This document shows, one piece after another, positions 1 through 64,000 of a DNA stretch of 64,000 nucleotides; position 1 is the first letter of the stretch; the number at the start of each line of letters is the position of its first letter. The DNA comes from a virus: positions 3,476 to 67,475 of IMG/VR virus record IMGVR_UViG_3300015242_000025; one strand, written 5' to 3'. Both the position numbers and the translations under genes were made by a program. The notes under the pieces were generated by a model. That model did not search any database. It worked only from the letters and a program-made list of their open reading frames with translations, and was not told the DNA's origin.

Positions 1-147
1 AGTGGACAGCTTAGAAGACAGATCCCGTGTCAACTGCAATAGCGCTTCTGTGATGTGGAGAGCAATTGGCGTAGGAGATGAATAACGCTGCATCTGTTCG
101 TTAAGTGTCGTTGCCAGCAATTGATAGTCTTTACGAGTCATAGCCAT
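1..147 (-). CDS. small phage protein (MAMTRKDYQLLA...), runs off window edge
   Basis: Open frame from ATG 147 to the window edge; GAAAGGA RBS upstream; MTRKDY N-terminus common in small phage early proteins. Confidence 0.6.
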   Translation of the reverse strand, partial: MAMTRKDYQLLATTLNEQMQRYSSPTPIALHITEALLQLTRDLSSKLST

Positions 148-177
148 GGTAAGATTCCTTTCATCTGCTATCCCTCA

Positions 178-233
178 TAGATAGTCAACGCGATTACGGA
201 GCACAATCACTCCGTAATCACGCAAAGCATCTA
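178..233 (-). repeat. post-stop hairpin element, copy 1
   Basis: TAGATGCTTTGCG-TGATTACGGAG-loop-CTCCGTAATCG-CGTTGACTATCTA; begins at the TAG of ORF 231..383. Confidence 0.8.
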
Positions 234-383
234 TGCCGACACTAAATTGATTTCAACGACTTTAGCGTCGGGATATTCGGCAGACATGATCTGCTTTAGC
301 ATCACCATGTCTTGCGCATAGGTTGTGTGTTTGATCAACAGACTGTCATGTTTGTTTGTAATTACCTGTAGATACATTATCAT
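231..383 (-). CDS. hypothetical 50-aa protein (MIMYLQVITNKHDSLL...)
   Basis: ATG 383 with AAAGGA RBS, TAG 231; below the ORF-track cutoff. Confidence 0.65.
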   Translation of the reverse strand: MIMYLQVITNKHDSLLIKHTTYAQDMVMLKQIMSAEYPDAKVVEINLVSA

Positions 384-407
384 TTCCTTTCATCGTTTTA
401 AATTACG

Positions 408-479
408 TGCGGTATATCGGATTTGAACCGATACCATCAGTTTGGAAGACTGACGTGCTGCCATTAACACTAATACCGC
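408..479 (-). tRNA. tRNA-Gly (anticodon TCC)
   Basis: Acceptor GCGGTAT/ATACCGC, anticodon arm TCAGT-CTTCCAA-ACTGA, T-arm GTTCAAATC; no encoded CCA. Confidence 0.93.
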
Positions 480-483
480 TTGA

Positions 484-534
484 TAGACAATCAACACCAT
501 TAACCGACTAGCGGTTAATGATGCAAATCATCTA
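484..534 (-). repeat. post-stop hairpin element, copy 2
   Basis: TAGATGATTTGCA-TCATTAACCG-CTAGT-CGGTTAATGG-TGTTGATTGTCTA; begins at the ArdC TAG. Confidence 0.8.
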
Positions 535-1416
535 TGCCGTGACTAGTTCTTTATCGTCGCTAGCTACGGTGTCTTGCGCGCTTCGGTTGAGTATGTAATT
601 TGCTGCCCGTTGTGCGGCAGCGGCAGCGGTCACAACCGCTTTAGTGTCCTCTTGGATGGTGCGAATCCAGCCGGCAATATAGGCTGAATTCTGTTCGATC
701 GTTTCGGGAAGGATTCCGGACTCACCGTTAAGGAATGCTGCCGTCATTTCAGCAATCAATTCCTCACGACCATATTTGGCCGAACCAAAATGATCAAATT
801 CAACGACGCCGGGACGATTCAAACGGCTTTCATGACCGGTTGAATGGCCCAACTCATGAAATGCAGTGGAGTAATACCGATTGACATCGGGAAAACTCTT
901 CTTAGGCGGCAATGTCACAGTGTCAGTGTTCGACTTGTAATAAGCCGCACTGCCTGAGTGATTAACCGTTGGTCCGTCAGGATATCCGGCCAGAATGGAT
1001 TCGGCCGACTCAATCGGTGAGAATTCTGATTCTTTGACTTCAGTGACCCTTGCCGGAACGTCAACGTTTTCGGTTTGGTCAAGGTTGTAAACCTTGTAGT
1101 AGCGCAAGTAAGCAAACTTGCGACTTTCGCCGGTTTCTTTGTCAATTCCGTCTATCATTTTCCAAAAGGTAATGATAGTTCCGTGTTGATTTGGCTTAAG
1201 GTTCCCGCCATGTTTTTTCATGGCATTAAACGTCATCCAAATTTTGGACTTATATTCCTGTACTAGCAAAAGGAACACATTCAGTCCCGTGTAGCGGTGG
1301 CCGTCAATCGAGCGCGGCGCGTCGGCTGCATCCCACGGCTTGCGCCATGGCACGGTGCCCTCTTGCAACGATTTGACAACCTGATCGGTGATAATTTCAT
1401 ACACCTTGTCAGTCAT
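532..1416 (-). CDS. ardC: ArdC-like antirestriction protein (ssDNA-binding domain + zincin-like metallopeptidase domain)
   Basis: PWRKPW, YTGLN, Y.VYNLDQTE, FHELGHSTGH.SRLNR, Y.REELIAE, SAYI.GW motifs. Confidence 0.92.
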   Translation of the reverse strand: MTDKVYEIITDQVVKSLQEGTVPWRKPWDAADAPRSIDGHRYTGLNVFLLLVQEYKSKIWMTFNAMKKHGGNLKPNQHGTIITFWKMIDGIDKETGESRKFAYLRYYKVYNLDQTENVDVPARVTEVKESEFSPIESAESILAGYPDGPTVNHSGSAAYYKSNTDTVTLPPKKSFPDVNRYYSTAFHELGHSTGHESRLNRPGVVEFDHFGSAKYGREELIAEMTAAFLNGESGILPETIEQNSAYIAGWIRTIQEDTKAVVTAAAAAQRAANYILNRSAQDTVASDDKELVTA

Positions 1417-1454
1417 CTTAATTTCCTAACCTCTAATAGATAACTGATTGTCGG

Positions 1455-1505
1455 TAGACAACCAACACTGACAACCGGCGGCCGGTTATCAATGCAAGTT
1501 AGCTA
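1455..1505 (-). repeat. post-stop hairpin element, copy 3
   Basis: TAGCTAACTTGCA-TTGATAACCGG-CCG-CCGGTTGTCAG-TGTTGGTTGTCTA; begins at the TAG of ORF 1503..1775. Confidence 0.78.
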
Positions 1506-1775
1506 CTTCATGTACGCGAAACTACGCGGATTGTCAGCAATAAATCTCACGCAATACTCGATTGACTCGTAACTGTCAAGCCATGCAGCATAGACGCGCC
1601 TTGCCTTAAGTGCCGACAGGTTATACGTGACCCGAATTGTTGCCAGGAATAACCGTTGGCTGTTTGCGTAGACTGGGCTGTCAGATTGTGCGATTGTGTA
1701 GTCCCAATTTGTGGATATAGCAAAATGCACATCTGCAACTTGCTGGCATAGCTCTTGATTAGTTGGCATGGTCAT
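1503..1775 (-). CDS. hypothetical protein (MTMPTNQELC..., 90 aa)
   Basis: AAGGA RBS just before ATG 1775; the longer ORF call runs through the ribozyme and is unlikely. Confidence 0.7.
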   Translation of the reverse strand: MTMPTNQELCQQVADVHFAISTNWDYTIAQSDSPVYANSQRLFLATIRVTYNLSALKARRVYAAWLDSYESIEYCVRFIADNPRSFAYMK

Positions 1776-1787
1776 GGTGAATTCCTT

Positions 1788-1848
1788 AGGTCTCGTCAGC
1801 GCAGCCAAATAGCTACGGACACGGTTTTGATCAACCGTGTTTCGACCT
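1788..1848 (-). ncRNA. type II hammerhead ribozyme
   Basis: AGGUC-GAAA-CACGGUU(GAUCAA)AACCGUG-UC^-CGUAGC(UAUUUG)GCUGCG-CUGACGA-GACCU: all core nucleotides and three stems present, GUC cleavage triplet. Confidence 0.9.
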
Positions 1849-1861
1849 TTCATTGTGCACG

Positions 1862-2002
1862 CTGCGCGTCCGCGCATGCTATGCATTTGGCTCGGCGGTT
1901 CCTAGTCGCCCGTTAGCTACCGGCCAAATCTCGCGGTTCGCGTCCGCGAGAACGAATAGAGTAGGGTGACAGCTTGGTTCTCAGGGCAAGATGGACGCGC
2001 GC
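1862..2002 (-). ncRNA. GC-rich multi-stem structured RNA upstream of the hammerhead
   Basis: GCGCGTCC/GGACGCGC closing helix, CTCGCGG/CCGCGAG hairpin, ATTTGGC/GCCAAAT junction with two internal hairpins. Confidence 0.55.
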
Positions 2003-2085
2003 GATAATGATCGCCTGCTGGCCAAAATGCGGAGCGCTGGACCCCTATGCAATTTTCGATCTTGCTGTGCGGTGGAACTACACTT

Positions 2086-2113
2086 AGCCTATCAGTCGAT
2101 TCTCAAAAGTCAA
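2086..2113 (-). promoter_or_regulatory. putative sigma70/HrdB-type early promoter
   Basis: TTGACT-16 nt-TAGGCT on the minus strand. Confidence 0.5.
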
Positions 2114-2707
2114 TAGTCAAAATAGCTGAAACCGGACTTTGAAAGATTACGGTTAGGTAACGATAGTCAATGTCTGATTAATGTTCATCATACCCAAATC
2201 ATGGACCCCTCATGTCCGTTTATCAAGATCATCTTAGGCGCCTAGCGGTCGGTCCGGGTCGGCGTCGCTGGCCAGCGCGACCGGCTGTGTGCCCCGCTGC
2301 CAGTCTGGACCGCCCCGTGCGCGTTAGCGTACCCGCCGGCATGGGAGAGGCTTCTAAAACTTCGTTTCATCAGCTAACGATCCTTGTATGTACGTAATGT
2401 CCGATTCACTCGAGGTCGCCCGTCCCTGGCAAACTGGACATGACTTGTGCTGGCCCTGAGAGCAATGCTGAGAGCTTTGGGTATGACTTGGATGCAATCC
2501 CTTTGCCTATGTGATTTGATCGCTCTCCGTTGACTGACCACATATATAAGGGATTCCTACAGAGCAATTCAGACATCAATGTCATAACTTCATCTATCGG
2601 TCTATATGTGTTGATCTATTTTGGACAGACAACATCGTTTATCAAATTTCCTATACGATTTTTTGATAACGTTTTCCCAATTTTCATATTTTCTACATGA
2701 TTTTGAG

Positions 2708-3118
2708 TCACTCAATTGGAACAGTACTAAACTTAAATCGAGATGTGGGAATGTTTGCAGCCTCCGCAAAGTCAGCGCACTTAGTTGCACCACGTGAATT
2801 GTCAAGGATGAATGCAAGACATTTATCTGCGCCAAGTGAAACCATAAACTTATTGCGTATTTGTCCTGCAGCTTTACCTATCACTCGCCACTGTACCGAT
2901 GTAACTTTGTGCGGTTCATGTTCCCATGGTTCGCCTAATTCGTTTTTATGATAAAGTGCACATTGTTTTGCTGTTTGATCTCCTCCACTAGCATCACCAT
3001 GAACAATAGTAATAAGTTCATTCTTTTTAGCCAAACTTGCGACTAATTCAATTTCTCGCCACATAAAATTATTATCAGCAGCTGGCCATGTACGACTAGC
3101 TGTTATGAGAATTCTCAT
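2708..3118 (-). CDS. SLOG-family (YspA/DUF2493-like) protein
   Basis: MRILITASRTW, IVHGDASGGD, AAGQIRN.FM, SRGAT motifs; ATGA overlap with the upstream ORF. Confidence 0.8.
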   Translation of the reverse strand: MRILITASRTWPAADNNFMWREIELVASLAKKNELITIVHGDASGGDQTAKQCALYHKNELGEPWEHEPHKVTSVQWRVIGKAAGQIRNKFMVSLGADKCLAFILDNSRGATKCADFAEAANIPTSRFKFSTVPIE

Positions 3119-3300
3119 TTTAATGTCAATTCCCAACTTGGATCATCTACTTCCAAGGTTAATATAAAGTCTCCATCAATATGCTCAGCATTAAGTACTT
3201 TTCCAATTCCTTTGTTAGTATTAAAACTTTGTCCAATTAAATCTTGTAAAGCTCCATCTGTCCATTGTTTATCATTGTGATAATATAATTTAACTTTCAT
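3115..3300 (-). CDS. hypothetical protein
   Basis: Tightly packed ORF with ATGA overlaps. Confidence 0.6.
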   Translation of the reverse strand: MKVKLYYHNDKQWTDGALQDLIGQSFNTNKGIGKVLNAEHIDGDFILTLEVDDPSWELTLK

Positions 3301-3419
3301 TTTCTATGCCTCCCTGGACGTAAATAATTACCGACACGTTTACCTACATACTTTGCTAGAAATATTGCAGGAATTAGAATGATGATTAACACTAATGTTA
3401 ATACATCATAGATATGCAT
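3297..3419 (-). CDS. small membrane protein (40 aa, ends PGRHRK)
   Basis: MHIYDVLTLVLIIILIPAIFLAKY...; one TM segment; fills the gap with an ATGA overlap. Confidence 0.55.
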   Translation of the reverse strand: MHIYDVLTLVLIIILIPAIFLAKYVGKRVGNYLRPGRHRK

Positions 3420-3421
3420 TG

Positions 3422-3676
3422 TCACTCTACTTGATACCAGAAATGCGTTTTAGATTTTCCCTGACGTTTACCTATCTGAACTTTTCCAGATTTACGTAAA
3501 CGATTAAGCGATTGATACGTTAATGAATGCGATAAATTAAATACGTCAGCTATTTCAGGTAATGTCATTGGTTGGCTTAAAACATCATACACAGCTCTGT
3601 CACGCTCGATTGTTGCCTGTAAACGTGGTCTACCGTACGTGCATTCAATGTCACCACTAGTCATGATCATCCCCAT
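3422..3676 (-). CDS. winged-helix DNA-binding protein
   Basis: PMTLPEIADVFNLSHSLTYQSLNRLRKSGKV HTH pattern. Confidence 0.7.
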   Translation of the reverse strand: MGMIMTSGDIECTYGRPRLQATIERDRAVYDVLSQPMTLPEIADVFNLSHSLTYQSLNRLRKSGKVQIGKRQGKSKTHFWYQVE

Positions 3677-3677
3677 T

Positions 3678-4673
3678 TTAATATTGTCCCTTTACCTGAT
3701 CATAAATCCATTCATAGGTTGTTTCAATACCTGATCGTAACGAAGTTGTCGGTTCCCAACCAATTTTAGCTTTAATGAGAGAACTATCGCTATTACGTCC
3801 GCGAACACCCTGCGGTTTATCCAGTTGATAATATCGAGTTAATTTAACATTAGCAATTTCTTCAATTATATCTAGCAATCCATTGATAGAAATTAATTCT
3901 TCACTACCAACATTAAATGGATAAAAATAATTACTATTTGTAATTTTAATAGTACCATCTACACAATCATCTACATAAAGGAATGAACGTGTTTGCTCTC
4001 CATCTCCCCATATATCGATAGTGTGATCTTTAGTAATAACAGCTTGCGCTACTTTACGGCACAATGCAGCGGGAGCCTTTTCATGTCCATCATTCCAACT
4101 ACCATGCGGACCAAAAATATTATGATAACGTCCAATACGAGTTTGTAAATGACGCTCTATGTTATGACATTGCATAACATGTTCACCATAAAGTTTTTCC
4201 CAACCATACCCCGGTTCTGGGTCGGCAGGAATAGCAAAGTCTTCACGTAATGCACCGACATTAGGATTAATCTGTGCCCATTGTGGATAGACACATGCAG
4301 AAGATGAAAAGAAAATACGTTGATCAGTCTGACACATATTTAACAATGCAATGGTGTCAACAATATTTTCACTACACTTCACAAGATGATTAGTGATGTA
4401 ACCTATTCCACCCATGTTAGCGGCTAAATGATAAACATCATCAATAATACCAAGAGAAAACATACTTTCATTTAAATCACGTACAGAAATACTGTAATTA
4501 TTAGCACGATGATGAAGTTGCCACCAACGATTAATTGGTTTAATATCTACAGCAAAAACATTATGTCCATTGTTCAAAAGTTTTTTAACTAAGTGTCCGC
4601 CAATAAATCCCCCCGCTCCAGTGACGAGAATATTCCTACTTCGTAAATTAGCATCACTTTCTGTCCATGCCAT
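3678..4673 (-). CDS. NAD-dependent epimerase, GDP-mannose 3,5-epimerase-like
   Basis: TGAGGFIG, LAANMGGIG, SSACVYP, YGWEK, HNIFGP.GSW..G.EKAPAA.CRK, WGDGEQTRSF, GVRGRNSD; likely start MAWTE at 4673. Confidence 0.88.
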   Translation of the reverse strand: MAWTESDANLRSRNILVTGAGGFIGGHLVKKLLNNGHNVFAVDIKPINRWWQLHHRANNYSISVRDLNESMFSLGIIDDVYHLAANMGGIGYITNHLVKCSENIVDTIALLNMCQTDQRIFFSSSACVYPQWAQINPNVGALREDFAIPADPEPGYGWEKLYGEHVMQCHNIERHLQTRIGRYHNIFGPHGSWNDGHEKAPAALCRKVAQAVITKDHTIDIWGDGEQTRSFLYVDDCVDGTIKITNSNYFYPFNVGSEELISINGLLDIIEEIANVKLTRYYQLDKPQGVRGRNSDSSLIKAKIGWEPTTSLRSGIETTYEWIYDQVKGQY

Positions 4674-4674
4674 T

Positions 4675-5850
4675 CTATTCACCGATTCCAAATGGTATGT
4701 AGGTAATATGTTCATTATTAATAAGATATTTGTGTGAGCGCCAAAGATCCATAACAACAGCGCCTTCTTTAAAGTACTCAAAAGTTGTTTTTCTCATTGG
4801 CTGAGAGATAACAACAAAATCAGCATCAGTAGATGAATCAACAGCTGATAAGCCTAGTGATGTGAAAAATTCTGCTATCTTATTTCCAAATGATTCTATT
4901 TCGTAATCGCTTCCTTCTTTATATGTGGTACCCATAACCATAAATGTTCTGTCTAGTGTCGGCGCTACATTAGATGCACGAATCATTTTTCGTACAATCC
5001 ATATCACATGATCATTATTAATGAGATCACTGTTATCACCAAACAATGTACCGCCGGCCGCTGAAAATGCGTGAGTATCGCGAGGTAAACACGGTCCGCC
5101 AAATCCCGCACCGGCCGTCATACACCAAGGACCAATTCTTTTGTGAATCGATAATGCTGCAGAGATTTCTTCAATGTTTGCGCCTGGATATAAATCACAC
5201 ATTTGTGCAACAGTATTAGTGAATCCAATTTTCATTGTTGCAAATGCATTTGCTGAAAGTTTGGTTAACTCTGCACTTTCATAGGACATGAAATGTTGTT
5301 TTGCAGTTTGGCATAATGTTAACAATACGTTAGCAGTATCATTGATTGTAATTGAATTACTACCGCCAATAATGTGTAACTCTGGATTACGTAAATCATA
5401 TACTACCGTACCAAGAGCAATAATAATTGGTGTGTAGACTAATTTCCCCGGTGCGATTAGTGGAGAAAGTTTTCTACAACTACCTGGTGATAATGTACTC
5501 ATGACAGCAATAATAGGACCGCCTGTTTCAGGTAAATCTAAACTACGAATTGCCTGTGCTACATATGATGAATCAAATGAACCATCAGGTAATGATGGTG
5601 TAGGTGTGACAATGAAGATAATGTCTTCAGTTAAATTCATTCTAGATGGATGAACAAGTGTAATACTAGTAGTAGTTTTTAACATTGTATCAACTAATGG
5701 TTCATTAATGTGTGATTCTTTTTTACTAAAAGAATTTCTCACATCTTCATCATTATCCCACACTGCAACACTATTATTGGCGTGCTGCGAAAGGGTTAAC
5801 GCTAGTGGCAATCCGAGTTTTCCCAAACCCAGTACACCAATTCGTGTCAT
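4675..5850 (-). CDS. UDP-glucose/GDP-mannose dehydrogenase family protein
   Basis: GLGKLGLP Rossmann motif, TPTPS, SAELTKL..N, GFGGPCLPRD catalytic Cys motif. Confidence 0.9.
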   Translation of the reverse strand: MTRIGVLGLGKLGLPLALTLSQHANNSVAVWDNDEDVRNSFSKKESHINEPLVDTMLKTTTSITLVHPSRMNLTEDIIFIVTPTPSLPDGSFDSSYVAQAIRSLDLPETGGPIIAVMSTLSPGSCRKLSPLIAPGKLVYTPIIIALGTVVYDLRNPELHIIGGSNSITINDTANVLLTLCQTAKQHFMSYESAELTKLSANAFATMKIGFTNTVAQMCDLYPGANIEEISAALSIHKRIGPWCMTAGAGFGGPCLPRDTHAFSAAGGTLFGDNSDLINNDHVIWIVRKMIRASNVAPTLDRTFMVMGTTYKEGSDYEIESFGNKIAEFFTSLGLSAVDSSTDADFVVISQPMRKTTFEYFKEGAVVMDLWRSHKYLINNEHITYIPFGIGE

Positions 5851-5866
5851 TAATATCCTCCAATTA

Positions 5867-5910
5867 AAAATAATGGGACAGACATAGTTAAATGTCTATC
5901 CCATTATTTT
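5867..5910 (-). terminator. intrinsic terminator-like hairpin after SSB
   Basis: AAAATAATGGGA-CAGACAT...ATGTCT-A-TCCCATTATTTT inverted repeat with A/T tails. Confidence 0.65.
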
Positions 5911-5917
5911 ATCTTAT

Positions 5918-6697
5918 TTAAATTGGCTGCCCTTGTTGCGCAGATAAAATTGCTTGTTTGGCTGCATCAGGCATCATTGCCCATACTTCCGGCGGATATC
6001 CAGCCGGCGCCGCGCTCGCGGCCGGCGCGCCATTCTGGGCAGCCGGTGCATTCGACGCGCTGGCGACGTATTCCGCCGCTGCCTGAACAGCCGCTCCCGG
6101 CGTTGGCGCGGGCGCGGGCGCGGGTGCCGGCGCTGCATAAGGCGGGGTCGGCGGCGGCGGCGGAGATACAACAGAAGGATTATCCATATTGGCCGAAAGC
6201 GTTTGCGGCTGTACTGGATCAGGAACAAAATTACTTGGCGTAAAGTTTTGTGCAGATGGCGGACCCATTACAGACGGAGAACTCGCTAATGATCCGGTTA
6301 AAACAGCAATAGACTTAACTTGATTCTGTACACCACCATTCCACTGCCGATGTTCAAGGGTAACTTTTGCACGCTTACCCGTAAGTTGCACCGCAATTGC
6401 AGAATGATCGTTGTTACCCAACTGTGTAAAGAAAGCATCATCTAAACCAAATGCCTTCATATTACGGAAGAAAATATTCAATGCAGTTGGATTATCTGGC
6501 ACAATGACAAAATTGTTCGTAACATGCTTATTGGCATAAGGTCCCGTCAAACAACGAAACTTAACAACAATCATTGAATTTCCAGAAGATGCAACGGTTG
6601 CATCAGATTGCACAACTTCCATGTCATAATCGCCTTCAGGCCACGCGGCCCCGGCCTTCGCGTCCTGAAGTAATTTAGCAAAATCGAAAGTGCTAAT
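5918..6697 (-). CDS. single-stranded DNA-binding protein (DUF669-like) with Pro/Ala-rich C-terminus; probable ATT start
   Basis: Frame open upstream of the called ATG to (M)STFDFAKLLQDAKAGAAWPEGDY; SSGNSMI..KF, GPY, QNQVK motifs; follows the AAA ATPase. Confidence 0.75.
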   Translation of the reverse strand: MSTFDFAKLLQDAKAGAAWPEGDYDMEVVQSDATVASSGNSMIVVKFRCLTGPYANKHVTNNFVIVPDNPTALNIFFRNMKAFGLDDAFFTQLGNNDHSAIAVQLTGKRAKVTLEHRQWNGGVQNQVKSIAVLTGSLASSPSVMGPPSAQNFTPSNFVPDPVQPQTLSANMDNPSVVSPPPPPTPPYAAPAPAPAPAPTPGAAVQAAAEYVASASNAPAAQNGAPAASAAPAGYPPEVWAMMPDAAKQAILSAQQGQPI

Positions 6698-6698
6698 T

Positions 6699-7583
6699 TT
6701 AATTCACTCCTTGAATCGGTGGCATAGCCGGCTGTCCATTTGTCGGCTGTGGAATTAATGGAGCTTGTGGTGTTGGAGTTGAGAATATAATTTTCATCCA
6801 ATTCTCAATATCATGACCTGCACTGCCGTCTGCAGGAGTGTCAATAACTGAAATGCAATCTCCTAATCTTCCTCCAACACGTTGTCCTGCTTCAAATTTA
6901 TCATCAGGAACAATGCAAACTTTCCTCACCATTTGTGTTGCCTGACCATTAGAATCTAATTCATATCCAATATAAAGAAAACCGCAAATGTCTACCCAGT
7001 AAGGCAATGACGTACTAATTTGTCCCTGCATATAGGGTACAAGTTTATTCACTTGATTAAGTCTAGTTTCGGAAATGAAAACAACACAACGAACAGCTAT
7101 TTGGGGAATTAATGTAAGGTCACGAAATCCACGGATAGTAGCGTCCATTACTGATAATAGAACGCCCCAATCCTGAATTCGCATTGCGTCAGTACCTTTA
7201 AGATTTGCCTTACATCTGCGCTGAATTTCTGTAATACTATCAATAACTACAGACACAAACGGTAATGGCCATTGCAATAAATATTGATACACTAAATCAA
7301 CAGTACGCCATTCACGAACATGAACAATACAGGCATCCCACGTTCCATCATATACTGGGGGAGTTTCATTTAATGGATCCCAGTATTTTTTTCGTAGTGG
7401 CACAAATCTCCAACTACCTTCAGCATCTAATACCAATACAGGTTGAGGAGCGGTAGATGCTAACGTTGATTTACCGCGTTTACTGTCAGCATGAATCAGA
7501 ATTGATAAACGCTGATCGGTAGAAAACACTTGTGGAACTGCAACAGCAGTTCCGGTAGCTACTTGACCATTAGGTGTAGTCAT
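6699..7583 (-). CDS. AAA_24/Sak4-like ATPase (recombination)
   Basis: ADSKRGKST Walker A variant, VLDAEG, VVIDSITE, QDWG. Confidence 0.82.
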   Translation of the reverse strand: MTTPNGQVATGTAVAVPQVFSTDQRLSILIHADSKRGKSTLASTAPQPVLVLDAEGSWRFVPLRKKYWDPLNETPPVYDGTWDACIVHVREWRTVDLVYQYLLQWPLPFVSVVIDSITEIQRRCKANLKGTDAMRIQDWGVLLSVMDATIRGFRDLTLIPQIAVRCVVFISETRLNQVNKLVPYMQGQISTSLPYWVDICGFLYIGYELDSNGQATQMVRKVCIVPDDKFEAGQRVGGRLGDCISVIDTPADGSAGHDIENWMKIIFSTPTPQAPLIPQPTNGQPAMPPIQGVN

Positions 7584-7981
7584 GAAATCGACGCCTGTAC
7601 TATAGCACTGCTAATCACTGAAAGAGGATCTTTATAGTTTGGTCCTTTTAAAGCTTTACCATCATCACGCATAATTGGCTGTCCATTTGAACTTAATTTT
7701 GACATGTTGGAATCACAAACTGCCTTCCATATTTTATCAAACGGAAGTCCAAATTCAACCATTGTTCCTAATACTGTCACTATTACATCAGCAGATTCTT
7801 TTGCGGCTGCGACTAAATTAATATCTGGTTGATCTAATTCTTCAATCAATTCATTTAATTCTTCACGCATCAATTTTTTACGTAACTGTATACGATTATA
7901 CGGAATGTCATTTGGACGTGTAGATACTGGCATATCAAATGCTCTATGAAACTTAATGATATCTTCATAGTATGATGACAT
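7580..7981 (-). CDS. MazG-like/PRA-PH NTP pyrophosphohydrolase
   Basis: FH..F, REELNEL, KE.AD, V..SNMSK, RDDGK.LKGPNY. Confidence 0.85.
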   Translation of the reverse strand: MSSYYEDIIKFHRAFDMPVSTRPNDIPYNRIQLRKKLMREELNELIEELDQPDINLVAAAKESADVIVTVLGTMVEFGLPFDKIWKAVCDSNMSKLSSNGQPIMRDDGKALKGPNYKDPLSVISSAIVQASIS

Positions 7982-8157
7982 TAAGCACCCTCAACCCAAC
8001 TGTATCGTGGTTCTTTTCTATCTTCATGTTCAATATATTTAACCATTGCTAATTTACCATGTAACTTTAATGCTGCAATTAATTCCTTTTGAGTTCCTGC
8101 CATATGAAAGAGAACTACTCCGTTCTGAGCAACTCTCCTTTCTTTTTCCTGCGACAC

Positions 8158-9687
8158 CTATTCTCCATTTTCAATGAATCCATCATATCGTTTCAATGGA
8201 TTCTCTGTGTGGTATAGACCTACAATTGCATCATCAACCCGAGAGCCATCATCAAATAAATTACATATAGAAAAGAAAGGACAATCGTATGAACAATTCT
8301 CTCCTGGATTTGGATATGCAATAGTCAGAGGATTAGCGCCCGCGTCCAACTGATCTTGAGCTGTGAGTATATCGCGAGTTGCACTCAGAAGTCTAGTCTT
8401 ATATGCATCAATTTGATATTGATTATGTGTTACAGGAACTCGATCAAAGAATGGAGGATTAGCGGCACGTGTACGTTTCACTTTACGCAACATGTTATAT
8501 AGAGCACCGTCACAGCGCTCTTGACCTTGTTCAGTATTCAAATACTCCAACAAATGATAATGCAACATTTGCGGGTTAAGATGTAGCGTTTTTCTTGGCA
8601 TAGCAAAGTTTTGAACTGTCTTGTGATCCATAAATAAACGTACATTATCTGAGACACGAACAATACGAGCATCTAGTAAAGCAATTGCCTTTACTGGACG
8701 CATATCATGTTCGCGAATACTTGGTTTATAACCCATATCAACAGTGAGGTCAGCAGTAATAGCTGTTTCAGATGCGATTACTTTATAGTTAGAATCCTCT
8801 CCACTATCAGTAATCCATTCAATATAACCTTCAATCATGGCGCGTTCTAGACCAACGGCATCATTGAATTTAACTGACAATTCTTCTAACTGTTGTTCAT
8901 CATTTGTTTGTGCAGCAATTTGTGTCCAGTCATCTACAATGGCACGTTCCAAGGCGTCCCGTGGATCAGTAGGAGTTTGTCCATCAGGAACATAATATGC
9001 TGCCAATGCACGATGAACCCTATTACCAGTGTCCAAAGGAGAAAGATAATCACGATAGTTAGATGTCAATTCCCTATACCACTGCAACCACCATTTACGC
9101 CTACACCGTTGCCACGTAGAAATCTCACTGTTACTGATTAATTTAATTCCATCACGTGGTGATGTTAATTCTTTGATTCCACTATCAAACGTAGCTTTTA
9201 TCTCTTCAATTGTTTCGTCAGATGGATAGGCATAGTTTTCTTCTATCTCATCGGTTGATAATGTAACTTCAACATTGCTAAGATCAAATTCATTATTAGT
9301 AGAATTATGAACAAATTGATTTGATTCGTCTATATCTTCAGAGATATGCACACCATTAGCGCGTAATGCAGCGTCTAACCGCGCGGCGCGTTCATCTCCA
9401 GTTTCTCCTTTTTGTCTACCCTTTAGCACAGTAGGACTATTAGATTGGTCGTTATTATGCCTGCCCTGTCTTTTATCCCACAACTCCTGCAATTTTTTGA
9501 TGATAATTTTTCGCTCACCTGGAGAACGAAAATCATTTTTCTTTTCAATGCGAGTAATGGTTGTGGATGTAGTAAAATTACAAAGATCATTCAACTGTGC
9601 AGGAGTAAGTCCAGCATCTAAACGTAAATTCTTTACCCACTCTCCAGTTAGTTCTTCTGGAGTATTGGGGAATTCTGTTCTAGCCAT
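8158..9687 (-). CDS. Cas4/AddB-like PD-(D/E)XK exonuclease with N-terminal XRE-type HTH
   Basis: SNSEI.TWQRCRRKW, G..VH.AL, LD...DHKT, QM.HY, C...CPF..IC; N-terminal LRLDAGLTPAQL...ITRIEK. Confidence 0.85.
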   Translation of the reverse strand: MARTEFPNTPEELTGEWVKNLRLDAGLTPAQLNDLCNFTTSTTITRIEKKNDFRSPGERKIIIKKLQELWDKRQGRHNNDQSNSPTVLKGRQKGETGDERAARLDAALRANGVHISEDIDESNQFVHNSTNNEFDLSNVEVTLSTDEIEENYAYPSDETIEEIKATFDSGIKELTSPRDGIKLISNSEISTWQRCRRKWWLQWYRELTSNYRDYLSPLDTGNRVHRALAAYYVPDGQTPTDPRDALERAIVDDWTQIAAQTNDEQQLEELSVKFNDAVGLERAMIEGYIEWITDSGEDSNYKVIASETAITADLTVDMGYKPSIREHDMRPVKAIALLDARIVRVSDNVRLFMDHKTVQNFAMPRKTLHLNPQMLHYHLLEYLNTEQGQERCDGALYNMLRKVKRTRAANPPFFDRVPVTHNQYQIDAYKTRLLSATRDILTAQDQLDAGANPLTIAYPNPGENCSYDCPFFSICNLFDDGSRVDDAIVGLYHTENPLKRYDGFIENGE

Positions 9688-9849
9688 CTTTTCTCCGATG
9701 TAAACAAGGGCAAGATTTGTATGGTTGTGTCACAAGAGCTAAATGGCTATCAAGCTCTAGATTATTTTTAGCGCAATATTCTTTCCAGCTCTTTTTTCGC
9801 TTTTCATCATCACATCGATGATGATTACTTTCAGTACAAGATTTACAAA

Positions 9850-10038
9850 TCATTTGGTTTCTTCTGTTCCTTCTACCTCAAAATCAATTTCGTATCCGCT
9901 GTCTTCTGCACTTTTTACGGCTTCAACAAATTGACTATCTGTTAATTCATCATTATCAACATCAAATCCATCAGGAACGGATATAATACCAGTAGTACTT
10001 ACATCGGCACGCAAAAATACATTGATTTCTTTGCTCAT
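9850..10038 (-). CDS. small acidic hypothetical protein
   Basis: ORF with GGAG RBS in a packed operon. Confidence 0.6.
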   Translation of the reverse strand: MSKEINVFLRADVSTTGIISVPDGFDVDNDELTDSQFVEAVKSAEDSGYEIDFEVEGTEETK

Positions 10039-10039
10039 C

Positions 10040-11911
10040 TTATTCTCCTAAATCATCTTGTGATCGAATTTCTTGTTCTCTTACATACAGTTGATTCAAT
10101 TGTTGTTCAAGATCGTTTGGTTTGTGTAATTGCAATGCAATTTTATCTCGAGTAATTTCCTCGAGTTGTTCCATCTTCTGGTTTAACTTTTCTATTTGAT
10201 GTTCTTCAATGGAATCTTTGGTAACAATGTCAATAATATTGATATTAGTATGATGTTCTGAACCGATACGATGTACTCTATCTTCTGTCTGAATTTCCTT
10301 GATTAATGACCACGAACGCTGTAGACGAATGAGTGTATCAGCTCCGGACATGTCCAATCCTTCACTACCCGACCTAATCGTGAATATAATCGCTTGTATA
10401 GAACCTGATTTAAGGTCTTCGGTAGCTTGTTGTTGTTCCGATGACGGAATACCACCAACAATAAGCGAATGCTTAATGCCTGCATCTGCCAAACATTCAG
10501 CAGCCATCTTAGCCACATCGGTATGTTCACATGATAAAACAAACCGACGATCACCAAGTTCACTTAATACCTCTTTAAGGATATCAATTTTATGTGAAGG
10601 TGTTTTTATTGTAACATCCCAAGTGGTAACATCATCGGGATCAATTTTATCAACATGAATTGAACCGGCAGCAAATTGCATAAGACGCTGACGAGATACT
10701 AATTTATTTGTTGCGATATACGTTTGTCCATCAGGTAATACTGTACGTAATTTACTGTCAACTTCTTTATACATTTTTGTCTGTGCTGGTGACATTGTAG
10801 CATACCGAGTTTGACGTAATTTATCAGGTAACTGCGGCAAAACAATTTCTTTAATCATCCTACGAAATCTAGGATCAAGAACTTTATATGCTTCACTTTG
10901 TGTGTCAGGACGAAATCCGATAATATCCATCCCTCCGAACGCATTAAATGCCATCATTGCATAGCGTTCAATCCATTTAGATTTAGTTGGATATTCATCA
11001 GGAGAAACAGCATGCATTATTGACCAAAGATGTTCTACATTATCTGGCGTTCCTGTGACTGCCCAACGATGTAAAGTTGACGCTGAATGTGCAATCGCCC
11101 ACACAGCACGAGTTTGCTGTGATTTCGGATTGCCAATATGATGTGCTTCATCAATCACTACAGCTTTAAATGCAAATTGATTTAATTCTTTTGGATGAAC
11201 TTGACATTTTGATTCTTTGATATCATCTCCATATTTCGGATCACACACCTTGCATCGTAATAAATGTGTTGATCCGAATGGAGCCAATCTACTATAACTT
11301 TTAACTGATTCATAATTAACAATGATAAACGGATTCGGTGCATCCAACGCTTTCTGTAATATTCGTCGACCATTTACCGTGCCTCCATCAATAACAAATG
11401 GCTGACAATTACTAAACCAATATGCAGCACGTTTTGCCCAATGATATTTTACTGAATTAGGACAGATAACAATAGCTGGTAATGCATCATAAGCTAACTC
11501 TTGTAAGTACTCCAGCATTTGAATAGTTTTGCCAGTGCCAAGCTGATCACCCAATAACCCAGAACCGGCTATATGTAACCATTTAACACCGACATTTTGA
11601 AATGGATATAATTCTGGATCATCACCATCTTGTGGCGGAATTTGAATCAAAGAACGTAATGCTAATGATGGGTCAATGCGTGTTGTTCGTTCTCCCCATA
11701 TCCATTCTTTAATATCATCATGATAGGAAAGTTTATCAACGAACACACCACGTAATGCAACCATGGATGCCCATACTTTAGGCAATTTCCAGATTTTAAG
11801 TCTTGTGTCATATTTTGATCCTGGAATCAACTTAAGTAATTCAACTTCATTCCATGCAGCTTGAACCAACAAGTTATCTTTGTTGGTTGGATCAAGAAAT
11901 GCATAAGCCAT
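10040..11911 (-). CDS. SNF2-family helicase
   Basis: LYPFQ, DQLGTGKT, IDEAH, TGTP, SEGLDM, QTEDRVHRIG. Confidence 0.93.
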   Translation of the reverse strand: MAYAFLDPTNKDNLLVQAAWNEVELLKLIPGSKYDTRLKIWKLPKVWASMVALRGVFVDKLSYHDDIKEWIWGERTTRIDPSLALRSLIQIPPQDGDDPELYPFQNVGVKWLHIAGSGLLGDQLGTGKTIQMLEYLQELAYDALPAIVICPNSVKYHWAKRAAYWFSNCQPFVIDGGTVNGRRILQKALDAPNPFIIVNYESVKSYSRLAPFGSTHLLRCKVCDPKYGDDIKESKCQVHPKELNQFAFKAVVIDEAHHIGNPKSQQTRAVWAIAHSASTLHRWAVTGTPDNVEHLWSIMHAVSPDEYPTKSKWIERYAMMAFNAFGGMDIIGFRPDTQSEAYKVLDPRFRRMIKEIVLPQLPDKLRQTRYATMSPAQTKMYKEVDSKLRTVLPDGQTYIATNKLVSRQRLMQFAAGSIHVDKIDPDDVTTWDVTIKTPSHKIDILKEVLSELGDRRFVLSCEHTDVAKMAAECLADAGIKHSLIVGGIPSSEQQQATEDLKSGSIQAIIFTIRSGSEGLDMSGADTLIRLQRSWSLIKEIQTEDRVHRIGSEHHTNINIIDIVTKDSIEEHQIEKLNQKMEQLEEITRDKIALQLHKPNDLEQQLNQLYVREQEIRSQDDLGE

Positions 11912-11913
11912 CG

Positions 11914-12426
11914 TTAATCCTTTGATTCTTCAATCAATTTATCGAATAACCGCGCTCTATTTGTCGCCATGGCAAATAATGCGTGACGTACAGCCATATT
12001 GGCATCATTCGCATCAGCTTGTTCCACCTGATTTGGTGTAACATATATACCCATCTTTTTTAATTCTGTAATATCAGCAATACTTCGTGCATCAGCTGGA
12101 CCTTGCATAATTACTTTAACATTATGCTTAGTTCCTAATTGCTGAATAACACCAATCATTTGCTGTGCAGTAGGCTGATGTGAATGAGCACCGTGTCCTA
12201 AACTAACATATCGTTCACAGGCAATAATAACATTAGCTTCTTGTTTTACATAAGCCTCAAGAAAAGCATCTATATAAGACAATGCCCAATCAGAAGGACA
12301 TTGTTTTACGTAGACAAGTACGGAGCCATCAAAAACTGCAATACCCGTAGAATCCCCTGGATCGATTCCCATGGTAATGTCCACTGTTTCATCCTTTTCA
12401 ACAGGAGTCCTATGAGTATTGACCAT
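11914..12426 (-). CDS. RuvC-like Holliday junction resolvase
   Basis: MGIDPGDSTGIA, IACE, DANMA.RH. Confidence 0.75.
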   Translation of the reverse strand: MVNTHRTPVEKDETVDITMGIDPGDSTGIAVFDGSVLVYVKQCPSDWALSYIDAFLEAYVKQEANVIIACERYVSLGHGAHSHQPTAQQMIGVIQQLGTKHNVKVIMQGPADARSIADITELKKMGIYVTPNQVEQADANDANMAVRHALFAMATNRARLFDKLIEESKD

Positions 12427-12574
12427 AATATATTTTCTTTCTGTATATCTTCCTTGTACAATAAATCAAATATCGGATTCCATCCACAATCTTCAGAGTC
12501 TTGATAATAGGCAACACGTTTTCCTAATTCTAATTCAGTGATGTAAAAATCAGGCTGAGAAAATAATCTAATTA

Positions 12575-12775
12575 TTACTTCTTCGTATTGTCGATGGGAA
12601 TACAGAATATACACCACTGTATCCATCCGTGTTTCATCAAATAAATAGTGATGTCTTGTTCTGTCCAATTCTTTTTTAGTGCTAGTGTCCATGGAATCCC
12701 CCTACGCATAGATCTACAATTTGCGCGGTGGACCGTCTTGCCATCGCTTGAGCGATAAAATTTAATATCATTCAT
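12575..12775 (-). CDS. small Cys/His protein
   Basis: VHRANC...WCIFC; packed ORF. Confidence 0.55.
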   Translation of the reverse strand: MNDIKFYRSSDGKTVHRANCRSMRRGIPWTLALKKNWTEQDITIYLMKHGWIQWCIFCIPIDNTKK

Positions 12776-12910
12776 CAGAGTTTCCAAGTCCGGTCACAGT
12801 GCAAACACAGAAAAAACTTATATCCAGTGTGATCATTTATCGTTACTCTTATCCATGAAACACCACTTGTGTAGTCATGATGAAAACAATTATGTTGGAT
12901 AAATAAACGT

Positions 12911-13309
12911 TTAATTCTGTTCATTGGGAACTTCAAGATAAGTAATTTCTTTACCTGCTTCTACTGCATAATCAATTTTAGCTTGCGTGCCTTCGCCAAT
13001 ATAACCATCGACGTTGAGGATATGAACCCTATCAGCAAGATCGATCTTACGCAAGTGCAGTTGAAACAAATGCTCTTTATCTTCTTCAAGCGGATTAAAA
13101 ACACCAACTGATAAAACAACATAACCTTGAAGTGTCAACTCACTATTAGCTTTAGAATAAGCTCCCATAAATCGAGTTGATCCACAGAGGACAACAATTT
13201 CTGGTAGCGGTCCTTCTTTAAAATCAACAACTACATCATGATATTCATAGCAATCATCAGGTTCATGGCTAGTGGTATACGTGATTTCTTGGATTTCATT
13301 TACTGACAT
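12911..13309 (-). CDS. nucleoside 2-deoxyribosyltransferase-like (DUF4406-related) protein
   Basis: LCGSTRF, LHLRKIDLAD, NVDGYIGE.T..KI.YA...GK; TAATG overlap with polA. Confidence 0.7.
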   Translation of the reverse strand: MSVNEIQEITYTTSHEPDDCYEYHDVVVDFKEGPLPEIVVLCGSTRFMGAYSKANSELTLQGYVVLSVGVFNPLEEDKEHLFQLHLRKIDLADRVHILNVDGYIGEGTQAKIDYAVEAGKEITYLEVPNEQN

Positions 13310-15180
13310 TATATATCCTTCACTTCTCCCCATTTATCTCCAACAGATACTGTTGAAGTAATAGGTACGCTGAGTAGATCTTTGTCGTTCATCACTTCTT
13401 TAATAGTGTGTATAGCATCATCAACATCTTCATTAGGAACATCAAAATCTATTTCATCATGCACGGGTAAAATCATGTAATCACCAAGTCCAGCAGCATC
13501 AGCCTCTAGCATTTTATATTTAAGTATTTCTCCTGCTGTTCCTTGAATCAGATAATTCAATAATGCATATTCTTTTCCTAGATCGGCAGTGTGTTTTCGC
13601 TGTGTCATGGGAGATCGTACATAAGCAATACCAGAATCAGCAGCATTTCTTCTGCTTTGTGCTTCAGTTTGATTTTGTAATCTTCTAATTCCAGGATATT
13701 GTTGATCTAATTTAGCCAAGAAAGCCGCTGCCGCTGCTACATCTAATTGTCCTTCAGAAGTTCTTATATCAGCTGTCCATGCAAATTTTTCAGCACCAGC
13801 ACCATATGCCTTAGCGTACATTGCATTCTTAACAGGTTGGCGTCGTTCATCTTTCTTATTGATAGCTGAATCATCAAATATACGACGTGCCATAGAAACA
13901 AAGAAATCATCAGGAGAATTAAATGCATCAATTAGTCCAGCATCCCCGGACAAATGAGCAAGTACCCGCATCTCGATTTGATCGAAGTCAGCTTTAAGCC
14001 ATTTTGAATTATCGCTAGAAATAAAACAATTACGAATGCGTGCTCCCTCTTTGGTCCGCACTGGCACGTTTTGTAAGTTGGGACTATCCATTGACATGCG
14101 ACCAGTGCGTACTCCGAATTTTCCTCCAGATTCAAAGAGTGTTTTTGCCATACCTCCAACGGTGTTGATAGAGGGATGTATTCTGCCGTCCCGTTCAGAT
14201 AATTCAATATAATTATGTAAGTATGTCGATACAATTTTCGTCGCCTGCCTGTGTCCTAAAACGGCTCCGGCTAACGGATGATTAACATGTTGAAGATATT
14301 CTTTAGCTACGGAGTATTTTCCCGTTTTTAAAGACTTATGAACTAGAGGAACACCAGCATTAACTAATGCTGCAGCAACTGAATCATTAGATCCCGGACT
14401 AAGATGATAGTATTCTTTACACCATTCTTCAACAAGTTGTTTATATTCAAGTAACTCATCATGGAATTGCTGTGTGTATTCTTTGTCAATACGTGTACCT
14501 TTGCGTGACATCTTTTCACAAATCCATGATACCGCGCGTTCTAATTCATAAGATTTTGGTGCTTCTGCTTTTACTGTAGGCCAAATGGCATTTTTCAATC
14601 TTACAGTTAATACGGGATCAAGAGCACCATAAATCCAATATGGTTCGTAGGTAATAGGAACTGTTGCCCAGGTCCACCCGCCATGTGTACCAATTCCATC
14701 ATTCAATAATTGTTGTGCTGCGCCTGCGCGAGGATCAACATAACGTTGTGCTGCATTTTTTAATGCAAGTGATCCAGTTGATGATAAAACATGTAGCATT
14801 AATCGAGTATCATGAATTTTATCAATAGGAATATGAATTCCTTCATGTGCTATCATCGAACGGTCATATGTCATGTTGTGCATGACATATTCACCAGTAA
14901 ATCTATTAACAACATTTTCAACAATTCCTCCCCAACGTTCAAAGGGAATTGCCCAGCCATGCATTTCATCACCAATTTGAACGAGACGTACTCGATCTTT
15001 ATCTTTATCTAATCCAGTAGTCTCACAATCGAATCCAATTTCATCATGATTACCTAGCCAATCATGAAAATCATGAACATCTTCCATCGTCTCTATCAGA
15101 TGTGCTTTTGCTTCATCTAATGGACGATAAGCTTGTTGAACTATAGTTGGCCTATCGTGCACTAATATTTTGTCAGTCAT
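13309..15180 (-). CDS. polA: DNA polymerase I family A (3'-5' exonuclease + polymerase)
   Basis: FDCETTGL, RTGRMS..PNLQNVP, ADFDQIEMR, K...Y...YG, NYLIQGTA, VHDEI. Confidence 0.96.
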   Translation of the reverse strand: MTDKILVHDRPTIVQQAYRPLDEAKAHLIETMEDVHDFHDWLGNHDEIGFDCETTGLDKDKDRVRLVQIGDEMHGWAIPFERWGGIVENVVNRFTGEYVMHNMTYDRSMIAHEGIHIPIDKIHDTRLMLHVLSSTGSLALKNAAQRYVDPRAGAAQQLLNDGIGTHGGWTWATVPITYEPYWIYGALDPVLTVRLKNAIWPTVKAEAPKSYELERAVSWICEKMSRKGTRIDKEYTQQFHDELLEYKQLVEEWCKEYYHLSPGSNDSVAAALVNAGVPLVHKSLKTGKYSVAKEYLQHVNHPLAGAVLGHRQATKIVSTYLHNYIELSERDGRIHPSINTVGGMAKTLFESGGKFGVRTGRMSMDSPNLQNVPVRTKEGARIRNCFISSDNSKWLKADFDQIEMRVLAHLSGDAGLIDAFNSPDDFFVSMARRIFDDSAINKKDERRQPVKNAMYAKAYGAGAEKFAWTADIRTSEGQLDVAAAAAFLAKLDQQYPGIRRLQNQTEAQSRRNAADSGIAYVRSPMTQRKHTADLGKEYALLNYLIQGTAGEILKYKMLEADAAGLGDYMILPVHDEIDFDVPNEDVDDAIHTIKEVMNDKDLLSVPITSTVSVGDKWGEVKDI

Positions 15181-15467
15181 GTTTTAGTACAACCTGGAAA
15201 ATGCATATCATTATCAAATTTATTGCTATGGTGAAGGTTTGCACCGCAACCTGAACATACAGTAGGATTTAATCCAAAGAATTTAGTACCTGATAACTTA
15301 TTAGTTCTATCAGATTTCCATCGTGCCATCCAAATTTTTTCTAGGGCACTATCTAATCTACGAGAAATACGAGGCGATTGGATTCTAGTTTCCATCGTCT
15401 CACGAACTATTTTTAATAGTGTTGCTGCTTCTGGATCAGTCAATACCACTGTAATCTCAGTGGGCAT
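15177..15467 (-). CDS. hypothetical protein with C-terminal CxxC..H..C
   Basis: ORF overlapping the polA start. Confidence 0.6.
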   Translation of the reverse strand: MPTEITVVLTDPEAATLLKIVRETMETRIQSPRISRRLDSALEKIWMARWKSDRTNKLSGTKFFGLNPTVCSGCGANLHHSNKFDNDMHFPGCTKT

Positions 15468-15702
15468 TTTGTTCTACTCCTTCTGCAAATGAATTATTAA
15501 TAGTAATCGTTAACGTAACTACACCTTCATAATTGGTATCAACAGCAGAGTCACCGTTATATATACAACCGTATTTATTGTACCAAGAAGTGTAGGAATT
15601 AACGATACCACGTAGCCAGATATGATCGCTTTGATCATTATCAATTAAATATTCATATGATTCAAGGTATTCAATAACGCCGGGATCGGCAGGTATTTTC
15701 AT
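15457..15702 (-). CDS. hypothetical protein (MKIPADPG...)
   Basis: AGGA RBS before ATG 15702. Confidence 0.6.
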   Translation of the reverse strand: MKIPADPGVIEYLESYEYLIDNDQSDHIWLRGIVNSYTSWYNKYGCIYNGDSAVDTNYEGVVTLTITINNSFAEGVEQNAH

Positions 15703-15721
15703 TAAATGAATTCCTAAATTA

Positions 15722-16152
15722 AAATGGGTCCGTTTACAGCCCGTCCGGACCAACGACGGTCGAGAACGTGAATCCGCGGATTCTCGCCTTCTCATTTACT
15801 CAATTATAAGACGAAGACGGCAGTAGACCTCTTATAGTTTTTCAATGACACGTGGTGCTTATGAAGTTTAAATCCGATGAAGGAGAGAGATAATATAATA
15901 TTTATTCTCTCCCCCATCGGCACATGAATAATCCCGTGGGAGGTTATTCATATGTTATAACAGAAAATATTAGATAAATCACCAACAGAATCACATGAAA
16001 TACGGGGGAATTCATGCGACCGTTCCCCGGATTAATCTAATATTCCTGACTTTGTTATTTAATTGTAGGAGAAAGCGGATAGAATTTTATGACAACAACG
16101 ACAATAATTCTATCCGCTTTCCCGTCTTCAACAGGAGGTCCAGCGCCTGCTC
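15722..16152 (-). ncRNA. candidate large structured ncRNA with several pseudoknots
   Basis: Contiguous hairpins, two H-type pseudoknots, two long-range pairings, G-U pairs favouring the minus strand, TATAGT -10 at 16165-16170. Confidence 0.7.
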
Positions 16153-16192
16153 TTTAAATCTATCACTATATGGACAAGATCACCAGCACTTT

Positions 16193-17008
16193 TTACGGAG
16201 TGCAGCTGGTCGTGATATTTCCATCACTTGTACCTTGTCCATCATCACCTGGTTTAATTCCATCATTCCAGGTCTGAGTATGGCAACCTAAAGTATACTG
16301 CCAAAGATAAGTGCTAATATTGATGGAACCAAAATAAGTTCCATTGGGGAAAAATTGCTTTACCCAATCAGTTGTACTAAATAATCCATGGCCGTCTTGA
16401 TGTGTAGTAACCAATGAACCGTCAGGCTTATTGGAACTGGCGTAGAATTCTACTTTTCCGCCGCCTTGGAATGTTCCATTATATGCGTTATCAATTGCCC
16501 CACCTAAACCAGTGTTGGGTGCAGCATGACCGCTGACAGTTGTAAAAGTTCCGCCACTATCAACCAATGATGCGGTATAGAAATAACATTGCGCTGCACT
16601 TCCGCCACAATTACCAGCATCAACAGGATTTTGTCGAGTAACTGTAACTGTACGTGTCATATTATCAACTGCCCAGCCTGAGCTTTCTGGCCAATTAATA
16701 ATTGATGTTTGTGCGGTTGAAGTTTCAGCAACAGCGGAATCGACACCTGGAGCGCCATTTCCTTCTGCCCAATTTACTCGCGTTGCCCATGATGAACAAC
16801 CTGGATAAGTGTTTGTTCCGTCATAAACATAAAAACGACCGCCAACAAGTGCATGCGTAGAAGGATTTACACATCCCCACAATAGCGGTTTATCGGTGGA
16901 TGCCTGCAATGAATGTGATGCATTTGCTGAACTACCGAAAAGCAATACTGCCATTCCAGCAGTCAATGCGGCGATACCAAGTACCGCCAAAATTCTCTTG
17001 AGTTTCAC
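16193..17008 (-). CDS. secreted protein with Sec signal peptide
   Basis: MKLKRILAVLGIAALTAGMAVLLFGSSANA cleavage-type N-terminus; paired Cys; Gly/Thr-rich. Confidence 0.75.
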   Translation of the reverse strand: MKLKRILAVLGIAALTAGMAVLLFGSSANASHSLQASTDKPLLWGCVNPSTHALVGGRFYVYDGTNTYPGCSSWATRVNWAEGNGAPGVDSAVAETSTAQTSIINWPESSGWAVDNMTRTVTVTRQNPVDAGNCGGSAAQCYFYTASLVDSGGTFTTVSGHAAPNTGLGGAIDNAYNGTFQGGGKVEFYASSNKPDGSLVTTHQDGHGLFSTTDWVKQFFPNGTYFGSINISTYLWQYTLGCHTQTWNDGIKPGDDGQGTSDGNITTSCTP

Positions 17009-17247
17009 GTGTTCTCCATCGTAGTTGTTTCCTTATTCTTTTCAACTGCTGCACGAACAAAACAATCTTTTGCTTCAAGCAATTTACGTAATCCAACAGT
17101 AACTTCTGGACCATCGAATTGTTCAGCCATTCTCATTGCAATGTTTTTAAATGGTACGCTGACATATTGTAAATCTGCTGGTAAATGTGAATAATCAAAA
17201 TGTCGTAATATCTGTGCTACAGCTGGATGTGCAAATTGATCAGCCAT
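17005..17247 (-). CDS. conserved small helical phage protein (F.YSHLP..LQ...GLRKLLEAKDC.VRA family)
   Basis: Recognisable widespread motif; AGGAG RBS. Confidence 0.75.
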   Translation of the reverse strand: MADQFAHPAVAQILRHFDYSHLPADLQYVSVPFKNIAMRMAEQFDGPEVTVGLRKLLEAKDCFVRAAVEKNKETTTMENT

Positions 17248-17275
17248 CTATTTTCTCCTTTGTTTTTATAAAACG

Positions 17276-17359
17276 TACGGGTAACGGGACTCGAACCCGT
17301 AAGTCCTTTCAGACAATTGATTTTAAGTCAATCGCGGTTGCCAATTTCGCCATACCCGC
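17276..17359 (-). tRNA. tRNA-Leu (anticodon TAA)
   Basis: GCGGGTA/TACCCGT acceptor, ATTGA-CTTAAAA-TCAAT anticodon arm, long variable arm, GTTCGAGTC T-arm. Confidence 0.93.
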
Positions 17360-17380
17360 AAACCTATTAAATTTTAAATA

Positions 17381-17848
17381 TTAAAATCCTCCAGCAGCAA
17401 TTTCCTGAACATCTTCAATCAAACGAGAAAAATGTTTTACATATAGACGAGCAATTTTACCATTTGTTGTTCGACCATCAGTCGATGATACCATTGACTG
17501 CCAATGAGCCAAATCAACTTCTAATCGTGACAAAACTGTATCGGCACGAATACCTTGCCACTCACTGCCTTGTTCACGATTTGCAGTTAGAAAATAAACA
17601 GACTTATTGTTAATTTTTTTGATTGGTACAGTGTATCCATGTAAATCATCATTTGGATCACCGTTAAATGTACCAAGACGTAAACGCAATTGACGAATTA
17701 CTTTGAATGCTCGTTTTCTTCCGGAACCATTGGATTCAAATGTATCTAAATTAAGAATATCACCTATTTGGTGGATATCCAATCCATTCGGTGATTTAAC
17801 AAAAGCATCAAATAACTGAACAATTTGATTATCAATCTGATTAACCAT
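17381..17848 (-). CDS. putative winged-helix DNA-binding protein
   Basis: PNGLDIHQIGDILNL...AFKVIRQLR pattern; coupled to the upstream ORF. Confidence 0.55.
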   Translation of the reverse strand: MVNQIDNQIVQLFDAFVKSPNGLDIHQIGDILNLDTFESNGSGRKRAFKVIRQLRLRLGTFNGDPNDDLHGYTVPIKKINNKSVYFLTANREQGSEWQGIRADTVLSRLEVDLAHWQSMVSSTDGRTTNGKIARLYVKHFSRLIEDVQEIAAGGF

Positions 17849-18578
17849 TTCCTGAAATCCTTTCTAATTCTTTGTCCCAATCAACATCTGCTGTCACATC
17901 TGTGAGAGCAGTTTGAACTAGTTTTGCCAATGATACAACGCGATTAACAACGTCACGTAAACCATCAAGGAATGATTCATCAATTCCCTCAATATCAAGG
18001 GCGTGTGAATCCTCAAGCGCTTTAGTTAATGCATCTCGTGCACGCTGTAGATCACCTTCAACAACAAGAACTTGCACAGGAGTTGACTTTTTACGTAGAT
18101 CACGGCGGGTTTGTTCAGCCTTTCGTCCTGCTGCAACAAATTTAGCCGATCGTTGAATTACTTCTTGTTCACGTTCTGGAGTAAAGTCTGATTCTATTTC
18201 ACGTGCATCAGCAACAGTATTACGAACTCGTTCAATATCATCCTTATGTCGATTGCGTACATCATTAATTGATGTTCCTGTTGCTTTAGCAACTGCTGAA
18301 ACAATTTCTTTATCAGCTTGTTTTACATTCTGCAAGTCGATAATATCCTGCAATGTCTGTTTCGACGCTTGAGCGTCGAATTGGACAAACTGGGCATAAG
18401 CAGATGCATGCTGACGAATACGTGTCTCACTGCGACCAACCGCATGCGCATATTCACTGAAACTAACACGGTTTGAATTTGATTCATCCAAAGTCCAATG
18501 CCAGCGAAGTTTTGCCAATTCATCGGCTGCCTTTTCCAGTCGATGATCTTCATTAATAATTTTTGCTGAGAGTGTCAT
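17841..18578 (-). CDS. helical protein with HTH-like segment
   Basis: VSFSEYAHAVGRSETRIRQHA; coiled-coil C-terminus; AAAGG RBS. Confidence 0.55.
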   Translation of the reverse strand: MTLSAKIINEDHRLEKAADELAKLRWHWTLDESNSNRVSFSEYAHAVGRSETRIRQHASAYAQFVQFDAQASKQTLQDIIDLQNVKQADKEIVSAVAKATGTSINDVRNRHKDDIERVRNTVADAREIESDFTPEREQEVIQRSAKFVAAGRKAEQTRRDLRKKSTPVQVLVVEGDLQRARDALTKALEDSHALDIEGIDESFLDGLRDVVNRVVSLAKLVQTALTDVTADVDWDKELERISGNG

Positions 18579-18677
18579 TTTTTACCTTTTCTTTTCATGA
18601 AGTAAATAACCATAAAATAAATGTAACCAATAAGAAAAATAAAACAGTAATTAATATTGCTTTATCTATAGTATCCA

Positions 18678-18935
18678 TTAAGCAATAATTTCGTTTGGTC
18701 TAATTTTTCTTTTTTCTAAAGGATGTTTTATAGCTGTTTCTGGATCATATTTAATATCTTGTTCATCAATTATTTCAGCTTGAACTCTGTAACCCTTTAA
18801 ATCTTTAGTTTGAGAAACAACAAGCATTGCATATTCTTTTGTAGCTTTTAGGGCATCATCATGCTTTCCGCTAACAGAAGGATAAGATACCTCACGTGTA
18901 ATAGTTTCAGTAATTCGTATAGTAAATTTTTTCAC
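18678..18935 (-). CDS. hypothetical protein
   Basis: Packed ORF, GTGA overlap. Confidence 0.55.
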   Translation of the reverse strand: MKKFTIRITETITREVSYPSVSGKHDDALKATKEYAMLVVSQTKDLKGYRVQAEIIDEQDIKYDPETAIKHPLEKRKIRPNEIIA

Positions 18936-19405
18936 TTTGGACCATCTTCACATTCTTCAACTTCGCCATAGATAACAACTTTTCGACGTCGTACTTTTTC
19001 AATGACTCCAGGCTGATTATGATAAACCCACATGGAATCCCATGATCCCCACCAAATTTCACCTATTTCTTTTGGTCCTTTAATTCCAACAGCGCCTTGA
19101 TTTACCCAGTCAGCAGTTATTAACCATCGTACACCAATTTCAAATTCATGTTCTTCTGCGAGTGTCCAACCGGAATCCCAAGATTCACACAATTTTCGTG
19201 CTTTCCATACCTTGTTAAAAATTTCATGCTCTTTATTTGAATGAAGTGGTCCATATACAGGCTCTGGATATGGATAAGGATTATCACTTCTCTGTTTTCC
19301 ATCTTGAAATGATGTTGCTCCAGCGTATCGTGCTTCACTTCTACCATCATTATCGTTTTCCTGGGTGAGCATCCAGGTAAAATCTTCTTTTTCAATGTCA
19401 GTCAT
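18932..19405 (-). CDS. hypothetical protein
   Basis: AAGGA RBS; NPYP...W.SGW motif. Confidence 0.6.
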   Translation of the reverse strand: MTDIEKEDFTWMLTQENDNDGRSEARYAGATSFQDGKQRSDNPYPYPEPVYGPLHSNKEHEIFNKVWKARKLCESWDSGWTLAEEHEFEIGVRWLITADWVNQGAVGIKGPKEIGEIWWGSWDSMWVYHNQPGVIEKVRRRKVVIYGEVEECEDGPK

Positions 19406-19541
19406 TCTGTTTCCTTTAGTTTTTCTTTATTTTTCTTATGTCTGTTAGATAAAAAATTTTCAATTCCATTTGCTACAAATACAATGGAAAAACTACAAGC
19501 AATAACTAGCATAGTAGTTTGACCATGAGATAATCCCCATA

Positions 19542-19742
19542 TCATGTCATTTCCTTTAATTCCTTTTCATAATACATTCCTGTAGATCGTAACCATTCTC
19601 GTCTTACTTCAAGTGGAGCTTTTGCGCAAACGTGACATTCACCGGCTTTATTCCCTGGACGTGCACCACAATCTTCTGCACATACACACCTAGTACGTTT
19701 ACCAACACAATACCAACATCCACGTTTACCGTTTTCATACAT
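19542..19742 (-). CDS. Cys-rich putative zinc-binding protein
   Basis: CWYC.G.RTRCVCAEDC...ECHVC; similar Cys pattern to 20282..20569. Confidence 0.6.
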   Translation of the reverse strand: MYENGKRGCWYCVGKRTRCVCAEDCGARPGNKAGECHVCAKAPLEVRREWLRSTGMYYEKELKEMT

Positions 19743-19744
19743 CG

Positions 19745-19948
19745 TTATTCCTTATCAAATTTTGGTGATACTACCATAATACTGCCATCATCCATTGTTC
19801 TGATCATCAAAAAATTTTTGTGAAAAACACCCATTTCATCATATTCAAGATATCCATCTGCAAATTGTTGCGGAGTAACAATAAGATAATTATACTTAAT
19901 CTCATTGACGATTGGATCAGAATCTTGATCAATTATTTCATTATCCAT
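19745..19948 (-). CDS. hypothetical protein
   Basis: Packed ORF. Confidence 0.55.
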   Translation of the reverse strand: MDNEIIDQDSDPIVNEIKYNYLIVTPQQFADGYLEYDEMGVFHKNFLMIRTMDDGSIMVVSPKFDKE

Positions 19949-20280
19949 TATGATACAGTTTTATCAGCTGGTCGAATAACAACACGCGAAAATGTTTTAA
20001 TTTTATTCTTTGCCCAACTCTTTAAACGTTTACGATTCTTTGGTTCATTATCGTCATTACGATGTTTCCACCATTGATAAGAATAAAATCCAATTAACGC
20101 AGCATCTATTCCATAATACCACAACGGTCGATGTTCAATAATGTCTGCGCCAATGCCGACAGACACAGCAACGAGTCCAATAGACCAAAAAATTCTCCAA
20201 TTAATTAATCTAAAAGCTAACCCCCACACCATGATAAAGAAAAGCATATCAGCTGTCGTATTCCAAAAACTTACTGTCAT
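19948..20280 (-). CDS. membrane protein
   Basis: Likely start MTVSFW; three hydrophobic segments, basic tail. Confidence 0.6.
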   Translation of the reverse strand: MTVSFWNTTADMLFFIMVWGLAFRLINWRIFWSIGLVAVSVGIGADIIEHRPLWYYGIDAALIGFYSYQWWKHRNDDNEPKNRKRLKSWAKNKIKTFSRVVIRPADKTVS

Positions 20281-20281
20281 T

Positions 20282-20569
20282 TTATTTATTCCTTTGTATT
20301 TCGTCCATTTTCTCTCTCCATTTTGAATACCATTCAGTATACTCAGAAGATTTTGGACACAGATGACAACTATTCCACTCAACGCCGGCCCGGCAATCTT
20401 TTTCACAATTACATGGACAGCGTAATCCGCGACAGTAAGGACAACTATGATCAGGCTGAACTTTTTGTCTAAATTTATGGATCAGTTTTTCATCATCAAG
20501 TTTAAATCCTATTTTTTCATTCCTCAACCAACGCCAAAAATCAATCCATCGCGAGTATAATGGTGACAT
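20282..20569 (-). CDS. Cys-rich putative zinc-binding protein
   Basis: CPYCRGLRCPCNCEKDC...SCHLC. Confidence 0.6.
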   Translation of the reverse strand: MSPLYSRWIDFWRWLRNEKIGFKLDDEKLIHKFRQKVQPDHSCPYCRGLRCPCNCEKDCRAGVEWNSCHLCPKSSEYTEWYSKWREKMDEIQRNK

Positions 20570-21223
20570 TTATGACACAGCCCGATCAATGTAGGCATTT
20601 TCCAAATCAACATCAAAACTTGCAGCTTGTGCTAACACTCGGGCGGCAGGCGGAGTTAAATAAGCAGATTCAGCATAGATGATTCCTTCACCATCACATG
20701 CTTCACAGGGATAAGTTTTATCAGAATTGGTTGAGATTGCATCAATATCACCCGCCGTGCCAGGCGGGAAAGACACGCGGCGCCGACCTTTACATACAGG
20801 GCAACGCTCGGGCGGTTTATTAGTTGCTTTGCGCGTCGTTAATGCTTCAACAACTTCATACGCAGAAATTACCCATTCGTAACTAGTACGTGTACTTTCT
20901 CCAGGTACAATGGATATTCCGGCGCGATGAATTAAAAATCGTCGTTGATCTTCAGTCTCACGAAAAATACGTGGTTCAAACCAACGGCATGCACTGCATC
21001 GTTCACTAGCAACAGCAAATTCATTATGTGCATGATTAATATGACGATGTCTATAGGAAGTACTAAATCCTAGAAATCTTCCGTCCAATTCAACAAATGA
21101 ATTTCCTGCTGGTAACGTCCAATGTTCAGTAGTTCCAACTAAGTCTCTTTTTGGCAGTAAAGCCAAAACATCAGGGATAAGTTCAGTCATTTCACTTTCC
21201 ATTTCATTATCATTAATCATCAA
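20570..21223 (-). CDS. hypothetical protein with DnaJ-like CxxCxG zinc-finger insert
   Basis: CSACRWFE, CPVCKG...CEACDGEG; first gene of the leftward arm. Confidence 0.65.
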   Translation of the reverse strand: MMINDNEMESEMTELIPDVLALLPKRDLVGTTEHWTLPAGNSFVELDGRFLGFSTSYRHRHINHAHNEFAVASERCSACRWFEPRIFRETEDQRRFLIHRAGISIVPGESTRTSYEWVISAYEVVEALTTRKATNKPPERCPVCKGRRRVSFPPGTAGDIDAISTNSDKTYPCEACDGEGIIYAESAYLTPPAARVLAQAASFDVDLENAYIDRAVS

Positions 21224-21236
21224 ACTAATTTTCAGA

Positions 21237-21297
21237 AGATAAGTGTCTAACTAAAATGCTAACTACAGAAACCCATAGAGTTGTTAGACACTTATCT
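21237..21297. repeat. 15-bp perfect inverted repeat in the divergent control region
   Basis: AGATAAGTGTCTAAC (21237-21251) / GTTAGACACTTATCT (21283-21297). Confidence 0.8.
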
Positions 21298-21723
21298 CCC
21301 ATTAATCGAGTATCCTCATTGTTGCTTCCTATATGGACTTGGTTATCGATCGGTTATTGTTGCCACGTAGAAAGCAATAACTCGATACCACAAGCTTAAC
21401 AGATTTGACTCATGCGTGCGCGTGCGCGCGCGGAGTAAGAACAGCTCTAGCTAGATGATCATGGAGTAGGCGCGGCGCGGCGCCTATATTAGCCCGGTTG
21501 GGTGAGGTACGATACACATCTGTAGCGCGGGTCAGCGCAAAGGGGGATTTAGGGCAAATCAATACTTTTTACATGATATAGGAATAACGAATTGCGTAAA
21601 TCAATTTGCTTAGAAGAAAGCAAATGAAAATGATTGCTAGCTTTGCTTTGCTCAAAATCAATAACTAAATTGAATTTTAGGTTAAATACTATAGGAAATT
21701 TGATGTAAGAAAAGAGTGAGTTT

Positions 21724-22890
21724 ATGGCTTTAGCAGAATCATTTACAGCGCCTAATGTCGATCCAGAAATGGCATCAGAGCACTTACAGATTTTACATGG
21801 TAGTGCACAAGGATTAATTAGTCTTGTATTATTAGGAAGTGAGAAAAGGGAACGTCATTGTTTCTTTTCAACTGATGATATTGAAGAAACATCATATGAA
21901 GATTCACAGTATGGATTACAGGATATAGCTGGAGAGCAATGGAATATTTATATTGCTTGTTCTACATTTAAAGAACGACCAGAAAAAGGTAGAGGAAATA
22001 GGGATAATGTTTTATCCATTCCGGGTGTGTGGGCAGATCTTGATGTAAAGCCTGATACGGAAGGATTCTTTCATAGTACTGAAGAAATTGATCGATACAT
22101 GGAATTGTTGCCACAACCGACAATTGAAATAACCACGGGTAGTGGGGGAAAACATTTATATTGGCTTACACCGCCTGATCATCCTTTGTCTGCTATTGAT
22201 GGTTCAAAGTTACTAATGCAGTGGCGTGATTTTTTGTTGTATGAAGCACAAGGATTATCCATTGATTTTGTGCAAGATTCAGCGCGTATTATGCGTCTTG
22301 CTGGCACACTTCGTTGGCCTAAAGGAACTGATGATCATATTCAAACACCGCGTCTCGTAGAGATTAAAAAAGTAGGTCCGCGTTGTGATGTTAAGGAATT
22401 ACGTTTAATCAGTGCATTCGCACACCAAAAAATGACAGTGTTGCGAGAACAACAACATGCCGAGCGTTCAGCAATAGTAGGTAAACGGCATGAGGAAATG
22501 GAAAATCAAGGTGCAGATTTAAATTTATATAAAGCAGCTGTAGGTCGATTTAATGCATTACAAGATTGGGGTTCATTACTAGAAAAAACAGGATGGACAT
22601 TACATTCTGATGAAAGAGATAAAAGTGCACACTGTCGTTTTTGGATTCGTCCAGGTAAAGGTTTAGGTGCGTCTAAATCAGCTGCAACAGATTTTATATA
22701 CTCGGATGGAATACCATTCTACGGAATGACGATTTATTCTAACGATCCGTCAATGGAAGATATTATAGAGGAAAAAGATTCTTCAGAACACGATATTTGT
22801 TCAAAATGGAATTATGCATTAAAACGTTTGTTTAATAATGATGAAGCTGATTTGTATATGACCGTTGTTGAAAATGGAGGAACATTATGA
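21724..22890 (+). CDS. AEP/RepB-like DNA primase
   Basis: VWADLD, TGSGGKHLYW, D.ARIMRLAGT; C-terminal W.RPGK...SA.T domain. Confidence 0.8.
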   Translation: MALAESFTAPNVDPEMASEHLQILHGSAQGLISLVLLGSEKRERHCFFSTDDIEETSYEDSQYGLQDIAGEQWNIYIACSTFKERPEKGRGNRDNVLSIPGVWADLDVKPDTEGFFHSTEEIDRYMELLPQPTIEITTGSGGKHLYWLTPPDHPLSAIDGSKLLMQWRDFLLYEAQGLSIDFVQDSARIMRLAGTLRWPKGTDDHIQTPRLVEIKKVGPRCDVKELRLISAFAHQKMTVLREQQHAERSAIVGKRHEEMENQGADLNLYKAAVGRFNALQDWGSLLEKTGWTLHSDERDKSAHCRFWIRPGKGLGASKSAATDFIYSDGIPFYGMTIYSNDPSMEDIIEEKDSSEHDICSKWNYALKRLFNNDEADLYMTVVENGGTL

Positions 22891-22936
22891 ATTATAATAT
22901 CAACACGGTTAGAGTTTTGGTATTTGGTAATAGCGA

Positions 22937-24412
22937 ATGACAGCGGCAGAGCATATGACAGACCGCAAAGAACGTATGGCTGCTGCTAATCAACGTGCAT
23001 CAGAAGAATTACATATTAATGAAACTCCTACGGATTCAGGTAATGCTTATCGTTTTGCTCGGTTATTTAAAGATAAAGTTAAGTATGTACCAGAGAAAAA
23101 ATCATGGATTATCTGGAATGGAAAACTCTGGCAATATGATAAGTCTAATCAAACACTGGACATGACACTAACAGTCTGTACCGATGTAGATAATTATCTT
23201 TTAGAGATATCAGATAAAAAAGAAAAAATTGAATGGACTAACTGGGCTAGAACCTCTAAATCACTGACACGTAGAAAATCAATGCTTGAATTAGCAGCCA
23301 CACTACGTGAAATTGTTGTGTATGAGAAAGATTTAGATATTCATCCTTATTTGTTTAATTTCGTTACGTGCACATTAAACTTTGAACCACCAAGGATTTG
23401 TTTTTCTCATAATTCTGATAATAACATCACTAAAATTTGTCCAACACCCTATGAACCAAACGCTAAGTCTAGACTTTTAGATGAATTTCTCGATCGTTTT
23501 ATGCCAGACAAAGAAGAAAGAATTTGGAATTTAACATCATTAGCAGTAGCGGCGTTTACTGGTCGTAACATGGAAAGAAAATTGTTAATGTTGTTAGGCC
23601 CGTCATCCACTGGTAAGTCTGCATTAATGGAACTTATGCAAGCTTCATTAGGATATGATTACACGGCAGCAGTTAATGCCTCGGTATTTCGCGGAAACAT
23701 GGATGATAAACCACGTCCGGATTTAGTGCGTGCCAGCGATTCTCAATTTATTATGGCATTTGAAGCTTCTGAACAATGGGATTTACATGTAGATCACATA
23801 AAAAGAATGACCGGCGGAGATCCACTTGTCATGCGTGGAATGAAATCAGATTCCATGAAAGAAAGGATAGCAAAATTTACTCCTTGCATTATCGCCAACG
23901 TACCACCCAAAATTAGAGGTTCTGATAACGCCATTCGTCGCAGGTTGCATGTTTTGCTGATGGATCAAACCGTAGATCCCGTAGAAGATGATGGTAAAAA
24001 ACGTATTGAATTAGTTAATAATTTAGAGTGTCGCATAGCATTTATCGCTTTACTAGTACAACTATATGTGGAGTCTGACGGAATTTTGCCCATGAATGTC
24101 CCGCCTCGTATTGCTGCAAAAACAATGGAGGTATTTGCTGCGCTGGATTCAGTTGATGAAATCATTAAAATGTTGATTGAAGAAGCTATTATCATCCATG
24201 ACACAGACATCCCTGCCTCGCATTGTATAAAAACAATGGATTTACATAAGGCTATATGCAAAATTCTCAATAGTCAGCACATTAGAGATGTGCCAGGATC
24301 TAAGCATTTTTCGCAAAGAATTCAGGAATTAGGATATGAAGTAAAAAGTAGCGGCGGATCACGTGTTGTTGGATATCGCCAAGGAGATAGTTTTTACGCT
24401 TATATGATGTGA
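22937..24412 (+). CDS. D5/P4-type SF3 DNA helicase
   Basis: TDSGNA.RF (D5_N), W..WNGK.W, GPSSTGKS, IKRMTGGD, AIRRRL. Confidence 0.88.
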   Translation: MTAAEHMTDRKERMAAANQRASEELHINETPTDSGNAYRFARLFKDKVKYVPEKKSWIIWNGKLWQYDKSNQTLDMTLTVCTDVDNYLLEISDKKEKIEWTNWARTSKSLTRRKSMLELAATLREIVVYEKDLDIHPYLFNFVTCTLNFEPPRICFSHNSDNNITKICPTPYEPNAKSRLLDEFLDRFMPDKEERIWNLTSLAVAAFTGRNMERKLLMLLGPSSTGKSALMELMQASLGYDYTAAVNASVFRGNMDDKPRPDLVRASDSQFIMAFEASEQWDLHVDHIKRMTGGDPLVMRGMKSDSMKERIAKFTPCIIANVPPKIRGSDNAIRRRLHVLLMDQTVDPVEDDGKKRIELVNNLECRIAFIALLVQLYVESDGILPMNVPPRIAAKTMEVFAALDSVDEIIKMLIEEAIIIHDTDIPASHCIKTMDLHKAICKILNSQHIRDVPGSKHFSQRIQELGYEVKSSGGSRVVGYRQGDSFYAYMM

Positions 24413-24484
24413 CAAAAACACGTAAAATTTTAGATATCTGATATTGAGAACGTCGAGTTACATTGTGGTTTTTGGGTAAAATCC

Positions 24485-24858
24485 TTGTAGGTTTGGACGC
24501 GAAAAAGGCTTCTGATCGCTACAGGCAAACCTACAACAAGATCAACTTACTAATGTTTGTACTTTGGGGTTGGGATGGATATTACTCAAATGATATTACT
24601 TAATGGATATGACTAGATGAGTATGAATGGATGGGTGGGATTTTGGCGGTATGTTGATAGATGGTGAGGGGGAAAGCTACAAAATGATCATGGGTCTGAC
24701 CTGCAGTTATATATGTAAACTCTCTATTTTGTAGGTTTGTAGGTTTAGTAGTAGTAGTAGAGGTACATATAGAGAATTAGAAATTAAACACGCGGTTAAA
24801 TACGCGTTTATACGTGATAGAGGAATGTACGTCATCTGAAACCTACAAACCTACAAAA
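24485..24858. repeat. iteron-like AAACCTACA repeats; candidate replication origin
   Basis: 11-bp IR 24485-24495/24526-24536 and 20-bp perfect IR 24727-24746/24839-24858, directly downstream of the helicase. Confidence 0.7.
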
Positions 24859-24970
24859 CGATCTTGGAGGGATGTGGATCTTGAGGAAAAGGTAGCCAGG
24901 ACCTCTCCCAAGTCGATCATGAAAACTACGTCGTTAAAGATCTTGAAAAATAGATTTATGCAATCTTTGA

Positions 24971-25012
24971 TATTCAAACTTTCATATTTCAACTTTCATA
25001 TTCAAACTCGCA
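24971..25012. repeat. three tandem ~14-bp repeats
   Basis: TATTCAAACTTTCA TATTTCAACTTTCA TATTCAAACTCGCA. Confidence 0.7.
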
Positions 25013-25166
25013 TTAAAATCTGAGACTATCGTTTCTCGCATATCCTATATTCAATATTCTATCTTTACTATCATGAAATGGATTTATCTGGCGAAAATAA
25101 CACAGCTGTCATCAGTGGTACACTAGATTATGTAGAAGTCCATCCACGTAAAGGAATTTAAGTATC

Positions 25167-25607
25167 ATGACCGGTTATGTTCAATTAACTAACGCTGTTC
25201 TCACCGAAATTGAAAGCGCAATGTTTGGTAAGAATTACAGTAGGCGAGATTTGGCAAACGCATCTGGTATTAGCTATCCGAATATCACAGCTATCTTGAG
25301 TCGTACTCGCAAACAAATGCGTATTAGAACTGCAGTGAAATTGTTTAATACACTAGATCTCGTGTGGTCTGAGAATGATGCACAATTTGTTTCACACAAT
25401 AAAACAACACCAGTGGTTAACGATGACGATAAACCGTCATTTACTTTCCCTATTTCTACTACTGTTGGTAATTCACACTTCACTTATACACCGATCAGTG
25501 ATATTGTACGGCGTGCATTGCCTACCCGCATCTATGCATTGAATGATGTTAACTTTGCACGTGTAATTGAATACATTAATGATCTATTAGATGAGCAATA
25601 CAAGTAA
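25167..25607 (+). CDS. XRE-family HTH regulator
   Basis: YSRRDLANASGISYPNITAILS; AAGGA RBS. Confidence 0.78.
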   Translation: MTGYVQLTNAVLTEIESAMFGKNYSRRDLANASGISYPNITAILSRTRKQMRIRTAVKLFNTLDLVWSENDAQFVSHNKTTPVVNDDDKPSFTFPISTTVGNSHFTYTPISDIVRRALPTRIYALNDVNFARVIEYINDLLDEQYK

Positions 25608-25720
25608 GATATATAAGGCTTATATACTTACATACTATTCGTTATTTGGACCACATTGATTTGACTATATTGATTTCATGGGTATGTTAATGCGCTGACA
25701 TATGCGCTACGCTGTGCGCT

Positions 25721-26275
25721 GTGGCCCTCTCAGCCGGTGCACAGCGCGCCTACGTTGAAGCACGGCGCCGCCGTGTGCATCCCGAGCTTTCTCCCACCCG
25801 CAAACCCACGGGTAAACAATGGGAAGTTGATATAGAGGTATGGTTAATGGCTATGGAGATTGCTGATACTAAGAACATAACACCGTGGGATGCATTGCTA
25901 TTGGCTGTGCGCAGGCGTGCTGCACGTGTGCAGTGGGTTGACAATGTTATCACTGAGATAATCAAACAACACATTGATTCAGATGGAGATCCGAACATAC
26001 CACCTGATGAAGTGAAGCCATGGTTAATGGAGTCACGTAAAGAGGAACAGCTAATGGTTCGCTCTGCTAAGTTGGCTATCGATGCAGGTGTAGCAGAGGC
26101 AGTAGTGAGAAGGCTAGAGATGGAGGGCAAGGTAATCACTGATGCATTAGTAGCAGGACTTGACTCACTAGAGTTAACACCTGAACAAAGGATGACTGCA
26201 CTATCAGTGATGCACAATCAATTAACCGGTGGATTCAATGGCAATAATGATGATGGTAATGTAATTGATCAATGA
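25721..26275 (+). CDS. putative terminase small subunit
   Basis: PWDALL..VRR.AARVQW, K.AIDAGVAE..VRR.E.EG pattern typical of actinophage TerS-like proteins. Confidence 0.5.
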   Translation: MALSAGAQRAYVEARRRRVHPELSPTRKPTGKQWEVDIEVWLMAMEIADTKNITPWDALLLAVRRRAARVQWVDNVITEIIKQHIDSDGDPNIPPDEVKPWLMESRKEEQLMVRSAKLAIDAGVAEAVVRRLEMEGKVITDALVAGLDSLELTPEQRMTALSVMHNQLTGGFNGNNDDGNVIDQ

Positions 26276-26280
26276 TAATC

Positions 26281-26310
26281 AAATATAAATAATAATTATT
26301 ATTTATATTT
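26281..26310. repeat. 30-bp perfect AT-only palindrome
   Basis: AAATATAAATAATAA-TTATTATTTATATTT. Confidence 0.8.
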
Positions 26311-26745
26311 ATTTATATTTAATTATTAATTCATTAAACTAAGCGACTAAACTTGATGTATATCAAGCCATCATAAATAACATTGTTGTATACATATAGT
26401 TTTATTTTGAATCATATACACATCATAAACATTTAACAGATGAAGTAGCTTGATAAGTATGGACAAATTCTATAATCATAATCATCTATGATTATGCAGC
26501 TATTGGCCTCAACTGGTATAATCCATTGTAGACAGTAAAAATCACAAAAATTCAATAAAATGAATAAAATCGCTTAATATGCTTAATGTCCGATAAACTC
26601 GAGAAAAATCGGATAAAAATAATTAACCGACTCAAAACGGAACAAACTGGACACAGTATACCACTCCATCTGTTTTCCCAATTTTCATTTTATCCAGATT
26701 TTATTTCTCCAAATCATTATCGTTATCATCTAAAGGAATTCAATC

Positions 26746-27051
26746 ATGATGGTGGAACCTCGTACATATCAATCTAAGATTGTCTACGATATTCAAGCTA
26801 TCCAATATACTGGTGAACCTGAGAATATTGAGGCAATTAAAAAATTTGTTGGTGATAGGGATAATGGTGATTGTCTTTTTATGTTGCCATCTGAGATTAA
26901 TGGAATATGGAGAGATGCTCACCTGTGGTATGACCGGTTTCAATATTGGGTAAGTGTAAAAAAGAATGACTGGATTGTTTTCGATCAAACTACTTCTGTT
27001 TTCTATCATTCAACGCCGAAAGAGTTTTCCATATACGAGGAACAGAAATAG
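26746..27051 (+). CDS. conserved phage protein (AIQYTG..N...DWIV...FY....F..YE family)
   Basis: Motif pattern; AAGGA RBS. Confidence 0.65.
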   Translation: MMVEPRTYQSKIVYDIQAIQYTGEPENIEAIKKFVGDRDNGDCLFMLPSEINGIWRDAHLWYDRFQYWVSVKKNDWIVFDQTTSVFYHSTPKEFSIYEEQK

Positions 27052-27072
27052 ACATGATGATGGGATCATTAA

Positions 27073-27444
27073 ATGACAAGTAGAAATCACAACTTGACGG
27101 ATATTCTTACTGGCAAGATGATTCCCCCTGATTTTATTAATCCTCAAGGCGTTAAATGGTGGCAATTAGATGAAAATAGTTATAACTATGAACATGGAAT
27201 TCCTTACCTGGTGGACTCTCCAGAACATGGTAAGGAATATGTGATTGTTGAAAATAACACAACTAACAAAAATAATAAAACCAGCAAAACTAACAGTGTT
27301 GTTTATGTTACCGACAGTTTGGAAGCTCTCTATGTGAAATTGGATCAGTTTGCTGTGGTATATGCCTTCAAAAATAATTACGGGACTGGATTAAATGACG
27401 ACGATAATGACGACGATAATGACGACGATAATGACGAAAATTAA
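27073..27444 (+). CDS. hypothetical protein with acidic repeat tail
   Basis: PDFINPQGVKWW; C-terminal (NDDD)n. Confidence 0.6.
   Translation: MTSRNHNLTDILTGKMIPPDFINPQGVKWWQLDENSYNYEHGIPYLVDSPEHGKEYVIVENNTTNKNNKTSKTNSVVYVTDSLEALYVKLDQFAVVYAFKNNYGTGLNDDDNDDDNDDDNDEN
27394..27437 (+). repeat. 12-bp tandem repeat x3.7
   Basis: AATGACGACGAT units. Confidence 0.85.
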
Positions 27445-27754
27445 GACTAATACTATTATGAAAACAAGTAATAATCAATGGGCGATGGAAACTATCACTG
27501 AAACAGCAGCAATTAAAATAACTCCGCTCTGCTATTCGGTTTCTTCATTATCTAATGTGCACACTATTCCGGTGGCCGCGGAGTACGAATGGACATTCAT
27601 TGATGGTGATATTTATTATGCTTGCGCGGAATGCTGTGCGCGGTGGCGGGAAATGGTAGCAAAACACAACAACACTTCTATCATCAAATCTATCAGAACT
27701 ATTCGGCCTATCATCGGACTAGACCCCGTAATCATTGGAGATGTTAATGACTGA
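27395..27754 (+). CDS. hypothetical protein (start uncertain)
   Basis: YYACAECC motif; the N-terminus is likely downstream of the repeat. Confidence 0.5.
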   Translation: MTTIMTTIMTTIMTKIKTNTIMKTSNNQWAMETITETAAIKITPLCYSVSSLSNVHTIPVAAEYEWTFIDGDIYYACAECCARWREMVAKHNNTSIIKSIRTIRPIIGLDPVIIGDVND

Positions 27755-28130
27755 AGATACAGGAATAGAAGAAATGGAAATTTCCACTGACGCTAATCCG
27801 ACGGTAACTGGCTGGGCTCCGCCGCCAGAAATTGATGAGAATGCTGATGTTGCCGAATCCGGCTATATCTGGGCGGTGGAACTTCCTTATTTTGATTATG
27901 AGTATGGATATGATGGTGATATCTGGACTACGGAAAGAATGTTCCGCACACGCAAACAGGCAGAAGTATTCGCTAATGCTTGGAATGCGCGTGTTGAGTT
28001 GAATAAATTATTGGATGTTAGAAATTCTCGGGAAACCTCAACTGCACGGGTAAAAAGTTATCGTGTCGGCGGGCGTGATATTAACACTGAATCCGTCGAA
28101 TCAAACAATGATGAAATAAATTACAAATAA
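27735..28130 (+). CDS. hypothetical protein
   Basis: GGAG RBS before MTEDT. Confidence 0.6.
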   Translation: MEMLMTEDTGIEEMEISTDANPTVTGWAPPPEIDENADVAESGYIWAVELPYFDYEYGYDGDIWTTERMFRTRKQAEVFANAWNARVELNKLLDVRNSRETSTARVKSYRVGGRDINTESVESNNDEINYK

Positions 28131-28168
28131 TAAGGAATAGAAATTAATCAATCAAAATAATGAGGTAA

Positions 28169-28474
28169 ATGGTGGACACTAAATTTACTGAACCAGATTA
28201 TAGGCATATCTTAGATAACGCAGGATTTGAAAAGAATGAATCTACTGATGATTATGAATATAATTTGTATATCAAAGCGTGTCAAGCTGGATACAGCGCA
28301 TCCATCTTACAGATTGATTCGTATAAGAAACACTTAAAAGCTGCATGGGAATTGTTGGAACGTCAAGGGTGGAAACCATTTGGTTCTCATGCTGCAATGG
28401 AGAATGTTCCGCATTTGCAGTTCAGTGATCAAGTTGATGAGGTCGGCGATCCTTATTTTGAACGGATTGTGTGA
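28169..28474 (+). CDS. hypothetical protein
   Basis: GAGG RBS. Confidence 0.6.
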   Translation: MVDTKFTEPDYRHILDNAGFEKNESTDDYEYNLYIKACQAGYSASILQIDSYKKHLKAAWELLERQGWKPFGSHAAMENVPHLQFSDQVDEVGDPYFERIV

Positions 28475-28782
28475 TTGTTGTGGCTGAATTTGCTGTTATT
28501 ACTGAAATTCCTGCAGCTGAAGACGCAGGTAATTTGGCATGCTCGTTTGACATTTTCACTGTTGTTGAGGAAGGATTCCCCGGAAGGTGTGAACGAATTT
28601 CTCTCAATGCTGCGCTTAATCTTCGTACTAAGGTATTTGAATTAGGCGAGATTATTATTGTTGATGAAGACGGCAGGGAAATCGGCGGTGCACAGCGTAA
28701 ACCCAATAAGTGGTTTGTGACGTGCGAGTATTTTACTACACTCAGCGAGGCAATCTATAAATCACAACAGATGTGTCAATGA
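28471..28782 (+). CDS. hypothetical protein
   Basis: GTGA overlap; RKP.KW.V motif. Confidence 0.55.
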   Translation: MIVVAEFAVITEIPAAEDAGNLACSFDIFTVVEEGFPGRCERISLNAALNLRTKVFELGEIIIVDEDGREIGGAQRKPNKWFVTCEYFTTLSEAIYKSQQMCQ

Positions 28783-28997
28783 CTAGATATAAAGTACCGT
28801 TTAAAACTTCAGCTTTTACTTATGTTACGGTACAAGCTGACTCCCTAGAGGAAGCAACAGAAAAATCAGAGTATATAAATGAATTTCCTGAATTATGTGC
28901 GCAATGTGCAGGAATGTTCAATTTTCGTAATGGAATATTACATTCTGGTGTAGAACTTGCCGAATGGGAACTAGATGGAGACATAGAGGAATCATGA
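28773..28997 (+). CDS. hypothetical protein
   Basis: V.V.ADSLEEA.E, LCAQC. Confidence 0.6.
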   Translation: MSMTRYKVPFKTSAFTYVTVQADSLEEATEKSEYINEFPELCAQCAGMFNFRNGILHSGVELAEWELDGDIEES

Positions 28998-29257
28998 AAA
29001 TCAGAAATAAAGAAACAAAAAATATTGCATGGTCGGACAGGTTTAATGAGCACGGTATCGATGAAATTATTGTCTGTTTTCCTGACGGTGATATGTCATC
29101 AGAGTACATTAGAGATTATGAAGTGCAATTATCTAATGATACTTGGGTAGATATGAAGAAAGCTTTTTCTGATAAAGATTTAATTACAGATAACTACGAT
29201 AGATATTTTCTCGAGCCTCCTACTGAAACAGACCGTCAACGGGGATATGTGTTTTAA
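28994..29257 (+). CDS. hypothetical protein
   Basis: Likely start MKIRNKET with GAGGA RBS. Confidence 0.6.
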   Translation: MKIRNKETKNIAWSDRFNEHGIDEIIVCFPDGDMSSEYIRDYEVQLSNDTWVDMKKAFSDKDLITDNYDRYFLEPPTETDRQRGYVF

Positions 29258-29259
29258 AT

Positions 29260-29754
29260 ATGTTGTCTAATTTTGCAGTGTGTCCTAATTGTAAATCGGA
29301 ATATCCAATTTTTCATAGCCCAGTCGGAGCACTTCATACATTGTGTGACAATTGCGGTTGGACGAACAATGATATGAATAAACAAGAAGCACTAGAAAAT
29401 TTTGCTAATGCAATTGGAATTCCATATAAAATTCTCGCTAATAAGAAAGATAATAAAATGATTGAGTACATTACCGGCGGTAGAGCATCAGGAAAAACAT
29501 ACAAGGCAGTGCAATGGTTAAATCAGGATCCTAATAAAAGGATTATTATTGTTCCTAATTCAGAGATGGCTGACATTATTATAAACCAATATGCACTATT
29601 ACCAAAACAAGTTATGTCATTCGCTTCTTGGAAAGATATACATAATGGACGTGGTATGAAAAAAGAAGTATGTATTGACAATGCTGAAATTATTTTGCAG
29701 ATGCTACTTGGTGGTAATAAACTTTCTATGATTACATGGTCTCGTAATGAGTAA
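29260..29754 (+). CDS. zinc-ribbon + small P-loop domain protein
   Basis: CPNC...CDNC, then GGRASGKT Walker A and VCIDNAE Walker B-like. Confidence 0.65.
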   Translation: MLSNFAVCPNCKSEYPIFHSPVGALHTLCDNCGWTNNDMNKQEALENFANAIGIPYKILANKKDNKMIEYITGGRASGKTYKAVQWLNQDPNKRIIIVPNSEMADIIINQYALLPKQVMSFASWKDIHNGRGMKKEVCIDNAEIILQMLLGGNKLSMITWSRNE

Positions 29755-30064
29755 TTTTCCTGAATCTTTTACTGTTAAAATTAATTTTAGACGTGATGGA
29801 CAAGCTGAAAATGTTAGTTATGTGCATGATGATTGCGAGTATGAATCTATATCATTTCCAAAGGACCAAACAGTTTCATCATTAATCAGTAAACACTATC
29901 ATCATATGACGAATGATCATCAGTTGAGACCTGAACCATTGTGTGATTATTATTTGTCAGAAGTAGGGGTAGATATGACATTAAAAGTTTATTGTTATTT
30001 AGAAAGAAACCATGATTCTGATCATCAGTTTAAAGTGAGGAAACAAGATGGTAGATCTTATTAA
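29747..30064 (+). CDS. hypothetical protein
   Basis: Packed ORF. Confidence 0.55.
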   Translation: MSNFPESFTVKINFRRDGQAENVSYVHDDCEYESISFPKDQTVSSLISKHYHHMTNDHQLRPEPLCDYYLSEVGVDMTLKVYCYLERNHDSDHQFKVRKQDGRSY

Positions 30065-30323
30065 TCATCCACCGCACTACGGTAATCACCCCAGTGGTGT
30101 TGAATGCATTGCTATCACAGAACATATGAATTTCTGTCTTGGAAACGCTATCAAATATATTTGGCGCGCTGATGAAAAAGGTAATGATATCGACGATTTG
30201 AAGAAAGCTGCATGGTATGTTAATAGAGAGATTGAACGTCGACTAAGTGCAAATTCTGATGATTACACTCATACAAAAACAGTTTTAGAAGAATTTGTAA
30301 AGCATATGCGGGAGAGTAAATAA
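30048..30323 (+). CDS. DUF3310 family protein (T7 gp1.7-like nucleotide kinase)
   Basis: D.INHPPHY, ECI, FCLGNAIKYIWRA..KG..IDDLKKA.WY. Confidence 0.88.
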   Translation: MVDLINHPPHYGNHPSGVECIAITEHMNFCLGNAIKYIWRADEKGNDIDDLKKAAWYVNREIERRLSANSDDYTHTKTVLEEFVKHMRESK

Positions 30324-30646
30324 TGGTAAAATTTCGTGTTACTGCTATCAGAGAATATGAAGTAACACAAGAACAACTAAAAAGAAATTACAAAGTAGAA
30401 TCATTTAAAGAAGGTGCACGAATAGATAAAGAACAATTCATTAGCGATCCCTACTTATTGATTGATTCATTTAATGATAATATATACCATGATTCACCAC
30501 TTATTTTTCATGTAGATGTATTACCAGATAATGAAAATGAAAATTATCCTGGTAAACATAGAAAGGATGATCGGTGTATCATGTCATGGAATGGCGTGTG
30601 TGTTAATGCTGATCATGAACACGAACCGAAAGAAGGATCAGAGTAA
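30323..30646 (+). CDS. hypothetical protein
   Basis: Packed ORF, PGKHRK motif. Confidence 0.55.
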   Translation: MVKFRVTAIREYEVTQEQLKRNYKVESFKEGARIDKEQFISDPYLLIDSFNDNIYHDSPLIFHVDVLPDNENENYPGKHRKDDRCIMSWNGVCVNADHEHEPKEGSE

Positions 30647-30894
30647 TGATTTTTTATTCATGGTTTCTTAGTTGGAAAGAGCGGAAAGTACAAAAGAAAA
30701 TTGATAATGTTCAAGAATCAGAGCAATCATCGCAAACAACGGAACAATCAACTGATGAAGAATATCTTACATGGTTTAATCAATTTCGTTTAGATCATGA
30801 AACACGTGAATGGGATATGAAGAAAACTCCCGGAGATAATGAATATAGAATTCTTAAGGGACGCCGAGTTCCTAGGCATCGTGTAATGGAGTGA
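30646..30894 (+). CDS. hypothetical protein
   Basis: Packed ORF. Confidence 0.5.
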   Translation: MIFYSWFLSWKERKVQKKIDNVQESEQSSQTTEQSTDEEYLTWFNQFRLDHETREWDMKKTPGDNEYRILKGRRVPRHRVME

Positions 30895-30903
30895 GGAATA
30901 TTT

Positions 30904-31086
30904 ATGAAATGGAAAGGATCTAAAAATTTTAGGGAGCAATTAGCACAAGCAAGAAAAGATGCAAACAAGCCTAATGATTTTCAGAAACTTATGGCTGTAT
31001 TAATAAACATTAATAATAATTTATATGCAATATCCATGAATACAAAAGAACTTATTGATATGTCGAAAGAAAATCGGGAATTATGA
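30904..31086 (+). CDS. hypothetical protein
   Basis: GAGGA RBS. Confidence 0.5.
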   Translation: MKWKGSKNFREQLAQARKDANKPNDFQKLMAVLININNNLYAISMNTKELIDMSKENREL

Positions 31087-31634
31087 TACATATCAGCATT
31101 CTAAGTTTTATCGTCATGATTGTTCTGGGATGGTTTGTTGTTCCATTTGTGACGATGATGACCAGAGAACAAATTAAAGATCTTAAAAAATATACTAATT
31201 CATGGAATGATAAAAAGAAAAAGCAACTTGGTGAAATAGATGACATGATATTTATCAAAGAAATTACCAAAGAAGATTATGAGGAACTAAAAAGATTTGG
31301 TTGGGAACCAGCAACGTATACTAAAAAATATCTTGATAACAAGTTTAATCCTAAACCTAAAACTGAACAACCTTACGATATTGCACAATTTATTGAAAAA
31401 ACCTCTGATCGTAAAGGTAACGCTTATTCAACTGTGTATAAGACTAAATATCCTGAGGGATTTATTTCTATTCCATCAAAGTTATCAGAAAAAACAAAAT
31501 TAAAGTTTATTCAAGAAATGTCTAAACAACAAGATATGAGTTATAAAGAATTAATTAAGAGAGCTGATGAACAAATAAAACATGGAGAGTATTATATGTT
31601 TATGGAATATGGTAATAAAAAGAAGACTGATTGA
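31083..31634 (+). CDS. membrane-anchored hypothetical protein
   Basis: N-terminal TM helix. Confidence 0.55.
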   Translation: MIHISILSFIVMIVLGWFVVPFVTMMTREQIKDLKKYTNSWNDKKKKQLGEIDDMIFIKEITKEDYEELKRFGWEPATYTKKYLDNKFNPKPKTEQPYDIAQFIEKTSDRKGNAYSTVYKTKYPEGFISIPSKLSEKTKLKFIQEMSKQQDMSYKELIKRADEQIKHGEYYMFMEYGNKKKTD

Positions 31635-31660
31635 CGTTTATCACACGCACGTGTTATCCT
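31631..31660 (+). promoter_or_regulatory. putative promoter for the lysin/terminase operon
   Basis: TTGACG-18 nt-TATCCT with TGn extended -10. Confidence 0.55.
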
Positions 31661-31703
31661 CCCGCTACTGGACATAGTTTTAATTAACATCCTAATTCGG
31701 TGA

Positions 31704-32543
31704 ATGTCGGGAGATATAGGCATGGCACTTGTTGATGTTTATGATGGTGCGTTTTTCCATGCTATGTCCGGCGTACCTAGTTCTGTAAAAGCTATTATTG
31801 GATATGTATCTGGACCAAGCGCAACTAATATTTGGTCACATTCAGAAGCTCAAGCTGTGCGAGATAGTGGTCGTGAATTTTGGGCAATTGATGTTCCTAA
31901 TCAAGGATCATTAGGCGGAGATGATGGAGCTGCTTCAGCAAACAGAATGATAAATGTTTTACCATCATTTAGTCATCCAAAACATTGTCCAGTGTTTATG
32001 GATATTGAATATAATGCATACATGAATAATCCTGCTGGAGCTGATGCAGCTGTTGCCCGATTCAAATCAACGATGAATAATGCGGGATATCCCAGAGCAT
32101 TTGGATATGTCCCGCTTTTTGTTGGTTATGGTTGGGGAGCACGGTATACATATAACCGACCAAGCGCATTACCTGATGGCGTTATTGGTTGGCAATATGA
32201 AAATGATGCACGCGGCCATTCAGGTTGGGATGCTTCTGCATTTGATCCATCATTGTTTGGAAGTAATGATCCGCCGATTAATCCAGACCCGCCGGCAACT
32301 TATACTTTGGAGGATTTGATGGCTAACATTAATTACGTTTGGTGGTTTGGCCGACTAACTGATCCGCCAAATACCATTTATGCAATCAATGCATTGAATG
32401 GTACGTATTTCTCGCCGGGCACTGCACATAACATTTCAGTGTTTAAAGAACGTCTTACTGCAGCGGGAATTCCATGGAAAAGTGTTCAGGTAGATATTGA
32501 GGGGTCAATGACACAATTTGGTATATTAGTTGATGATGCATAA
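31704..32543 (+). CDS. endolysin, GH25-like/DUF1906 muramidase + C-terminal domain
   Basis: IGYVSG, PVFMDIE, W.ARY, GWQY...D.S; Pro-rich linker. Confidence 0.7.
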   Translation: MSGDIGMALVDVYDGAFFHAMSGVPSSVKAIIGYVSGPSATNIWSHSEAQAVRDSGREFWAIDVPNQGSLGGDDGAASANRMINVLPSFSHPKHCPVFMDIEYNAYMNNPAGADAAVARFKSTMNNAGYPRAFGYVPLFVGYGWGARYTYNRPSALPDGVIGWQYENDARGHSGWDASAFDPSLFGSNDPPINPDPPATYTLEDLMANINYVWWFGRLTDPPNTIYAINALNGTYFSPGTAHNISVFKERLTAAGIPWKSVQVDIEGSMTQFGILVDDA

Positions 32544-32638
32544 TGAGCACCAGCACTTTTTACATTTGGGTCTGTATAGACTTATCTGTTATGGCGTTCT
32601 ATTCACTTGTTAAATTGATTGCACACCTTAATCGGTAA

Positions 32639-32821
32639 TTGATTATGGTAGACAATACACAAGCTAATAGAGTCAGAAAAAGAACTAACATACGTAGTCT
32701 TATTGAAGAAGCTTTTCAGTCTGGACAATCCATCTCATCTGTGATGGATTTTTACGGAGTATCATATAAATACTGCTTAGAAATAAAGCAAACAATGGAG
32801 CGACTTAACTCACATAAGTAG
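32639..32821 (+). CDS. small HTH-like protein
   Basis: GQSISSVMDFYGVSYKY. Confidence 0.45.
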   Translation: MIMVDNTQANRVRKRTNIRSLIEEAFQSGQSISSVMDFYGVSYKYCLEIKQTMERLNSHK

Positions 32822-32826
32822 GATAA

Positions 32827-34287
32827 ATGGCAACCGCTGATTTTAGCGATTACTTCAATCAGGATACCTTTATTGGGCCTGATAATAATATGCTTGGTGG
32901 AGAACTTGAGTTAAAGTCAAATATAGCTCCCATTGTAGAACAGAAGAAATATGTAAGCAGTAAAACAGAATGGAAACCATTACCGCATCAGATTCCACCA
33001 ACTGATGATAACTGGTATGGCATATTTCTTCTTGGCGGTCGCGGATCAGGTAAATCTGATTTCTGTTCTAATTGGATTGTTGAACATGTAAAAGGTCCAC
33101 CATGTTTGCATGGTCCAGCGCCACACTGGATTAATATCATTGCACCGACTTTAGGTGATGCTGCAACATCATGTTTTGCTGGACCTTCTGGAATTAGTGC
33201 ACATGATCCGACAGCGGAAATGCTACAAAAAACCGGCGGTCTGATTGTTCGTTGGCCTAATGGTAGTCAAGCAAAATTATTAGGTGCACGTGAAAAAGAC
33301 GATATTGAAAGACTTCGTGCTGCTGGTAATTCATGTGCAGTTTGGCTAGAAGAATTTGCTGCATTTAAATATATGCAAGATGCATGGGATCAAATGCGAT
33401 TTGGTTTACGTTCTGGACCTCACCCACATTTTGTTGCATCATCTACGCCGAAACCTAGACCATTAATTAAAAAAATAGCTGCAGGTGGTTATAATAATAT
33501 TATTGTTCGTCATGCTACTATGTATGATAATCCACATTTGGCAGAATCATTCAAAGAAGCTATTGAAGAAACTTATGGCGGCACCACCTTAGGTGCACAG
33601 GAATTGTACGGACGTATTGTTGAACAAGATGAAAATGCTCTTTGGAATAGAGATGTCATTGAACGTCAGCGTAGAACTGTTGATCAAATTCCTTATCTAA
33701 AAAGAATTGTTGTTGGTGTTGACCCCTCAGGCGGAGCGGGTGAACAGGGTATTGTTGTTGTTGGTTCTGATGTTGAAATACGTAATGGAAAACCCGTCAA
33801 GGTTGGCTGGACATTAGCTGATCGCACGGTGCATATGAAGCCGGAAGGCTGGGGACGCGCGGCTATTCGTGCAGCTATTGACTATAATGCTGATTGTGTT
33901 GTAGTTGAAACTAACTTTGGTGGAGATATGGCAGTGTCCACATTGGTTACTGCTGCTGAAGAATTAGATGCATCAATTCCTATTAGGACAGTGAAAGCAT
34001 CTAGAGGAAAGCATCCACGCGCAGAGCCCGTATCAATGTTAGCTCAACAAGAGCGTTGGTATTTTGGCGGTATGTTTGAAGAATTAGAGGATCAACTTTG
34101 TGTCTGGACTCCGGAGTCTGATTATTCACCAGACAGACTTGATGCAATGGTATGGCCGGCATGGTATATGAAATTAGTTTCTACTTTGTTTAGTGCAACT
34201 GGTAAATTTGGCGGATCAGCTATGGCAACACGTTCTATCACTGGATCTCGCCGCGATGGAATTGCTGAGTTACGTAGTATCAATTAG
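32827..34287 (+). CDS. terL: terminase large subunit
   Basis: PHQIPP, GGRGSGKS, WLEEFAA, STPKP, VGVDPS, VVETNFGG, ASRGK..RAEP, SPDRLDA. Confidence 0.95.
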   Translation: MATADFSDYFNQDTFIGPDNNMLGGELELKSNIAPIVEQKKYVSSKTEWKPLPHQIPPTDDNWYGIFLLGGRGSGKSDFCSNWIVEHVKGPPCLHGPAPHWINIIAPTLGDAATSCFAGPSGISAHDPTAEMLQKTGGLIVRWPNGSQAKLLGAREKDDIERLRAAGNSCAVWLEEFAAFKYMQDAWDQMRFGLRSGPHPHFVASSTPKPRPLIKKIAAGGYNNIIVRHATMYDNPHLAESFKEAIEETYGGTTLGAQELYGRIVEQDENALWNRDVIERQRRTVDQIPYLKRIVVGVDPSGGAGEQGIVVVGSDVEIRNGKPVKVGWTLADRTVHMKPEGWGRAAIRAAIDYNADCVVVETNFGGDMAVSTLVTAAEELDASIPIRTVKASRGKHPRAEPVSMLAQQERWYFGGMFEELEDQLCVWTPESDYSPDRLDAMVWPAWYMKLVSTLFSATGKFGGSAMATRSITGSRRDGIAELRSIN

Positions 34288-34302
34288 GGGGACCAATGTA
34301 TT

Positions 34303-34527
34303 ATGACTACAATCAAAACAATAAATTATAAAGAGAATGACCTTGATAAGATTAAAAAATATTTTAAGGATTTACAAACAGACGGCGAACATGCGACACT
34401 GTCTGAAGTGGACGCCATTTTAGAATCGGCGCAATTATGTTGGCCACACTCAGCCGATCGTATGACATTTATTGATACTGTACTAGATTTTCGTTCTATT
34501 CTCACTACATTAAAAGGAATTAGTTAA
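34303..34527 (+). CDS. hypothetical protein
   Basis: Packed ORF. Confidence 0.55.
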   Translation: MTTIKTINYKENDLDKIKKYFKDLQTDGEHATLSEVDAILESAQLCWPHSADRMTFIDTVLDFRSILTTLKGIS

Positions 34528-35216
34528 TGATTTCTATTTGTTGTCCTACGCGTAAGCGTCCACAAAATATGAATAGAATTATTACCTCTGCTGAACAGAC
34601 AGCGCCAAATGGCGGATTTGAATTTGTGTTCTATGTAGACAGCGATGATCAGGAGAGTATTAACTTTCCATTATTGACTGATCATCAAAGAATTATTGGT
34701 GATCGAATTGTACTTTCTGAGATGTGGAATGTTTGTGCTCGTCATGCTAATGGTGATATTTTTATGCATTGCGGTGATGACATTATTTTTCGCTCTCCCG
34801 GTTGGGTAGATATTGTTGAGAGAGTTTATAATGAAGCTGTACCAGATAAAATTGCTTTAGTTCATGGTGATGATGGATTATGGGGAGCATCGTTTGGAAC
34901 TCATTGTTTTGTATCTCGTACTTGGGTTGATGCGTTAGGTTATTTGTGTCCTCCGTATTTTTCTTCAGATTGGAATGATACATGGTTAAATGAATTAGGT
35001 AATGCACTTAATCGTCGTTACTATTTCCCTGATATTGTTACAGAGCATATGCATCCTGTTGTTGGAAAAGCAGGTTGGGATGAAACACATCTAGATAGAC
35101 AAGCTCGCGGTCTACGTGATAACGTTGATGAAATTTATAAATCACCAGATATGGTAGAAGCACGTAAAATAGATTACGAAAAACTCTTGAAGGTGATTAA
35201 TGACAACCGTTCCTAA
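34527..35216 (+). CDS. glycosyltransferase (GT-A/GT2-like)
   Basis: ISICCPTRKRP, VDSDD, CGDDIIF..PGW, EHMHP. Confidence 0.85.
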   Translation: MISICCPTRKRPQNMNRIITSAEQTAPNGGFEFVFYVDSDDQESINFPLLTDHQRIIGDRIVLSEMWNVCARHANGDIFMHCGDDIIFRSPGWVDIVERVYNEAVPDKIALVHGDDGLWGASFGTHCFVSRTWVDALGYLCPPYFSSDWNDTWLNELGNALNRRYYFPDIVTEHMHPVVGKAGWDETHLDRQARGLRDNVDEIYKSPDMVEARKIDYEKLLKVINDNRS

Positions 35217-35841
35217 GTGGACTATTCTTATTGCCACATTGGGACAACGACGTACAAAATTTGAACACTTGATGATGGAATTACTTCCACAGGTTGATAA
35301 AGTAAATGGATTAGTAACGGTACATGCATTCTGGAATAATGGTGAACGTCCGTTATCCTATGTACGTCAAGATTTATTAGAAAGTGCTGAATCAGAATAC
35401 GTATCTTTTGTTGATGATGATGACGGTATACCTGATTATTTTGTTTCTAAGGTATTACCATTATTAGATGGTGTTGATTACATTGGTTGGATGATGCAGT
35501 GTTATGCAAGTAGTGTAAAGCTTAATCCAACTGAACATAGTTTGAAACATAATAGATGGTGGAGTGATTCTGTTGGCTATTATCGAGATCTTAGTCATCT
35601 AAATCCAATTAAACGAGAAATTGCATTATTAGTAAATTATAAAAATACAAGTCCTCCAGAAGATGCTAGTTGGGTAGAGCAAATGAGAGGAAAGGTAAAT
35701 ACTGAACATTTTATTGATGATATTATGTATTATTACTATTCAACATCTGATTCAACTTGGCGCGGTGGAGATTCTATAAATAGACAACAAACATTTCAAC
35801 GCGCTAATATTAATAATTCAAATTTTAAATGGATTGAATAA
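35200..35841 (+). CDS. glycosyltransferase (GT-A/GT2-like)
   Basis: TILIATL..R, YVSFVDDDD, HLNPIKR, ED..W. Confidence 0.85.
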   Translation: MTTVPKWTILIATLGQRRTKFEHLMMELLPQVDKVNGLVTVHAFWNNGERPLSYVRQDLLESAESEYVSFVDDDDGIPDYFVSKVLPLLDGVDYIGWMMQCYASSVKLNPTEHSLKHNRWWSDSVGYYRDLSHLNPIKREIALLVNYKNTSPPEDASWVEQMRGKVNTEHFIDDIMYYYYSTSDSTWRGGDSINRQQTFQRANINNSNFKWIE

Positions 35842-36786
35842 ATGACTATCTTATTAACTGGCGCTGGTGGTTTTGTAGGTAGTCATGTGTTAGAATCTCT
35901 ATTAGCTAATACAGATTATGATATTATATGTACTGATTCTTTTAATCATAATGGTAGTATGGATAAAATTGTTGATATTTGTAAATCTCGTTCAGCTTTT
36001 GATAGAGTTGAAGTAATAACACATGATTTAACAGTGCCATTTTCTCGAGTTCAGAAATTAAAAATAAAAGAGTCTAATTATATAATTAATGTTGCTTCTA
36101 AGTGTCAAGTAGATGAAAGTATTCATACCCCTGAATCTTTCATACTTAACAATGTTAAACTAATTGTTAATATGCTAGAAACTGCAAGAGAGTTAAATTT
36201 AACATCATTTATACAGATGTCAACCGATGAAGTATACGGACCACATGAACCAATTAGACATAATCCATCTAGTCCGTACTCAGCATCAAAAGCTGCACAA
36301 GAAGATATATGTAATTCATATTTTCGTACATTTAAAATTCCAGTAACTATTATCAATAGTTGTAATCTGATTGGAGAAAGACAAAGTAATTTAGCTTTTG
36401 TACCTCAAGTAATCAGTAAAATTCTCGATGAAGAAACTATTTCCATACATCAACATAATGGAATTATTGGAAAACGTAATTATACTTATGTTAAAAACGT
36501 ATCTAACTTTATTTCATATTCAACATTAAATAGACTATATCTTCCCATAAGAATTCCACTGCAGGGACAAGTAACTATTGATAATTTACAACTTGTAAAA
36601 CACATATCTGCTATTATCGGTAAAAAATTTGAATACAGGTTAGATGATGTTGCACACATACGGCCTGGGTATGATGTGAAGTATGATGTACTTCCTTATG
36701 ATAAAAGGTGGATTCCAGAAATAGATTTTTATGGAGGTTTACAGTACACAGTAGATTGGTTTATGGGAAACAAGGAATGGTTATAG
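35842..36786 (+). CDS. dTDP-glucose 4,6-dehydratase-like (RmlB-like) SDR
   Basis: TGAGGFVG, VDESI..P..F, STDEVYG, PSSPYSASKAA, RPG.D..Y. Confidence 0.85.
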   Translation: MTILLTGAGGFVGSHVLESLLANTDYDIICTDSFNHNGSMDKIVDICKSRSAFDRVEVITHDLTVPFSRVQKLKIKESNYIINVASKCQVDESIHTPESFILNNVKLIVNMLETARELNLTSFIQMSTDEVYGPHEPIRHNPSSPYSASKAAQEDICNSYFRTFKIPVTIINSCNLIGERQSNLAFVPQVISKILDEETISIHQHNGIIGKRNYTYVKNVSNFISYSTLNRLYLPIRIPLQGQVTIDNLQLVKHISAIIGKKFEYRLDDVAHIRPGYDVKYDVLPYDKRWIPEIDFYGGLQYTVDWFMGNKEWL

Positions 36787-36788
36787 AT

Positions 36789-37550
36789 ATGAAAGAAAAT
36801 TTTTTCCTAGAACAGGCTGAAGCATGGAAAAATATTCCTATAGATGATGTAGGATATTTTAATACTGAAGAATTAATGATGAAGTCTGATGATGTCTTAA
36901 AGAAAATGATTATTGATATGGAGAAAATAAGATATAATGAAGGTTATCGTAACTGGGGTAATAAATGGCGTAGTACTTTAAAACTTGACACGACTCATGG
37001 TAAACGTGTTTTAGATTATGGTTGTGGATCAGGTATAGAAGCTTTACAATATGCTAAAACTGGTAATCATGTTTACCTTGCTGATATCAATGCAAGTAAT
37101 ATTTCACTTGCAGAAAAAATATTAAAAGTATTTGGATTTAAACCTATACATTCCTATTTAATTACAAATGTTTATCCATTCACTGGAGCTATAACAAATA
37201 AATTTGATATTGTTCATATGAATGGAGTATTACATCACATATTTCAGCCATATCCTGTTGTACGAGCTATTCATGAATCACTTATTAATGATGGTGAATT
37301 AAGGTTAATGTTATATTCAGATATTGCATGGAGAATAGCAACTAATACAGAGCCTCCAGAAGATGTTACTAATAACCCTATGAGAAAAACTTTTGTTCGT
37401 ACAATGGACGGTGTTGGAGAGTGGGCAGATTGGTATGATGCTGATAGAATAGAAAAAAGATTTGGTAGTTTATTTACAATTGAAGAATTTTCCTATATTA
37501 CTTCAGATGATAGATATTGTACCGCTATTTTAAAACGAAAGGAAATTTAA
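36789..37550 (+). CDS. class I SAM-dependent methyltransferase
   Basis: VLDYGCGSG, LADI, FDIVH..GVLHH, LMLY; likely start MKENFF. Confidence 0.88.
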   Translation: MKENFFLEQAEAWKNIPIDDVGYFNTEELMMKSDDVLKKMIIDMEKIRYNEGYRNWGNKWRSTLKLDTTHGKRVLDYGCGSGIEALQYAKTGNHVYLADINASNISLAEKILKVFGFKPIHSYLITNVYPFTGAITNKFDIVHMNGVLHHIFQPYPVVRAIHESLINDGELRLMLYSDIAWRIATNTEPPEDVTNNPMRKTFVRTMDGVGEWADWYDADRIEKRFGSLFTIEEFSYITSDDRYCTAILKRKEI

Positions 37551-37551
37551 A

Positions 37552-37815
37552 ATGACTGATACATTTTTTGCTAAAGGTTTTGCTATGAATAATTCAGCAC
37601 AAAAAATTCTTGATATTGCTGATTTGGATAGAACATTGTTAGTTACTGGAGATCAATTAGCTGTTGGATATGATGATACCGTATATGACACAAGCGGTAT
37701 TTTATTAATAAATAATATTCCTTATACATTAGTTTTACCTGCAGGATATGAATTTTGGGCTAAAGGACCAACAGATACTAATTTATTTATTTGGGTAGGC
37801 GGAAGTACTTCATAA
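37552..37815 (+). CDS. hypothetical beta-rich protein
   Basis: AAGGA RBS. Confidence 0.55.
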   Translation: MTDTFFAKGFAMNNSAQKILDIADLDRTLLVTGDQLAVGYDDTVYDTSGILLINNIPYTLVLPAGYEFWAKGPTDTNLFIWVGGSTS

Positions 37816-37816
37816 T

Positions 37817-38023
37817 ATGTCTGATTATAAAGCTAAATACGGTAATCCTTTTGGCCCTAATTCCTATGACAATGTTAAACGACGTACAGATATGATTATG
37901 TCTGTTGAGGAAAAAATTAATCTGCAACGAAAAATAATTCCTGATCATATTCGTATGGTTGTTGAGGAACAAAACCGAGCCATTGAATTTATGAAGAAAT
38001 GGAATAAAGAACATGGAATTTAA
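37817..38023 (+). CDS. hypothetical protein
   Basis: Packed ORF. Confidence 0.5.
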   Translation: MSDYKAKYGNPFGPNSYDNVKRRTDMIMSVEEKINLQRKIIPDHIRMVVEEQNRAIEFMKKWNKEHGI

Positions 38024-38921
38024 ATATGGAAAGCGTTCACCAAAAAATGCACCGGCAATCTCTTTAAGTTCTATCATATCTACTATTGTTATTCCAACAC
38101 AGGAGGATTATTTATCTCAACTTTCTGGAAGTTGGGATATGTTGGGGAATGATCAATACGGAGATTGCGTAGCTGTGACATGGGCAAATGTTCGACGCTT
38201 CATGGTCGGTGGTCAAAGTTATCCTTCTTTAGACGATGTTATTAAACTATATAAAACACAAAATCCAAATTTCCCAAGCGATGATAATGGAATGGATATT
38301 CAAACTTGCTTAGAATATCTTATTCACAACGGCGGTCCAGACGGAATTTTTCCAGTAGCTTTTGCTAAAGTTAATCATGCTGACCTACAGGAAGTTCAGC
38401 AAGCATTAGCTATCTTTGGTTATATTTGGACAGGAATTAATGTATTAGCTGTTAATGAAACTGAATTTGATCAAGGACAACCTTGGAATTATGTTAACAA
38501 TTCACCAAGTGTTGGCGGTCACTCTGTCATCAGCGGTGGGTATGATTCTGGTTATGTTGATTTTATTACGTGGGCACAAGAAACAAAGTTTACTGATGAT
38601 TATTGGAAATATGAAGTAGATGAAGCATGGGTAGTTATTTGGCCAGAACATTTTTCACATGCTCCGTTTTTAAATGGTGTAGATCAAGCTGCATTAGCGG
38701 ATTATTATCAGCACTTAACTGGTAATCCACTTCCGTTACCAAATCCAACTCCTACGCCAATTCCTGTACCAACTCCAGGCGCCGCCCCCTTTCTGGGCTG
38801 TGATCCGTATGTGGCTGCACAAATTGAAAGAGTGGCTAATAAACACAATGTCACTACGTCATCATGGATGAACAAACACTTCACTACCTATTTTCGTGAT
38901 AGCGCAGGATGGAAGAATTAA
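38013..38921 (+). CDS. papain-like (C1-type) cysteine peptidase
   Basis: MLGNDQYGDCV, D.G, GGHSV..GYD, ITW, VDEAW; PT-rich linker. Confidence 0.78.
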   Translation: MEFKYGKRSPKNAPAISLSSIISTIVIPTQEDYLSQLSGSWDMLGNDQYGDCVAVTWANVRRFMVGGQSYPSLDDVIKLYKTQNPNFPSDDNGMDIQTCLEYLIHNGGPDGIFPVAFAKVNHADLQEVQQALAIFGYIWTGINVLAVNETEFDQGQPWNYVNNSPSVGGHSVISGGYDSGYVDFITWAQETKFTDDYWKYEVDEAWVVIWPEHFSHAPFLNGVDQAALADYYQHLTGNPLPLPNPTPTPIPVPTPGAAPFLGCDPYVAAQIERVANKHNVTTSSWMNKHFTTYFRDSAGWKN

Positions 38922-39578
38922 ATGTTTAAAGGAATAGATTGTACTGTTGTAATACCAACTATTGAAGGACGCGAGGAATTGTGTACTCGCGCTATTAAAT
39001 CTGTGAATAGTCAAACTATTTTCCCTAAAGATGTTATTGTTATTCCAGACCATGAACGTAAAGGCGCAGCTTTTGCACGTAATTTAGGTCTGTCCAAAGT
39101 AGATACTGCTCTGACTCTTTGGTTAGATGATGATGATGAGTTTTTACCTAATCATGTGAAGATTCTTTTAAAAGCAATTAATCGCACCGGTGCTGATTTA
39201 GTTTTCTCTTACCCTGAAATTGTCGGTGGACGTGATCCACTTGCATGCCTCAACAACCAGGGTGAATTAATTAAAGAACCTATTAACATTCCTTTCGGTG
39301 CAATGCAAGAAATGAGTTTACGTAGGCTTGGCGGATTCATTCCTGTAACTTATATGATAAAAACTGAAATAGCTAAAAAAGTCGGTGGAATGCCTGAACC
39401 ATATTCTTTTCATACTACGCATTCTAATGATTGTGAAGATTATCTTTTTCTAATTAAGTTGCTTGATGCTGGAGCTAAATTCTATCATGTTTGCGGTGTT
39501 CGTACTTGGAAGTATAATTTACATGATGGTAATCTAGGTGGCCGTGGTCTAAATAGAATGAATGAAATGGGTAAATAA
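38922..39578 (+). CDS. glycosyltransferase family 2
   Basis: TVVIPTI..R, GAA.ARN.GL, WLDDDDE, KVGG, CEDY. Confidence 0.9.
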   Translation: MFKGIDCTVVIPTIEGREELCTRAIKSVNSQTIFPKDVIVIPDHERKGAAFARNLGLSKVDTALTLWLDDDDEFLPNHVKILLKAINRTGADLVFSYPEIVGGRDPLACLNNQGELIKEPINIPFGAMQEMSLRRLGGFIPVTYMIKTEIAKKVGGMPEPYSFHTTHSNDCEDYLFLIKLLDAGAKFYHVCGVRTWKYNLHDGNLGGRGLNRMNEMGK

Positions 39579-40147
39579 TGAGAAGCACTGTGTGTGCTGT
39601 CATTCCAACAATACCACCGCGTTCTTCTACATTACTTTTATCTGCATTAAAAAGTGTTAGTATACAAGAACGTCCAGTAGATCAAATTTCTATTGCAATA
39701 GACAATTGGCATGATGGTGCATGGAAAACGAGACAACGTGCTGTCGATGCTGCACAAACAGATTGGATTGCATTTCTTGATGATGATGATGAATGGTATC
39801 CGCAACACATAGATAGATTATTAAATCATGCAATTGAAACTGATGCAGATTATGTGTATTCATATTTCGATACTCAGCGAACAGCAGACGTATTAGGGAA
39901 TTTCAATAAAACGTTTGACCCTAAAGAGCCTACGCATACAACGATGACTGTCCTAGTGAGAACACAATTAGCACAGTCTGTACGGTTTACACCACGTGCT
40001 CCAGAGCATATTGCCGGGGGAGAAGATCACCGATTTATCGTAGGATGCGTTAAGATGCAGGCGAAAATAGTACATCTGCCAGAACAAACATGGTTCTGGA
40101 GAATCCATTCTGGTAATACTAGTGGCCGTGAAGATAGATGGAATTAA
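39578..40147 (+). CDS. glycosyltransferase family 2
   Basis: AVIPTIPPR, GAW.TR, WIAFLDDDDEW, GED. Confidence 0.9.
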   Translation: MRSTVCAVIPTIPPRSSTLLLSALKSVSIQERPVDQISIAIDNWHDGAWKTRQRAVDAAQTDWIAFLDDDDEWYPQHIDRLLNHAIETDADYVYSYFDTQRTADVLGNFNKTFDPKEPTHTTMTVLVRTQLAQSVRFTPRAPEHIAGGEDHRFIVGCVKMQAKIVHLPEQTWFWRIHSGNTSGREDRWN

Positions 40148-40157
40148 TTAATAATCC

Positions 40158-40604
40158 TTGAAAAGAGATATCGTGAATGATATTCTTAATCATGATAAAT
40201 TATATAATTTTTTTCCTGGATTAATAGTCTCTATTGCATTTTTGGGTTTTGGAATAACTATGATTCTTCAACCCCATAGATATAAAAATACACCAAGTTA
40301 TAAAAATTTAATTCAAATGGAAAGTCTCACTTTTTGGGGAATCTGTTATTTGGTAATAGGAATTGCCTGGATTATTTTTATGCTTTGGATAAGAAATGAT
40401 AAAGTTGGTCTTTTAGTTCACACCTTTGCTAGTATGATTACAGCTGTATGGGTTGTTATATTTATTGTTCGATGGATAACTGATTCTGGTACTACAATAG
40501 TTAATGTAATTAATTGGGGAGTTTTATTAACATTGACTATATGGTCTGGTGTATGGATAGATAATGTAGTTTCATTTAAACAATCCAAGCACTTGGTAAA
40601 GTAG
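40158..40604 (+). CDS. 4-TM membrane protein
   Basis: Four hydrophobic segments. Confidence 0.7.
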   Translation: MKRDIVNDILNHDKLYNFFPGLIVSIAFLGFGITMILQPHRYKNTPSYKNLIQMESLTFWGICYLVIGIAWIIFMLWIRNDKVGLLVHTFASMITAVWVVIFIVRWITDSGTTIVNVINWGVLLTLTIWSGVWIDNVVSFKQSKHLVK

Positions 40605-41012
40605 ATGAATCCAGAGTTAGTTTCTTCAGTTCTCGGTGGAATTGTTTCTCTTGTAGTGTTAGGACTTATTCCTATATATTTAATGAAACAAAAAAATATT
40701 AGAGAAGAACAAAGAAAAAAAGAAGAGCAATTAGAATTGGCTAGAATAAAAAACCAAACTACAAACACTCTATCATTAAATGATATTAACGTAGCTATTT
40801 CTCGAGAACGTGATGCAGCAATGGCTAGGTTAGATAGAGTAGAGATTGAACATAATAATCAAATAGAAAAACTAAAAGAACAAAATAACCAAGATGTTGA
40901 ACGATTAGAAGTAAAGTTATCTAAAGCAAATAGCAGAATAAAAGAATTAGAAAACCAAGTTGATCGTTTATCAATTCGATTAGGGAATACAGAGCGTCGA
41001 GATTTACCGTGA
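40605..41012 (+). CDS. TM + coiled-coil protein (lysis-module type)
   Basis: N-terminal TM, long heptad region. Confidence 0.65.
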   Translation: MNPELVSSVLGGIVSLVVLGLIPIYLMKQKNIREEQRKKEEQLELARIKNQTTNTLSLNDINVAISRERDAAMARLDRVEIEHNNQIEKLKEQNNQDVERLEVKLSKANSRIKELENQVDRLSIRLGNTERRDLP

Positions 41013-41329
41013 GTACCACTCACATTGCTGCAATAATCTTTCTTAGTGTCGCTTGTATAGGTGCATTAATTCAAGGTAGTTCTTTATATCGTTTAATTAA
41101 AATACCAAGTTCAAAAATTGCGTCAAATCTATACAGAACCATAGTGTGGCGTAGTTTGGCGGCTGTGCTATATTTAATCATTGGTGTTAATGCTACTTTT
41201 TATAGTTGGAACACAACAGCCGCATCATTGGTTGGTTTTGCTGCAACACAACTAATTTGGTCAGTGAATTCAATATTCGATGTAAGACTAAAACGAAAAA
41301 TGAATGGAGAAAGTCATGACTATTCCTAA
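41009..41329 (+). CDS. 3-TM membrane protein
   Basis: Hydrophobic segments. Confidence 0.65.
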   Translation: MSTTHIAAIIFLSVACIGALIQGSSLYRLIKIPSSKIASNLYRTIVWRSLAAVLYLIIGVNATFYSWNTTAASLVGFAATQLIWSVNSIFDVRLKRKMNGESHDYS

Positions 41330-41561
41330 ATTTTGGAAAGATCTTGTTGAACGTTCTTTGAAAACTGCAGGTCAAGTATTTATTGCTACTTCTGGTCTAG
41401 GTCAGGTCGGAGTTTTTCATTTAGCATGGTCACATATCGGTGAAGTAACATTGACTTCTTTTGTTTTATCTATTATTACTTCATTAATCTCTGCTGGTGT
41501 AAATCCAACCGCTAGTGCTTCACTTGTTGTTGATACCTGTGAAACTACTAAGAAGGTATAA
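41316..41561 (+). CDS. holin, r1t-like
   Basis: FWKDLVERSLKT.GQ...LS..TSL.S...SASLV. Confidence 0.8.
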   Translation: MTIPKFWKDLVERSLKTAGQVFIATSGLGQVGVFHLAWSHIGEVTLTSFVLSIITSLISAGVNPTASASLVVDTCETTKKV

Positions 41562-41894
41562 ATGCCTTTTTGGCTTTTATTTACTTTAATGTCATTTGCT
41601 AATTTTAGAATTACTAGACTTATTGTTAAAGACGATTTTCCACCAATACTCTGGGTAAGAAATAAAATTATTGATTTTCGTGCTGATCATATTGTTAAAG
41701 ACAGAGAAGATGGACAAAGTTATTTAGAGCATTGGTGGGGCGGCGCATTAGTGAGTTGTTGTTGGTGCAGCTCGGCGTATTCATCCGGTGCTATGGTAGC
41801 GATCATCTGGTTTCTTCACGGAATGCCATTACCAATAATGGTTTGGTTTGCTGTATGGGGAACATCAGCGTACTTAGTTAACAAATTTGGATAA
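41562..41894 (+). CDS. DUF1360 family membrane protein
   Basis: FRITRLIVKD.FPP, LVSCCWC.S. Confidence 0.8.
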   Translation: MPFWLLFTLMSFANFRITRLIVKDDFPPILWVRNKIIDFRADHIVKDREDGQSYLEHWWGGALVSCCWCSSAYSSGAMVAIIWFLHGMPLPIMVWFAVWGTSAYLVNKFG

Positions 41895-41914
41895 CTAACT
41901 TAAGCTGGTTTATT

Positions 41915-43804
41915 ATGGCGTTCTCTATCAAAAATCTGTGGAGAGCAGATTCTTCCACGCAATCATTTGCTGCATCTAATAAAAAAACTTTTGCTGCAGA
42001 TATTGTTATGGGTGATCCAAGTAAATCTTCTTCTACTCCAACTACACCTAATACGACATCAGTAACTGATAGAAAAATATATAGAACTCCTGATGAATGG
42101 CAACGTGAAGTTTGGGATTTTCTTGATAGTGTTGGTGAATTTCGTCAAGGTATTAACTGGAAAGCTAATATGCTTTCCCGTGTTAGATTGCGTGCTGCTA
42201 AAGTAATTCCTGGACAAGATGAACCAGAAATAGTTAACATCGGTCCAGCTAATGATTTAATTACAGAATTAGCCGGTGGTATCGGTGGACAATCAGAGTT
42301 ACTTTCTGCTTTTGTTACATACTTAGACGTACCCGGTGAGTGTTATCTTGTTGGTGAAACTGATCCAAACACTAAAACAAACAAATGGTATTTAAGATCT
42401 ATTGAAGAATTAATGCCAACAAAAACTAAAGGGGCAAACGGACAACCAGTAGATGGTTTTAAAATTTCAGAGGGTAATGGTAGATGGAGAGAATTACCTT
42501 TTGATTCTTTTGTTGTTCGTGTTTATCGTGCACATCGTCGTTGGCATAATGTTGCTGATTCTCCAGCAAAATCAGCGCGTACATTATTGCGAGAATTAGA
42601 ATTACTTAATCGTCATATTCAAGCACAATATCTTTCTCGCCTTGCATCATGCGGTATTGTTGTTTTTCCTGATGAAATTACATTTCCTATTAGAGCTGAA
42701 TTTCAGGATGCTGCTGATCCATTTATGGAAGAATGGATGGCAATTGCAACAGAATCAATTGCTACGCCTGGATCAGCTGCATCAATTGTTCCAATTCCTA
42801 TGCGTGTTCCAGCTGAGTATATTGATAAAGTTCAACACATTGATTTTACATTAAGACTTGATGACACACTTATCCAAAAACGCGATTCAGCATTAACACG
42901 TTTAGCTATTCAACTTGATATGCCTCCAGAAGCATTAATTGGTATCGGTGAAATTAATCATTGGAATGCATGGCTCATAGATGAACAAGGAGTAAAGATT
43001 CACGTTGCTCCTGAAGCGGAATTAATTTGTTCTGCTCTTACTGATGTTTATCTTGTACCGCGACTTAAATCAATGGGTGAAGATCCCACAGCATGGGTTG
43101 TTTGGTATGATGCATCTGAATTAATTCTTAGACCAGATCGTTCGAATGCAGCAAGTACAGTTTATGGTCAAATGGAATTAAGTGGCGCAGCATTACGTCG
43201 TGAAAATGGTTTTGATGAATCCGATAAACCATCTGAAAAAGAGCTTTCTCAAATTGGATTGAAAGCAATCATTAAACAAGCTCCAAATGCTTTTGCCGCA
43301 TTGTCTGAATTAACTGGGGTCACTGTAGAAACTATTTCTCCTGCACCAACAGGAAATGGAAATGAACCTGATGGAGATGAACCAGACGATAATGGAATGA
43401 CTACCGATAAAAAAGCTCCTGATGAGAGTGATAGTGAAAATCAACCTGTATCAACAAAAGCTGATGCGTCAGAATTAACTGAAGCATTAGTTTATCAATC
43501 TACTCTTATGCATGCAATGAAGATTGCATTTGATGGATCATATGGTGTTCTTCATCCATTTGATTGTAAGAAGCATTTATACTCATGTCCAGTTACCCAT
43601 GCAACATGGAATCACAAATTAAATGTTCGTCCTGGGATGAGCGGTATATATGAATTAAGATTAAATCATGTCGGTGATGTAATTATTGGCAGTCGAATTC
43701 CTCAACTTGATACGGCCAGGATGATTGAATCTAGCCGAGGTACTTCAAAGAATTCTAAGGAATTAGTAAAAACTGAAACTGGTGAATTAAATGGTAACTA
43801 TTAA
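41915..43804 (+). CDS. portal protein
   Basis: WQREVW...VGEFR....W.AN..SRVRL, VPGE.YL, DSP, RLA..LDMPPE.L.G, NHW.AW; position. Confidence 0.88.
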   Translation: MAFSIKNLWRADSSTQSFAASNKKTFAADIVMGDPSKSSSTPTTPNTTSVTDRKIYRTPDEWQREVWDFLDSVGEFRQGINWKANMLSRVRLRAAKVIPGQDEPEIVNIGPANDLITELAGGIGGQSELLSAFVTYLDVPGECYLVGETDPNTKTNKWYLRSIEELMPTKTKGANGQPVDGFKISEGNGRWRELPFDSFVVRVYRAHRRWHNVADSPAKSARTLLRELELLNRHIQAQYLSRLASCGIVVFPDEITFPIRAEFQDAADPFMEEWMAIATESIATPGSAASIVPIPMRVPAEYIDKVQHIDFTLRLDDTLIQKRDSALTRLAIQLDMPPEALIGIGEINHWNAWLIDEQGVKIHVAPEAELICSALTDVYLVPRLKSMGEDPTAWVVWYDASELILRPDRSNAASTVYGQMELSGAALRRENGFDESDKPSEKELSQIGLKAIIKQAPNAFAALSELTGVTVETISPAPTGNGNEPDGDEPDDNGMTTDKKAPDESDSENQPVSTKADASELTEALVYQSTLMHAMKIAFDGSYGVLHPFDCKKHLYSCPVTHATWNHKLNVRPGMSGIYELRLNHVGDVIIGSRIPQLDTARMIESSRGTSKNSKELVKTETGELNGNY

Positions 43805-44588
43805 ATCTGTTGGTCTTGAATTAATTCATAACGAAGGACAGCATTTTGAAAAGTTAATGGTTTCCGCTATTGGAAAAACAATGCGTAAAATTGCAGCATC
43901 ATTGAATGATACCGCTGCATTGATTACCGTTGACGATCTTGCTATGATCACTTCACTTTGGACAGGTCAAGTTGATTCTAATTTATTAGATAAAATTGGT
44001 AAAGCATTTATTGATTCTGCTTATACAACTAGAAATGATTTACAATCACATTTAAATCAAATAAAAAATAAAGGAACCACAGCAGCGGCTGTTAAAGCTA
44101 CTAATTCTGCATATCAAATACCTAAAATATCTAATCATCATGCACAAAATTTAATGGAAACCGCCCGTAATAGAATGGTTAATGTTGGTAATGATGTGTG
44201 GGAAGTTGCTAGAAATTCTTTGGTAGATGGATTAAAGGCTGGCGAAGGAGTAGATAAATTACGTGACAGAATTGTAGCCTCCACAAACATTGCTGCACCA
44301 CGTGCTGGTGTTGTTGCTCGTACTGAAATTTCACATGCTATGAACCAAGGAACATTACAACAAATGAAAGCAATTAATGTCCCAACAATGATGAAAGAAT
44401 GGATTGCAACAAATGATGATAGAACGCGCCCAGAGCATGCGGAAGTTAATGGTGAAAAAATAGGAATTAGTGATGCATTCTCTATTGGAGAAGAACCAGG
44501 AGATGCAGTCAATTGTCGTTGCACATTAGGTTTTGATATTCCAGATGATGACTTTGATAATGCTTTTCCTGCTGATGATTCAAAATAA
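43791..44588 (+). CDS. MuF-like minor head protein
   Basis: RA.VVARTE, KEWIAT.DDRTRPEH, NCRC. Confidence 0.88.
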   Translation: MVTIKSVGLELIHNEGQHFEKLMVSAIGKTMRKIAASLNDTAALITVDDLAMITSLWTGQVDSNLLDKIGKAFIDSAYTTRNDLQSHLNQIKNKGTTAAAVKATNSAYQIPKISNHHAQNLMETARNRMVNVGNDVWEVARNSLVDGLKAGEGVDKLRDRIVASTNIAAPRAGVVARTEISHAMNQGTLQQMKAINVPTMMKEWIATNDDRTRPEHAEVNGEKIGISDAFSIGEEPGDAVNCRCTLGFDIPDDDFDNAFPADDSK

Positions 44589-44645
44589 ACTGGGACATAT
44601 TTGTATATAACACTCAGATTATAAAGTATCATTCATAAATTTACT

Positions 44646-44688
44646 AACCCGCTTACAAACAACTCGTTTGTAGGCGGGTTTCTTTGTT
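44646..44688 (+). terminator. intrinsic terminator
   Basis: AACCCGCTTACAAAC-AACTC-GTTTGTAGGCGGGTT followed by TCTTTGTT. Confidence 0.75.
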
Positions 44689-44769
44689 GACATCGCTAGC
44701 CGGCTGCATTACTGCAATCTATGATCATGGCAAGTCGGACATCATTCGCCAAAAGGATAATTAATTCTA

Positions 44770-46596
44770 ATGACGGTTGACGTTGCAGAATTAGATATTG
44801 AACTCGGAGGAAAACCGAGTAAACAAACTCCGGCTGATCAACGATTAAAAAAGAACAAAATGAAAAATAAAAGAACGCCTAATTCGGAGGCAGATGTGAC
44901 AGCTATAGATGATGAAGAAATCATTGATGCTGAGATTGTCTCTGAAACTTTTGCTACCGGAAATGATTCTACTGACATCCCCATGTGGCAAGGAATTTTA
45001 GTTCCTGAAGGTGTTGCTACTGGAGATGGTAGAGAATTTTCTGAAGATTCCATTAAATGGGCTGACACTCCTATGCCTTTACGTTGGCAAAAGGAAACAG
45101 CACACGGCGGAATGAATGATGTAACTGTTAATGTTGGTTCCATTACTAAAGTATGGCGTGATGGAAACAATATTATGGGGTCCGGTAATTTTGATTTAGG
45201 TGGACCTGACGATGATGATGCACATGAAATCTTTCGGCGGATGTCAGCGCAAGACACATCAGCGGGTGGAATTTCTATTGATGCTGATGACATTACAGAT
45301 GCAGATATTGAATATGTATTTCCTAAACCTGATGACTCAAAAGAATCTGATGAAGATGATGAAGACGACTGGCTAATGATGCTTTTTGCAATGCCAGAAA
45401 AAATAATCTTTCATTCTGCAAGAATTCGTGCCGCTACTATGGTTGATATTCCTGCATTTACTCAAGCTAAAATTTCTCTTTTATCTGATGATGATAAAAA
45501 AAGTTATTCTACTTTATCATTAGTTAAAACTGAAACATTTGGGCCAGTTGCTACTCATTCCACTGCAACATCTGATGGATCGTGGGATGGCCCGGCTAAT
45601 GAAAAAAATTTACCAGCACCGATGAAATTGTCGATTGCTAAAGATGCTTATGCATGGTTTGATGATTCAGCTGTAACTGATGGAGAAATTCCTAAATCAG
45701 GTTGTAAATTTATTCATCATGAAATCAGTTCAGATGGAACTCCCGGCGCTGCAAATCTTACTGCATGTTCAACTGGAATTGGTGTATTACATGGCGGTCG
45801 CGGTGGAACAACAATTCCTGATGGAGATAAGCGCGGAGTATATGACCATTTAGCAAAGCATCTCCGGGATGGTGGACAAGAACCTCCACCATTTACCATT
45901 GAAGATTCTTTAGTTGCACATGCTTGGCACGATGTCTATAAACCACCTGCCGAATGGTTTTCTAATCCAGGTCTCGGACAGGTTATGCCTATTGTTGTTA
46001 CCGATAATGGTCGAGTTTATGGACATGCTGCACAGTGGGGCGATTGTCATTTAGGTTATATGAATGAATGTGTTATGCCTCCGCATGAAGATTTTCATTC
46101 TCACTTTCTTACTGGTGAATTAATCTGTGAAGATAATTCACACATTGCAGTTGGCCAAATTACTGCAGGAATTAAGCATGCATCATTATCTATGAATGCA
46201 GCTAAAGCTAGTGAACATTATGAAGATACTAATGCTGTTGTCTGTGATGTTATTACTGGAAACGATAAATACGGAATTTGGGTAGCGGGAGCAATTAGAC
46301 CCACCGCTGATGCGGCGCGAGTTCAAGCCTTGCGTGCCTCCGGACAAGTGTCGCCAGATTGGCGTCGCATTGGCGGTGCATTAAGAATGGTTGCATTGTT
46401 AACCGTGAATGTTTCCGGTTATCAAGTACCTAAAGCACGTTCCTTTGTGGCATCAGGCAATATTCAAAGTCTTGTGTCATCGGGAATGGTAACCGTTAGG
46501 TCGCAGGGACCTACGGAAGATGAATTAAATAAGCGGGCCTTAAAAGTTCTTCGTGAGAATTTAACACGGAGAGTGCATCCGGAAAGGACTGATTAA
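44770..46596 (+). CDS. capsid maturation protease-like multidomain protein
   Basis: EG.ATGDGR.F, P.PLRWQ..T.HGG, ATMVDIPAF, GRVYGH.AQWG.CH, SPDWR; position before MCP. Confidence 0.75.
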   Translation: MTVDVAELDIELGGKPSKQTPADQRLKKNKMKNKRTPNSEADVTAIDDEEIIDAEIVSETFATGNDSTDIPMWQGILVPEGVATGDGREFSEDSIKWADTPMPLRWQKETAHGGMNDVTVNVGSITKVWRDGNNIMGSGNFDLGGPDDDDAHEIFRRMSAQDTSAGGISIDADDITDADIEYVFPKPDDSKESDEDDEDDWLMMLFAMPEKIIFHSARIRAATMVDIPAFTQAKISLLSDDDKKSYSTLSLVKTETFGPVATHSTATSDGSWDGPANEKNLPAPMKLSIAKDAYAWFDDSAVTDGEIPKSGCKFIHHEISSDGTPGAANLTACSTGIGVLHGGRGGTTIPDGDKRGVYDHLAKHLRDGGQEPPPFTIEDSLVAHAWHDVYKPPAEWFSNPGLGQVMPIVVTDNGRVYGHAAQWGDCHLGYMNECVMPPHEDFHSHFLTGELICEDNSHIAVGQITAGIKHASLSMNAAKASEHYEDTNAVVCDVITGNDKYGIWVAGAIRPTADAARVQALRASGQVSPDWRRIGGALRMVALLTVNVSGYQVPKARSFVASGNIQSLVSSGMVTVRSQGPTEDELNKRALKVLRENLTRRVHPERTD

Positions 46597-46597
46597 A

Positions 46598-46702
46598 ATG
46601 TGCGGTTGCTACAAACGAGTAGTTACTCCACCTGAAATTCCGGCGCCACAACCGGCGCCACAACCGGAGGAAAACAAAACTCCGGTAACGGCCGGTAAGT
46701 AA
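46598..46702 (+). CDS. small MCGC-start protein (34 aa)
   Basis: MCGCYKRVVTPPEIPAPQPAPQ...; AAGGA RBS; typical position between protease and MCP. Confidence 0.65.
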   Translation: MCGCYKRVVTPPEIPAPQPAPQPEENKTPVTAGK

Positions 46703-46723
46703 TATCTATTAAGGAGCTTTATC

Positions 46724-48508
46724 GTGGCTGATGAACTTGTCACCGTGCCACAGGATTTGACGCTTCTCAGCGACCAAGATTTGGACACGCTGCAGGTCAA
46801 TGCCGTTGCTGAATTTGATCGAATCAACGGTGATGAGAACGTCACGCCTGATGCAGTGCAATATCAATTAAATTTGGCCAATGATATTGACCGAATTCGT
46901 GCGGAAGTTGCGGGGCGCGCGGCGCGTGCAACGCAAACTGCTGAACAAGAGCGCGCACGTTTGATTGAACAAAGGGCTAATCTTCAAACTCGCGTCCATG
47001 GTGCTACCGAGGGCGGCGATAATGAATTAGGCGATGGCAATAGGCCCGCTGCCGTTGTAGATGTTGAAGCAATTGCCCGCGCATCTGCAGAAGGTGCCAC
47101 CGCTGCACTTGTCGCCGCTCTTGGTGAAAGACGCGGACTTGATGCTAATGCAATTAGTAAGCGTGCAACTGCAACGCTTTCTGAAGCACGGCGTCACATT
47201 CCCGCTCCCGCAATTCCTACGCCACGTTTAGCTGTTACTGCTGGCGTAGATATTCCGGGTGTTGCTCGCGGTGCAGAAATGACATCTTTAGATGATTTAG
47301 TTTCTGCATTCCAGCGTGCGGCAAAAGGCGCTCCGGTTACCCGTGATGGTATTGGTCAAGAGCGTTTAGTTGCAACTATTAATAATCAATTTGAACATAC
47401 TGTAGATGATCGTACATCGCCTGCACAGATGGAAGAATTGATTAATTATTTGCGTCGCCCAGAGAAGATGAATTCTTTGGTTGCCGGTGGCGGTTGGTGT
47501 GCACCATCTGAAATTCGTTATGAGTTTTTCAATGTAGCTTGTAATGATGGTTTAATTGATTTGCCAACTGTTGGTGTTACGCGCGGCGGTTTGCGATTCC
47601 CGGTTTCACCTTCAATTGCTGATGCTTTTCTCAATGGTGCCGGTGCAACTGTTGGTATGGCTGGATTTGCTAAGCCTGGATTTGATTATACTTCTGATCC
47701 TTGGCTATGGACTGAAACTACCGATATTTCGGCAGTTACTGGTAATCCAACTAAACCAACTATGCGTGTTCCTTGTCCTTCATTCACCGATGCTCGGTTA
47801 GAGTGCTACGGTATTACGCTTACCGCTGGTAATCTTACTGATGATGCTTACCCTGAATCTACTGCCAATACGCTTAAGCTTTTGCTTTCGGCTTGGGAAC
47901 ATGCGCAGAATGCGCGTATTATTTCTCAGATGGTAGCACTTTCTAGTACCGCTATTACTGGTATTGGTTCTGCTACAAAGCCTGTTTATAATACTGTTCT
48001 TTCTGGTATTGATTTAGGTGCTACGGATTACCGTGCCAAGTATGGTATGTGTGATGCCGATGTATTAGAAGTTGTTGCACCATATTGGGTTAAGGATCTT
48101 ATTACTGCAGATCTCGCGTGGCGTACTAAAGTTGAATTACTTTCAGTTACTGATGCGCAAATCAATGGCTATTTTGCTGATCGTAATCTCAGTGTTCAGT
48201 GGGTAAATGATTGGCAGGTAAGAGGTTCTGGTCAGTTTGGAAATGTCACTACGCCAATGACTGCGTGGCCAACTAGTGCACAGTTTATGGTATTTGCTGC
48301 TGGTACATTCATTAAGGGTAATGGACTTACGCTAGATCTTGGTGTTGTCCGTGACTCTGTTTTGAATGCTGCTAACGATTTTACTGCCGCATGGTCTGAA
48401 GAATGCCATTTGGTTGCAAAAGTTGGGCATGAGTCCAGGCTTTATACATTGGCCTTTGGTGTTGGCGGATTTGACGCTGCTCCTGAGACTCTTGCTGCAC
48501 AGATTTAA
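46724..48508 (+). CDS. major capsid protein with N-terminal scaffold-like domain
   Basis: LVAGGGWCAPSE..Y, DLP.V...RGG, PCPSF...RL, LDLGVVRDS.LN..ND; biased codons, AAGGAG RBS. Confidence 0.9.
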   Translation: MADELVTVPQDLTLLSDQDLDTLQVNAVAEFDRINGDENVTPDAVQYQLNLANDIDRIRAEVAGRAARATQTAEQERARLIEQRANLQTRVHGATEGGDNELGDGNRPAAVVDVEAIARASAEGATAALVAALGERRGLDANAISKRATATLSEARRHIPAPAIPTPRLAVTAGVDIPGVARGAEMTSLDDLVSAFQRAAKGAPVTRDGIGQERLVATINNQFEHTVDDRTSPAQMEELINYLRRPEKMNSLVAGGGWCAPSEIRYEFFNVACNDGLIDLPTVGVTRGGLRFPVSPSIADAFLNGAGATVGMAGFAKPGFDYTSDPWLWTETTDISAVTGNPTKPTMRVPCPSFTDARLECYGITLTAGNLTDDAYPESTANTLKLLLSAWEHAQNARIISQMVALSSTAITGIGSATKPVYNTVLSGIDLGATDYRAKYGMCDADVLEVVAPYWVKDLITADLAWRTKVELLSVTDAQINGYFADRNLSVQWVNDWQVRGSGQFGNVTTPMTAWPTSAQFMVFAAGTFIKGNGLTLDLGVVRDSVLNAANDFTAAWSEECHLVAKVGHESRLYTLAFGVGGFDAAPETLAAQI

Positions 48509-48553
48509 GTGGAGGATTACACACTAGTCAAATGGAATAGGGGTGAATAACAA

Positions 48554-49477
48554 ATGGCCAACATGAGGCAAATTGTTGATCCGCCATCATTCACGCCTAT
48601 TCCATTTGGTTTACTAACTACTGTTGAGTTTCCAAATACACCAGATGTTCACTGGCAGAATGGTATTACATATCAACCCGTATGTGGTGTTGCCGTAACA
48701 GGTCTAGGCGAATTAACATATGATGAATGTCTTGCTGTTACGGGCAGTGGAGGAAATCCACCGCCACCTCAAGCATTTTTCAATTCAGTAAGTGTAGGAC
48801 CAAGAGGCGCAACATCATTTGTTGCAATGGTTGAATTTGATTGTTCAGCTGTTGGTAATGAGCAAGCTCAATTAACAGCTACTAAAGCTTTATCTATGGC
48901 TGAACCTTGGCAAGTTGAACGTGCATTTTGGACTGGTGTTGCAAGTGGACAGTCAATTGTATTTCCTCATCTTGCAGCTAATGCACAAGTTTTAGATTCA
49001 GATGGAATTCTTTTACAAGATCCAGCAACAATTGTTTCTGGTGCTGGTGAAACATTTCCTCTTAATATTGAACAAGCATTAGGTGAATTAGAACAAGCTA
49101 TTGCAAATTGTTATGATGGTGTTGGAGTTATTCATGTTCCTGAATTACTTCTACCAACAATGGATGCATGGGGAGTTATTAAACAAGTTGGTCCAGTAAT
49201 GAAAACAGCTAATGGAAATAAAATTGCTGTTGGTGCTGGATATGATGGAAGTTCCCCAACCGGTGCACCTCGCGGACCAAATGCCTGTTGGATGTATGGA
49301 ACAGGAAATGTATTCGGATATCGTAGTGATATAAGAGTACGTGCGCCACAGGGTGCACAATCATTTGATAAAGCAACAAATACAATGAAGCTTATTGCCG
49401 AACGTACTTATGTACTCGGTTGGGATTGCTGTCATTTTGCAGTCCAAACTAATGTTGGCGTCCCGAAGGGAACGTAA
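48554..49477 (+). CDS. virion structural protein (capsid-associated)
   Basis: PFGLL, HW.NG..Y...C, VERAFW, GVIHVP, T.NG....GAGY, N....AERTY; follows MCP. Confidence 0.7.
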   Translation: MANMRQIVDPPSFTPIPFGLLTTVEFPNTPDVHWQNGITYQPVCGVAVTGLGELTYDECLAVTGSGGNPPPPQAFFNSVSVGPRGATSFVAMVEFDCSAVGNEQAQLTATKALSMAEPWQVERAFWTGVASGQSIVFPHLAANAQVLDSDGILLQDPATIVSGAGETFPLNIEQALGELEQAIANCYDGVGVIHVPELLLPTMDAWGVIKQVGPVMKTANGNKIAVGAGYDGSSPTGAPRGPNACWMYGTGNVFGYRSDIRVRAPQGAQSFDKATNTMKLIAERTYVLGWDCCHFAVQTNVGVPKGT

Positions 49478-49479
49478 TT

Positions 49480-50157
49480 ATGAGTTCAGTCTGTGCGGTC
49501 CCTATCAAGGGAACGTCAATGCGAATTGTGCAACTTGACGTTTGTGGTAATCCTGTTACCGGCGCGTCAAGTCACGTTATTGTTGCTGCATTTTCTCAGG
49601 TAGCTATGGCTCCTCAGTATGAAGATGGTACTGAGTTTTTTGAGAAAACTGCTGATGGTTTAATTTGTGTCAATCAGAAAGACCCGCCAATTCTTAAGAG
49701 AATGGCATTGACGGTTGACTTGTGTTCTGTCGATCCTGATATGACACCATATGTTTTATCGGCTCGAGAATTAGTAACTTCTGGTCCTGTTTCTGGTTAT
49801 GGTTTTGGACTTTCAGAAGGTCCATCTACTGCTCATTATTCAATGGAAGTTTGGCAGAGAGTTGCCGGTGCCGGTGCATGTTCTGCTGGCGGAATTCAGC
49901 AATACATTTATAACGCATGGCCTCATTGTTATAATACGCAAGTTGGTTCGTACAATATTTCTAATGATAAATCAACTATGCAGTTTATCTGTGATACAGC
50001 TGCAGCCGGTCCATTATGGCTAGATGGCCCGGGTACTGGCACTAGTTATTTGCCTGCAACTGGTACGACTTCTGCATTAACTACTGAACATTGGTTATGG
50101 AATATTACAACTACTACTCCGCCTGTTCCATCTTGTGGTTCTGCACTTTTGACATAG
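49480..50157 (+). CDS. major tail (tube) protein
   Basis: R...LDVCG.P, YEDG.E...K.A.G..CV, L..C.VDP, MEVW. Confidence 0.75.
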   Translation: MSSVCAVPIKGTSMRIVQLDVCGNPVTGASSHVIVAAFSQVAMAPQYEDGTEFFEKTADGLICVNQKDPPILKRMALTVDLCSVDPDMTPYVLSARELVTSGPVSGYGFGLSEGPSTAHYSMEVWQRVAGAGACSAGGIQQYIYNAWPHCYNTQVGSYNISNDKSTMQFICDTAAAGPLWLDGPGTGTSYLPATGTTSALTTEHWLWNITTTTPPVPSCGSALLT

Positions 50158-50166
50158 GGGTTTTAA

Positions 50167-51117
50167 ATGAGTCTTAACGGTAATGCGGGTTTTGGTGGTG
50201 TGCTGAAGTCGCGTGTTATTCGCGCGCCAAAACCGCATGCCGTAAAGACTCTGCGAATTCCAGGTTTAGGTCGCGTTGCTTTTACTAAAGATCCTGGTGA
50301 TAGCGGTTTATTTGCGCGTCATTATTTTGAAACGCAACTGACCGCTTATCACAGGAATAGTAAAGGTGAATTACTTGATGAAAGGGATTTAGGTTCTGGA
50401 TTAGTCACTAACGTTGGTGTACTTTCCTTAGCCAATGATTCTCAATGGGCAATTACATCAGCTACACCAATTAATATTTTAAAAATTGCCAATAACCATG
50501 CAACTGGTACACAAGTTGTTGGCGCTGCAACTGCAGCAGTAACTGATATTAAACTTGTTACACCATCAGCAAATGGTGGCCAAACAATGGTCGCTGGTGT
50601 TCAAACTATGATTCCCGGTACAAATGCCGGAGGAACTGGCACTAGCACAACAGGAACTAATAAATATCAAACTGTTGCAACTATTAACTACACTGGTACT
50701 GAAGCCGTTACAGAGTGGGGTTTGTTCGGTAATCTCGGTGCAATTGGTGGTACTGCATTATCATCTTCAACGGGTTCACCATTTACAGCGGGTAGTGCAA
50801 CAACAGGTACTGTTACAGGAACTCCATTAACTGCTTCATCTTCATCCGCTCAGGGACAAGCTAATACAGTAATTGAAAATACTGGAAATGCTACTCCACA
50901 TTGGGGATTAATTCTTTCTAATACTACTTCTATTGTTACTGTTCCGGCTTGGTATAAGGTTTCTGATAGCACTGCTGCTGGTGTAACTCCAGCTAACACA
51001 AACACTTATGTTATTCGTCCTGTTCTTTGGGATAGAAAAACTTTTGCTGCTATCAACGTTAACAACGGAGATTCAATTCAATTTACATATCAATTGACGC
51101 CTAATCAAGGCGGATAA
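50167..51117 (+). CDS. structural protein, fibre-anchor-like
   Basis: LVTNVG, AVTEWGLF, DR..F.AINV.NGDSIQFTY; Thr/Gly-rich insert. Confidence 0.6.
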   Translation: MSLNGNAGFGGVLKSRVIRAPKPHAVKTLRIPGLGRVAFTKDPGDSGLFARHYFETQLTAYHRNSKGELLDERDLGSGLVTNVGVLSLANDSQWAITSATPINILKIANNHATGTQVVGAATAAVTDIKLVTPSANGGQTMVAGVQTMIPGTNAGGTGTSTTGTNKYQTVATINYTGTEAVTEWGLFGNLGAIGGTALSSSTGSPFTAGSATTGTVTGTPLTASSSSAQGQANTVIENTGNATPHWGLILSNTTSIVTVPAWYKVSDSTAAGVTPANTNTYVIRPVLWDRKTFAAINVNNGDSIQFTYQLTPNQGG

Positions 51118-51495
51118 GTGACAATTTACAGAACGTCATTATCATCTGTTCATCATAATATTGATCCTAATAACTACGCTTATACTGATACAGTTGTTGG
51201 ATCAGCTGGAAAAACTTTAACTATTACCGATCTACACATGAGTAGTTTTGGTTTTTTCCTTGTTCAATTAAGTTTCTCTAACGGAAGTGGAGATGCACCA
51301 CAATTTGCTGTTGGTCCAGATAATCAAGTAAATCTTTCTGGAATGATTAATGGTCCTCATAATACATTCGGTGGGTCAGACGGAGATTTAAGGTTGCTAT
51401 TACAATCTCCTGATTATGGTCTACTACAAGGAAGTTATTCAGGATACTCTAATTTACCTGCATTTAATTTTTATATTGCTGGAGAATTAGTGTAA
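51118..51495 (+). CDS. hypothetical beta-rich structural protein
   Basis: V..AGKTLTITD; position. Confidence 0.5.
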   Translation: MTIYRTSLSSVHHNIDPNNYAYTDTVVGSAGKTLTITDLHMSSFGFFLVQLSFSNGSGDAPQFAVGPDNQVNLSGMINGPHNTFGGSDGDLRLLLQSPDYGLLQGSYSGYSNLPAFNFYIAGELV

Positions 51496-51500
51496 ATACA

Positions 51501-51755
51501 ATGTCCACGAACGAACATAAATTTAAGCTTAACAAAGATGGTTATTTAGAAATAGACCTGTGTTCTGAGCTTGGATATGCTAATGAACAGATTATTCGCA
51601 TTACAATAAATGGAATATCGTTTAAAGCTAAATATAGTAATAGAAATAATCTTTTTACTAAAGTTCAAACAGAATTTATAATTGTTCGTACAGGTAAAAA
51701 ATTTAAAATGATTGGATTTCCTCATCAAACAGTATTTTTTACAATAAAGACTTAA
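51501..51755 (+). CDS. hypothetical protein
   Basis: ORF in operon. Confidence 0.45.
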   Translation: MSTNEHKFKLNKDGYLEIDLCSELGYANEQIIRITINGISFKAKYSNRNNLFTKVQTEFIIVRTGKKFKMIGFPHQTVFFTIKT

Positions 51756-51763
51756 GGAGAAAA

Positions 51764-52033
51764 ATGGCTAATCCTATTATTAGTATTGCTGCCAATAAGA
51801 GTTCATATGCAATCGGTGAACTTATGACGGTTACTGCTACATATTCTGATCCAGATGCAAAAACTATTGTTATTCATGGTACAGCTATGGATGCAGAAGG
51901 AAATGTTACGCCGGCAACCGTTAATGTTTCTTTAGCTGATCCAGTAACTGTTGTTATTACTGATGATGGTAATCGTACATGGACAAAGATTTCTGATTCC
52001 GGTTCTGTAGCAGTATTTACAGCTACGGCATAA
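51764..52033 (+). CDS. small Ig-like structural protein
   Basis: NKSSYAIGE.MTVT.TY.DPD; AAGGAG RBS. Confidence 0.6.
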   Translation: MANPIISIAANKSSYAIGELMTVTATYSDPDAKTIVIHGTAMDAEGNVTPATVNVSLADPVTVVITDDGNRTWTKISDSGSVAVFTATA

Positions 52034-52036
52034 TTA

Positions 52037-52936
52037 ATGGTTAATATTACAGGAAAAGGAACTGATGCAGAAGGACATATAACTTCTGTATCTATTTCTG
52101 TTTCTGTATCTTCTCCAGCTCCTACTGGGTTTCCTGATGCATCAAATACTGGTGTTCCAGTTGGTACTATATTACAGAGAATTCCTGAAGATATTACTTC
52201 AGGCGCGGGTTGGCATTGGGATACTCGCGGATGGGTAACTATTGACGATGCTGGTGCAGTTTTTGATAAATACTCAGTTAACTCAGAAGTTGATGCAACA
52301 GCTGATGGTATAACTATATCGAGATGTAGAATTATTAATAATGGAAATGTGTTTGGTGTTGGATTACGCCATTCTAATAATGTAACAGTTCAAGACTGTA
52401 CTATTTCTGGTCCTGGAAATGGCGGACCAGATAATAATCGTTTAACAACTGGAATTAAAGATGTTTATGGAGATATATCAGGAACAGTAATAAAACGCTG
52501 TAATATATTTGATTGTGCTGGTGGTATTGCACTACATAAAGGTATCGTTCAAAATAATTACATTCATGATATGGGCTATAATACTGTAGATCATGTTGAT
52601 TGTTATCAATCATTTGATGTTGGACCATTAGAAATTTCTGGGAATACATTCTTAAATGAATTAAATCAAACAGCTTGTATTCTCCTACAGTGGACTAATG
52701 CTGCACTTTCTGGCGTTAGAATTCATGATAATTTATTTGCAGGAGGAGGATATTGTATTTACGGTGGAGATAATGCAATTGATGTTAAAATAACTAATAA
52801 CAAATTTTCAACAAGGTTTTATCCTAACGGCGGTTATTACGGATATGTAGCACACTGGCAACCAGGAAATACAGGAAATGAGTGGTCAGGAAATACTTGG
52901 TATGATGGACCAAATGTTGGTCAAGTAATTAATTAA
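52037..52936 (+). CDS. right-handed beta-helix (pectin lyase-like) protein
   Basis: GFPDASNTGVP.G, repeated V.I.N..I, NNYIHD, H.D..Q, GGGY.IY. Confidence 0.78.
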   Translation: MVNITGKGTDAEGHITSVSISVSVSSPAPTGFPDASNTGVPVGTILQRIPEDITSGAGWHWDTRGWVTIDDAGAVFDKYSVNSEVDATADGITISRCRIINNGNVFGVGLRHSNNVTVQDCTISGPGNGGPDNNRLTTGIKDVYGDISGTVIKRCNIFDCAGGIALHKGIVQNNYIHDMGYNTVDHVDCYQSFDVGPLEISGNTFLNELNQTACILLQWTNAALSGVRIHDNLFAGGGYCIYGGDNAIDVKITNNKFSTRFYPNGGYYGYVAHWQPGNTGNEWSGNTWYDGPNVGQVIN

Positions 52937-52949
52937 AGAGGATGGATAA

Positions 52950-53216
52950 ATGAAAATCAGTGTTATACAGACTAACAGTGCTGAAGCTGATATTGATGGA
53001 AACTCATCTTTACTTATTGATGCTCCGCCTAATACTATAATTTTAAGCGGAGGATTTTTTATTCATCCTGGATATCCATTTAGAATGTTAGTTAGTAGAC
53101 CAGTTAATACTGAACCTGCTTTTGGTCCACCTACTTCTTGGGAATTTTTTGCTTCTGATGGTGCAGAAGGAGATATATTTGTTGGATATGTTGTATGTGC
53201 TAGTTATTTTATTTAA
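52950..53216 (+). CDS. hypothetical structural protein
   Basis: ILSGGF...SRP...W...YVVCA motif seen in small fibre-tip-like domains. Confidence 0.5.
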   Translation: MKISVIQTNSAEADIDGNSSLLIDAPPNTIILSGGFFIHPGYPFRMLVSRPVNTEPAFGPPTSWEFFASDGAEGDIFVGYVVCASYFI

Positions 53217-53244
53217 ATAAAATGAGCCTTTAGGACGGTTTTAA

Positions 53245-55221
53245 ATGACCGTCTCTCTAGATACTTCTCTTGCAGAAGTATTATCAATTTCTAATAATAA
53301 TAATGTATCAGCACCTTTTAGTCCTGCTGCTGGTACAACTCTGTATGCAGTAATTACTACTAATAGACCAAGTGCAGGAGGATCATTAGTAGCAAGTGTT
53401 TCTGGAGGAGCATTAACCTGGGCAAGCATTGCTTCTATTTCTGCTTCAACTGGTGGAACATCTGCAGAAGTATATAGAGCATTTTGTGCAACTGCTCCGG
53501 GATCAATGACAGTTACAGTTGTTCCTAATGCAGCGGCTAATGCTGCTGGCTGGGAAGTACGTTGCAATGTAGTACAAGTAACGGGGGATGAAGGCGCTAC
53601 ATATACAGGAAAAACAAATACATCTTTTAGTGCATCAGGCTTACCTTCTGTTGTTTTAACTGGAGTTTCATCCGGATCTAATGTATTAGTTGCTTGTGCA
53701 GATTGGGCAAATTTAGCAGTCGCGACTTTACCTGCTGGACAAATATCTATTTACGATGTTGTAGATTCAGAATATACTTCTCATAAATGGAAATTAACCA
53801 GTAATACTAGTTCATCTGGTAATGTTACGATGAATGCTACCGCTCCAACAGGGCAACAATTTCAAATGGCCGCTATTGAAATTAAATCTGCTGGAGGAAC
53901 TCAATTTACACAATCTGTTTCAGGTACAGTAGGGTTTACCGGTGCTGATAATACCTTAACAAAAAAGACACATTCTTTGGCAACGTTATCATTTACTGGA
54001 GTACGCACAGCAATAACCAGAAAAATTCAATCAGCTACATTGTCGTTTACTACAGCACGAAATGAAGTATTAAGAAAAACAATGACAGCTGCAGTTTCAT
54101 TTACTACTGCTATGCCATTATTAACTAGGTCAAATCGTACTGCATCATTATCATTTACTGGGTCACAGACTAAACGTATAGTTAAATCTGCACTAACTGC
54201 AACAGTTTCATTTACTGGGTCAATGACAACTGCGGCAGTGCATCATTACACACAAGCGCTTAATGCAACATTATCATTTACTGGAGCACAGATAAATGGA
54301 ATTAAAAAACTCAGTACAGCAACTGTATCTTTTGTTGGTTCCAATATCAAACGTGTCCAAAATAGACAGTCTTCATCTGTCAACTTTACCGGTAATCAAT
54401 CACGTAGAATTTCAAAAATCCAAACAGGAAATATCTCTTTTACTGGAACCATCAATAGTAGACTGACTAAAGTATTATCAGCAACAATTTCCTTCACAGG
54501 AAATATGACGTCTGCTGCTGTTCATCATTATACCCAAGCATTAAATGCAACCATAGGGTTTACAACTTCTTTTACTACAGCAGTAGTACATTTCTTCACA
54601 CAATCATTATCAGCTACATTAAGTTTTACTGGTAATCAAACAAAGAAAACATTGAAGTTATTATCGGCAACGATTTCCTTTACTGGTAGTTTGTCTCGCC
54701 GAGTCGGCCACGCTCTATCTGCAATGCTTGCATTTTCCGGAGCGGCCGCGCGCAGTGTCCACAGTGGACTGTCTGCCTCCGTTGGATTCGTCGGCGTGCT
54801 GAATAGACGGATTACTAAATCATTGCCAAATTCAACATTGTCATTTACAGTTAGTTTTGTTGGAAGCGCTGCTCACTTTTTCACACAAGCTTTAAGTGCA
54901 ACACTTTCATTTACTGGTAATTTAACATCACATAGAATTATAGTTAGATTGCTTACTGCGACTGTTTCATTTGCAACATTGTCCAGTAAGAAAACTAAAC
55001 ATGTGTTGTCTAGTACAATAAGTTTTATTGGCTCTATGAACAATAGAATTCCTGTTGTGTTCTCAGCTGTATTATCATTCACTGCTAATCTTGGAATTAT
55101 ACCTCATATTATTTCTGGATTATCTAATTTAAGAATTAGAGTTTTTGGCAGAGAAACAAATGAAAATATTTCAGGCATAGAAGATGAAGGACCGATATCA
55201 GGGGAGGAGCCCGGAACATGA
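53245..55221 (+). CDS. repeat-containing fibre protein
   Basis: N-terminal beta domain, then ~21 repeats of 18-22 aa with core ATLSFTG. Confidence 0.7.
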   Translation: MTVSLDTSLAEVLSISNNNNVSAPFSPAAGTTLYAVITTNRPSAGGSLVASVSGGALTWASIASISASTGGTSAEVYRAFCATAPGSMTVTVVPNAAANAAGWEVRCNVVQVTGDEGATYTGKTNTSFSASGLPSVVLTGVSSGSNVLVACADWANLAVATLPAGQISIYDVVDSEYTSHKWKLTSNTSSSGNVTMNATAPTGQQFQMAAIEIKSAGGTQFTQSVSGTVGFTGADNTLTKKTHSLATLSFTGVRTAITRKIQSATLSFTTARNEVLRKTMTAAVSFTTAMPLLTRSNRTASLSFTGSQTKRIVKSALTATVSFTGSMTTAAVHHYTQALNATLSFTGAQINGIKKLSTATVSFVGSNIKRVQNRQSSSVNFTGNQSRRISKIQTGNISFTGTINSRLTKVLSATISFTGNMTSAAVHHYTQALNATIGFTTSFTTAVVHFFTQSLSATLSFTGNQTKKTLKLLSATISFTGSLSRRVGHALSAMLAFSGAAARSVHSGLSASVGFVGVLNRRITKSLPNSTLSFTVSFVGSAAHFFTQALSATLSFTGNLTSHRIIVRLLTATVSFATLSSKKTKHVLSSTISFIGSMNNRIPVVFSAVLSFTANLGIIPHIISGLSNLRIRVFGRETNENISGIEDEGPISGEEPGT

Positions 55222-55574
55222 TTGGTAATTCACCCTCAGTTGAAATTGGTCCATTTGTTGTAGGTGAAAAGCCTATGATTCTACGATATACTTTTGAGGA
55301 TTCTAATGGAAATCCTCTTGACTTAACTGGTTACACAGGGAAGTTTAGTTATCGAGAAAATAGTTGTGGTGTAGGGACAGCAGTAATACGTAATGCTGTA
55401 GTTATTTCTCCACAAACAGATGGAAAAGTTGAGTATACTTGGCAAGGTGATGAATTTCCTACACCAGGACATTATATTGCTGAATTGTGGGTAGGAAATA
55501 ATGCACAACGTTTTGCATCAATTCTTATCAAGTTTGATGTTCGCATTCCTGTTGGTGTAGTTCCTGTTATATAA
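55218..55574 (+). CDS. BppU-N-like structural protein
   Basis: D.NGNPLDLTGYT, GKVEYTW...F.TPG.Y.AE. Confidence 0.65.
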   Translation: MIGNSPSVEIGPFVVGEKPMILRYTFEDSNGNPLDLTGYTGKFSYRENSCGVGTAVIRNAVVISPQTDGKVEYTWQGDEFPTPGHYIAELWVGNNAQRFASILIKFDVRIPVGVVPVI

Positions 55575-55582
55575 GGAAAATA

Positions 55583-56002
55583 ATGACTAATCCAGGTAGA
55601 AATGAAATAAAAAGAGCATTAAGGAATGGTAGTTTAATTAAACCTGAACACTGCGAAAACTGTAAAGATAAGTATCCTCCTTATAATATTGTTGCTCACC
55701 ATCATAAAGGATATGACAAATTACATATACTAGATATAGTATGGCTTTGTCGAAAATGTCATCATAATTCACATGGTGGTTGGGATGGTAAAGGTGTAAC
55801 AAAAGAATTATTATCTTCTGTTGCAAAAAGAACTAATGAAAAAATTGGTCATGATCAATTATCCTCTAATGGAAAGAAAGGAATGAAAAAAGCACAGCAA
55901 GTAATGAAACTAAAATATACACAAGAACAATTATCACAAATACGCAGTGCAGCAGCCATTAAAGGTAATAAAATTCGTTGGGGAGATAAAAATGACAGCT
56001 GA
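55583..56002 (+). CDS. HNH endonuclease
   Basis: ALRNG.L.KP..CENC, AHHH.GY, V.WLCRKCH...H. Confidence 0.82.
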   Translation: MTNPGRNEIKRALRNGSLIKPEHCENCKDKYPPYNIVAHHHKGYDKLHILDIVWLCRKCHHNSHGGWDGKGVTKELLSSVAKRTNEKIGHDQLSSNGKKGMKKAQQVMKLKYTQEQLSQIRSAAAIKGNKIRWGDKNDS

Positions 56003-56795
56003 CTTTTCTCCGACTGATCTCTGGCCTTGTTGCTGGACATGTGATGTTATGACAGAGTCTCCTACTGTAACGGGACAGGCTGTTGCATTTGCATCAAATA
56101 CTTTATGGGTATTAACTGGCCGTCAATTTGGATTCACTGAAACTACATTACGTCCATGTCGTGATTGTCATAGAGAAACCCCTTTCCCTGATGGTTGGCT
56201 TTCATGGCCGGGAACTCAGCGACCGCCATTAGGTGCAACATCATCCGGTGGATTTTATGGTTATTGGATCTATGGTGGATGTGGATCTTGTCAAGATAAT
56301 TGTTCATGTACGTATCTTGAACAATTTGAATTATCTGCTCCGGTAAGTTCTATCACGCAAATTAAAATAAATGGAACTATTCTAGATCCATCTTCTTATC
56401 GTTTGGATGAAAGTCGTTATGTGGTTAGGGTTGATGGTGGTATCTGGCCTAGGACTAATAATTTCGCTTTACCTGATACTCAAGTAGGAACATGGTCAGT
56501 TACAGCTAGATATGGTTTAAATCTTCCCGACGGTGCGGCCTGGGCAATTGGTGAATTAGCATGTGAATTCATTAAGGCTGCAAATGGTGAAGATTGCCGT
56601 TTACCACGTACAGTAACTCAGCTTGCCAGACAGGGTGTTACTTTATCATTTCCTAGCATTAGTGATATGTTTGACAAGGGATTAACAGGATTATATCTTG
56701 CTGATATTTTTATTAATACATGGAATCCAAATCACCTACAAGGACGGGCACGTACATATTCTATCGATGGTAGGAAATCCCGGAGAGTGGGATAA
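55992..56795 (+). CDS. head-to-tail adaptor
   Basis: A...LW.LTGRQFG...TLRPC, ELACE..KA, CRLP..V....RQGV, TGL...D..I...NP; start MTADF. Confidence 0.78.
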   Translation: MTADFSPTDLWPCCWTCDVMTESPTVTGQAVAFASNTLWVLTGRQFGFTETTLRPCRDCHRETPFPDGWLSWPGTQRPPLGATSSGGFYGYWIYGGCGSCQDNCSCTYLEQFELSAPVSSITQIKINGTILDPSSYRLDESRYVVRVDGGIWPRTNNFALPDTQVGTWSVTARYGLNLPDGAAWAIGELACEFIKAANGEDCRLPRTVTQLARQGVTLSFPSISDMFDKGLTGLYLADIFINTWNPNHLQGRARTYSIDGRKSRRVG

Positions 56796-57292
56796 TGGAT
56801 ATCTTAACAGTATTACCATTAATCCTTTCTGCTGCAAATGATGAATTGAAATACTCTATTGGTAAATCCCCTGCACGTGTTGGATTAGTTCCAAGCGCTA
56901 TTGCTTGGGATGAATGCGACACGTGTGGATTATTGGCTTTATCAATTAATAGATTTTTTCTTACTGACCAATTCCCTATAGAAGCATCTACATCTGATGC
57001 ATGCGAGGGTGGAGTATTAGCAGCAGATATGATTATGCAGATAATTCGCTGCGCTCCGCAACCAGCGGGAGATGGTAAAAGTTTAGCTCCAACAACTGAT
57101 GCATTAAACAATTCTGCACTTATGATTATTGATGATGCTAAAAGAGTAATGTGTAGTGTTCTTGAACAGTTGAGATCTTTATTATTAGATAATGATATTG
57201 TTGATTATATGATTAGACAGCAATTATTTGTTGGGCCTGAAGGCGCATGTGTTGGTTCAGAACTTCAATTTGTTGTTGGAGTTAATAGATGA
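56795..57292 (+). CDS. tail terminator/neck protein
   Basis: IAWDEC..CG.L, RCAP, GPEGACVG; position. Confidence 0.65.
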   Translation: MDILTVLPLILSAANDELKYSIGKSPARVGLVPSAIAWDECDTCGLLALSINRFFLTDQFPIEASTSDACEGGVLAADMIMQIIRCAPQPAGDGKSLAPTTDALNNSALMIIDDAKRVMCSVLEQLRSLLLDNDIVDYMIRQQLFVGPEGACVGSELQFVVGVNR

Positions 57293-57702
57293 GTAGTATT
57301 AATGTTAGACAGGAAATAAATTCATCTCAAATTAACAAACAATTAAAAGGTCCAACCGGAGCTTTAGCAAAAGAGTTGCTACGTAAGGGATTACGTATAC
57401 AAAATGCAGCAAAGAAAAGATGTCCTGTTGACCAGGGCCGTTTACGTGCATCTATTACTTTAAAAATTGTCACTGAAGCTGGAATTTTAAAAGCTGAAAT
57501 AGGAACTGATGTAGATTATGCTTTATATGTCCACAATGGAACTGGATTGTTTGGACCTACATCTTCTCAAATATTTCCTCAGCGCGGAAAGTTTATGGTA
57601 TTTCAGCCTAAAGGATCTTCACAATCCGTATTTGCAACTCACACTAGCGGACAAAAACCAGTACCGTTTTTAAATGATGCATTGCATGAAGTCATGGGCT
57701 GA
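57289..57702 (+). CDS. HK97 gp10-like tail completion protein
   Basis: AK..CPVDQGRLRASI, VDYA.YVH.GT, P.PFL.DAL. Confidence 0.82.
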   Translation: MSSINVRQEINSSQINKQLKGPTGALAKELLRKGLRIQNAAKKRCPVDQGRLRASITLKIVTEAGILKAEIGTDVDYALYVHNGTGLFGPTSSQIFPQRGKFMVFQPKGSSQSVFATHTSGQKPVPFLNDALHEVMG

Positions 57703-57770
57703 GTTTCTAAATTTACATTTGTCATGAGGCGGCCGACTGCGCTGTTATTGTGCGAGTCGGAGGTATTGCC

Positions 57771-58223
57771 ATGACAGAAACAACGATCACGCCAGCTGAT
57801 CCGCAAGTAAAAGATTTCAGTAAAAAAGTTGACGTCAAATTTAAAATTGACGATGATATTTTTATTGGAGTTCCTAACCTTGCTGTCGATGAACTCATTG
57901 AATTTGTTGGGTTGACTGAAAGTATCGGCGAAGCTGATATGAAGAATCAACCAAAATTCTTTCGTGCTGTTGCACAATTGGTTCTTACAAAAGAATCAGC
58001 AGAAAAATTTATTTCTCGTATGGCGGATAAATCAAATCCAATTTCCATTTTTCAAGTAATGGAAATAATTCCATGGGTAATGGGTGAATATGGAATGCGC
58101 CCTACGGAGCCATCGTCGGACTCGTCAGATGGGTCACCGAATCCGGAAGATGGCACGAAATTGACGGTGAATCTCTCTCCAATGGAATTGACATCAGAAC
58201 TCTCAGCCCAGACCGATTCTTAA
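57771..58223 (+). CDS. tail assembly chaperone (short form)
   Basis: F.IDDD.F, F..RM.D..NPI, W..GEYG.RPT then S-rich tail; precedes TMP. Confidence 0.82.
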   Translation: MTETTITPADPQVKDFSKKVDVKFKIDDDIFIGVPNLAVDELIEFVGLTESIGEADMKNQPKFFRAVAQLVLTKESAEKFISRMADKSNPISIFQVMEIIPWVMGEYGMRPTEPSSDSSDGSPNPEDGTKLTVNLSPMELTSELSAQTDS

Positions 58224-58447
58224 ACTTAATATACTTCACCATGTTACAGCGTCTGAATTACGATGATGAGGATAACACTAATCCTCGAGTAGATCTTGAT
58301 AATTCATTTCATATAACAGAATGGTATGTTCCAGGTTTAAATAAATACAGGGAAATTGTGCCTGCAGTTGAGGGAGTGCCGGACTGGTGGCATGGAGAAG
58401 AGGACGCCAGCGCGTCATTCCTCCGTGCTATGAATGTCAATACTTAA
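58100..58447 (+). CDS. tail assembly chaperone -1 frameshift extension
   Basis: -1 frame open: PYGAIVGLVRW...W.EIDG...GIDIRTLSPDRFLNLIY...PDWW.G.E.AS. Confidence 0.75.
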   Translation, partial: PYGAIVGLVRWVTESGRWHEIDGESLSNGIDIRTLSPDRFLNLIYFTMLQRLNYDDEDNTNPRVDLDNSFHITEWYVPGLNKYREIVPAVEGVPDWWHGEEDASASFLRAMNVNT

Positions 58448-58464
58448 ACTAAGGTGAGTTCACT

Positions 58465-61400
58465 ATGCCAACACCAATTGATCGGGCATATATTGAACTT
58501 GTTGGCGACTTTAAAAACTTTACGTCTGGTTTAAAAAGTAACGTTGGTAAATCAGTAAAAGGTGTAGAAAAAGATTTAGATGGCATCACTACGTCAACCA
58601 CTAAATCTGTGAATAGAGCAACAAAAGAACATGAGGGAATGTTTAGTTCTCTTAAAGAAAATGCTAAGGGTGCACTAGAAGTTGTTGGTGCATATGAAGT
58701 TGCATCTAAAGCAACAGAGTTTTTCAAATCAGCTATTGAGGCTGGAAGAGAAGCACAAAAAACAACAGCACAAACTGCTGCAGTAATCAAATCAACTGGC
58801 TCTGCTGCGCATGTTACAGCTAAAGATGTTGAAGAATTAGCAAGTTCTATTTCTCGCAAAACTGGTATTGATGATGATCAGATAAAATCAAATGAAAATA
58901 TGCTTTTAACTTTTACCGGCATTCGTAATGAAGTTGGTAAAGGTAATGACATATTTAATCAAGCAACAAAAACCGTTGGTGATATGTCTGTCGCATTAGG
59001 ACAGTCAGGTAAATCATCAGCTATTCAATTAGGTAAAGCACTCAATGATCCAATCAAGGGAATCACAGCATTACGTCGTGTTGGTGTTGCTTTTACTACA
59101 GACCAACAAAAAACTATTACATCGTTAGTTAATTCTGGTCACACGCTTGATGCACAAAAAATTATTCTTGGCGAGTTGAATAAAGAGTTCGGTGGATCTG
59201 CTGTAGCTCAAGCAACTGCAGGCGATAAAATGCGTGCATCATGGAAAGTAATGAAGGAGGAATTAGGAACAAAACTTTTACCAGCATTAGATGCTGTAGA
59301 AAATTTTATTGCTAACAAATTCATTCCAGTATTATTTACACTCGGCGGTTGGATTGATACTAAAGTAATTCCACCGATTAAAAATTTTGCTGGTATAGTT
59401 AAAACTTATGTATCACCTATTTTATCTGAAATAGTCGATAGAGTTAAAGCTTTTATTGCTAATTTAACATCTAGCGGCGGAGCTATATCTAAAGCAACTG
59501 GACCTATTAAATCTGCATTTTCTTCATTGGGTACAATAGTTGGTATTGTATTTTCAACTTTAAAAACTTATTTTGAAACTATTGTACCAGTAGTTATGAA
59601 ATTCTATTCAACATTAATAACTCAACTTTTACCAAGTCTTGAACACATAGTTACAACTATTGCATCTGGTGTTATACCTATAATTAAATCTTTAACTAAT
59701 ACATTTACAACTTATATTCTTCCCGCTATTATTTCTATTTATACTTGGATGCAAGCTCACTTAATACCAATTTTTGTTCAGTTTGTTAAAATTATATCTA
59801 CTTATGTAATTCCTATTATTGTTTCTATTGCACAATGGATAGCAACAAAACTTATTCCTGTTATTCTCCAAGTTGCTATTGCTGTTGGTTCAAGACTTAA
59901 ACCAGTTTTCGATGCATTAGCAAAATTTATTCAAACAAATGTATTACCTGCATTAGTTATATTGCTCAAAAAATTCAATGAATGGAAACCGACTATTGAA
60001 GCAGTAATCATAGTCGTCGTTAAAGTCATTGGAAAAATTCTTGAGTTTGCTGCAACAATTCTTGGTAAAGTATTACCGCCATTAATTAGATTTGTTGGGT
60101 ATTTATTAGTTGGTGCTGTAAAGACACTAATTCTAGTTATTACTACAATCGCCAGAGTTATTAAGGCTTTTGTTAACTTTGGTATTGGTGTTTACAATGC
60201 ATTTAAAGCAGTATATACATTCTTTAGAAATCTTCCTTCAACTATTCAATCAGCAATTGGAAGTCTTGGATCTCTTTTATCCAGTAAAGGTAAAGCACTT
60301 ATAGATGGATTATGGGGAGGCATTAAAACAGGTTGGACCACTGTTTCTAACTGGTTCTCTGGTATAGGATCCAGAATTGCTGGGTATTTTAAGGGATTTG
60401 GAAGTTTATTAGTCAGTCGTGGTACAAATTTAATTAATGGTTTATGGTCAGGTATCTCTCGCGGTTGGTCAACTATTCGTAATTGGTTTACTAATATAGG
60501 AAGTAGATTTAAGGGTTATCTCAGTGGAGCTTCAACTTGGTTAAAACAAAATGGAAGGGATATAGTTTCTGGTCTGTTTAGTGGAATTCTCAACGAATTA
60601 GGTAATGTAGCTAGCTGGGTTAAGAGTCATATATTTAATCCAATAAAAAATGCAGTAGTTAATTTATTCAAAATTAGTTCACCGTCTAAAGTCATGATGG
60701 ACCTGGGTGGCCACATCATGGGTGGATTTATTAAAGGTATGTTGTTGCATGATCCAGCTGCATTAGCAAAAAATTTAGTTGGATCAATTCCTAAGGTATT
60801 AGAGTCTATAGTTAAAAAAGGTTTAGTAAAAGTTTCTGATTTATCTAAAAAAGGTTTAGAAGCATTACAGAGTACTGGATATGATATTGGAGCATCTGGT
60901 TTAGGTAAACTCGGTTTAGGCGGAGGGAGTGGTGATCAACGCGCCCACAGTCAAGGAGCAGCGGCAAACCAGGCTTATGCTAAAAGTGTATTAAATCATT
61001 TTGGTTGGGATCAATCACAATTCTCTGCATTAGTTTCTTTGTGGAATGGTGAATCTGGTTGGAATCAAAATGCTGCTAACCCAACTAGTTCAGCGTATGG
61101 TATTGCACAATTCCTTGATTCTACCTGGGCCGGAATGCCGTATGGAAAAACAAACGACCCAAACAAACAGATTATTGATGGTTTAACTTATATTAAAAGA
61201 GCCTATGGTTCACCTGCTTCTGCATATAGTGCTTGGTTATCTAGAAGTCCACATTGGTACGCAAAGGGTGGAGATCCAAACGCAGGCAGTTGGGGAGTTG
61301 TTGGAGATGCCGGTCCTGAATTAGTGCACTTCAAGGGCGGTGCACATGTTTATGATAATAAAACATCAGCTAGAATGCTTAAGCAGATGGCTTCTATCGC

Positions 61401-62607
61401 TACCTATGCAACGGGTGGTGATGTAAAAGGAGCCGTCACTTCTGGAACTCGTGATACTGCAAAATCACTTTCAACTAAATTAAATGCTGAAATTAGTCTT
61501 TCAACGTCACGTGCAGATATTGCTAAATTTACACAACAGATTTTTGATGAAATTCATAAAGCAAAGTATAGTAAGAAACAATCTGATTTCTTAATTAATT
61601 ATGTGAAGCAAGCTGAAAGTGATGCAGTCGCTGCACAACGTAGTGAACGCACTGCATCTGGTAAACATATTCTTGATGTTATTCTATCTGCATTTACTGG
61701 TTCTCGCGCTCGCGGATCAATTAAGGCTGCCGCTGAATCTGTTACACAATCTATTGGTAAAGATTTTAGTGGTTCAGCACAATCTAGATTAGTTGCAACA
61801 GTTAGTCGAGTTAATGGACAAATGCAACGCCTTGCTGCACAACGAGATAAAATAGCTGCACAAATCTCAGCGGCTAATGCTGTTGCAACATCGGTAAAAG
61901 ATGAGGCATTATCATCAGCATCATTATCGAGTATTGGCACTGTATCCAGTGCAAGTAATCTTGATACAAGTTTAAAGTCAAAACTTGCAGCAATTCTAGC
62001 ATTTACAGCAAATCTAAAGAAGCTGTCTAAATTAGGTTTATCAAAAGATTTAATTGCACAGATTACAGGTGAAGGTGTTGATGCAGGCGGTGCAACTGCT
62101 GCAGCTTTAGCATCTGGATCAAAGGCTACTATAAAAGATATAAACAAAACTCAAAGAGCAATCAATAGTGCTAGTAAAACACTTGGAAATACTGCTGTCA
62201 ATGCACAAATAGGTGGCAATATTGCAAAGTCATTTGTTAATGGTCTTAAATCACAATCGGCATCTCTAGAAAAGCAAATGACACAATTGGGAAAGGTGCT
62301 TGCTAAATCGGTAGGAAAAGCATTTCATCTTAAGGGATATGCAAAGGGTGCATGGCAAGTACCACAAACGGAGTTGGCATTAGTACACAAAGATGAGATG
62401 ATTATTCCAGCAACACAGGCAACATCTATTCGTAATAGTTCAACTAGTAATTCATCATATACATCAATTGATTATGAAAAACTTGGTATGGCTGTAGCAA
62501 GAAATATTTCTAAGATTTCTTTTAATGCACATCTTGATAGTAATGGTGTTATCACTATGGTAAGTAAGGGTCAAATCGCTAAAGCTGTAAGAGGATCTAG
62601 ATTATGA
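58465..62607 (+). CDS. tape measure protein with lytic transglycosylase domain
   Basis: AYIEL, QLGKALNDP..G..AL.R.G, aromatic-spaced repeats, ISSPSKV, LW..ESGWN..A.NP.SSAYGIAQFL, VGDAGPE. Confidence 0.93.
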   Translation: MPTPIDRAYIELVGDFKNFTSGLKSNVGKSVKGVEKDLDGITTSTTKSVNRATKEHEGMFSSLKENAKGALEVVGAYEVASKATEFFKSAIEAGREAQKTTAQTAAVIKSTGSAAHVTAKDVEELASSISRKTGIDDDQIKSNENMLLTFTGIRNEVGKGNDIFNQATKTVGDMSVALGQSGKSSAIQLGKALNDPIKGITALRRVGVAFTTDQQKTITSLVNSGHTLDAQKIILGELNKEFGGSAVAQATAGDKMRASWKVMKEELGTKLLPALDAVENFIANKFIPVLFTLGGWIDTKVIPPIKNFAGIVKTYVSPILSEIVDRVKAFIANLTSSGGAISKATGPIKSAFSSLGTIVGIVFSTLKTYFETIVPVVMKFYSTLITQLLPSLEHIVTTIASGVIPIIKSLTNTFTTYILPAIISIYTWMQAHLIPIFVQFVKIISTYVIPIIVSIAQWIATKLIPVILQVAIAVGSRLKPVFDALAKFIQTNVLPALVILLKKFNEWKPTIEAVIIVVVKVIGKILEFAATILGKVLPPLIRFVGYLLVGAVKTLILVITTIARVIKAFVNFGIGVYNAFKAVYTFFRNLPSTIQSAIGSLGSLLSSKGKALIDGLWGGIKTGWTTVSNWFSGIGSRIAGYFKGFGSLLVSRGTNLINGLWSGISRGWSTIRNWFTNIGSRFKGYLSGASTWLKQNGRDIVSGLFSGILNELGNVASWVKSHIFNPIKNAVVNLFKISSPSKVMMDLGGHIMGGFIKGMLLHDPAALAKNLVGSIPKVLESIVKKGLVKVSDLSKKGLEALQSTGYDIGASGLGKLGLGGGSGDQRAHSQGAAANQAYAKSVLNHFGWDQSQFSALVSLWNGESGWNQNAANPTSSAYGIAQFLDSTWAGMPYGKTNDPNKQIIDGLTYIKRAYGSPASAYSAWLSRSPHWYAKGGDPNAGSWGVVGDAGPELVHFKGGAHVYDNKTSARMLKQMASIATYATGGDVKGAVTSGTRDTAKSLSTKLNAEISLSTSRADIAKFTQQIFDEIHKAKYSKKQSDFLINYVKQAESDAVAAQRSERTASGKHILDVILSAFTGSRARGSIKAAAESVTQSIGKDFSGSAQSRLVATVSRVNGQMQRLAAQRDKIAAQISAANAVATSVKDEALSSASLSSIGTVSSASNLDTSLKSKLAAILAFTANLKKLSKLGLSKDLIAQITGEGVDAGGATAAALASGSKATIKDINKTQRAINSASKTLGNTAVNAQIGGNIAKSFVNGLKSQSASLEKQMTQLGKVLAKSVGKAFHLKGYAKGAWQVPQTELALVHKDEMIIPATQATSIRNSSTSNSSYTSIDYEKLGMAVARNISKISFNAHLDSNGVITMVSKGQIAKAVRGSRL

Positions 62608-64000
62608 CGATTACAACCTTAAGACCAAATGGTGATGTTTTATCTAATGCACCATTCAGTGTTAATGGAGCTTCTACACGGTGGCAGGCTGTTTCAGATA
62701 ATTCTGATTCTTCATTTGTTGTTGGCACTGTTCAGCAGGGATATTTTCGCGTTAGCTTGGGAAATCTAAGTGCACTTTCTGCAGGACAAAGAATTAAATC
62801 ATTAACAGTACGGCAACGCAATAGCCATAGCGTAGCCGGCGGTGGAACTGAAACAATGCACAATACTATTTATGATGATAGTAATACTTCATTAGGAACT
62901 GTTGGTTCATCATACTTCACCCGTGGCACACAAACAATTACTACCTTTGCTGGAAATCCTGCTTATTCTGCGCCGGGGGGACGTGCATGGTCTGCAGGAA
63001 TTGTTAATTTAATTGGATTACAAACATCTTATTTTCTTGCTAATGATGGATCAGGAAACTTTGGCAGAGTATACGAATTATATATTGATGTCGATATAAA
63101 TCAACAACCCATTGTTTCTGGAACTCCAACTGTTGTTACTGTAGCCAACAATGCACAGCCAACAGTTAACTGGGTTTATGAAGATGACGATGGAGATCCG
63201 CAAACTGCATGGCAAGTAAAGATATTTGATTCTAGTACATATGGTAGTGCTAATTTTGATCCTGACACTAGTATTCCAGCATGGGATAGTAATCAAAATT
63301 CCGGTGCTAATACTAGTGCTATTGTTGGTGCTACTACACAAGCTTATTTATTAAATGGAGTTACTTATAAGGCATATGTAAAACTTGCACAAAGTTGGCC
63401 TGGACCGCAGGGTAACCTCTGGTGGTCTGATTGGAAACCGTCAGGTACATTTTCTGTTACTTACACTGTCCCATATACTCCAACAATAACTGCATCTTTA
63501 TTACAAGATAAACATACGTATCAAGCATTACTAACAACAACTGCTACTGTTAACTTATTAACAAGTGATAATGCTAGTTTTGAATCAACTGTAGGATCAT
63601 GGACTGCTGATTCAAATATGTCGACACCCGTGCGTAGTACTGTTAACCCATTAGATGGATTAGCAGATATGTTACTGAATTCAACTGCAGCCGGAACAAT
63701 GGTTGCACGTTGTTCTTTAGTAGGAGATACTCCAACTGTTCATCCAGGAACTACTTATACTGTGTTAGCATCATTTAGATCTCTTGTATCTGCACGTTCT
63801 TGTGCTGTTGGGGTTAGATGGCTAAATGCATCTAATGGAACTATTTCAACACAGTTTGGTAGTACGGTTACTGATGGAACTGGTGGATATATACAAGCAT
63901 CATTTACTGGTGTTGCACCAGCCTTATCTGTTACTGCATTAGTTGTTATTGAAGTTTTATCTACTGGTGCTGCAAATGAACAACATAGAGTTGATCAAGT
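62604..64000 (+). CDS. minor tail protein, partial (FN3-like and CBM-like segments)
   Basis: ATGA overlap with TMP; MTITTLRPNGD..., W.Y.D.DGDPQTAWQVKIF, NLL..DNASFE..VGSW; appears open to the window end. Confidence 0.75.
   Translation, partial: MTITTLRPNGDVLSNAPFSVNGASTRWQAVSDNSDSSFVVGTVQQGYFRVSLGNLSALSAGQRIKSLTVRQRNSHSVAGGGTETMHNTIYDDSNTSLGTVGSSYFTRGTQTITTFAGNPAYSAPGGRAWSAGIVNLIGLQTSYFLANDGSGNFGRVYELYIDVDINQQPIVSGTPTVVTVANNAQPTVNWVYEDDDGDPQTAWQVKIFDSSTYGSANFDPDTSIPAWDSNQNSGANTSAIVGATTQAYLLNGVTYKAYVKLAQSWPGPQGNLWWSDWKPSGTFSVTYTVPYTPTITASLLQDKHTYQALLTTTATVNLLTSDNASFESTVGSWTADSNMSTPVRSTVNPLDGLADMLLNSTAAGTMVARCSLVGDTPTVHPGTTYTVLASFRSLVSARSCAVGVRWLNASNGTISTQFGSTVTDGTGGYIQASFTGVAPALSVTALVVIEVLSTGAANEQHRVDQ

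What the first reader, a model, noticed from the sequence alone, without database searches (positions are those of the whole stretch)
1788..1848. Intact type II hammerhead ribozyme abutting the RBS of the first early gene
Seen: the minus strand carries every hammerhead core element (CUGACGA, GAAA, GUC triplet) with stem II AGGUC/GACCU, stem III CACGGUU/AACCGUG and stem I CGUAGC/GCUGCG. Predicted cleavage is between 1818 and 1817. Stem II ends immediately before the AAGGA RBS of ORF 1503..1775. Established: hammerhead cleavage leaves a 5'-OH and a 2',3'-cyclic phosphate. Inference: the early mRNA (ORF, ArdC, tRNA) gets a host-independent 5'-OH end, possibly stabilising it, and the upstream structured RNA is released.
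Basis: partly seen in the sequence, partly recalled or inferred. Interest (0 to 1): 0.82.

Follow-up and report, generated by a model that had tools for sequence, protein, structure and literature searches.

The report
Phage hammerhead ribozyme before ArdC cassette
A soil phage carries a complete self-cutting hammerhead RNA directly in front of the ribosome-binding site of a small gene followed by an anti-restriction gene, which is a good new example of an arrangement known in phages since 2011 rather than a new kind of element.

Summary
The minus strand 1848..1788 reads AGGUC-GAAA-[stem-loop III]-C|-[stem-loop I]-CUGACGA-GACCU. All 13 core nucleotides are present, the three pairs next to the core are intact, and stem II is open (type II). 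The predicted cut lies between 1818 and 1817. The AAGGA Shine-Dalgarno begins at the base after stem II, and the ATG is at 1775. The free-energy minimum is this three-way junction (z -5.18). None of 300 genome shuffles gave an equal motif.

Rfam finds nothing at any threshold. However, its type II model also stayed under its cut-off for every other clear phage type II hammerhead I tested. A model built from 89 phage hammerheads scores the site at 50.1 bits.

Hammerheads of this subfamily usually sit between a stop codon and the next RBS, and hammerheads repeatedly flank ArdC genes.

Most likely the ribozyme cuts the transcript and gives the ORF90-ArdC-tRNA RNA a 5'-OH end that starts in a hairpin. 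Cleavage, "early" timing and stabilisation are all untested. The upstream leader is not unusually structured.

This is a new member of a known kind (Perreault 2011). The scan has noted similar phage hammerheads on other genomes.

The parts
1788..1848 (-). Complete type II hammerhead ribozyme (61 nt)
   Evidence: Sequence. The MFE fold is the three-way junction, z -5.18. It is the only descriptor hit in the genome, with 0 of 300 shuffles as good. Own covariance model R1 gives 50.1 bits, E 4.2e-14, full length.
1844..1848 (-). Stem II, 5'-proximal strand AGGUC (11.x side); after the cut it stays on the 5' product
   Evidence: Pairs with GACCU at 1792-1788. GGUC/GACC was fixed by my search pattern. 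The A before GGUC, which the pattern did not fix, is invariant in 89 of 89 aligned phage hammerheads.
1841..1843 (-). Core G12 A13 A14
   Evidence: Sequence.
1819..1840 (-). Stem-loop III: ACACGGUU / GAUCAA / AACCGUGU, with A15.1-U16.1 next to the core
   Evidence: The matching columns covary in the family alignment.
1817..1818 (-). Cleavage site: C17 (1818) | C1.1 (1817). The 3' product would begin with 5'-OH C1817.
   Evidence: Position follows from the hammerhead numbering applied to the sequence. Cleavage itself was not tested.
1800..1817 (-). Stem-loop I: CGUAGC / UAUUUG / GCUGCG. After cleavage it becomes the 5'-terminal hairpin of the downstream RNA.
   Evidence: The same UAUUUG loop with four different, fully paired stem I sequences occurs in 4 distinct viral type II hammerheads.
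1793..1799 (-). Core C3 U4 G5 A6 C7 G8 A9 (CUGACGA)
   Evidence: Sequence. A near-identical relative's protein differs only by T31M, which corresponds to ACG>AUG, i.e. C7>U at the one free core position.
1788..1792 (-). Stem II, 3'-proximal strand GACCU (10.x side)
1783..1787 (-). Shine-Dalgarno AAGGA. It starts at the base after stem II and lies 7 nt before the ATG.
   Evidence: Sequence.
1503..1775 (-). ORF90, a 90-aa protein of unknown family, first gene behind the ribozyme
   Evidence: No Pfam family and no PHROG. Only near-identical relatives were found. One source calls the 90-aa form (P0004); others call a 127-aa form from ATG 1886 that would read through the ribozyme.
532..1416 (-). 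ArdC-type anti-restriction protein (294 aa), second gene behind the ribozyme
   Evidence: Pfam ArdcN 2.6e-25 and MPTase-PolyVal 1.3e-35. 3673 relatives at E<=1e-10, the closest 54% identical.
407..479 (-). tRNA-Gly(UCC), third gene of the cassette
   Evidence: ARAGORN. Rfam tRNA 66.3 bits.
1849..2707 (-). Gap of about 860 nt between the upstream SLOG-like gene (2708..3136) and the ribozyme, with no supported gene. Cleavage would detach it from the downstream mRNA.
   Evidence: Only short stop-to-stop frames. No Rfam match. Folding of 2085..1849 gives z -0.06.

Best explanation
The minus strand 1848..1788 encodes a genuine type II hammerhead ribozyme. I propose the following sequence of events.

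1. The region is transcribed, either from a promoter somewhere in the ~860-nt gene-free stretch upstream or by read-through from the long minus-strand gene block.
2. The RNA folds into the three-way junction and cuts itself after C1818.
3. The two products are held together only by the 5-bp stem II, so they separate.
4. The upstream piece keeps stem-loop III and a 2',3'-cyclic phosphate.
5. The downstream piece starts with a 5'-OH on C1817, which is the first base of the stem I hairpin. About 30 nt further on it carries the AAGGA Shine-Dalgarno and the ATG of ORF90, followed by ArdC and tRNA-Gly.

The net effect is that this anti-restriction cassette gets a fixed, short leader that does not depend on where transcription began. 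This is the same logic as the synthetic insulator RiboJ. Its 5' end (5'-OH in a terminal hairpin) should also be a poor entry point for nucleases that depend on a 5'-monophosphate.

Shown: the motif, its fold, its improbability by chance, its fit to a large phage subfamily, and its position relative to the RBS.

Inferred: transcription across it, cleavage in vivo, product separation, and any gain in stability or translation.
For: Motif and fold:
- All 13 core nucleotides are present and all three core-adjacent pairs are intact. These are the acceptance criteria of Perreault 2011 (PMC3088659, methods passage read).
- The MFE fold is the junction, z -5.18, and it persists in a 346-nt context.
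- 0 of 300 genome shuffles reach its stem strengths.

Fit to a phage subfamily:
- 122 of the 125 matches form stems I (>=4 bp) and III (>=3 bp).
- In an alignment of 89 of them, 98.0% of cells pair against 70.5% in shuffles, with 366 double-change cells against 121.
- Model R1 built from that alignment scores the window site at 50.1 bits, and the next best match in the window scores 13.2.
- R1 also finds four hammerheads with other stem II sequences, not selected by my pattern, at 27-53 bits.
- The UAUUUG loop I recurs in 4 distinct viral hammerheads with covarying stem I.

Position relative to genes:
- Of 110 distinct instances, 81 have an ORF start within 30 nt downstream, and 61 of these also have an SD-like motif. 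The control gave 211 of 2200 random positions.
- 65 of the 110 have an upstream ORF stop within 10 nt, against 105 of 2200 in the control.

Link to ArdC:
- In the hammerhead loci, both ArdC genes sit just behind a hammerhead: L089 directly, and L116 after a 74-aa ORF, which is the same layout as here.
- In 80 ArdC loci, 5 carry same-strand hammerheads. Four of these start within -10..+11 nt of the ArdC stop. L175 brackets ORF135-ArdC with two hammerheads.

Natural variation:
- The only residue that differs in a near-identical relative maps to N7, the free core position.

Literature:
- Phage and prophage hammerheads flank genes, including ardA, and cleave in vitro and in E. coli. The HF1/HF2 early transcript 5' end maps within 3 nt of a hammerhead cut site (PMC3088659, passages read).
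- RiboJ raised protein 2- to 10-fold and transcript about 2-fold (PMC6206723, abstract read).
Against: - Rfam gives no hammerhead match at the gathering score, at E<=10 on 501 bases, or for RF02276 on the genome. Other phage type II hammerheads at least scored 20.6-31.2 bits.
- The site departs from its subfamily at three strongly conserved positions. It has U instead of A/G after GACC (A/G in 88 of 89), a C-G instead of G-C pair closing loop I (G-C in 86 of 89), and a 6-nt rather than 5-nt loop I.
- No clear tertiary contact is seen. Only a 4-bp loop I/tail pairing with a G-U is possible, and across the family such pairings are no longer than in shuffled tails (mean 3.45 against 3.46). Fast cleavage at cellular Mg2+ is therefore not assured.
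- No diverged relative of this locus was found, so there is no covariation for this particular copy.
- Unlike most family members, it has no gene ending just upstream.
- Gene callers also offer a 127-aa ORF that reads through it.
- Model R1 was trained on sequences chosen to share 23 bases with the site, which inflates its score.
Confidence: 0.7

Rival explanations
1. The motif is intact in sequence but is a slow or inactive relic. It would have been carried in with a horizontally acquired, higher-GC ArdC cassette and would play no present role in expression.
For: - The region ~500-2550 has 44-63% GC against 38% for the genome.
- No upstream gene abuts the motif, unlike 65 of 110 family members.
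- It deviates at three conserved subfamily positions.
- No tertiary contact was identified.
- Rfam is silent.
Against: - Every core base and all 19 stem pairs are intact. A relic would be expected to decay first in these positions.
- The one known substitution falls on the only free core base.
- The UAUUUG loop variant recurs with covarying stems.
Confidence: 0.12
2. The ribozyme's main job is to make the 3' end of the upstream RNA. It would release or terminate a leader or read-through transcript with a 2',3'-cyclic phosphate (for example a non-coding RNA from 2085..1818), and the effect on ORF90 would be secondary.
For: - There are about 860 nt with no supported gene upstream.
- The stretch is GC-rich.
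- A relative at ~95% identity conserves 2003-2228.
Against: - The leader folds no better than its shuffles (z -0.06).
- There is no Rfam match.
- The family-wide rule is tight coupling to the downstream RBS.
Confidence: 0.08
3. The sequence is coding. The real gene would be the 127-aa ORF from ATG 1886, and the hammerhead-like motif would be incidental.
For: - The frame is open from 1886.
- Two of the three cluster members are recorded as 127 aa.
Against: - A canonical AAGGA-7 nt-ATG sits at 1775.
- One source calls the 90-aa form.
- The 37-residue extension is Arg-rich and has no relatives.
- A chance motif of this quality was seen in 0 of 300 shuffles.
- In the family, the ORF starts downstream of the ribozyme in 104 of 110 cases.
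- An active ribozyme would in any case sever such an ORF.
Confidence: 0.04
4. Cleavage is conditional. A competing fold or a factor would gate it, so that the ribozyme works as a switch for ArdC expression rather than as a constitutive processing site.
For: - In the isolated 3' product, the 5' strand of stem I can instead pair with 1753-1747 inside ORF90.
- A 4-bp loop I/SD pairing is possible.
- A scan note on another genome proposes cleavage-gated translation (e1-6054690; unchecked).
Against: - The hammerhead fold makes up 50% of the ensemble for the 68-nt element and survives in the 346-nt context.
- No upstream strand pairs with the SD.
- The alternative fold is no better than its shuffles (z -0.10).
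Confidence: 0.05

Closest known systems
Type II hammerhead ribozymes of bacteria and (pro)phages (Perreault et al. 2011, PLoS Comput Biol, PMC3088659; Rfam RF02276)
   Same: - Identical catalytic core, with stems I and III capped and stem II open.
- Sits on the sense strand between phage genes.
- The paper already reports hammerheads flanking an anti-restriction gene (ardA), and one 13 nt before the first early ORF of a virus.
   Different: - It does not reach any score with RF02276.
- It lacks the loop I/3'-tail pseudoknot that the Rfam consensus models.
- Stem II is 5 bp.
- It heads a cassette behind a long gene-free stretch instead of lying between two adjacent genes.
- The downstream anti-restriction gene is ArdC, not ArdA.
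The AGGUC...GACC(R) subfamily of phage type II hammerheads seen here in at least 119 IMG/VR contigs
   Same: - Same stem II, the same C15.2-G16.2 pair and N7 = C (these were fixed by my pattern).
- Same invariant A before GGUC (not fixed by my pattern).
- Loop I begins with U and ends with G.
- The RBS follows within a few bases.
   Different: - U instead of A/G after GACC.
- C-G instead of G-C closing loop I.
- A 6-nt UAUUUG loop, a minority variant also present in L103, L200, L201 and L202/L203.
- An 8-bp AT-richer stem III.
- No upstream stop codon next to it.
RiboJ, the synthetic hammerhead-based 5'-UTR insulator (Clifton et al. 2018, PMC6206723, abstract read)
   Same: A self-cleaving hammerhead placed just upstream of an RBS removes the variable leader. 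The mRNA then starts with a 5'-OH and a hairpin.
   Different: - RiboJ is an engineered derivative of a plant satellite RNA ribozyme (recalled, not checked here) with an added hairpin.
- The element in this window is natural, of type II topology, and untested.

Membership tests
Hammerhead ribozyme (class, criteria of Perreault 2011) | Core C3 U4 G5 A6 N7 G8 A9, G12 A13 A14, A15.1, U16.1, H17 | tested here: met
   CUGACGA at 1799-1793, GAA at 1843-1841, A1840, U1819, C1818. The criteria were read in PMC3088659.
Hammerhead ribozyme (class, criteria of Perreault 2011) | No mispair directly next to the core (1.1-2.1, 10.1-11.1, 15.1-16.1), and no multiple mispairs or bulges in the stems | tested here: met
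   C1817-G1800, G1792-C1844 and A1840-U1819. Stems of 6, 5 and 8 bp without bulges, with one U-G in stem I.
Hammerhead ribozyme, type II topology | Stems I and III closed by loops, stem II open | tested here: met
   The MFE and centroid structures agree on this. It is the only type II descriptor hit in the genome.
Hammerhead ribozyme (class) | Stems supported by covariation among relatives | tested here: inconclusive
   Family level: met. This locus: relatives are identical over the element (X2) or differ only at N7. No diverged copy was found.
Hammerhead ribozyme (class) | Site-specific self-cleavage giving a 2',3'-cyclic phosphate and a 5'-OH | not testable with these tools
   No RNA run is listed for this DNA. 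Needs a bench assay.
Rfam RF02276 Hammerhead_II (database family) | Score at or above the gathering cut-off of 37 bits | tested here: not met
   No match at the gathering score, at E<=10 on 501 bases, or on the whole genome. Calibration: 0 of 12 hammerhead-bearing loci reached the cut-off. The six other type II hammerheads that matched at all scored 20.6-31.2 bits, and three further descriptor-perfect type II copies (L123, L103, L201) did not appear at E<=1.
Pseudoknot-type type II hammerheads (Perreault 2011, Fig. 2 text) | Pseudoknot of >=4 bp between loop I and the tail just after stem II | tested here: inconclusive
   Pairing of AUUU (loop I) with GAAU (1784-1781) is possible, 4 bp including a G-U. 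Across 103 instances the best pairing is no longer than with shuffled tails (3.45 against 3.46).
AGGUC...GACC(R) phage subfamily (defined here) | A before GGUC; purine after GACC; G-C pair closing a U...G loop I | tested here: inconclusive
   The A before GGUC and the U...G loop ends are met. The purine after GACC is not met (U), and the closing pair is C-G. R1 score is 50.1 bits, but the model was trained on pattern-selected sequences.

The most novel reading that the evidence does not exclude
Phage type II hammerheads of this subfamily would be dedicated cistron separators, placed with near-codon precision: a median of 3 nt after a stop codon and 21 nt before the next start. Anti-restriction ArdC units would be a preferred cargo.

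On this reading the ribozyme travels with ORF-ArdC cassettes as a portable, host-independent expression insulator. In this phage it would have arrived with a higher-GC cassette whose genes are each followed by a conserved TAG-anchored hairpin. Together these would form an RNA-processing-defined mobile module.
Probability: 0.3. Interest if true: 0.55.

Novelty: new member of a known kind. Interest (0 to 1): 0.4.

Why it matters
The biological role of bacterial and phage hammerheads is still open (review PMC6765202, section on bacteria read). This copy is a clean single test case. One ribozyme is fused to one RBS, ahead of a gene pair whose product (ArdC) should be needed immediately on DNA entry, so a core-dead mutant would have a measurable readout.

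It also shows that the curated Rfam type II model misses a large phage subfamily. Hammerhead counts in viromes that rest on Rfam cut-offs are therefore underestimates.

The recurrent hammerhead-ArdC linkage extends the ardA observation of 2011 to a second, unrelated anti-restriction family.

Tried and rejected
**Rfam.** It gave nothing at the site. It also gave nothing in the leader 1840-2760, and nothing beyond the tRNA in 1-1700. I do not treat this as a refutation, because the model is insensitive here.

**Relatives of the locus.**
- Single-protein scans of viral contigs with ORF90 and ArdC found none.
- A lineage-specific DNA pattern found none in viral contigs and none in metagenome contigs.
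- blastn against the phage collection found nothing.
- The homolog search for ORF127 returned only its own cluster.

**Sequencing runs.**
- No RNA holder is listed, so expression and read ends could not be examined.
- Contigs of X2 are identical over 1000-2060.
- X3 has no contig laid over the ribozyme.

**Pseudoknot hypothesis (loop I with the tail).** It is no better than chance across the family.

**'Structured upstream RNA'.** z is -0.06.

**Promoter.** The scan gave 10 sites against 6.4 +/- 2.5 in shuffles. TTGACTAT occurs 8 times against 3.5 expected, with 3 of 100 shuffles at least as high. No promoter can be assigned.

**Second hammerhead.**
- The R1 hit at 9210-9275 (13.2 bits) has no GAAA or stems.
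- A type I descriptor hit at about 22073-22196 (+) lies inside a 388-aa ORF, with AT-rich stems and long loops. I rejected it as chance.

**ORF90 identity.**
- No Pfam family and no PHROG.
- The Atlas best score is 0.80, which is a lead only.
- It shows no similarity to the small ORF of L116.

**Repeats in 1-2800.** Only the TAG-anchored hairpins and a short CGCGGACGCG motif.

**Papers.**
- Searches found no paper that quantifies stop-hammerhead-RBS spacing or a hammerhead-ArdC link. These were full-text searches of the held library only.
- Supplements were closed, so Dataset S1 and Figures S1-S6 of PMC3088659 were not seen. They may already list members of this subfamily or ArdC contexts.

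Full report
**What is there.**

The window is 64,000 of the 67,475 bases of one virus record, with 38% GC. Read on the minus strand, 1848..1788 is AGGUC GAA ACACGGUU-GAUCAA-AACCGUGU C CGUAGC-UAUUUG-GCUGCG CUGACGA GACCU. It is followed at once by AAGGA, then by seven bases and the ATG at 1775.

In hammerhead numbering this gives:
- C3-A9 (N7 = C), G12-A14, A15.1-U16.1 and C17.
- Closing pairs C1.1-G2.1 and G10.1-C11.1.
- Stems of 6 bp (I), 5 bp (II) and 8 bp (III).
- Stem II open, which makes it type II.

These are exactly the acceptance criteria used by Perreault et al. 2011 (PMC3088659, methods passage).

**Is it more than chance?**

The 68-nt element folds into this three-way junction as its free-energy minimum. 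The energy is -25.8 kcal/mol, the fold is half of the ensemble, z is -5.18, and 0 of 200 shuffles fold as well. The junction survives when 346 nt are folded.

A descriptor I wrote finds this one site in the whole genome over both strands. In 300 dinucleotide-preserving shuffles it found:
- 26 hits at relaxed stem lengths,
- 1 hit at intermediate lengths,
- 0 hits at the observed lengths.

**The negative result.**

- none at gathering scores on the window,
- none at E<=10 on 501 bases around the site,
- none for RF02276 over the genome.

I therefore asked how that model treats other clear phage type II hammerheads:
- Twelve loci that each hold a perfect-core copy gave no match at the gathering score.
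- At E-value thresholds the matched copies scored 31.2, 26.7 and 20.6 bits and 26.6, 26.2 and 26.0 bits. All are below the 37-bit cut-off.
- Three further descriptor-perfect type II copies did not appear at E<=1.

The Rfam consensus has a 2-bp stem II and a 3' tail that forms a pseudoknot with loop I (alignment shown). This subfamily lacks that feature. The negative result is real and is listed as evidence against, but it weighs little.

**Relatives of the motif.**

Of its 125 matches, 122 form stem I (>=4 bp) and stem III (>=3 bp) in the right places.

I aligned 89 distinct copies of <=62 nt, dropping one malformed copy and leaving out longer ones. On that alignment:
- 98.0% of cells pair, against 70.5% in shuffles.
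- 366 cells show changes on both sides, against 121 in shuffles.
- Sliding the partner columns drops pairing to 28-49%.

A covariance model built from this alignment scores the window site at 50.1 bits (E 4e-14, full length). The next best match scores 13.2 bits and is not a hammerhead. This score is inflated, because the training set was chosen to share 23 bases with the site. However, the model also recovers four hammerheads with different stem II sequences, not selected by the pattern, at 27-53 bits.

The alignment shows invariants that I had not imposed:
- A before GGUC in 89 of 89.
- A purine after GACC in 88 of 89.
- A G-C pair closing a U...G loop I in 86 of 89.

The window copy keeps the first of these and the loop ends. 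It differs in having U after GACC (which gives a fifth stem II pair), a C-G closing pair, and a 6-nt loop UAUUUG. That loop is itself recurrent. Four distinct viral hammerheads carry it on four different, fully paired stem I sequences.

**Relatives of the locus.**

These are scarce:
- ORF90 has only near-identical relatives.
- One differs by a single residue, T31M. This corresponds to ACG>AUG in CUGACGA, which is C7>U at the only unconstrained core position. It is one event, so it is only an anecdote.
- A second soil run holds an identical copy. A ~92-95% relative has no contig laid over the ribozyme.
- Lineage-specific patterns found nothing more.

There is therefore no covariation evidence for this particular copy.

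**Context.**

All neighbouring genes lie on the minus strand. In the direction of transcription the order is as follows:
- An SLOG-like gene at 2708..3136 (Pfam YAcAr, 24.8 bits, below its 28.2-bit cut-off).
- About 860 nt with no supported gene and no Rfam match. The last 237 nt fold like their shuffles (z -0.06).
- The ribozyme.
- ORF90, with no family.
- ArdC.
- tRNA-Gly(UCC).

The stretch ~500-2550 has 44-63% GC, well above the rest of the genome. Each of ORF90, ArdC and the ORF at 231..383 is followed by a related hairpin that starts at its TAG stop. That lead came from scan note e1-6179719.

No promoter can be assigned.

The 127-aa reading frame from ATG 1886 would run through the ribozyme. 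I judge the 90-aa form with its canonical RBS the likelier gene, and one source calls it that way.

**The layout is the rule for this subfamily.**

I examined 110 distinct instances, 109 viral plus the window:
- 104 have an ORF of >=40 aa starting within 150 nt downstream, at a median of 21 nt.
- 81 have the start within 30 nt.
- 61 have the start within 30 nt together with an SD-like motif. The control gave 211 of 2200 random positions.
- 65 have the stop of a >=50-codon frame within 10 nt upstream, at a median of 3 nt. The control gave 105 of 2200.

These ORF calls are crude (first ATG/GTG/TTG giving >=40 aa). At 13 nt, the window copy is among the tightest on the RBS side. It is atypical in having no gene ending just upstream.

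**Hammerheads and ArdC.**

The 92 first downstream ORFs are mostly small proteins without a family, and one of them is ArdC.

tblastn with the window ArdC over all 119 hammerhead loci (1.12 Mb) finds two ArdC genes, and both are just behind a hammerhead:
- L089: hammerhead, 29 nt, then ArdC.
- L116: hammerhead, a 74-aa ORF, then ArdC. This is the same layout as here, with an unrelated small ORF.

In the other direction, I searched 80 ArdC loci from viral contigs (491 kb) with descriptors for all three topologies:
- They hold 7 hammerheads in 5 loci, all on the ArdC strand.
- Four of them start within -10..+11 nt of the ArdC stop.
- One lies 157 nt after the ArdC stop.
- In L175, a type III and a type I hammerhead bracket an ORF135-ArdC pair.

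Perreault 2011 reported the same for ardA in Agrobacterium and Legionella (passages read). An unchecked scan note on another genome also mentions hammerheads bracketing ardC (e1-6237393).

**Mechanism.**

After the cut, the two products share only the 5-bp stem II, so they should part readily. This is inference from the topology.

The downstream RNA would begin with 5'-OH C1817, paired into the stem I hairpin. About 30 nt later come the SD and the ATG. From established knowledge (recalled, not checked here):
- RNase E and RNase J are stimulated by a 5'-monophosphate.
- 5'-terminal hairpins stabilise bacterial mRNAs.

The synthetic insulator RiboJ, also a hammerhead before an RBS, raised protein 2- to 10-fold and transcript about 2-fold (PMC6206723, abstract).

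I found no anti-RBS strand and no convincing pseudoknot. An alternative fold of the 3' product is no better than its shuffles. I therefore favour constitutive processing over a switch.

**Verdict.**

- The element is a new member of a known kind and is not detected by Rfam.
- The review literature still calls the function of such ribozymes undefined (PMC6765202, section read). This makes the copy a convenient test case rather than a surprise.
- The scan has already noted comparable phage hammerheads on other genomes.

Noticed in passing
L120-L199 (ArdC loci), esp. L123:3845-3901, L139:3843-3906, L159:3844-3891, L175:2334-2392 and 3846-3900, L131:4037-4090; L089:2005-2057; L116:584-638: Hammerheads of types I, II and III recur right at the borders of ArdC genes in viral contigs. 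Five of 80 ArdC loci carry them. Both ArdC genes found in the 119 hammerhead loci sit just behind one. In L175 two hammerheads bracket an ORF135-ArdC pair.
   Followed up: partly
alignment A2 (89 viral type II hammerheads, L002-L119): The subfamily has invariants beyond the core: A before GGUC (89 of 89), a purine after GACC (88 of 89), and G-C closing a U...G loop I (86 of 89). No loop I/tail pseudoknot is enriched. This suggests a tertiary contact other than the one Rfam models.
   Followed up: partly
L014, L031, L139, L159, L123, L103, L201: Rfam RF02276 stayed below its 37-bit gathering score for every clear phage type II hammerhead I tested (20.6-31.2 bits, or no match at all). Annotation that relies on Rfam cut-offs therefore misses this subfamily.
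   Followed up: yes
window 1445-1510, 474-539, 168-238 (minus strand): Three related hairpin elements each start at the TAG stop of ORF90, ArdC and the ORF at 231..383. Their outer arms are conserved and their inner stems vary. The lead came from scan note e1-6179719, and an alignment confirmed it.
   Followed up: partly
window ~500-2550: GC content is 44-63% here against 38% for the genome and about 33% just beyond 2550. The ribozyme-ORF90-ArdC block looks like an acquired module.
   Followed up: no
window 1776-2707: About 930 nt before the ORF90 start codon, ribozyme included, have no ORF with a family and no Rfam match. A ~95% identical relative (run X3) covers 2003-2352 and shows loose ends at 2213, 2251 and 2287.
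   Followed up: partly
window 407-479 and 17275-17359 (minus strand): tRNA-Gly(UCC) and tRNA-Leu(UAA) are the only two tRNAs in the first 20 kb. The first lies directly behind ArdC.
   Followed up: no
window ~22073-22196 (+): A type I hammerhead descriptor hit lies inside a 388-aa ORF, with AT-rich 4-6 bp stems and loops of about 30 nt. I judged it a chance match.
   Followed up: yes

What the first reader, a model, noticed from the sequence alone, without database searches (positions are those of the whole stretch)
15722..16152. Candidate novel ~430-nt ncRNA with multiple pseudoknots
Seen (forward coordinates, RNA on the minus strand): a 16-bp perfect stem 16071-86/16106-21; a 15-bp stem 15966-80/16030-44 enclosing an H-type pseudoknot (stem 16003-10/16023-30, loop 16011-19 pairing with 15991-99); hairpins 15874-920, 15922-955 and 15762-793; and a terminal H-type pseudoknot (15741-45/15755-59 and 15727-32/15746-51) followed by U's. 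Two ~300-nt-range pairings, 16135-41/15825-31 and 16122-29/15813-20, are in crossed order. A TATAGT -10 sits at 16165-70. The region lacks tmRNA, RNase P and intron signatures. Established: phages carry large ornate RNAs (ROOL, GOLLD), often near tRNAs; tRNA-Leu is ~1.1 kb upstream. Inference: an undescribed large structured RNA class.
Basis: partly seen in the sequence, partly recalled or inferred. Interest (0 to 1): 0.85.

Follow-up and report, generated by a model that had tools for sequence, protein, structure and literature searches.

The report
Orphan structured RNA in soil phage
A 490-base gene-free gap in an uncultured soil phage folds into an unusually stable bundle of RNA hairpins that matches no known RNA family, but no relatives could be found, so whether it is a new RNA gene or a processing and control region between two gene blocks stays open.

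Summary
The stems are real. All 8 claimed pairings are in the sequence with at most 1 mismatch each. The gap 15703-16192 is the most structured of 12 gap/strand combinations tested in the window (z -6.96, next -3.96).

The signal sits in a 329-nt core, 15819-16147, closed by a 12-bp long-range helix: z -9.5 as minus-strand RNA and -6.1 as plus-strand RNA. The fold has 23 G-U pairs and no A-C mismatch, which points to the minus strand.

The 3' 116 nt are no more stable than shuffles (z -0.43). The terminal pseudoknot is a separate 30-35-nt module. It has a second copy in the genome and occurs in two other contexts in a metagenome. It looks like a promoter-plus-stem-loop cassette.

No Rfam family matches. 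No homologue turned up in 50,697 phage records, IMG/VR patterns, 93 polymerase-related loci or 5 whole relative records. So there is no covariation test and no evidence of a class. No expression data were available.

My best reading, at 0.4, is a cis-acting hairpin array at the boundary between early and replication genes. A free-standing ncRNA gets 0.3.

This scan has noted other structured RNAs upstream of phage polymerase genes on other DNA. I did not test those.

The parts
15703..16192 (-). Gene-free gap between the stop of a 271-aa signal-peptide protein (16193-17008) and the ATG (15702) of an 81-aa ORF. That ORF is followed by a 96-aa ORF and a family A DNA polymerase (13309-15180).
   Evidence: Only ORFs of 39 aa or fewer lie wholly inside the gap. 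The gap folds at -160 kcal/mol, z -6.2.
15819..16147 (-). 329-nt core domain: a multi-hairpin junction closed by a long-range helix.
   Evidence: -121.6 kcal/mol, z -9.5 as minus-strand RNA. z -6.1 as plus-strand RNA. z -7.0 as minus-strand ssDNA.
16135..16147 (-). 5' strand of the closing helix (12 bp with a C-C mismatch). It pairs with 15819-15831 and contains ACCUCCU.
   Evidence: Pair probability 0.94-0.98. A GC-weighted score is reached by 6 of 500 shuffles, plain pair count by 206 of 500. No differences in the X3 and X4 contigs.
15819..15831 (-). 3' strand of the closing helix.
   Evidence: Not covered by the variant contigs.
16069..16123 (-). Hairpin H1: 18 bp uninterrupted (1 G-U) with a 19-nt loop.
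   Evidence: In a variant contig, 5 substitutions and 5 deleted letters fall at 16084-16110, yet the hairpin is kept (-26.0 against -29.1 kcal/mol). Substituted 16084 and 16107 pair with each other.
15961..16048 (-). Hairpin H2: an 18-bp lower stem with bulges plus an 11-bp distal stem (3 G-U). An alternative 7-of-8 stem, 16023-16030/16003-16010, would make an H-type pseudoknot. The apical loop is C-rich.
   Evidence: The pseudoknot is a complementarity only and is untested.
15921..15954 (-). Hairpin H3: 11 bp with a C-rich loop (CCUCCCACGGGA). It abuts H4 with no linker.
   Evidence: probability 0.99. pair I4, shows a 12-of-15 alternative pairing with the H2 apex.
15874..15920 (-). Hairpin H4: 15 + 4 bp (2 G-U).
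   Evidence: -25.3 kcal/mol.
15841..15865 (-). Small hairpin H5 (4 + 4 bp).
   Evidence: probability 0.90-0.97.
15727..15759 (-). Repeated 30-35-nt module. It can form an H-type pseudoknot (stems 5 and 6 bp, loops 3 and 8 nt) or a stem-loop lying between promoter-like hexamers. It is followed by an A+U-rich stretch that carries the RBS.
   Evidence: - A second copy lies at G000:C1:3032-3061 (27 of 30 identical).
- It is found in two further contexts in run X1 (records 5 and 6).
- A geometry search over both strands of the 67,475-nt genome finds only these two copies.
- In copy 2 the scan tool calls CGGACA-17-TATAAT, 10 of 12.
16165..16170 (-). TATAGT, a -10-like hexamer with no recognisable -35.
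   Evidence: Not called by the promoter scan. It lies in the stretch 16111-16190, which is unchanged in the variant contigs.
15944..16015 (-). 23-codon ORF for a hydrophobic peptide inside H2/H3. Probably spurious.
   Evidence: The upstream GGGGAA is a weak RBS (reading). No homologue test was possible.

Best explanation
The gap is a real RNA-level element of the leftward (minus-strand) transcript, and it is composite.

A 329-nt core (15819-16147) folds into four long hairpins of about 11-20 bp plus a small one, drawn together by a 12-bp helix between its ends. It sits at the boundary between an early block (tRNA-Leu, secreted protein) and the replication block (small ORFs, DNA polymerase, helicase). 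I read it as a cis-acting array.

Inferred mechanism: the long, nearly perfect helices are substrates for a double-strand-specific RNase (RNase III type), or barriers to exonucleases. They uncouple the upstream and downstream mRNAs and leave protective hairpins at the new ends.

Downstream of the core lies a separate, reusable 30-35-nt module at 15727-15759. It is a promoter-plus-stem-loop cassette (or pseudoknot operator) placed just ahead of the A+U-rich ribosome-binding region of the first replication-block gene. It would restart or tune expression of that block.

Shown: the fold, its strand bias, its rank within the genome, the modularity of the 3' element, and the absence of any known family. 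Inferred: transcription, cleavage, and the promoter or operator function.
For: - **Stability.** Whole gap z -6.2 and -6.96, the lowest of 12 gap/strand combinations. Core z -9.5.
- **Strand bias.** The minus-strand fold has 23 G-U pairs among 160. None of its 6 one-by-one mismatches is A-C. Mirroring the structure onto the plus strand loses 23 pairs and gives -93.9 kcal/mol. Minus -121.6 against plus -100.2 kcal/mol.
- **Helix form.** Uninterrupted helices of 18, 15 and 11 bp are the length that dsRNA-specific nucleases use (recalled knowledge). Globular ncRNAs rarely keep such helices (recalled).
- **No terminators.** No canonical terminator is called in the gap.
- **Genome habit.** The same genome has other strong minus-strand hairpins at gene ends: 176-235, 481-540, 1451-1510 and 5856-5915.
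- **Variant contigs.** Nothing changes at 16111-16190, while the flanking coding DNA shows 4 changes in 74 nt. The H1 apex changes heavily but stays paired.
- **The 3' module stands alone.** It has a second copy in another structured gap and two other contexts, with flanks diverging at the motif. Copy 2 is called as CGGACA-17-TATAAT with the stem-loop between the hexamers. That is the commonest layout of PeSL cassettes, which also flank gene 43 polymerase in RB49 and phi1 (PMC2839356, abstract and section 13 read).
- **No fold signal in the 3' part.** The 3' 116 nt add no nested-fold signal.
Against: - No transcript, cleavage or promoter data of any kind.
- Four hairpins in tandem, closed by a long-range helix with few unpaired bases and short A-rich linkers, look more like one folded domain than like punctuation.
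- T7-type RNase III sites come singly (recalled).
- The window copy of the 3' module has only a poor -10 (TTTAAT or TAATTT). The promoter scan does not call it.
- One of the other contexts (record 5) has no -10-like hexamer after the motif.
- The variant's H1 carries an A-C mismatch on the minus strand that would be G-U on the plus strand.
- The conservation evidence rests on single contigs of depth 2-2.5.
Confidence: 0.4

Rival explanations
1. A free-standing large structured non-coding RNA. It would start at the TATAGT -10 (start near 16158) and run through the 329-nt core to the G+C-rich hairpin and U-run at 15742-15715. It would act in trans or as a structural RNA, in the manner of ROOL or GOLLD, or through its C-rich loops on ribosome-binding sites.
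For: - Core z -9.5.
- Compact junction with a closing helix of probability 0.94-0.98, reached by 6 of 500 shuffles in a GC-weighted score.
- Strand bias.
- The TATAGT and the 5' strand of the closing helix lie in a stretch unchanged in the variant contigs.
- In the window copy, GGGCUG-UAAA-CGGACCC followed by AUUUUAAUUU has the shape of an intrinsic terminator.
- No known family matches.
- tRNA-Leu lies 1.1 kb upstream.
- ROOL and GOLLD are large ornate RNAs (PMC12286853, abstract seen in the listing). Their link to phages and tRNAs is recalled.
Against: - No homologue anywhere searched, so no covariation.
- No -35, and the promoter scan makes no call.
- The terminator-like hairpin is not kept in the second copy of the motif. 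There GGG and CCC both change without compensation, whereas the pseudoknot stem is kept.
- Helices of 15-18 perfect pairs are unusual for stable globular RNAs (recalled).
- The plain pair count of the closing helix is common in shuffles (206 of 500).
Confidence: 0.3
2. A replication element. Either a structured pre-primer transcript (as ColE1 RNA II or the T7 primary origin use, both recalled), or hairpins extruded in single-stranded DNA that mark an origin next to the replication genes.
For: - The gap lies directly upstream of the replication block with a family A polymerase.
- It folds strongly with DNA parameters too (z -7.0).
- G-T pairs would give the same strand bias in ssDNA (inference).
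Against: - No iterons. Direct repeats in the gap are only 10-15 nt two-copy matches.
- The gap is not A+T-rich (40% G+C against 38% around it).
- The strand-switch region at 21224-21723 is a more usual place for an origin.
- None of the polymerase relatives has a gap at this place.
Confidence: 0.1
3. The mRNA of a small hydrophobic toxin-like peptide (23 aa, 15944-16015), held inactive by a heavily folded transcript with 5'-3' pairing, as in type I toxin-antitoxin loci such as hok/sok (recalled).
For: - The ORF encodes a hydrophobic stretch.
- Its start and weak RBS lie inside H2.
- A long-range 5'-3' helix is present.
- A plus-strand promoter-like site at 15867-15894 would give an antisense RNA.
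Against: - U-rich hairpin arms in a 38% G+C genome give hydrophobic ORFs by chance.
- The RBS is weak.
- There is no charged tail.
- No homologue or conservation test was possible.
- A 23-codon ORF in 490 nt is expected by chance.
Confidence: 0.04
4. No present function: leftover inverted repeats, or a decayed gene, that happen to fold.
For: Singleton, with no homologues. Some pairings are at chance level.
Against: - z -9.5, with 0 of 100 shuffles as good.
- Ten G-U pairs against no A-C mismatch in the main helices.
- No six-frame similarity to any of 95 related loci at E <= 1.
- The H1 stem is kept through 10 changed positions in its apex.
- 16111-16190 is unchanged in the variants.
Confidence: 0.08

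Closest known systems
PeSL (promoter-early stem-loop) mobile regulatory cassettes of T4-type phages RB49 and phi1 (Arbiol et al. 2010, PMC2839356; abstract and section 13 read)
   Same: This applies to the 3' module only.
- It is a short repeated intergenic motif with a stem-loop lying between -35-like and -10-like hexamers (copy 2: CGGACA-17-TATAAT).
- An SD and a start codon follow it.
- It sits next to a DNA polymerase block.
- Sequence contexts switch at the motif.
   Different: - Two copies per genome, against about 50.
- There is no sequence relation.
- The window copy has a poor -10.
- The stems can also form an H-type pseudoknot.
- Promoter and terminator activity are untested.
- The phage is not T4-like.
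T4 gene 32 translational operator (review PMC3014915, passages of section 24 read)
   Same: [quoted passage not shown] It lies ahead of replication genes.
   Different: - The downstream gene is not an SSB.
- The second copy lies about 130 nt from its gene's start.
- No binding protein is known.
- There is no sequence similarity.
ROOL (RF03087) and GOLLD (RF01998) large ornate RNAs (PMC12286853 and PMC5737381: abstracts seen in the listing)
   Same: It is a large, ORF-free, many-helix RNA candidate in a phage genome, with a tRNA gene nearby. Accessions and the tRNA link are recalled.
   Different: - No covariance-model match, even at E <= 10.
- About 330 nt, against about 580-800 nt (recalled).
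- Long perfect hairpins rather than ornate junctions.
- A singleton without a family.
RNase III processing hairpins between genes of phage T7 early mRNA (recalled; the search brought up no T7 paper that I read)
   Same: Hairpins of about 20 bp lie between genes of a polycistronic phage transcript, without U-tracts.
   Different: T7 sites occur singly and have an internal loop. Here four hairpins stand in tandem inside a closing helix. Cleavage is untested.
Staphylococcus aureus RNAIII (recalled)
   Same: It is about 0.5 kb, with many hairpins, long-range helices, C-rich apical loops and a small embedded ORF.
   Different: No homology. Host and targets are unknown. This is an analogy only.

Membership tests
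Any Rfam 15 family (including ROOL, GOLLD, OLE, raiA, HEARO, tmRNA, RNase P, group I/II introns, riboswitch pseudoknots) | Covariance-model score at or above the family's gathering score | tested here: not met
   One search found only two tRNAs in the window. One search (15500-16400, E <= 10) gave 9 matches, all far below gathering: miRNA and snoRNA models, and a plastid group II D5 model at 20 bits against 90.
tRNA / tmRNA | ARAGORN cloverleaf or tag-peptide model | tested here: not met
   One search found only tRNA-Gly (407-479) and tRNA-Leu (17275-17359).
Intrinsic terminators | G+C-rich hairpin followed directly by a U-run | tested here: not met
   calls no terminator-like site inside 15703-16192. 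By reading, H1-H4 are followed by UCCUACAA, UUAUAAC, CCGAUGG and AUUUAAAC. Only the terminal GGGCUG..CGGACCC hairpin has a U-run, and it is not kept in copy 2.
PeSL-like promoter + stem-loop cassette (3' module only) | Sigma-70-like -35 and -10 hexamers at 16-18 nt | tested here: inconclusive
   Copy 2 is called at 10 of 12. The window copy is not called. Record 6 of run X1 has TATAAT at the same distance; record 5 has none (my reading).
PeSL-like promoter + stem-loop cassette (3' module only) | Stem-loop within or beside the promoter; the motif is repeated and sits at junctions of variable DNA | tested here: met
   GUCCG/CGGAC lies between the hexamers. There are two copies in the genome and two more contexts with unlike flanks.
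PeSL-like promoter + stem-loop cassette (3' module only) | Promoter and terminator activity | not testable with these tools
   Needs reporter assays.
Gene 32-type pseudoknot operator (3' module only) | H-type pseudoknot upstream of an A+U-rich stretch that overlaps the RBS | tested here: inconclusive
   The geometry is present in both copies and nowhere else on either strand of the 67,475-nt genome. Stem 1 changes from CCGUC/GACGG to GUGUC/GACAU and stays paired, but about 1 in 5 such changes would pair by chance (my estimate). The A+U-rich RBS stretch is adjacent only in the window copy.
Gene 32-type pseudoknot operator (3' module only) | Binding by the regulated protein | not testable with these tools
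   No candidate protein was identified. Neighbouring ORFs have no Pfam or PHROG function.
Conserved structured ncRNA class (the general criterion) | Homologues in other genomes with compensatory changes in the proposed pairs | tested here: not met
   - No homologue in 50,697 phage records.
- None in IMG/VR by two exact patterns.
- None in 185,579 species genomes by one pattern.
- None in 93 polymerase-related loci by nhmmer or blastn.
- None in 5 whole relative records.
- Only fragmentary strain variants exist.
Iteron-type replication origin | Arrays of direct repeats next to an A+T-rich stretch | tested here: not met
   One search found only four two-copy direct repeats of 10-15 nt. G+C of the gap is 0.40.

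The most novel reading that the evidence does not exclude
The 329-nt core, perhaps with its 3' modules, is a free-standing phage non-coding RNA of a new class. It would be a compact multi-helix junction closed by a long-range helix, with loop-loop or pseudoknot contacts among its C-rich and G-rich loops, carried by an A+T-rich offshoot of high-G+C actinophage-like viruses. It might be one instance of a wider habit of phages to place structured RNAs just ahead of their DNA polymerase genes.
Probability: 0.25. Interest if true: 0.7.

Novelty: new member of a known kind. Interest (0 to 1): 0.42.

Why it matters
If the core is a discrete RNA, it adds an orphan large structured RNA from a phage lineage with no cultured relative. 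The closest cultured polymerase is 37% identical.

This scan has noted other structured RNAs directly upstream of phage polymerase genes (untested here). Together they would suggest a recurring, unexplained link between structured RNA and phage replication genes.

If it is a processing and control region, it is a clear case of how a phage punctuates a 25-kb operon with RNA structure. Its 3' module would extend PeSL-type mobile regulatory cassettes beyond T4-type phages.

Either way the claim cannot be strengthened without relatives or transcripts.

Tried and rejected
**Homologue hunts that found nothing**
- blastn 'distant' against phages.
- nhmmer and blastn against 4 and then 93 polymerase-related loci. 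The best blastn match is 33 nt, 88%, E 0.001, in L049. It lies inside the polymerase ORF on the opposite strand, so I took it as chance.
- Exact patterns in viral contigs and genome contigs.
- The locus of the 271-aa neighbour's only relative, L096.
- Whole records of 5 relatives (one 19-nt match at E 0.8).
- tblastx of the gap against 95 loci (none at E <= 1).
- The scan's own index (nothing).

**Relatives' layout**
- No relative has an ORF-free stretch of 300 nt or more upstream of the polymerase match. The largest are 269 and 184 nt.
- All ten downstream 'gaps' have a stop-free frame across them, so they are coding.

**Closer polymerase relatives**
- Relatives at 58-63% and 97% identity exist only as proteins.

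**Expression**
- No RNA holder is listed for this stretch. All four runs laid were DNA contigs.
- Parts of the gap without cover in X3 and X4 say nothing.
- X3 record 9 (37 nt, 5 differences, unlike flanks) was not interpreted.

**Other tests set aside**
- RNAduplex of the flanks did not discriminate (156 of 1000 shuffles as good).
- Pfam and PHROGs gave no function for the neighbouring ORFs.
- No further copy of the 3' motif turned up at up to 3 mismatches or by a two-copy HMM (next best E 0.85).
- I built no covariance model. With one sequence and relatives of 59-70% G+C it seemed unlikely to find anything, and a 329-position model would exceed the calibration limit.

**Readings rejected**
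- Intron: no Rfam match, and the flanking ORFs are not halves of one gene.
- MITE-like insertion: I saw no target duplication beside the closing helix.
- Retron or omega-RNA: no reverse transcriptase, IscB or TnpB among the ORFs listed.

**Papers**
- The search yielded no paper on T7 RNase III sites that I read. Those statements are recalled.
- Supplements of PMC2839356 were not opened; they may hold the PeSL reporter data.
Full report
**Setting.** The window is bases 3476-67475 of a 67,475-nt IMG/VR virus record, estimated 83% complete. Its G+C content is about 38%. Genes left of about 21,700 run on the minus strand.

The finding lies in a gap between two genes. Upstream, a 271-aa protein with a signal-peptide-like N-terminus (16193-17008) ends at a stop codon. 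Downstream, an 81-aa ORF begins at an ATG at 15702, preceded by AGGAA. After it come a 96-aa ORF and a family A DNA polymerase at 13309-15180 (PF01612 + PF00476).

An upstream in-frame ATG at 15795 would extend the 81-aa ORF by 31 Arg-rich codons. I did not adopt it. The extension covers a motif that is clearly non-coding in its second copy.

The neighbouring ORFs have no Pfam or PHROG function. The closest cultured polymerases belong to actinophages, at 37% identity or less. The closest uncultured ones are 58-63% identical.

The TATAGT hexamer is there too. The inverted repeats also appear in the repeat finder.
- The 489-nt gap folds at -160 kcal/mol against -120.8 +/- 6.3 for shuffles: z -6.2, with 0 of 100 as good.
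- Among 12 long gap/strand combinations of the window it is the most structured: z -6.96, next -3.96 and -3.32 at 21224-21723 (25 shuffles each).
- The signal is not spread evenly. The core 15819-16147 (329 nt) has z -9.5.
- The 3' 116 nt (15703-15818) have z -0.43, with 60 of 200 shuffles as good.

**Anatomy of the core.** Each item gives the pair probability from the fold.

| Element | Coordinates | Pairs | Probability |
|---|---|---|---|
| Closing helix | 16147-16135 / 15831-15819 | 12 bp | 0.94-0.98 |
| H1 | 16123-16106 / 16086-16069 | 18 bp | 0.96 |
| H2, lower stems | 16048-16030 / 15980-15961 | 18 bp with bulges | 0.62-0.98 |
| H2, distal stem | 16021-16011 / 15999-15989 | 11 bp | 0.90 |
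| H3 | 15954-15944 / 15931-15921 | 11 bp | 0.99 |
| H4 | 15920-15902 / 15893-15874 | 15 + 4 bp | 0.99, 0.74 |
| H5 | 15865-15841 | 4 + 4 bp | 0.90-0.97 |

H3 abuts H4 with no linker. The other linkers are short and A-rich.

The closing helix is only borderline against chance. A GC-weighted 13-nt score is reached by 6 of 500 shuffles of the flanks, but the plain count of pairs is reached by 206 of 500 and the longest run by 371 of 500. I chose the weighted score after seeing the helix.

It competes with the closing helix and with the base of H1. I do not count it as established.

The inner pseudoknot in H2 (7 of 8 pairs) is sterically plausible only with a shortened second stem (my reasoning). 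It has a competitor in a 12-of-15 pairing between the H2 apex and the H3 loop (pair I4).

**Strand.** The minus-strand fold has 23 G-U pairs among 160, and none of its six 1x1 mismatches is A-C. Mirrored onto the plus strand it loses 23 pairs and drops to -93.9 kcal/mol. The plus strand's own best fold of the core is -100.2 kcal/mol (z -6.1) against -121.6 for the minus strand.

In the main helices I count ten G-U pairs and no A-C. Decay of a DNA palindrome would spread these evenly between the strands. This favours a single-stranded minus-strand molecule. RNA is the simplest candidate, because the flanking genes are on that strand. Minus-strand ssDNA folds well too (z -7.0) and cannot be excluded from sequence alone.

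**Known families.** Rfam 15 finds only the two tRNAs in the window at gathering scores. At E <= 10 in 15500-16400 it gives nine junk matches far below threshold. ARAGORN finds no tmRNA.

**Relatives.** This is where the 'class' claim fails for lack of data.
- No DNA match in 50,697 phage records.
- Polymerase-guided searches of IMG/VR and JGI metagenomes gave 93 loci (some contigs were fetched twice). The seven I sampled have 61-69% G+C.
- None gives an nhmmer hit.
- None has an ORF-free stretch of 300 nt or more upstream of the polymerase.
- Their downstream 'gaps' are coding.
- Whole records of five relatives hold nothing at E < 0.8.
- Three exact-pattern scans were empty.
- tblastx shows no decayed gene.

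**Strain variants.** Two runs (X1, X2) hold the stretch identically and may be its source. Two others (X3, X4) hold fragments, as 151-nt contigs of depth 2-2.5.
- In X4, 16114-16190 shows 0 differences in 77 nt. The adjoining 16191-16264 shows 4 in 74.
- In X3, 16111-16190 shows none. The apex of H1 (16084-16110) carries 5 substitutions and 5 deleted letters.
- I rebuilt that variant in a script. Its hairpin is kept at -26.0 against -29.1 kcal/mol. The lower 13 pairs are unchanged, the upper stem shifts register by one, and substituted 16084 and 16107 pair with each other. One A-C mismatch is left.

This is the only comparative support for any helix. It is thin, because it rests on one low-depth contig. 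The mismatch would be G-U on the plus strand.

**The 3' module.** That copy sits in another structured gap (334 nt, z -4.2).
- A two-copy HMM finds no third copy; the next best hit has E 0.85.
- A search for H-type pseudoknot geometry over both strands of the genome returns exactly these two sites.
- Stem 1 differs between the copies (CCGUC/GACGG against GUGUC/GACAU) and stays paired. I estimate about a 1-in-5 chance of that, and it lies at the edge of the homology.
- In run X1 the assembly graph branches at the motif. Two further contigs carry it with unlike flanks (records 5 and 6).
- In copy 2 and in record 6 a TATAAT follows at the same distance. For copy 2 the scan tool calls CGGACA-17-TATAAT (10 of 12), the only promoter-like site in that gap.
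- The window copy has only TTTAAT or TAATTT and is not called. Record 5 goes straight to GAAGGAG and an ATG.

A stem-loop between -35 and -10, followed by an SD and a start codon, repeated at junctions of variable DNA and next to polymerase genes, is what Arbiol et al. describe as PeSL cassettes in RB49 and phi1 (PMC2839356, abstract and section 13).

There is a second way to read the module. A pseudoknot followed by an A+U-rich stretch over the RBS recalls the T4 gene 32 operator (PMC3014915, section 24 passages).

On either reading the module is a unit of its own, not the 3' domain of a 430-nt RNA.

**What it most likely is.** I put 0.8 on a functional single-stranded, minus-strand element. 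Within that:
- 0.4 on a cis-acting hairpin array at the boundary between early and replication genes, plus a reusable control cassette;
- 0.3 on a free-standing ncRNA;
- 0.1 on a replication element.

For the cis reading:
- The helices are long and nearly perfect, which is dsRNA-nuclease length.
- None of H1-H4 has a U-run.
- The 3' end is modular.

For the ncRNA reading:
- The junction is compact.
- The closing helix has high pair probability.
- The 5' stretch with TATAGT is conserved in the variants.
- The window copy ends in a terminator-shaped hairpin, although copy 2 does not keep that hairpin.

The 23-codon hydrophobic ORF prompts a type I toxin reading. I rate that at 0.04, because its RBS is weak and such ORFs arise by chance in U-rich hairpin arms.

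**Novelty and score.** The element belongs to no described family. It is a singleton without covariation or expression evidence. Hairpin-rich intergenic RNA and promoter-stem-loop cassettes are known kinds in phages, so I rate it a new member of a known kind, interest 0.42.

The boldest reading still open is a new class of large phage ncRNA ahead of the polymerase gene: probability 0.25, interest 0.7 if true. Earlier notes of this scan report other, unrelated structured RNAs just upstream of phage polymerase genes (e1-6084557, e1-5814297, e1-5673635). I did not test them, and the index holds no look-alike of this stretch.

Noticed in passing
G000:C1 about 2891-3224 (L002 1360-1693, minus strand; outside the window): A second structured gene-free gap (334 nt, -110 kcal/mol, z -4.2). 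It holds the second copy of the 30-nt motif, and a promoter-like CGGACA-17-TATAAT is called across it.
   Followed up: partly
Rfam gives no hammerhead match at E <= 1 in 1-2400; only tRNA-Gly is found.
   Followed up: partly
window 176-235, 481-540, 1451-1510, 5856-5915: Strong minus-strand hairpins at gene ends, -26 to -33 kcal/mol in 60-nt windows. Two of them flank tRNA-Gly. The one at 5867-5910 has A-runs and T-runs on its two sides, like a two-way terminator.
   Followed up: no
window 21224-21723: The strand-switch gap between the leftward and rightward gene blocks is the second most structured gap (z -3.3 minus, -4.0 plus). It has a G+C-rich centre with CGCG runs.
   Followed up: no
whole window against loci L003-L096: The phage has about 38% G+C. 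Eight loci of relatives that I measured have 61-69%: seven by polymerase and L096 by the 271-aa neighbour. The best cultured relatives are actinophages at 37% polymerase identity or less.
   Followed up: partly
window 15150-15219 (start of the polymerase gene): A co-occurring strain has a polymerase 97% identical but with a different N-terminus (P0122). A contig in run X1 switches sequence at 15183. This is a mosaic joint at the gene start.
   Followed up: no
window 3677-4674 and 36787-37551: My crude ORF filter left long gaps of 998 and 765 nt with no fold signal (z -0.2 and -1.2).
   Followed up: no
window 15944-16015, minus strand: A 23-codon ORF for a hydrophobic peptide lies inside hairpins H2/H3. 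It is probably a by-product of U-rich stem arms.
   Followed up: partly
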